DNA of 64,000 nt, taken from contig SMSO01000014.1 of assembly GCA_004764695.1 (NCBI GenBank), positions 7,182,029 through 7,246,028 of the forward strand, written 5' to 3'. The stretch comes from Schizochytrium sp. TIO01. Taxonomy: Eukaryota; Protista; Bigyra: Labyrinthulomycetes. A program made the position numbers and the translations under genes. The notes below the pieces were generated by a model. It had not been told where the DNA came from, made no database searches, and was given only the letters and a program-made list of their open reading frames with translations. This document shows positions 1-64,000 of the stretch, one piece after another. Every line of letters begins with the position of its first letter. Position 1 is the stretch's first letter.

Positions 1-3000
1 ATGCCCAAGCTGAAACTCTTTGAGAACCATAGTTTTACCGTCTCCATCCAATACTTTCTGGGCTCTCTTGCCAACTCTGGAAGCAAGGGGCTCGCCGACA
101 GGCTTGAAGTCTGCGACTGTGACATTCGCCAACCAAAGGTCTGAACATGCTACTTCAAAAACACCCTCTGCACTTACGTGAAGCCTTTCCTGCCAGGCTC
201 TATCTTGCAGCAACTCTGGATAATGTTCCTGCGCGTGTTGCAGAGTCTCAGCTAGCTTATGACGAAAAGCTTTGCTAAGATCGATAGGGTTGCCTTGAGA
301 GAGAATGAGCTCTTGCTTTTTGATACGATTTCTAAAATATGCTTGATCTTCCTCATCTAATTCCTCTATTTCAAGTTCTTCTTTGGCTCTCTTCAAAATT
401 TCTGTGGCTTTCCTCGACTTGTCAAGTTTCTGGTATAATTCTTCAACATCTGAGACAGAATGTTCTTTCAAACCCAGTACTACATAGTCATATAGATTAG
501 AGAGCTCTTTTGGTGTGTAATTACTCGCGTCATTCAACGTAGCACTCTCAGAGTATCCTTCAAATCGAGCAAATGTTGAACTTATTGCGCAAAGTATCTT
601 GGACAAATGGGCACTAAGAGTATCTTCATGGAGGACTTCGAGCTCTTCCTTGAGAGCACTCTCAAGTTCAGATAACTCGGGTTCTAGCTCCATGGCCTGC
701 TCAGGTGTTCTCAGGGCAACCGATAATCCATCACCAAGTTCTAGCTCAGACAATCGAGAGGTAACGCGCTTTATAGCTTGTTGGCTTCGTTCGCCAATAT
801 TGTTGGGTCGGCCTTCTCCACTCCTCTCGTACCCTTCCCTGCATTGGACAGCCTGAGCAATGAGTTCTTGGCACTGTTTGAAGTCATCTGTGCTGGTCTC
901 TTCATCGACTGGAGCAAGGTTGATGTTTAAATCGTTTACCAAACTTTCAACTTTCACTTTGAATTCTCGCACTGCGCTCTCATCACTTTCGCAAAGGTTG
1001 GCACGAACCCATGGGTACACTACCTGCAGAAGTGAATGCAGGCGACATCGTTCGGCATTCCGCTTTTCGATGAGACTGGGCAAGCCATCAGCAGAGCTTG
1101 CACGAATCTGGCCTTGTAGCGCGTCAAGACTCTCTTTGGAGTTCTTGATGTCAGCGGAAACCTGTCGCAACTTCACTTGGCCAAAGTAGCCCTGAATCGC
1201 CGATCCTACGAATTCCTCAAGCAAGGCAATCCCAGTTTGCAGGGAGTTTCCTCTGACCCCGCCTCGATCCGCGCGCAAGTCTGAGACTTTCTTGGCAAGC
1301 TGCACCACATCAGCGAAACTCACACTCGCTCCATCCGGCCGTTCTCTGAGGCGAACAAGAAGACGTAAGCAAACCAGCAAAAAACGAGGTTGAAGCAGTA
1401 ATAAAGGCAGAAGCAAAAGTTAGGATTCCCTATATCTCAATAACACAATTCGAATAATTACACGATCCCAAACAAAGACTGACCGCATGAACTTACCCAG
1501 ATCCATCCAAAGTAGCAAGCCCGGCGCCATCAACGCCGTCTTGCTCGTTCTTGGGCTCTGCAGAAGGCTTGCTTTCTGCCGACTCTATGGAGGCACAGGA
1601 ATCGGTGTCTGACGAGGAATCGGCAATCTCCTCTCTAGGAGAATCCTCAGAATAGTCCGGATCCATCTCATCTTCATAAAAACAACTGCGGCGTTTTGTA
1701 AACGAATGTGAATAAACGAAAGAAGAGAATAAAAGCGTCTGTCAGAAAAACGATGAAAGCATGTAAAGACGGCCTCGCAAGTCCATGGAGACATGGAGAG
1801 AACCAGCGAAGGCAAGGCTCTGCGCAAGCTGAGAACAGCAGCAGAGGCAACGAAACTTACTAGATACTAACAGACGGACATGTTTTTCTCAGAGACTTTG
1901 CGACGGCCTTTGCGCCCTCACCGCCAATGTTGTTTTGCCAAAGACTGTGCGTATAAATGAATAAGTTTGTTTTGTTCATTCGTTGTCAGAGTAGACAGGT
2001 CCGGTCAGTTGATTCTGTTTTGTTTTCTTTTCCCTTACAATAAAAAGCAATCACCTCTTCTTCTGCTGCTGCCTATCAAATTCTATAGATTTTCTTTTGC
2101 CCTTCCTTCTTCTCTTTGTAAAAAAGAAAAGACTTTTTTGCCTTTCTTTGCGTACCCAACTACGTAAACTACTTAGGTAGTGTACCAGCAGTACTACAAA
2201 CACCAAGCACTCAAAAGAAAGAAAGAAAAAGCTTGGTCCTGACTATTACGATAGCTTTCCCTCGTGGATGATTCCACAACGTACTTAAAAGTTTGAAGGT
2301 TCTTGCATCCCTCGAGTGCCTTTGCGACGGCCTTTGCGCCCTCATCGCCAATGTTGTTTTGAAAAAGACTGTGAGTATAAATGAATAAGTTTGTTTTGTT
2401 CATTCGTTGTCAGGAAAGACAGGTCCAGTCAGTTGATCCTGTTTTGTTATGTTTTTCCTCACAATAAAAAGTAATCACCTCTTCTTCTTCTGCTGCTGCT
2501 GCCTATCAAATTATATAGATTTCCTTTTGTCCTTGCTTCTTCTCTTTCTAAAAAATAAACGAGTTCTTTGCCTTTCTAAAGTACCCAACTACGTTAACCA
2601 CGTAGGTAGTGTACCAGCAGCTCTTTCGTTTTGCTTTCTTTCCCCTACTACAAACACCAACCACTAAAAAGAAAGAAAGAAAAGAGTTCGTCCTGCCTAT
2701 TACGATAGCTTTCCCTCGTGGATGATTCCACAACGTACTGTAATTTTTGAAGGTTCTTGCATCCCTCGAGTGCCTTTGCGACGGCCTTTGCGCCCTCATC
2801 GCCAATGTTGTTGTTGTAAAGACTGTGAGTATAAATGAATAAGTTTGTACAGGTCCAGTCAGTTGATCCTGTTTTGTTATGTTTTTCCTCACAATAAAAA
2901 GCAATCACCTCTTCTTCTTCTGCTGCTGCTGCTGCTGCTGCTGCGTATCAAATTATATAGATTTCCTTCTTCTCTTTGTAAGAAAGAAAAGACTTCTTTG

Positions 3001-6000
3001 CCTTTCTTTGCGTACCCAACTACGTAAACTACTTAGGTAGTGTACCAGCAGTACTACAAACACCAAGCACTCAAAAGAAAGAAAGAAAAAGCTTGGTCCT
3101 GACTATTACGATAGCTTTCCCTCGTGGATGATTCCACAAACGTACGACAATTCTTGAAGGTTCTTGCATCCCTCGAGTGCCTTTGCGACGGCCTTTGCGC
3201 CCTCATCGCCAATGTTGTTGTCAGAAAGACTGTGAGTATAAATGAATAAGTTTGTTTTGTTCATTCGTTGTCAGGAAAGACAGGTCCAGTCAGTTGATCC
3301 TGTTTTGTTTTGTTTTTCCTCACAATAAAAAGCAATCACCTCTTCTTCTTCTGCTGCTGCTGCCTATCAAATTATATAGATTTCCTTCTTCTCTTTGTAA
3401 AAAAGAAAAGAGTTCTTTGCCTTTCTTAACTACGTAGGTAGTGTACCAGCAGCTCTTTCGTTTTGCTTTCTTTCCCCTACTACAAACACCAACCACTAAA
3501 AAGCAAGAAAGAAAAGAGTTCGTCCTGCCTATTACGATAGCTTTCCCTCGTGGATGATTCCACAAACGTACTCTAATTTTTGAAGGTTCTTGCATCCCTC
3601 GAGTGCCTTTGCGACGGCCTTTGCGCCCTCATCGCCAATGTTGTTTTTCCAAAGACTGTGAGTATAAATGAATAAGTTTGTTTTGTTCATTCGTTGTCAG
3701 GAAAGACAGCTCCAGTCAGTTGATCCTGTTTTGTTTTCTTTTTCCTCACAATAAAAAGCAATCACCTCTTCTTCTGCTGCTGCCTATCAAATTATATAGA
3801 TTTCCTTCTTCTCTTTGTAAAAAAGAAAAGACTTCTTTGCCTTTCTTTGCGTACCCAACTACGTAAACTACTTAGGTAGTGTACCAGCAGTACTACAAAC
3901 ACCAAGCACTAAAAACAAACAAAGAAAAAGCTTGGTACTGACTATTACGATAGCTTTCCCTCGTGGATGATTCCACAACGTACTTAAAAGTTTGAAGGTT
4001 CTTGCATCCCTCGAGTGCCTTTGCGACGGCCTTTGCGCCCTCCGAGCCAATGTTGTTGGCAGAAAGACTGTGAGTATAAATGAATAAGTTTGTTTTGTTC
4101 ATTCGTTGTCAGGAAAGACAGGTCCAGTCAGTTGATCCTGTTTTGTTTTGATTTTCCTCACAATAAAAAGCAATCAGCTCTTCTTCTTCTGCTGCTGCTG
4201 CTGCTGCGTATCAAATTATATAGATTTCCTTTTGCCCTTCCTTCTTCTCTTTGTAAAAAAGAAAAGACTTCTTTGCCTTTCTTTGCGTACCCAACTACGT
4301 AAACTACGTAGGTAGTGTACCAGCAGCTCTTTCGTTTTGCTTTCTTTCCCCTACTACAAACACCAACCACTAAAAAGAAAGAAAGAAAAGAGTTCGTCCT
4401 GCCTATTACGATAGCTTTCCCTCGTGGATGATTCCACAAACGTACTCTAATTTTTGAAGGTTCTTGCATCCCTCGAGTGCCTTTGCGACGGCCTTTGCGC
4501 CCTCATCGCCAATGTTGTTGCTACGAAGACTGTGAGTATAAATGAATAAGTTTGTTTTGTTCATTCGTTGTCAGGAAAGACAGCTCCAGTCAGTTGATCC
4601 TGTTTTGTTTTGATTTTCTTCACAATAAAAAGCAATCACCTCTTCTTCTGCTGGTGCCTATCAAATTATATAGATTTCCTTCTTCTCTTTGTAAAAAAGA
4701 AAAGACTTCTTTGCCTTTCTTTGCGTACCCGACTACGTAAACTACGTAGGTAGTGTACCAGCAGTGCTTTCGTTTTGCTTTCTTTCCCCTACTACAAACA
4801 CCAACCACTAAAAAGAAAGAAAGAAAAGAGTTCGTCCTGCCTATTACGATAGCTTTCCCTCGTAGATGATTCCACAAACGTACTGTAATTTTTGAAGGTT
4901 CTTGCATCCCTCGAGTGCCTTTGCGACGGCCTTTGCGCCCTCATCGCCAATGTTGTTTTGCCAAAGACTGTGAGTATAAATGAATAAGTTTGTTTTGTTC
5001 ATTCGTTGTCAGGAAAGACAGGTCCAGTCAGTTAATCCTGTTTTGTTTTCTTTTTCATCACAATAAATAGCAATCACCTCTTCTTCTGCTGCTGATGCTG
5101 CCTATCAAATTATATAGATTTCCTTCTTCTCTTTCTAAAAAAAAAAGACTTCTTTGCCTTTCTTTGCGTACCCGACTACGTAAACTACTTAGGTAGTGTA
5201 CCAGCAGTACTACAAACACCAAGCACTAAAAAGAAAGAAAGAAAAAGCTTGGTCCTGACTATTACGATAGCTTTCCCTCGTGGATGATTCTACAAACGTA
5301 CTACAAATGTTGAAGGTTCTTGTATCCCTCGAGTACCTTTGCGACGGCCTTTGCGCCCTCATCGCCAATGTTGTTCATGTAAAGACTGTGAGTAGTGTAA
5401 TGAATAAGTTTGGTTTTTCATTCGTTGTCAGGAAAGGCAGGTCCAGTCAGTTGATCCTGTTTTGTTTTGTTTTTCCTCACAATAAAATAGCAATCACCTC
5501 TTCTTCTTCTGCTGCTGCTGCTGCCTATCAAATTATATAGATTTCCTTCTTCTCTTTGTAAAAAAGAAAAGACTTCTTTGCCTTTCTTTGCGTACCCAAT
5601 TACGTAAACTACTTAGGTAGTGTACCAGCAGTACTACAAACACGAAGCACTAAAAAGAAAGAAAGAAAAAGCTTGGTCCTGCCTATTACGATAGCTTTCC
5701 CTCGTGGATGATTCCACACACGTACTACAATTCTTGAAGGTTCTTGCATCCCTCGAGTGCCTTTGCGACGGCCTTTGCGCCCTCATCGCCAATGTTGTTC
5801 ACTACAAGACTGTGAGTATAAATGAATAAGTTTGTTTTGTTCATTCGTTGTCAGGAAAGATAGGTCCAGTCAGTTAATCTTGTTTTGTTTTCTTTTTCCT
5901 CACAATAAAATAGCAATCACCTCTTCTTCTGCTGCTGATGCTGCCTATCAAATTATATAGATTTCCTTCTTCTCTTTGTAAAAAAGAAAAGACTTCTTTG

Positions 6001-6759
6001 CCTTTCTTTGCGTACCCAACTACGTAAACTACTTAGGTAGTGTACCAGCAGTACTACAAACACCAAGCACTCAAAAGAAAGAAAGAAAAAGCTTGGTCCT
6101 GTCTATTACGATAGCTTTCCCTCGTGGATGATTCCACAAACGTACTACAATTCTTGAAGGTTCTTGCATCCCTCGAGTGCCTTTGCGACGGCCTTTGCGC
6201 CCTCATCGCCAAGCCTGTTCCCAGAAAGACTGTGAGTATAAATGAATAAGTTTGTTTTGTTCATTCGTTGTCAGGAAAGACAGGTCCAGTCAGTTAATCC
6301 TGTTTTGTTTTCTTTTTCCTCACAATAAAATAGCAATCACCTCTTCTTCTGCTGCTGATGCTGCCTATCAAATTATATAGATTTCCTTCTTCTCTTTGTA
6401 AAAAAGAAAAGACTTCTTTGCCTTTCTTTGCGTACCCAACTACGTAAACTACTTAGGTAGTGTACCAGCAGTACTACAAGCACCAAGCACTAAAAAGAAA
6501 GAAAGAAAAAGCTTGGTCCTGACTATTACGATAGCTTTCCCTCGTGAATGATTCCACAAACGTACTCTAAAGTTTGAAGGTTCTTGCACCCCTCGAGTGC
6601 CTTTGCGACGGCCTTTGCGCCCTTCGAGCCAATGTCGTTCCCAGAAAGACTGTGAGTATAAATGAATAAGTTTGTTTTGTTCATTCGTTGTCAGGAAAGA
6701 CAGGTCCAGTCAGTTGATCCTGTTTTGTTTTGTTTTTCCTCACAATAAAAAGCAATCAG

Positions 6760-6814
<55 letters not shown>

Positions 6815-9800
6815 TATCAAATTATATAGAGATTTCCTTTTGCCCTTCCTTCTTCTCTTTGTAAAAAAGAAAAGACTTCTTTGTCTTTCTTTGTGTACCC
6901 AACTACACCAGCAGTACTACAAACACCAAGCACTAAAAAGAAAGAAAGAAAAAGCTTGGTCCTGACTATTTCGATAGCTTTCCCTCGTGGATGATTCCAC
7001 AACGTACTTTAATTTTTGAAGGTTCTTGCATCCCTCGAGTGCCTTTGCGACGGCCTTTGCGCCCTCATCGCCAAAGTTGTTGTTCTCAAGACTGTGAGTA
7101 TAAATGAATAAGTTTGTTTTGTTCATTCGTTGTCAGAAAAGACAGCTCCAGTCAGTTGATCCTGTTTTGTTTTGATTTCTTCACAATAAAAAGCAATCAC
7201 CTCTTCTTCTTCTGCTGCTGCTGCCTATCAAATTATATAAATTTCCTTTTGCCCTTCCTTCTTCTCTTTCTAAAAAAGAAAAGAGTTCTTTGCCTTTCTT
7301 AACTACGTAGGTAGTGTACCAGCAGCTCTTTCGTTTTGCTTTCTTTCCCCTACTACAAACACCAACCACTAAAAAGAAAGAAAGAAAAGAGTTCGTCCTG
7401 CCTATTCCGATAGCTTTCCATCGTGGATGATTCCACAAACGTACTACAATTCTCGAAGATTCTTGCATCCCTCGAGTGCCTTTGCGACTGCCTTTGCACC
7501 CTCATCGCCAATGGTGTTCCACACGGAAGAATACCCCCTAAGACTGTGAGTATAAATGAATAAGTTTGTGATGTTCATTCGTTGTCACGAAAGACAGCTC
7601 CAGTCAGTTGATCCTGTTTTGTTTTCTTTTTCTTCACAATAAAAAGCATTCACCTCTTTTTCTGCTGGTGCCTATCAAACTATATTGATTTCCTTGTCCC
7701 CTTCCTTCTTCTCTTTCTATACAAGAAAAGCGTTCTTTGCCTTTCTAAATACCCAACTACGTAGACTACGTAGGTCGTGTACCAGCAGTGCTTTCGTTTT
7801 GATTCCTTTCCTCTACTACAAACACGAACCACTAAAAAGCAAGAAAGAAAAAGGTCGGTCCTGCCTATTCCGATAGCTTTCCATCGTGGATGATTCCTTA
7901 AACGTACTTCAGATAAGTAAGGTTCTTGCATCCCTCGAGTGCCTTTGCGACGGCCTTTGCGCCCTCATTGCCAATGTTGTTGCTTCCAAGACTGTGCATA
8001 TAAATAAAAATGTTTTTTTTTTTTTTTTTTTTTCATTCGTAAGGAAAGACAGGTCCAGTCAGTTGATCCTGTTTTGTTTTCTTTCTCCCCACAATAAAAA
8101 GCAATCACCTCTTCTTCTGCTGGTGCCTATCAAATTATATAGATTTCCTTTTGCCCTTCCTTCTTCTCTTTGTAAAAAATAAACGAGTTCTTTGCCTTTC
8201 TAAATACCCAACTACGTAGACTACGTAGGTCGTGTACCAGCAGTGCTTTCGTTTTGATTCCTTTCCTCTACTACAAACACGAACCACTAAAAAGCAAGAA
8301 AGAAAAAGGTCGGTCCTGCCTATTACGATAGCTTTCCCTCGTGGATGGTTCTACAAACGTACTCTAGATAAGTCAGGTTCTTGCATCCCTCGAGTGCCTT
8401 TGCGACGGCCTTTGCGCCCTCCCAGCCAAAGTTGTTCTCAGAAAGACTGTGAGTGGGTATAAATGAATAAGTTTGTTTTTTCATTTGTCGTTAGGAAAGA
8501 CAGCTCCAGTCAGTTGATCCTGTTTTGTTTTGTTTTTCTTCACAATAAAAAGCAATCACCTCTTCTTCTGCTGGTGCCTATCAAATTATATAGATTTCCT
8601 TTTGCCCTTCCTTCTTCTCTTTGTAAAAAGGAAAGACTTCTTTGCCTTTCTAAAGTACCCAACTACGTAAACTACGTAGGTAGTGTAGCAGCACTGCTTT
8701 CGTTTTGATTCGTTTCCCCTACTACAAACACGAACCACTAAAAAGCAAGAAAGAAAAAGGTCGGTCCTGCCTATTACGATAGCTTTCCCTCGTGGATGAT
8801 TCCACAAACGTACGACAAAAATTGAAGGTTGTTGCATCCCTCGAGTGCCTTTGCGACGGCCTTTGCGCCCTCATCGCCAATGTTGTTGATACAAAGACTG
8901 TGAGTGTAAATTGATAAGTTTGTATTTTCATTCGTTGTCAGGAAAGACAGCTCCAGTCAGTTGATCCTGTTTTGTTTTATTTTTCCTCACAATAAAAAGC
9001 AATCAGCTCTTCTTCTTCTGCTGGTGCCTATCAAATTATATAGATTTCCTTTTGCCCTGCCCTTCCTTCTTCTCTTTGTTTAAAAAAAGGAAAAAAAAGA
9101 GTTCTTTGCCGTTCTTAAGTATCCAACTACGTAAACTACGTAAGTAGTGTACCAGCAGTGCTTTCGTTTTGATTTCTTTCCCCTACTACAAACACCGCTA
9201 AAAAGAAAGACAGAAAAAGGTTGATCCTGCCTATTACGATAGATTACCCTCGTGGATGATTCCACAAACGTACTTCAGATAAGTCAGGTTCTTGCATCTC
9301 GCGAGTGCCTTTGCGACGGCCTTTGCGCCCTCATCGCCAAGGATGTTGCTATCAAGACTGCGAGTATAAATGAATAAGTTTGTTTTGTTCATTCGTTGTC
9401 AGGAAAGACAGCCCCAGTCAGTTGATCCTGTTTTGTTTTCTTTTTCCTCACAATAAAAAGCAATCAGCTCTTCTTCTTCTGCTGCTGCTGCCTATCAAAT
9501 TATACAGATTTCCTTTTGCGCGCGCTTCCTTGTTTTCTTTCTAAAAAGGAAAATAATTCTTTGCGTTTATAAAGTACCCAACTACGTAAACTACGTAGGT
9601 AGTGTACCAGCACTGCTTCCGGATCCCTACTAAAACACAAAACCCTCAAAGCAAAGAAAGAAAGAAAAAGGTTGGTCCTGCCTATTATGATAGCTTTCCC
9701 TAGTGGATGATTCCACAAACGTACTGTAAAGTTTGAAGGTTGTTGCATCCCTCGAGTGCCTTTGCGACGGCCTTTGCGCCCTCACTACCAAAGAATTTAC

Positions 9801-10046
9801 AACTGAGACTGTTTTTGCTTGTTTGCATGTTTGTTGGTTAAGTAAGAGTAAGTATATGTCATTTCCAACTTCTTCATTGGTGCCACTACTAGAACAAAAC
9901 TATTCTTCTTCTACAATGCTGACTACTACAACACATCGATGACGCGATGCCTCCTTCTTCTGTCTCCTCCCTCCTGCATCGTGTACTTACAATATCTCCG
10001 TTGTATCTTCTGTGATGTCCTCGATTTTGAATGCCGTATTCATCAT
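1..10046 (-). CDS. Gene A copy 1: multi-exon LRR(19)-acidic linker-helical-protein kinase gene, 3' end beyond window start
   Basis: Exons in transcription order: 10046-9991 (MMNTAFKIEDITEDTTEI, donor gtaagt); LRR exons 9808-9725, 9357-9274, 8897-8814, 8446-8363, 7991-7908, 7543-7445 (99 nt), 7091-7008, 6649-6566, 6229-6146, 5809-5726, 5385-5302, 4967-4884, 4529-4446, 4067-3984, 3655-3572, 3229-3146, 2822-2739, 2368-2285, 1944-1861 (capping repeat); acidic linker 1685-1497; large exon 1345-<1 (ERPDGASVSFADVVQ...TMVLKEFQLGH), in the same frame as the 925-aa ORF of copy 2. All introns are GT..AG and phase 2; no stops seen in the small exons. Confidence 0.88.
1861..9808 (-). repeat. Array A1: 19 tandem ~410-460 bp units, each one LRR exon ([28 protein letters not shown]) plus a near-identical intron with a (CTT)n(CTG)n tract
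   Basis: Recurring + strand blocks ttccacaaacgtac|..., ...aagactgtgagtataaatgaataag and cttgcatccctcgagtgcctttgcgacggcctttgcgccctc. Confidence 0.97.
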
Positions 10047-11295
10047 GTTGCAGCAGTGAGTGTCACCTTTGATGGATAGAGCAAAGGAATTGATCACTCG
10101 CGTTGATTGTCTTTGCTTTGTCTTCGTCTTCGTGTTGCTTTGGTACTCGAAAGAGAGAGAGAGAGAGAGAGTAGTTTGAGTCTTCGCTCGCGCTGCTGAT
10201 CAGGAACGAAGACTTCTGCTCTCTTCTTCTTTTTCTTCTCCTTCTTCTGAGCAGCAAGGAAGGAGGAACGGATGGACTCTCTCTCGATGCCTCGCAAGTG
10301 CCTCTGCAGACCACGAGCAACGAACGCGTGGACGGGTGTGGCGCGTGAGAGGTCGCGGGGGCGTGGATATCGTGCGTGCGCGCTGCCTCGTGTTGCGGGT
10401 TTGCGAGGGTGGCTGGCTTTGGCGAGAGTAGTAGGTTACTGGGTATGATAGTTGGTTGTATATGTAGGTTAAGCGCTGCTAATGTTCTCGAAGATCCGTT
10501 GAGTCAATTTTTTCCTGAGAGCGCAAGGTGTAAAAATGGATTCTGCTCTTGAAGAAAGACGAGGAGGCGTTGTGCTTCTACCAAGTCACACACAATGCAG
10601 AACGTGGTAGGAAGGTCCCTATCCATTTGTGATCGTGTATGGGTGCTATTGTTTTGGTTTGATAATATATAGCATTGGGTAGGGTTTTGTTGAGCAAAAG
10701 GAGGTCGAGTTTCGATTGTCATGGCGTTTTGTGTAACGAGTAGTAGGCAAGAAGAGGTCCTTGTATCGGGGTCAATTTGACAGAAGAGCCAAAAACTTGT
10801 AGTCTTTTCGTTGTTTTTGGTGAGGTCTTGAAGCGACGAAAACTCGTAACTGTGTCATACAAGAAATAAATTGCTTGTCGGGAGTAGGTTTTTGTCTATC
10901 AGATAGTAATAGGTTTGTGATGCGATCTATGATAGATTATTTTGAGATCGGGAAAGCTTGGGAGAGAATGGAGATCAAGTCGACAATTTTCGGATTTCAA
11001 AGATGTGTTGAGTTGCTTCACGGCTTCAACATGAAGAAAGCGGAGAGGCGCTTTCAAGGATCGGAGCTACTGGCGGCTGCGACCAAAGGTGTTCCAGAAA
11101 GAAGGGAAGGAAAGTTTCAAACAGAGGAGAATCTTTGACCGAGAGTAGATGCCTGATTGCCTTTCTTGTATTGCTTTTAACCCTCTTCGGGCAGGTTTTA
11201 TTTCATAAAATTAATCTTTGATGTGTATTGTATTGTGATATCAACCGTGGAGTTGCTTTCTTTTTGTGCTAGGGTAAAAAATAAAAGGAGAAAAA

Positions 11296-11414
11296 AACAT
11301 TCAACACCGGGGCTTCGCATGCAGTCCCCTATCATACTACTGACCCGGCCCTACGCGACTTTACTTCTCAGTGCGAATGAGATGAGGTGTTACCCGCGTG
11401 GTATGATCGAATGT
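11296..11414 (-). rRNA. 5S rRNA: 5S rRNA
   Basis: Reverse complement ACATTCGATCATACC...AGTAGTATGATAGGGGACTGCATGCGAAGCCCCGGTGTTGAATGTT; 119 nt, paired termini, followed by a T-run Pol III terminator. Confidence 0.93.
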
Positions 11415-11436
11415 GATTAGGAGGTGGTGCATGATG

Positions 11437-11447
11437 CATTTATACTC
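11437..11447 (-). promoter_or_regulatory. TATA-like element upstream of 5S (GAGTATAAATG at -23 to -33)
   Basis: The same 11-mer lies at the same distance upstream of the 5S at 33277-33395 (33418-33428), whose flanks are otherwise unrelated. Confidence 0.55.
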
Positions 11448-11863
11448 ACTTACTTACTTTTTTGATGACTTAGGTGCAAGATAGATAGTATTAGGAGAGA
11501 GTGGTAGTGGAACCTCTACAGGAAGCATCCCTGCAAAAGATATTCTAGGAGTAGGCTTTAGGAAATAGGAATAGTCTTGAAAGAGCGAGAAAGAAAGGAG
11601 GTCAGCACATGCAGAACCCGAGGCTGAGTAGGCAAGGTTAGGTTCGTAATAGTAAAATATCCTTTCACTTCGGGAGCACTAAAAAGCATCTCCTTCTTAG
11701 AGGAAACCATAGTAACTCAGTAAGTGCACAACTCTGTCATCGACTTGCAGCTACGTCCAGCAGGTTCGAAACCTTCTGCAACGACTGGGACTGTGCCACG
11801 AGCTTAGCTGAAAAGGCACACGCACACGCTCACTGGTTAAGGTATAGATCGTTACTTGCTGCG

Positions 11864-15725
<3,862 letters not shown>

Positions 15726-28675: not shown

Positions 28676-31600
28676 AAAAAGGAAGATACCCAATATGGTG
28701 AAGTTGACCTTACCCCAAGTTTACTGGAATGTCAGGTATCCCAAGATATCTGTTACGACAATATGTGGAGCAGCGATTGTGATGAAGGTGTGTAGTAGAA
28801 AGGAATTCATGCTGCTTTGAACAATTGAAACATGAAGATACTCATGAGGCTAGAACCTTTGCGATCTAAAGTAGAAGCGTTAGTATCGAAATGGCCTCTC
28901 AGATTTGTTGGCCGCACTATGCCCAATGGTTACTGTGTATTGTATAATTGGATGCGACGCTTTATGCAGCACCACATTGTCAATATACTCTTCGATAATA
29001 ACGATACTTTTAAAAAGAATTTATTTGAATAAATAAATAAGACAAATTAAATCAAAATTTATAGTTTTATATTAAATTAAAAAACTTATTTGAATAAATG
29101 TCTTTGTTTTAATTTTTATGAATTTCTATTATTATTTAAAGTGCTTTCCAACACTAATCATTCTATTAATAGCAAAATGAATTGGTGAAGCATATCAGGA
29201 TGCCGTATCCCATCGAGAGTATTCATTGCAACACGTTTCAACGTCAAAGACATATCTTCTCCTGCAATGTATTCTTCAAGGTACCTCTCGGCATGAAGAC
29301 ACCGTATTCGCGTGGATTGCTTGTTCTCATCCTACGGTCATTAACTACACGATCAACAATTACATCACAAATTGTACACAAGGTGTTACTAATGCATAAT
29401 GAATGCTTCGTTTAGTTTATTTTGAGCATAGTAATACGTTATGTACAAGAACAAAAACGTCCACTAGCGTTTGATCGATTATATTATTGTTTGCTTCAAG
29501 CTTGAAAAGTAAATGAACATTCAGATAGTCTAGATTTATTGCTGGAATTAAATGAAGCACCGTCCCTCAGTGGTCCTTTTATATGATTCTTGAAAGAGCA
29601 AGATAATGTGCATTCGCTTTTCGTGAAAGACTGAAATATATTCGCAAACGTTGGCATTCACTGTGTGAGATCTTCCAGCCTCTGTAACTTCGTCCCACTT
29701 GCTATAATAATTTAACTCCTTATAGATATGTAAAACATGTCTTTACCACTAAACCAATCTACAAGAGATGTTTTACTTTTCTCTATCAACAAGAGTACTG
29801 ATAAGCATGGAATGGATCCAGTTTTAAAATTGTACAAGGTACGATCTGTCTTTGTAAAAACAAACAAAAACACCAAAAACTCATTGTTTAATATTAAATT
29901 AAACTTTTTAATTTGAAAAGTTAAATATTTTAAACCAAAAGTAAAAGTTTAATTAAAACAGAACAATTTTGTTTTTATATTCTGTTCTAATACATTTTTG
30001 TTTTTAATCTTTAAAAGTTAAAAGGAGTAAAAGTATTTGCAAATTTTTAAATTGACAGAAATTATTGATGTAGCCTGAATGAGATCTTCGAGAGACTTAA
30101 CGAGTCTTAACTAGTTTGCTGCTGCACAGAATAGAGCATCTTCAGATCAAGGGTTGCACAATAGTATAGGCGCCACTGCTTAGACAGGTGACAAGCCGAC
30201 TTGCTGTTTAGAAGCTCAATCCAAATGAATCCTTAGTGTGTGAACTTTCCGAAACCAATGTTTTTAGCTCGTTAAGCATTTTCAAATTGGTCATAAAGCT
30301 GTCCAACGTTGTTTACTGCAGCATGGCTTTCTAGGAATCACGTTTGTCTTTAAACTTTCATGCTCAGAGCACTCTGCAGTATGGTGATGATGTAGATTTG
30401 TTCGACGGAAGGGCTCTGTCGAACAAAGAAATTATCAAATTGTGCTTCCTTAGAGAGTAGACCTTTTGTATGACCTCATCTATCAAAAAACATTATTGGG
30501 GCCATTTCGCGAATGTTTTGAGCAGCCGCAACAAAGTCAAGCTTTCGTTTTGCTGAGTCTTGTTTAAAAAGTTTTAAAAAAGGTTGTTTTTGTTGGAGGC
30601 AAACTCAGGTTAAAATTCTCTCAAGTATTGTACGTTCGATGAAGGCAAGTGATACAAATTTCCATAAGACTCTGAATCAACAATCATGTATTATATACGA
30701 ATGCTTTCCAGTGTAATAACTGAACTTAACAGCATGCCTGTATGCATTAGAATATTTATTAAAAACGATATCATGGAGCTTGGTGCAAACGACAGAACAC
30801 CACAAAATATTTCTAAATAGATTCACGGACGTTCGAAATACGATATGTTGCAGCTTTTTCGAAGCAAGTCCTTTGGGAACCGGAAATACTAGTCAAATGT
30901 GTGGTAAGTACGCTTCGTGCCTGCACATCAAATTACTTCGATAGCATCAACATAGAAAACCTGATTTGAAGGGAAAACAGTGCAATAAGGAATTGCACAA
31001 AGAATCACAAATTGAGAACTACCACTTATTTTGTGACTAGTCCCTTTCATGGTTAAGAAAGGTCATTTGTTAATTTGGAGATGCCGCAAAGAGGAACTCA
31101 TAATGGATTTCTTATTTCAAAAACGCATTTCGTGAGAGCACCCCCTAAAATATAAAGAAACAGCTATCGAACGATTTGCAACTTAATCTTTGACAGTGAT
31201 GTGCTTGGGAGAAAGCTCTGTGCAAAGGCCCAGTGAAGGAATCGCAGGCACTCATTCGTCACAATTGATATGCTTCAAAATACTTCAAAATTTGCAGTCA
31301 TCGTACAGATTCGAAAGGAAAGAAGAAACTCTCTCTCCAGTTCAGTAGAAGATGCTGTGCGGTCAAAACATGCAATATCTTGCTTTGACGGTAGTGTAGG
31401 TAAAGTTGTTGCTGGGCAATCATTGTTCTCAACAGTAGAATTGCAAGTTCTAATTTATACGCTAAGGTTCTGTTAGTCCTAGTTAGATAATTCTTCAAAT
31501 AAAGTTCTAGATAGATTAAACTCTAGTCTGTATTTTCATTTCTATAATAAAGTGCGGGAAGATCAAAAGGAAAAGCATCAGAACTTGAATCAAATCATAG

Positions 31601-33276
31601 AGGACTGCTCTAGGCGCCCCGGCCGTGAGCAGGTAGAGCATAGTGGGTGGTTCGCTTGGCCTTAGCAAAGATGCTGGGTTGACTACCTGCGCTTGTAGGT
31701 TGCTTCCGGTTCCTTCTGCTTTGCCTCCAAACGAACGAAGCTGTGAGATGAGAACACATCAACCTTTGCTCTGCGAGACTTGGATGAGGCTCGAGCTCCT
31801 GCAAGCACCGCTGCTTTGGCAAGATGGGTCTCTGTCTCCGCCAGCGAGCACAGAGTTAAGTGAGAACCTTTGTTTCTCAATTATAGAAGGTGTTTTTTAT
31901 GCCTCAGAAAGGTCTGTGAAACAAGTGAGGTCTTGTTGGAGAATCAGCTGTCCACCTGAAAGGAGGTCTGCCACCAAGCCTAAACCATGGCCTCTGGAGA
32001 AAGAAATCAATGCTGGGTCATAAGCCTGGTCATTCTCACTATGCGGCTATTTTGCTCGTTGGTATGTTTTTGTGAAATTCGCCGCTGACTAGAGTAATGA
32101 ACAATTATTCATAAACACGAGCGACTTCACGGGTCGCAAAAATATTCAAAGTGATCTGCACATTTTGGCCAGGACAATAGCATTGCGAGACTTTTTGAAT
32201 AAAAGATTTTTTTAATATGGTTCCTCTACAGTGTAGAACCTTTTACGACATAAGCAATTACCGCGGTGACCATTGCAAATGTTAAAAGTGGCCATGAACT
32301 TCGCAGTGCATTTAATTGGTCCACATGTAGATGCCATTTTCCCGTATTGTTGTTCGCACTGAGCTGTGCACGAAAAGCAGTCAACTGTACATTGGAATTA
32401 TACTGTTGCAACAATAACAACGTTCTGTTGAATTTTATGCTAGCTAAGTTATGGCTTTGGTTTATTGGTCTAATGAATATGTTCCTTGTAGTAGGTATCT
32501 GCCGAAGTACCAATACCAACTTAGTTTAGGAAAAATGAAAAATAAAATGTCGTACATCACCAGATGGCCAAAGTTTCTCCTCTAAAAATCCAGATCAATT
32601 CAGGTCGCTGGAGAATTGAAATCAGAATTCCTGGTACCTGACTTTGTTTCGAAAAATAGTAAATTAAACACGGCTGTCTTCAGGGAAGCTACTGAAAATT
32701 TTATTTCCTCAAATCTGCTGCTGAAGGGTATCTTTAATATATACGACTTTTGTGCTGTTGCCTAAAGCTTGTCACCCAGGCAAAGGGAGAAGAGAAAAAG
32801 TGCAGCCTCGGGCAAGCGAATGGAGTTTTAAATAAACAATATATCTCGATTGATTGCGGCGACGAGAATGATATTTGAAAAGCAAGTACGACCTTTTCTG
32901 TGGAACCTCTATTTATTCTACCGAGATCTTAAATTTGTTCCTTTCATTTGTTTCTGCAAGCGTACTTTCCAGAGAATGCAGTTACTGACCATGGCTTTCC
33001 TAAGTAGATCACCGATTGATGCAAAGTAATTTCGATTCTTTATCTCTTTGTGCCTAACTTTTAATGCATTGCAAAAAATAGGATACATCAATTTTCAGAT
33101 TCCCTATCAATTTTTTTAATTCGGGAATGTTGATAGTAAGCCAACGTCACCAGTACGTATGTCAAAAATGAACAGATTAACCCCGCTTTGTGTGGAGAAC
33201 TGATATCATTGCTCAATTATTAGTGATTCATATCAAAGTACCAAAAATGAGTGGTTTGGGAAAAAATTGCAAAAAG

Positions 33277-33395
33277 AACATTCAACACCGGGGCTTCGCA
33301 TGCAGTCCCCTATCATACTACTGACCCGGCCCTACGCGACTTTACTTCTCAGTGCGAATGAGATGAGGTGTTACCCGCGTGGTATGATCGAATGT
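33277..33395 (-). rRNA. 5S rRNA: 5S rRNA (second 5S locus of the unit, different flanks)
   Basis: Coding region identical to 11296-11414 and 42326-42444; T-run terminator. Confidence 0.93.
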
Positions 33396-34840
33396 GAACA
33401 GATAAGTCGAACTCTAGCATTTATACTCCAGACCTCTATTTCATTCTATAAAAAGTAACAACGCAGAAAGTAGCTTTCCTTCGAGTCTCTCTGGCCTGCC
33501 ATGAAGACAAAAGCTTCCTTGCAGACTTTCTGTTACAGAGTGCTTTATTTTCCTTTGTTGAAATACAAGCTGATGCCGAGCAACAGTAAAGTTAGTGAGA
33601 AGGAAAACTGACACCATGACTTCGCAAGGCTCAAAGGAACCTTCATGACCAGATCATGGTGAAGCGTCAGTCAACATAGTGATGCGTCTATGTCAGGGAG
33701 GGAAGGGCGCAAAGCAAGCCTCAAAATGAGTTTGCAGGGCAATTCGACAAGATTAGTAAAGCTGTAGGTCCTCTACCCTCCTGGTTGAGTTGAAACACAC
33801 GCATTTCGAGCATTCGATTATTTATTCTGTGCATATTACAAATCGTGTGCATAGTCAAGAAATGCTTCATATTTCTTTCCCTAGCACGAAGTTATCCGCC
33901 ATGATTGAGAATTCTAAAGCTGTCTTGCATAGGTTAATGGTTATAAGTAGTTGCTTTAGTCTAGTTTGCACAGTTTTAAATAAATACATTTAGAAAAAAA
34001 ATGAATCTTTACAATGTTCTTTAGTTGTGGTGTTCCGCATTATTGAGTTAATGCAGGTCAGAAAAAAATAATAAAAAAAATTGAAACTGGTATACTTGTT
34101 GTTTCTTGCATGGTTTGCCGTTCTGTGGTAGAAGGAAAGGTCACACTTGTTCACTTCAATATGTTCCTTTGCGTGTCCGAATCTCACCGATATAGTTCGA
34201 CTCTCTCCTTCTGAAGATTCTTCCTTTCACAGATGCAAGATGTTCTACGTTCAGGATTAAGCTTGCATTTGTGTATTTCCTAGGAAACATCAACGAGATA
34301 ATTCCCCAAGCTGGAGACAAGAAAGAAAGTTACTGGGCGCTACTATTCCTAATGAGTTAATAATATCTCGTGTTACAAAGTTTACTATAACGAGAAGTGC
34401 GTATAAAAGCAAATGAAGAGACTAGCCAAGCACGGTTGTGCGCATTCTGTTTGGCTGTGTACTCACATGTGTCTCAACTGCTTTGAAACTGACTCGAACA
34501 GAATCCTTAATGTGTGTTTGTAGAACAAAACAATCTTCAGTGGGACACCATCACAGAGATCTCGTGGGAGAAGTAAACCGCTTAACACTTTCGTTGACAC
34601 TCTCAGCACATGTTGCTTAAATATGTATGTTTCCCTCTTAGAGGTATATTGCAAGTTAGCGTGAGGCGATCACCAAGAGATAGTGTAGGTAGAGAAATGA
34701 AGGAAAATAAAAGTTAGAATTAATATTCAGGAACTGCTGACAAGGCCCATTGTCAAAGTCTATGGGCAGAGAGCAGTTGCTTTTTTGCATTCTAGTCAAC
34801 GGCGCTTAAGCAAAAGATAATCATTTAAAATTCGATTAGT

Positions 34841-37800
34841 TTATTCCAATCTAAAGTTTGCGCCAACAATATCTGGTGTTAGCAAAGGTGACAATAACTC
34901 TCTCAGAACGAGTCGAAGATTTCTATCCTGAATATGTGCATTCCAGTACTCCCGCAGACGTTCTGCGCGGAGCAACTGCCACGCCTCACGAACCTGCTCA
35001 AATGAATCAGGAAAAAATGGATCTTGCCCAAGCTTTTTCAAGCAAGTTCTCACATGAGCATGACAAGCTCGTGAATTCTGAGAACTAAACTCAAGACACC
35101 AAGCGCAGAAGTGATGACCACAAGTATCAGTACCACACTTTACAGCGCAGCAACCGGCAAAATCGTGTACATATGCCTTACAGTTCGGACAACATGTGCT
35201 CAAGATCTTCTCTTGAATATGGAGTAAATGCCGTTGTGCGTCGCGATTCTGTTCATCTGCACGCAAAACTTCTGCTATGCGCCTTTGGATCTCCTTCTCC
35301 GCCCAAACTGCTGCTTCATTTTCTGCCTTCATCTTCGCAATCAACAAAAGATGATTCAAAGCTGTTGGTGCAAGACGAGTGATTTCTTGACCTGATATTC
35401 TTCCCCCACATTCAGGTTTCATACATGTCATCGTTCCATCAGCATCCACTCTTACGTTAGCAAGTGGCTGTGACGCCGCTTCTACTGCAGATTTAATACA
35501 GTCTCTGCAAAGGAAGTCTCCCTCCTCGCAGCTCGTGCCCTCGGAAAGCAGATGCTCCTCCATGCATACTAGACATATTTTGACAGGGATCTTAGGAGCT
35601 CCAAAAGCTTCATGTTGGAGTGCTTGGTGAGCAGTTGGACGCTGGCCAGGGTCTGTTGCTGTAAGAGCATCGATAAGTTTCTGCATTGCAGCGGTTCGCT
35701 CAGTAGGATACAGCTCCTTTAAGCTTATGCCCACAGAGTACATATCCATCGCTGTTTCAAACCTATCTACAGGCCCATTCTGCAACTCGGGGGCAACGTA
35801 CCGTGGCGTTGCCTGGAGTGATGTGTAAGTTGCAGTGTAGTCTGCAACCTTGATGCCGTCAAAGTCGCCGATCAATGGTGTCCCGTTGCTTGTGAGAAAA
35901 ATGTTTTCTGGTTTGATATCACAATGCACAATGCCATGGGTATGCAAATCCGCCACACCGATAAGCAGGCCCATAGCAAGTCGGTCGCGCACTGCTTTGC
36001 CTTCGTTAGGATGACTCTCAATCCACTTGGCAAGGTCACCTTGCTCGTAGAAAGGCATGAGGATACATCCACGCGGTTCTCCATTAGAGGTATCCACAAA
36101 AGCGCCAGTGATACGTATCACGTGCTGAGACACCACGTTTCCCATATTTGCAGCTTGCCTGTAAAATATTTTGTGTTGGCTCGAATGACCGAGTTGAAAT
36201 TGTTTCAAAACCATAGTTTTACCAACGTTGTCAAGAACCTTTTGTACTCTCTTGCCACCTCTGGAAGCAAGGGGTTCGCGGACAGGCTTGAAGTCCGAGG
36301 CTGTGACATTCGTCAACCAAAGGTCAGAACATGCTACTTCAAAAACACCCTCTGCACTTACGTGAAGCCTTTCCAGCCAGGCTCTATCTTGCAGCAACTC
36401 TGGATAATGTTCCTGCGCGTGTTGCAGAGTCTCAGCAAGCTTATGACGAAAAGCTTTGCTAAGGTCGATAGGGTTGCCTTGAGAGAGAATGAGCTCTTGG
36501 TTTTTCATTCTATTTCTAAAATATGCTTGATCTTCCTCATCCAGGTCCTCAGCCACTAGTTCTGCTTCGGCGATTTTTAATCTTTCTGTGGCTTTCCTTG
36601 ACTTGTCGAGTTTCTGGTATAATGCTTCAACATCTGAGACAGAAGGTTCTTTCAAACCCAGTACTACATAGTCATACAGTCCAGAGAGCTCTTCTGGTGC
36701 GCACTTGCTCGCTTCATTCAACGCAGCACTTTTAGAATATCCTTCAAATCGAGCAAATGTTACACTTATTGCGCAAAGTATTTCGGACAATTGGGCACGA
36801 AGTATATCTCCTTGTAGAGCTTCGATTTCTTCTTGAAGAGCACGCTCAAGTTCAGACAACTCCGGTTTTAGCTCCATGGCCTGCTCCGGTGTCCTCAGGG
36901 CAACCAATAATCCATCACCAAGCTTCAGCTCAGACAATCGAGAGATGACGCGCTTTACAGCTTGTTGGCTTCGTTCACCAATGTTGTTGGATTGGCCTTC
37001 TCCACTCCTCTTATACTCTTCGACGCATTTGACAGCCTGAACAACGAGTTCTTGGCAGTGTTTAAAGTCATCTGTGCTGGTCTCTTCCGTGACTGGCGCA
37101 GGTTTGATATTTAGATGATCTACCAAACTTTCGACTCTCACTTTGAATTCTCGCCCTATATCTTCATCACTTTCGCAAAGTTTTGCGCGAACCCATGGGT
37201 ACACAACCTGCAAAAGCGAATGCAGGCGACTTCGTTCGGCGTTCCGCTTTTCGATGAGGCTGGACAAGCCATCAGCAGAGCTTGCACGAATCTGGCCTTG
37301 TAGTGCGTCAAGACCCTCTTTGGAGTTCTTGATGTCAGCGGAAAGCTGTTGCAACTTCACTTGGCCAAAGTAGCCTTGGATCGCCGGTCCTACGAATTCC
37401 TCAAGCAAGGCAATCCCAGTCTGCAGGGAGTTTTCTCTGACCCCGCCTGGGTCCGCGCGCAAGTCCGAGACTTTTTTGGCAAGCTGCACCACATCAGCGA
37501 AACTCACGCTCCCTCCATCCGGCCGTTCTCTGAGGTGGACAAGAAGACGTAAACAAACGAGCAAAGTGAAGACATTTGAAGCAGCAACAGAGGCAGAAGC
37601 AAAAGTTAGGATCTCCAAAATATCTCAACAACACAATTTGTGGAATGAATGATCACACGATCCCTAACAAAAAACGCATGAACTTACCCAGATATGTTCT
37701 CTCCAGGAGAACGCACCCTTTCGAACAATTCTTTAAAAGACAAATATGCATCATAGAGACTGCGTCTTGTAAACGAATAAAAAAACGAACGAAAGAGAAA

Positions 37801-40800
37801 AACAGTACTTGATAGAATAACGATGACCGCATTCAAAGATAGCTTCGCAAGTCTATGGAGACACAGAGAGAACCAGCGAAGCCAGGGCTCTGCGCAAGAA
37901 GATTCATCAAACCCGCGAGACTCTATAGCAAGCTCGCCGCTATCGACGCCATCTTGCTCACTCTTCGGCTCTGCAGAAGGCTCGCTTTCTGTGGAGGCAC
38001 AGACATCGGTCTCTGATGAGGAGTAAATATCCTCTCCAGGAGAACACACGCTTTCGAACAATTCTTTAGGGGTTCTACGAAAGCTGTCATAGCTGCGTTT
38101 TGTAACGAATGTGAATACACGAATGAAAGAGAATAAGAGCGTTTGTTAGAAGGACGATTAACGTATCTAAAGACCGCATTGCAAGTCCATGGAGACATGG
38201 AGAGAACCATAGATGACAAGGCTCTGCGAAAGCTAGGACCAGCAGCAGAGGGAACGGAACTTACTGGACTCGAACAGAAGGACATGCTTTGTGCAGAAAC
38301 TTCGCGACGGCCTTTGCGCCCTCTGAGCCAATGTTGTTGTTGTTAAGACTGTGAGTATAAATGAATAAGTTTGTTTTGTTCATTCGTTGTCAGGAAAGAC
38401 AGGTCCAGTCAGTTGATCCTGTTTTGTTTTGTTTTCCTCACAATAAAAAGCAATCAGCTTTTGTTCTGCTGCTGCTGTTGCTGCTGCCTATCAAATTATA
38501 TAGATTTCCTGCTTCTCTTTGTAAAAAAGAAAAGACTTCTTTGCCTTTCTTTGCGTACCCAACTACGTAAACTACTTAGGTAGTGTACCAGCAGTACTAC
38601 AAACACCAAGCACTCAAAAGAAAGAAAGAAAAAGCTTGGTCCTGACTATTACGAAGCTTTCCCTCGTGGATGATTCCACAAACGTACTTCAAATAATTCA
38701 GGTTCTTGCATCCCTCGAGTGCCTTTGCGACGGACTTTGCGCCCTCATCGCCAATGTTGTTGTTGTAAAGACTGTGAGTATAAATGAATAAGTTTGTTTT
38801 GCATTCGTTGTCAGGAAAGGCAGCTCCAGTCAGTTGATCTTGTTTTGTTTTGTTTTTCTTCACAATATAGCAATCAGCTCTTCTTCTTCTGCTGCTGCTG
38901 CTGCCTATCAAATTATATAGATTTCCTTTTGCCCTTCCTAGTTTTCTTTCAAAAAAAGAAAAGAGTTCTTTGCCTTTCTCAAGTACCCAACTACGTAAAC
39001 TACTTAGGTAGTGTACCAGCAGTACTACAAACACCAAGCACTAAAAAGAAAGAAAGAAAAAGCTTGGTCCTGACTATTACGATAGCTTTCCCTCGTGGAT
39101 GATTCCACAAACGTACTTCAATTGTTGAAGGTTCTTGCATCCCTCGAGTGCCTTTGCGACGGCCTTTGAGCCCTCCGAGCCAATGTTGTTTTGAGAAAGA
39201 CTGTGAGTATAAATGAATAAGTTTGTTTTGTTCATTCGTTGTCAGGAAAGACGGGTCCAGTCAGTTGACCCTGTTTTGTTTTGTTTTTCCTCACAATAAA
39301 AAGCAATCACCTCTTCTTCTTCTTCTGCTGCTGCTGCCTATCAAATTATATAGATTTCCTTCTTCTCTTTGTAAAAAAGAAAAGACTTCTTTGCCTTTCT
39401 TTGCGTACCCAACTACGTAAACTACTTAGGTAGTGTACTACAAACACCAAGCACTAAAAAGAAAGAAAGAAAAAGCTTGGTCCCGACTATTACGATAGCT
39501 TTCCCTCGTGGATGATGCCACAAACGTACTGTAAAGTTTGAAGGTTCTTGCATCCCTCAAGTGCCTTTGCAACGGCCTTTGCGCCCTCCGAGCCAATCTT
39601 GTTCCACTGAAGACTGTGAGTATACATGAATAAGTTTGTTTTGTTCATTCGTTGTCAGGAAAGACAGGTCCAGTCAGTTGATCCTGTTTTGTTTTGTTTT
39701 TCCTCACAATAAAAAGCAATCACCTCTTCTTTTGCTGCTGCTGCTGCCTATCAAATTATATAGATTTCCTGCTTCTCTTTGTAAAAAAGAAAAGACTTCA
39801 TTGCCTTTCTTTGCGTACCCAACTACGTAAACTACGTAGGTAGTGTACCAGCAGTACTACAAACACCAAGCACTCAAAAGAAAGAAAGAAAAAGCTTGGT
39901 CCTGCCTATTACGATAGCTTTCCCTCGTGGATGATTCCACAAACGTACTTCAGATGAGTCAGGTTCTTGCATCCCTCGAGTGCCTTTGCGACGGCCTTTG
40001 CGCCCTCATCGCCAATCTTGTTGCTCATAAGACTGTGAGTATAAATGAATAAGTTTGTTTTGTTCATTCGTTGTCAGGAAAGACAAGTCCAGTCAGTTGA
40101 TCCTGTTTTTTTTTTTTTTTCCTCACAATAAAAGGCAACTCTTCTTCTTCTTCTTCTGCTGCTGCTGCTGCGTATCAAATAATATAGATTCCCTTCTTCT
40201 CTTTGTAAAAAAGAAAAGACTTCTTTGCCTTTCTCAAGTACCCAACTACGTAAACTACTTAGGTAGTGTACCAGCAGTACTACAAACACCAAGCACGCAA
40301 AAGAAAGAAAGAAAAAGCTTGGTCCTGACTATTACGTTAACTTTCCCTCGTGGATGATTCCACAAACGTACTACAAAGTTTGAAGGTTCTTGCATCCCTC
40401 GAGTGCCTTTGCGACGGCCTTTGAGCCCTCCGAGCCAATGTTGTTTTGAGAAAGACTGTGAGTATAAATGAATAAGTTTGTTTTGTTCATTCGTTGTCAG
40501 GAAAGACGGGTCCAGTCAGTTGATCCTGTTTTGTTTTGTTTTTCCTCACAATAAAAAGCAATCACCTCTTCTTTTGCTGCTGCTGCTGCCTATCAAATTA
40601 TATAGATTTCCTGCTTCTCTTTGTAAAAAAGATAAGACTTCTTTGCCTTTCTTTGCGTACCCAACCACGTAAACTATTTAGGTAGTGTACCAGCAGTACT
40701 ACAAACACCAAGCACTAAAAAGAAAGAAAGAAAAAGCTTGGTCCTGACTATTACGATAGCTTTCCCTCGTGGATGATTCCACAAACGTACATTAAAGTTT

Positions 40801-41108
40801 GAAGGTTTTTACATCCCTCGAGTGCCTTTGCGACGGCCTTTGCGCCCTCTGAGCCAATGTTGTCTCCCAAAATCCTGTGTTTGTTTGTTTGTTTGTTTGT
40901 GAACAAGTGAGAGTAAGTATATGCCATTTCCAACTTCTTCATTAGTGTCACTACTAGGTCAAAACTATTCTTCTTCCACAAAGCTGACTACTACAACACA
41001 TCGACGACGCGATGCCTCCTTCTTCTGTCTCCCCCCTTCTGCATCGTGCACCTACCAAATCTCCGTCGTATCTTCTGTGATGTCCTCAATTCTCTCTGCT
41101 TTGGTCAT
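34841..41108 (-). CDS. Gene A copy 2 (complete): LRR(7)-acidic linker-helical region-non-RD Ser/Thr kinase-RING1/RING2 (RBR-like) protein, ~1244 aa (1193 if 37760-37912 is spliced)
   Basis: Exons 41108-41056 (MTKAERIEDITEDTTEI); LRR exons 40874-40791, 40455-40372, 40032-39949, 39613-39530, 39200-39117, 38771-38688, 38348-38265; linker 38092-37688; terminal exon 37529-34841 (the 925-aa ORF minus its first ~30 intronic codons). Kinase motifs MVLK, HCDIKPENI, DFD, YVAPE, DMYSVG, RPTA; CLVC..C..CRDC..CMKPEC RING; CPNC..GCC..C..CGHHFCAWC RING2-like. Confidence 0.92.
38265..40874 (-). repeat. Array A2: 7 tandem ~415-430 bp LRR exon+intron units
   Basis: Same unit as array A1. Confidence 0.97.
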
Positions 41109-41709
41109 CGTATTGCAGCAGTGAGTGTCACCTTTGATGGATGGATTGATCAATCGCGTTGATTGTCTTTGCTTTGTCTTTGTCTTCGCTTTGCTTTGGC
41201 GCTCGAAAGAGAGAGAGAGAGAGAGAGAGTAGTTTGAGTCTTTGCTCGCGCTGCTGATCAGGAACGGAGACTTCTGCTCTCTCTTCTTCTTCGCAGCAAG
41301 GAAGGAGGAACGGGCGGACTCCTCGCGATGCCTCGAAAGTGCCTCTGCAGACCAAGCCTCGCCCACGAGTAACGAACGCGTGGAGGGGTGTGGCGCGCGA
41401 GAGGTCGCGGGGGCGTGGATATCGTGCGCGCGCGCTGCCTCGTGTTGCGGCTTTGCGGCTTTGGCGATGGCATGGTATTCCCTTTTATTCCTTTCCTGTG
41501 TTAAGGTCCTTTGCCCTTTTGTTTAAGGTGCTTTCACTTCGTTTCTAATTTATCCTGGGAGCGCAAAAGAGGAGTCTAGTCTTGAAGAAAGACGAGGAGG
41601 CCTCGTGCTTCGTCTAGGTCAAAAACAAGGCAGGAGGCGACACGAGGAAGGACTCCATCCCTTTATGGTCGTGCAGATGAAGAGAGTTAACGCATAGAAC
41701 TATTCTTCA

Positions 41710-41744
<35 letters not shown>

Positions 41745-60255: not shown

Positions 60256-63200
60256 AAAGGAAGATACCCAATATGGTGAAGTTGACCTTACCCCAAGTCT
60301 ACTGGAATGTCAGGTATCCCAAGATATCTGTTACGACAATATGTGGAGCAGCGATTGTGATGAAGGTGTGTAGTAGAAAGGAATTCATGCTGCTTTGAAC
60401 AATTGAAACATGAAGATACTCATGAGGCTAGAACCTTTGCGATCTAAAGTAGAAGCGTTAGTATCGAAATGGCCTCTCAGATTTGTTGGCCGCACTATGC
60501 CCAATGGTTACTGTGTATTGTATAATTGGATGCGACGCTTTATGCAGCGCCACATTGTCAATATACTCTTCGATAATAACGATACTTTTAAAAAGAATTT
60601 ATTTGAATAAATAAATAAAGACAAACTAAATAAATATTAATAGTTTATATTAAATTAAAAAACTTATTTGAATAAATGTCTTTGTTTTAATTTTTATGAA
60701 TTTCTATTATTATTTAAAGTGCTTTCCAACACTAATCATTCTATTAATAGCAAAATGAATTGGTGAAGCATATCAGGATGCCGTATCCCATCGAGAGTAT
60801 TCATTGCAACACGTTTCAACGTCAAAGACATATCTTCTCCTGCAATGTATTCTTCAAGGTACCTCTCGGCATGAAGACACCGTATTCGCGTGGATTGCTT
60901 GTTCTCATCCTACGGTCATTAACTACACGATCAACAATTACATCACAAATTGTACACAAGGTGTTACTAATGCATAATGAATGCTTCGTTTAGTTTATTT
61001 TGAGCATAGCAATACGTTATGTACAATAACAAAAACGTCCACTAGCGTTTGATCGATTATATTATTGTTTTGCTTCAAGCTTGAAAAGTAAATGAACATT
61101 CAGATAGTCTAGATTTATTGCTGGAATTAAATGAAGCACCGTCCCTCAGTGGTCCTTTTATATGATTCTTGAAAGAGCAAGATAATGTGCATTCGCTTTT
61201 CGTGAAAGACTGAAATATATTCGCAAACGTTCGCATTCACTGTGTGAGATCTTCCAGCCTCTGTAACTTCGTCCCACTTGCTATAATAATTTAACTCCTT
61301 ATAGATATGTAAAACATGTCTTTACCACTAAACCAATCTACAAGAGATGTTTTACTTTTCTCTATCAACAAGAGTACTGATAAGCATGGAATGGATCCAG
61401 TTTTAAAATTGTACAAGGTACGATCTGTCTTTGTAAAAACAAACAAAAACACCAAAAACTCATTGTTTAATATTAAATTAAACTTTTTAATTTGAAAAGT
61501 TAAATATTTTAAACCAAAAGTAAAAGTTTATTAAAACAGAACAATTTTGTTTTTATATTCTGTTCTAATACATTTTTGTTTTTAATCTTTAAAAGTTAAA
61601 AGGAGTAAAAGTATTTGCAAATTTTTAAATTGACAGAAATTATTGATGTAGCCTGAATGAGATCTTCGAGAGACTTAACGAGTCTTAACTAGTTTGCTGC
61701 TGCACAGAATAGAGCATCTTCAGATCAAGGGTTGCACAATAGTATAGGCGCCACTGCTTAGACAGGTGACAAGCCGACTTGCTGTTTAGAAGCTCAATCC
61801 AAATGAATCCTTAGTGTGTGAACTTTCCGAAACCAATGTTTTTAGCTCGTTAAGCATTTTCAAATTGGTCATAAAGCTGTCCAACGTTGTTTACTGCAGC
61901 ATGGATTTCTAGGAATCACGTTTGTCTTTAAACTTTCATGCTCAGAGCACTCTGCAGTATGGTGATGATGTAGATTTGTTCGACGGAAGGGCTCTGTCGA
62001 ACAAAGAAATTATCAAATTGTGCTTCCTTAGAGAGTGGACCTTTTGTATGACCTCATCTATCAAAAAACATTATTGGGGCCATTTCGCGAATGTTTTGAG
62101 CAGCCGCAACAAAGTCAAGCTTTCGTTTTGCTGAGTCTTGTTTAAAAAGTTTTAAAAAAGGTTGTTTTTGTTGGAGGCAAACTCAGGTTAAAATTCTCTC
62201 AAGTATTGTACGTTCGATGAAGGCAAGTGATACAAATTTCCATAAGACTCTGAATCAACAATCATGTATTATATACGAATGCTTTCCAGTGTAATAACTG
62301 AACTTAACAGCATGCCTGTATGCATTAGAATATTTATTAAAAACGATATCATGGAGCTTGGTGCAAACGACAGAACACCACAAAATATTTCTAAATAGAT
62401 TCACGGACGTTCGAAATACGATATGTTGCAGCTTTTTCGAAGCAAGTCCTTTGGGAACCGGAAATACTAGTCAAATGTGTGGTAAGTACGCTTCGTGCCT
62501 GCACATCAAATTACTTCGATAGCATCAACATAGAAAACCTGATTTGAAGGGAAAACAGTGCAATAAGGAATTGCACAAAGAATCACAAATTGAGAACTAC
62601 CACTTATCTTGTGACTAGTCCCTTTCATGGTTAAGAAAGGTCATTTGTTAATTTGGAGATGCCGCAAAGAGGAACTCATAATGGATTTCTTATTTCAAAA
62701 ACGCATTTCGTGAGAGCACCCCCTAAAATATAAAGAAACAGCTATCGAACGATTTGCAACTTAATCTTTGACAGTAATGTGCTTGGGAGAAAGCTCTGTG
62801 CAAAGGCCCAGTGAAGGAATCGCAGGCACTCATTCGTCACAATTGATATGCTTCAAAATACTTCAAAATTTGCAGTCATCGTACAGATTCGAAAGGAAAG
62901 AAGAAACTCTCTCTCCAGTTCAGTAGAAGATGCTGTGCGGTCAAAACATGCAATATCTTGCTTTGACGGTAGTGTAGGTAAAGTTGTTGCTGGGCAATCA
63001 TTGTTCTCAACAGTAGAATTGCAAGTTCTAATTTATACGCTAAGGTTCTGTTAGTCCTAGTTAGATAATTCTTCAAATAAAGTTCTAGATAGATTAAACT
63101 CTAGTCTGTATTTTCATTTCTATAATAAAGTGCGGGAAGATCAAAAGGAAAAGCATCAGAACTTGAATCAAATCATAGAGGACTGCTCTAGGCGCCCCGG

Positions 63201-64000
63201 CCGTGAGCAGGTAGAGCATAGTGGGTGGTTCGCTTGGCCTTAGCAAAGATGCTGGGTTGACTACCTGCGCTTGTAGGTTGCTTCCGGTTCCTTCTGCTTT
63301 GCCTCCAAACGAACGAAGCTGTGAGATGAGATCACATCAACCTTGGCTCTGCGAGACTTGGACGAGGCTCGAGCTCCTGCAAGCACCGCTGCTTTGGCAA
63401 GATGGGTCTCTGTCTCCGCCAGCGAGCACAGAGTTAAGTGAGAACCTTTGTTTCTCAATTATAGAAGGTGTTTTTTATGCCTCAGAAAGGTCTGTGAAAC
63501 AAGTGAGGTCTTGTTGGAGAATCAGCTGTCCACCTGAAAGGAGGTCTGCCACCAAGCCTAAACCATGGCCTCTGGAGAAAGAAATCAATGCTGGGTCATA
63601 AGCCTGGTCATTCTCACTATGCGGCTATTTTGCTCGTTGGTATGTTTTTGTAAAATTCGCCGCTGACTAGAGTAATGAACAATTATTCATAAACACGAGC
63701 GACTTCACGGGTCGCAAAAATATTCAAAGTGATCTGCACATTTTGGCCAGGACAATAGCATTGCGAGACTTTTTGAATAAAAGATTTTTTTAATATGGTT
63801 CCTCTACAGTGTAGAACCTTTTACGACATAAGCAATTACCGCGGTGACCATTGCAAATGTTAAAAGTGGCCATGAACTTCGCAGTGCATTTAATTGGTCC
63901 ACATGTAGATGCCATTTTCCCGTATTGTTGTTCGCACTGAGCTGTGCACGAAAAGCAGTCAACTGTACATTGGAATTATACTGTTGCAACAATAACAACG

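What the first reader, a model, noticed from the sequence alone, without database searches (positions are those of the whole stretch)
1861..9808. Hypervariability confined to beta-strand surface codons flanking each intron
Strands re-formed by splicing in A1 (exon 3' end | next exon 5' end): QTLH|LDSNI, TYLN|LCINN, QFLS|LSENN, TYLD|LGSNN, TYLN|LRGYSSVWNT, RELY|LENNN, QKLN|LSGND, QTLD|LSGNR, QELY|LVVNN, QELY|LYMNN, QHLY|LWQNN, QKLH|LRSNN, QKLD|LSANN, QTFN|LWKNN, QKLD|LSDNN, QELS|LYNNN, QKLH|LFQNN, QTFN|LWQNN. The two codons after the first Leu differ by whole-codon changes (TGG, TAC, TCT, CGT, GTA, GAG / CAA, AGC, GGG, ATG, GTG). The GAKAVAKALEGCKNL core, including its synonymous sites, and the ~340 nt introns are almost invariant, and no stop appears. 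These x positions form the concave ligand face of RI-type LRRs, as in VLRs and plant R proteins. Strong diversifying selection or a targeted mutational mechanism is inferred.
Basis: partly seen in the sequence, partly recalled or inferred. Interest (0 to 1): 0.9.

Follow-up and report, generated by a model that had tools for sequence, protein, structure and literature searches.

The report
Hypervariable binding codons in homogenised LRR exons
A tandem repeat next to the ribosomal RNA genes of a marine protist (Aurantiochytrium-like), published as non-coding spacer, is a gene built from about 20 near-identical one-repeat exons in which only the few codons predicted to touch a ligand differ, the pattern expected of a fast-diversifying recognition receptor.

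Summary
On the minus strand of window 1861-10046 lies a gene with a short first exon and 19 exons of 84 nt (one of 99 nt). Each exon encodes one 28-residue RI/NLR-type leucine-rich repeat, and the introns (323-379 nt) are all phase 2.

Fourteen nucleotides per exon carry 65% of exon diversity (pi 0.54). They are the x codons of LxxLxLxxN, split by the intron. The exon core has pi 0.019 and the introns 0.077.

The scaffold (intron plus core) is homogenised genome-wide, not slowly evolving. Introns less than 0.5% apart sit next to variable hexamers that are 62% different. Silent sites of the adjoining unique kinase exon differ by 22% between the two copies in the window.

Copying events carry the variable codons along with them. 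Their diversity therefore needs selection for diversity, helped by shuffling of a shared allele pool. Classical dN/dS is saturated and inconclusive (1.1-1.9), and nothing supports targeted hypermutation.

The closest known cases are fungal NLR "high internal conservation" repeats and the one-LRR-per-exon receptors of Ectocarpus. The scan has already found this gene class on other pieces of the same genome.

The parts
9991..10046 (-). Exon 1: ATG at 10046 and 18 codons plus 2 nt (MMNTAFKIEDITEDTTEI..), with donor TT|GTAAGT.
   Evidence: Read from the sequence. The N-terminus resembles that of transcript peptide P0081 (MTKVTRIIDIKEDTTEV).
9725..9808 (-). LRR exon 0 (LSCKFFGSEG..QTL+H), the first and most divergent repeat.
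7908..9357 (-). LRR exons 1-4 (9274-9357, 8814-8897, 8363-8446, 7908-7991), the older-looking 5' units. Their introns differ by 8-17% from the others, and three of them carry the T-Y-L type 3' end.
7445..7543 (-). LRR exon 5, 99 nt, with a 15-nt in-frame insertion (LRGYSSVWNT).
2285..7091 (-). LRR exons 6-17, 84 nt each: 7008-7091, 6566-6649, 6146-6229, 5726-5809, 5302-5385, 4884-4967, 4446-4529, 3984-4067, 3572-3655, 3146-3229, 2739-2822, 2285-2368. The introns are 323-378 nt and differ from each other by 1-10% (most pairs 2-8%).
   Evidence: Pfam LRR_6 matches single exons.
1861..1944 (-). Terminal 84-nt half-LRR exon (LWQNNIGGEGAKAVAKSLRKTCPSVSI). It ends TA|GTAAGT, so the in-frame TAG is probably spliced out.
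   Evidence: The same donor position is used in the transcript-backed paralogue L018/P0081.
1497..1685 (-). Putative 189-nt acidic linker exon, phase 2 to 2 (inferred).
   Evidence: It has a homologous acceptor (..CGCCGCAG|T) and donor (GG|GTAAGT) and is in frame with both neighbours. There is no transcript evidence for this copy.
1..1345 (-). Start of the large exon encoding a coiled region, a protein kinase and a Cys-rich E3-like tail. It runs off the window (rest in L022) and carries one in-frame TAA at codon 772.
   Evidence: 87% nt identity to window 36185-37693. Pfam Pkinase E 8e-29. Stop located.

Best explanation
The stretch is the sensor array of one member of a large subtelomeric gene family (at least 344 such exons in this 64-Mb genome). 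Its proteins consist of RI/NLR-type leucine-rich repeats, one repeat per 84-nt phase-2 exon. The array is most likely spliced on to a linker, a protein kinase and a Cys-rich E3-like module.

The repeat unit (intron plus exon core) is kept nearly uniform within and between chromosome ends by unequal exchange and gene conversion, that is, by concerted evolution. The five x codons of the LxxLxLxxN strand region are the predicted ligand-contact positions and straddle each intron. They stay near saturation because selection favours arrays with diverse contact residues.

Much of this diversity is a shared pool of short alleles. Exchanges whose ends fall in the invariant exon core re-assort that pool.

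Shown here:
- the exon format and its splicing in a relative;
- homogenisation of the scaffold;
- decoupling of the variable codons from their flanks;
- copying of variable codons together with their units.

Inferred:
- selection for diversity;
- the ligand-contact role of the variable positions;
- the receptor function;
- onward splicing of this particular array.
For: 1. Coding format.
- The array has 19 in-frame exons with canonical phase-2 splice sites, a start codon and LRR_6 matches.
- The transcript-derived peptide P0081 (MMETSP, Aurantiochytrium) reads straight through four such repeats. Its genomic locus L018 encodes three of them as 84-nt phase-2 exons and the fourth, the terminal half-repeat, as a separate exon, all with identical residues.
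- Contigs of run X9 join exon to exon exactly at the predicted sites, with other variable codons. One junction, TYLI|LRSN, matches array L005.

2. The scaffold is homogenised.
- Mean intron distance in the family is 3.8%. Introns of A1 (the studied array, window 1861-10046) are as little as 0.9% from introns of other loci.
- Fourfold silent sites of the core have pi 0.019.
- Silent sites of the adjoining unique kinase-E3 exon differ by 22% (dS 0.27) between the copies next to A1 and next to A2, the second, 6-exon array in the window at 38688-40874.

3. The variable codons are decoupled from their flanks.
- In 131 intron pairs less than 0.5% apart, the 6 nt after CTT differ at 62% of sites.
- One intron cluster (1% or less) of 28 members from 11 loci sits beside 21 different dipeptides.

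4. Copying includes the variable codons.
- Hexamers recur with identical codons: CGTAGC 11 times, GACAAC 10, TCTGAG 9.
- A 3-unit tract in L002 has no change at variable sites and 2 changes in 1284 scaffold nt. Both tract ends lie in exon cores.
- Diversity therefore cannot persist by escaping conversion.

5. Amino-acid level signal.
- Where the third base is fourfold silent, it stays T in variable codons 2, 25 and 26 (pi 0.16, 0.15, 0.08). Bases 1 and 2 of those codons have pi 0.39-0.72.
- Residues at the variable positions are polar or aromatic (N, T, S, D, G, Y, Q, E, R). No Pro occurs and aliphatic residues are few. Stops are avoided.

6. Structure. The LRR part of the P0081 model has pLDDT above 90, with strands on x3-L4-x5. 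Foldseek matches NOD2, NLRP1, NLRP3 and RI.
Against: - Classical dN/dS at the variable codons is only 1.1-1.9 and is saturated.
- The allele-network test is not significant.
- Silent sites of codon 3, Leu-27 and Leu-24 are themselves very variable (pi 0.62, 0.6, 0.38). That fits old linked haplotypes as well as it fits selection.
- No transcript of this particular array was shown.
- Its downstream kinase-E3 exon has a premature TAA, so this copy may be decaying.
- No comparison between strains or clonal lines was possible.
- The three-dimensional facing of the residues was not computed.
Confidence: 0.62

Rival explanations
1. Relaxed constraint only. The surface x positions tolerate almost any polar residue and have drifted to saturation. 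Everything else is held uniform by homogenisation and/or purifying selection. There is no positive or diversity-enhancing selection.
For: - dN/dS inside the variable codons is close to 1 (1.1-1.9).
- The silent fraction among one-step allele pairs is not significantly below the neutral value.
- Some silent sites in the patch are as variable as replacement sites (codon 3, Leu-27).
- Some arrays carry stops or broken splice sites (L001).
Against: - Homogenisation demonstrably copies variable codons with their units. Neutral sites inside the unit should therefore be as uniform as the introns (pi 0.04-0.08), not 0.55.
- The variable sites sit exactly on xxLxLxx, with base-sharp edges.
- Fourfold third bases of three of the four variable codons are conserved while bases 1-2 vary.
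Confidence: 0.2
2. A targeted mutational or cassette-insertion mechanism rewrites these codons. This could be programmed hypermutation or templated micro-conversion aimed at the strand codons, possibly somatic.
For: - Whole-codon differences lie next to introns that differ by less than 0.5%.
- Third bases of codon 3 and of Leu-27 also vary.
- Variable hexamers behave as movable 6-nt alleles found in unrelated contexts.
Against: - Of the 150 exons sampled, only 73 distinct hexamers occur, and many recur with identical codons.
- There is no change at variable sites within a recently copied 3-unit tract.
- Stops are seven- to eight-fold under-represented.
- All four bases occur at the variable sites, with no A-only (DGR-like) or C-deamination pattern.
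- No template repeat was seen.
Confidence: 0.08
3. Non-coding satellite. The repeat is a spacer element, as published, and the open frame and LRR-like motif are incidental or are relics of a dead gene.
For: - The repeats were published as LORE-TEARS spacers without similarity to GenBank.
- No stop in this array alone gives only P 0.06.
- The downstream exon has a premature stop.
- No array-specific transcript was shown.
Against: - A transcript peptide (P0081) of the same exon format is colinear with its genomic exons.
- Spliced contigs of paralogues exist.
- Stops are avoided family-wide, P 6e-6.
- All 19 splice-site pairs are conserved, and the one insertion is an in-frame 15 nt.
- Sequence and fold are RI/NLR-type LRR.
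Confidence: 0.05

Closest known systems
High-internal-conservation (HIC) repeats of fungal NLRs, e.g. the Podospora anserina HNWD genes het-d/het-e (PMC12222747, PMC4986451)
   Same: - The sensor repeats are almost identical to each other through concerted evolution within and between loci.
- A handful of codon positions per repeat are hypervariable and map to the interaction surface.
- Repeat number varies between loci.
- Repeats are re-assorted between family members.
   Different: - The repeat type here is an RI-type LRR, whereas fungal NLRs use WD40, ANK or TPR and no LRR (PMC4986451).
- Every repeat is its own exon, and the 340-nt intron is part of the homogenised unit.
- The signalling part is a kinase plus an E3-like module, not a NACHT or NB-ARC domain.
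- The genes lie in rDNA spacers at chromosome ends.
- Repeat identity is 78% overall, below the 85% HIC cut-off, and 90% outside the five variable positions.
Ectocarpus LRR-ROCO and LRR-kinase genes with one LRR per exon and exon shuffling (Zambounis et al. 2012, PMC3341825)
   Same: - Both are stramenopiles.
- Each LRR is encoded by a single exon of fixed length and symmetric phase.
- Exons are shuffled within and between loci.
- The variable positions lie on the predicted ligand face.
- A candidate immune receptor role has been proposed.
   Different: - Ectocarpus exons are 72 nt and encode 24-residue repeats whose boundaries lie outside the strand. Here they are 84 nt and encode 28-residue RI-type repeats, with the intron splitting the strand motif.
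- Ectocarpus introns are not reported as homogenised. They hold inactivated or reverse LRR exons, which I did not see here.
- The partner domains differ: ROCO GTPase there, kinase plus E3-like here.
Plant R proteins (NB-LRR, Cf-type) with hypervariable xxLxLxx residues (background knowledge; reviewed in PMC3645687)
   Same: Hypervariability is concentrated in the solvent-exposed x residues of the LRR strand motif. The genes form clustered families with unequal exchange.
   Different: - Plant LRRs are 23-25-residue plant-type repeats, usually within large exons.
- Their repeats are not near-identical at the DNA level.
- Plant cases show significant dN/dS above 1, which I could not show here.
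TAL effector repeats with repeat-variable diresidues (background knowledge)
   Same: These are tandem repeats that are nearly identical at the DNA level and differ almost only in two adjacent specificity codons. The repeats are re-assorted by recombination.
   Different: TAL effectors are bacterial, intron-free, 34-residue helical repeats that read DNA bases. The resemblance is one of architecture, not descent.
Ribonuclease inhibitor and the LRR domains of NOD2, NLRP1 and NLRP3 (structural class)
   Same: The repeat is 28 residues with the N-x-I-G-D-E-G-A-x-A-L-A motif. Sequence hits are and fold hits.
   Different: Those proteins have diverged repeats, and in vertebrate NLRs the exons hold a repeat pair. 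None has near-identical repeats with confined hypervariable codons.

Membership tests
RI-like (RI/NLR-type) leucine-rich repeat | Repeat length of 28-29 residues with LxxLxLxxN followed by x-L/I-G-x-x-G-x-x-x-L | tested here: met
   Every exon encodes 28 residues of the form L[27 protein letters not shown].
RI-like (RI/NLR-type) leucine-rich repeat | Match to Pfam LRR_6 (PF13516) and to solved RI-like proteins | tested here: met
   Single exons score 12.9-23.4 bits against a cut-off of 23.4, and one exon reaches it. PDB sequence hits include axonemal LRR proteins, NOD2, RanGAP1 and RI. The joined protein was not searched.
RI-like (RI/NLR-type) leucine-rich repeat | Horseshoe fold with strands on the concave side and helices on the convex side | tested here: met
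   This was shown for relative P0081 only. pLDDT is above 90 for residues 11-110 (86 for 111-120). Strands and helices alternate with a period of 28. Foldseek matches NOD2, NLRP1 and RI with E about 1e-6 to 1e-4.
HIC (high internal conservation) repeat sensor domain | More than 85% identity between repeats over at least 100 residues | tested here: not met
   Mean amino-acid identity is 78% (61-93%). It is 90% outside the five variable positions, and exon nucleotide identity is 86%. The shortfall arises because 5 of the 28 residues vary.
HIC (high internal conservation) repeat sensor domain | Concerted evolution of repeats within and between loci | tested here: met
   Scaffold divergence is 0.9-7%, against dS 0.27 in the adjoining unique exon. 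Near-identical introns are shared by 11 loci.
HIC (high internal conservation) repeat sensor domain | A few hypervariable codons under positive selection on the interaction surface | tested here: inconclusive
   Hypervariability and position in the strand motif are met. Codon-based tests are saturated or not significant.
HIC (high internal conservation) repeat sensor domain | Attached to a NOD (NACHT or NB-ARC) module | tested here: not met
   The downstream exon matches only protein kinase families in Pfam. P0081 carries a Cys-rich E3-like tail.
Ectocarpus-type exon-shuffled LRR receptors | One LRR per exon, all exons of equal length and symmetric phase | tested here: met
   The exons are 84 nt with phase 2 on both sides in 18 of 19 LRR exons. 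The exception is 99 nt.
Ectocarpus-type exon-shuffled LRR receptors | 72-nt exon encoding a 24-residue repeat, and inactivated or reverse LRR exons inside introns | tested here: not met
   Exon length is 84 nt. The core pattern search found no plus-strand copies within the array.
Diversity-generating (targeted) mutagenesis systems | A template copy with base-specific (adenine) substitutions, or new variants in recent copies | tested here: not met
   All four bases occur at the variable sites. A recent 3-unit copy has no change at variable sites. A reverse transcriptase or template was not searched for.
Lamprey VLR-type somatic assembly | An incomplete germline gene completed by copying flanking LRR cassettes in somatic cells | not testable with these tools
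   The germline array is already complete, from start codon to terminal exon. No clonal or single-cell data were available.

The most novel reading that the evidence does not exclude
The rDNA-flanking "spacer" arrays form a germline contingency repertoire of intracellular LRR-kinase-E3 receptors. Subtelomeric exchange, with breakpoints in the invariant exon core, continually deals new combinations of contact-residue alleles. Because every exon is 84 nt and phase 2, exon skipping could add further in-frame variants. This would give a single-celled stramenopile an anticipatory recognition system, plausibly aimed at its resident mirusviruses.
Probability: 0.25. Interest if true: 0.85.

Novelty: new variant of a known kind. 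Interest (0 to 1): 0.7.

Why it matters
The only description of these repeats that I found treats them as non-coding "LORE-TEARS" spacers that may help maintain chromosome ends (bioRxiv 10.1101/2023.06.15.545109). No paper in the library links them to genes.

If the present reading is right, every chromosome end of this protist carries hypervariable receptor genes. They are built on the same evolutionary principle as fungal NLR repeats and brown-alga LRR receptors, but with an RI/NLR-type LRR and with the intron as part of the homogenised unit.

That would extend the scheme of "uniform scaffold, hypervariable contact codons" to a third eukaryotic lineage and a new repeat type. It would link it to subtelomeric and rDNA recombination. 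It would also offer a culturable, virus-carrying organism in which the rate and mechanism of receptor diversification can be measured directly.

Tried and rejected
- Read laying on window 4400-10200 with four runs. Only Logan contigs were available. They break at the repeats and cross-map between paralogues. They show spliced junctions of paralogues but no junction specific to this array, no strand and no level. "Other letters" cluster at the variable codons, but this is paralogue cross-mapping, not somatic variation.
- No run held more than 22% of the stretch's words, so no same-strain DNA control was found.
- Nei-Gojobori dN/dS on the variable codons is saturated and uninformative.
- The one-step allele-network test is not significant.
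- A search for multi-unit blocks shared between arrays, to obtain positional orthologues for a clean rate test, found none between loci apart from one weak L004-L014 match (4 of 6 elements over 3 units). The few clear blocks all lie inside L002.
- The apparent 150-fold excess of variable-site change in the best L002 duplicate (10/68 against 2/1284) turned out to lie at the tract ends, so I rejected it as a rate estimate.
- Pfam finds only the kinase in the downstream exon. The E3-like part has no Pfam hit at E 0.01.
- The joined (spliced) protein of this array was deliberately not built for, or sent to, any search or fold tool. Exons were searched singly by reference. The structure argument therefore uses database protein P0081.
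Full report
WHAT IS THERE

The window is a chromosome-end rDNA region. It holds two 18S-5.8S-28S units, three 5S genes and several tRNAs. It belongs to a 64-Mb, 37-contig genome. That genome matches the published description of Aurantiochytrium limacinum, whose chromosome ends carry rDNA interspersed with 366-529-bp "LORE-TEARS" spacer repeats said to lack similarity to GenBank.

The finding lies in one such repeat, which Tandem Repeats Finder reports with periods of 420-451 bp. Below, A1 is this studied array (window 1861-10046). A2 is the second, 6-exon array of the same class in the window at 38688-40874.

Read on the minus strand, A1 is a gene:
- Exon 1 lies at 9991-10046 and starts with ATG.
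- Then come 18 exons of 84 nt, one of which is 99 nt because of a 15-nt in-frame insertion.
- A terminal 84-nt exon lies at 1861-1944.
- The introns are 323-379 nt, run GTACG...CACAG, and are all phase 2.

Each exon encodes one 28-residue repeat, L[27 protein letters not shown]. Single exons match Pfam LRR_6. They also match solved RI-like LRR proteins, including NOD2, RanGAP1 and ribonuclease inhibitor.

THE OBSERVATION

In the 16 canonical exons:
- The two codons after the first Leu have pi 0.64 and 0.67.
- Codon 26 has pi 0.55, the split codon 0.50 and codon 25 0.32.
- Together these 14 nt average 0.54 and hold 65% of exon diversity. The remaining 66 nt average 0.044 and the core 0.019.

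Aligned introns differ pairwise by 7.7% on average (range 1.5-17%) and also differ by indels. They are conserved, but not "almost invariant".

In 131 junctions from 18 arrays the edges of the variable patches are sharp to the base.

The lack of stops in this array alone is not significant (2.8 expected). Across 150 exons of the family it is highly significant: 17.1 expected, 2 seen, P 6e-6.

IS IT A REAL, SPLICED GENE FORMAT?

A search with the one exon long enough to be a query (32 residues) found P0081. This 399-residue peptide comes from the MMETSP transcriptome of an Aurantiochytrium. It has a similar N-terminus, four such repeats, a linker and a Cys-rich E3-like tail.

Its locus in this genome (L018) encodes three of the repeats as 84-nt phase-2 exons, and the fourth, the terminal half-repeat, as a separate exon. 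The residues are identical throughout. The terminal half-repeat exon ends GA|GTAAGT, and the message continues from an acceptor ..AAAACGCAG|T.

The array studied here ends in the homologous TA|GTAAGT. It has the homologous acceptor at 1685, a 189-nt in-frame linker exon, and an acceptor at 1345 into a large exon with a protein kinase domain. The apparent TAG stop is therefore probably spliced out, and the product is an LRR-kinase-E3-like protein. This is inferred by homology, not shown for this copy.

That large exon carries one premature TAA.

Contigs of one public run (X9) join exon to exon at the predicted sites with other variable codons. One of these junctions matches array L005. This shows that paralogues are spliced. 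It does not show that this array is expressed.

THE FAMILY

The 45-nt core occurs at least 344 times in the genome with 3 or fewer mismatches. At least 60 copies of the kinase-E3 exon exist.

I fetched 17 loci and extracted 169 exons in 18 arrays of 1-22 units. No other array shares the order of variable codons seen here. Apart from one weak L004-L014 match (4 of 6 elements over 3 units), no multi-unit block is shared between loci.

WHY THE INTRON IS NOT A CLOCK

Between the two gene copies in the window, silent sites of the unique kinase-E3 exon differ by 22% (dS 0.27, dN/dS 0.33). The LRR scaffold is far more uniform:
- LRR introns of the two arrays differ by 6.8%.
- Introns of this array come as close as 0.9% to introns of other chromosome ends.
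- Fourfold silent sites of the core have pi 0.019.

The scaffold has therefore been homogenised after gene duplication, which is concerted evolution. In the non-subtelomeric relative L018, by contrast, the cores differ at silent sites and the introns differ in length.

DECOUPLING AND COPYING

- In 131 intron pairs less than 0.5% apart, the six variable bases just downstream still differ at 62% of sites. The upstream patch differs at 33%, against about 50% in the other distance bins.
- A cluster of 28 introns (1% or less) from 11 loci is flanked by 21 different dipeptides.
- The variable patches are nevertheless copied. Only 73 distinct hexamers occur in 150 exons, and the common ones always use the same codons: CGTAGC 11 times, GACAAC 10, TCTGAG 9.
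- A recently copied 3-unit tract in L002 has 2 differences in 1284 scaffold bases and none at the variable sites inside the tract. Both of its ends lie in exon cores.

Homogenisation thus carries variable codons along. A neutral site inside the unit should then be as uniform as the intron. Diversity of 0.55 therefore needs either selection that favours diverse arrays or extra mutational input.

SELECTION OR TARGETED MUTATION?

Against targeted mutation:
- alleles recur with identical codons;
- the recent tract shows no change at variable sites;
- stops are avoided;
- all four bases occur at the variable sites;
- no template was seen.

For selection on amino acids:
- The variable sites are exactly the xxLxLxx positions.
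- Where the third base is fourfold silent, it stays T in codons 2, 25 and 26 (pi 0.16, 0.15, 0.08). Bases 1-2 of those codons have pi 0.39-0.72.
- Residues are polar or aromatic, with no Pro and few aliphatic residues.

Against a clean claim of positive selection:
- Nei-Gojobori dN/dS in the variable codons is 1.1-1.9 and is saturated.
- A copy-number-independent test on one-step allele pairs gives a silent fraction of 0.12-0.14 against 0.20-0.22 expected, which is not significant.
- Silent sites of codon 3, Leu-27 and Leu-24 are themselves variable and linked to their neighbours, as in AAATTA versus GAATTG.

The case for diversity-maintaining selection rests mainly on the persistence of diversity inside a homogenised, co-copied unit.

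STRUCTURE

I did not build the joined protein of this array or send it to any tool. Exons were searched singly by reference. I folded P0081 with an alignment of its hits instead.

The LRR part has pLDDT above 90 for residues 11-110. DSSP places each strand on x3-L4-x5, with x7-x8 directly after the strand and the helix starting at the G-x-E-G-A segment. Foldseek matches NOD2, NLRP1, NLRP3 and RI.

By standard LRR geometry (background knowledge), x3 and x5 point out of the concave sheet, and x7, x8 and x10 lie in the strand-to-helix loops on the same rim, which is the main contact zone in RI complexes. I could not compute exposure because no coordinates are returned.

COMPARISON WITH WHAT IS KNOWN

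Two systems are closest:
- Fungal NLR repeats with high internal conservation. These have concerted evolution, a few hypervariable surface codons and repeat-number variation. Fungi use WD40, ANK or TPR repeats and never LRR (PMC12222747, PMC4986451).
- The Ectocarpus LRR-ROCO and LRR-kinase genes. These have one 72-nt LRR exon per repeat, exon shuffling and positive selection on the concave face (PMC3341825).

What is new here:
- the RI/NLR-type 28-residue repeat;
- the intron placed inside the strand motif and belonging to the homogenised unit;
- the kinase plus E3-like partner;
- the position inside rDNA spacers at chromosome ends, published as non-coding.

I found no paper that treats LORE-TEARS as genes.

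The scan has already reported this gene class on other pieces of the same genome. This report adds the quantitative test of the hypervariability claim for this array.

VERDICT

The best reading is concerted evolution of the scaffold, plus selection that maintains diversity at the contact codons, plus shuffling of a shared allele pool (confidence 0.62). Relaxed constraint alone is at 0.2, targeted mutation at 0.08 and non-coding satellite at 0.05.

Noticed in passing
window 1861-1865 and 1345-1685; L022:2129-2131: The array's apparent TAG stop overlaps a conserved TA|GTAAGT donor. By homology with the transcript-backed paralogue, the gene continues through a 189-nt acidic linker exon into a kinase plus E3-like exon that leaves the window. 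That exon has a single in-frame TAA at codon 772, where the copy next to A2 has CAA.
   Followed up: partly
window 12285-15110 and 43470-46740 (+ strand): A second LRR class with 385-bp units has the same exon format (CAG|T CTT xxx xxx AAC ... xx|GTAAGT) but a different core and intron. Again the two codons after CTT and the split codon vary while the rest is uniform.
   Followed up: partly
L001:1202-8875 (G000:C7:1069202-1076875): A 19-unit array of the same class looks decayed. Three exons have in-frame stops, and 11 of 19 lack AG/GT at the usual offsets. This suggests birth and death of arrays.
   Followed up: no
exon codon 8 of every LRR exon, e.g. window 3984-4067 versus 3572-3655: There is a dimorphism at the G-D/S-E-G position, GAT (Asp) versus TCG (Ser). 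This is a three-base difference with no intermediates and pi about 0.5 in the family. It looks like two old repeat lineages rather than ongoing change.
   Followed up: no
window 2920-2944 and 6765-6813: (CTG)n tracts of 8 and 16 copies sit at the same place in different introns of the array. Intron length varies partly through this microsatellite.
   Followed up: no
L018 (G000:C31:8497133-8500945): A relative lies at about 8.5 Mb on contig C31 and matches transcript peptide P0081. It has only four LRR exons, introns of 146-268 nt and cores that differ at silent sites. It goes straight from the linker to the E3-like tail without a kinase. It is a non-homogenised member that may show the ancestral state.
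   Followed up: partly
window 38688-40874 versus 1861-9808: The two successive rDNA units of the window carry arrays of the same class with very different unit numbers (6 versus 19) and unrelated variable codons, although their rRNA genes are near-identical.
   Followed up: partly
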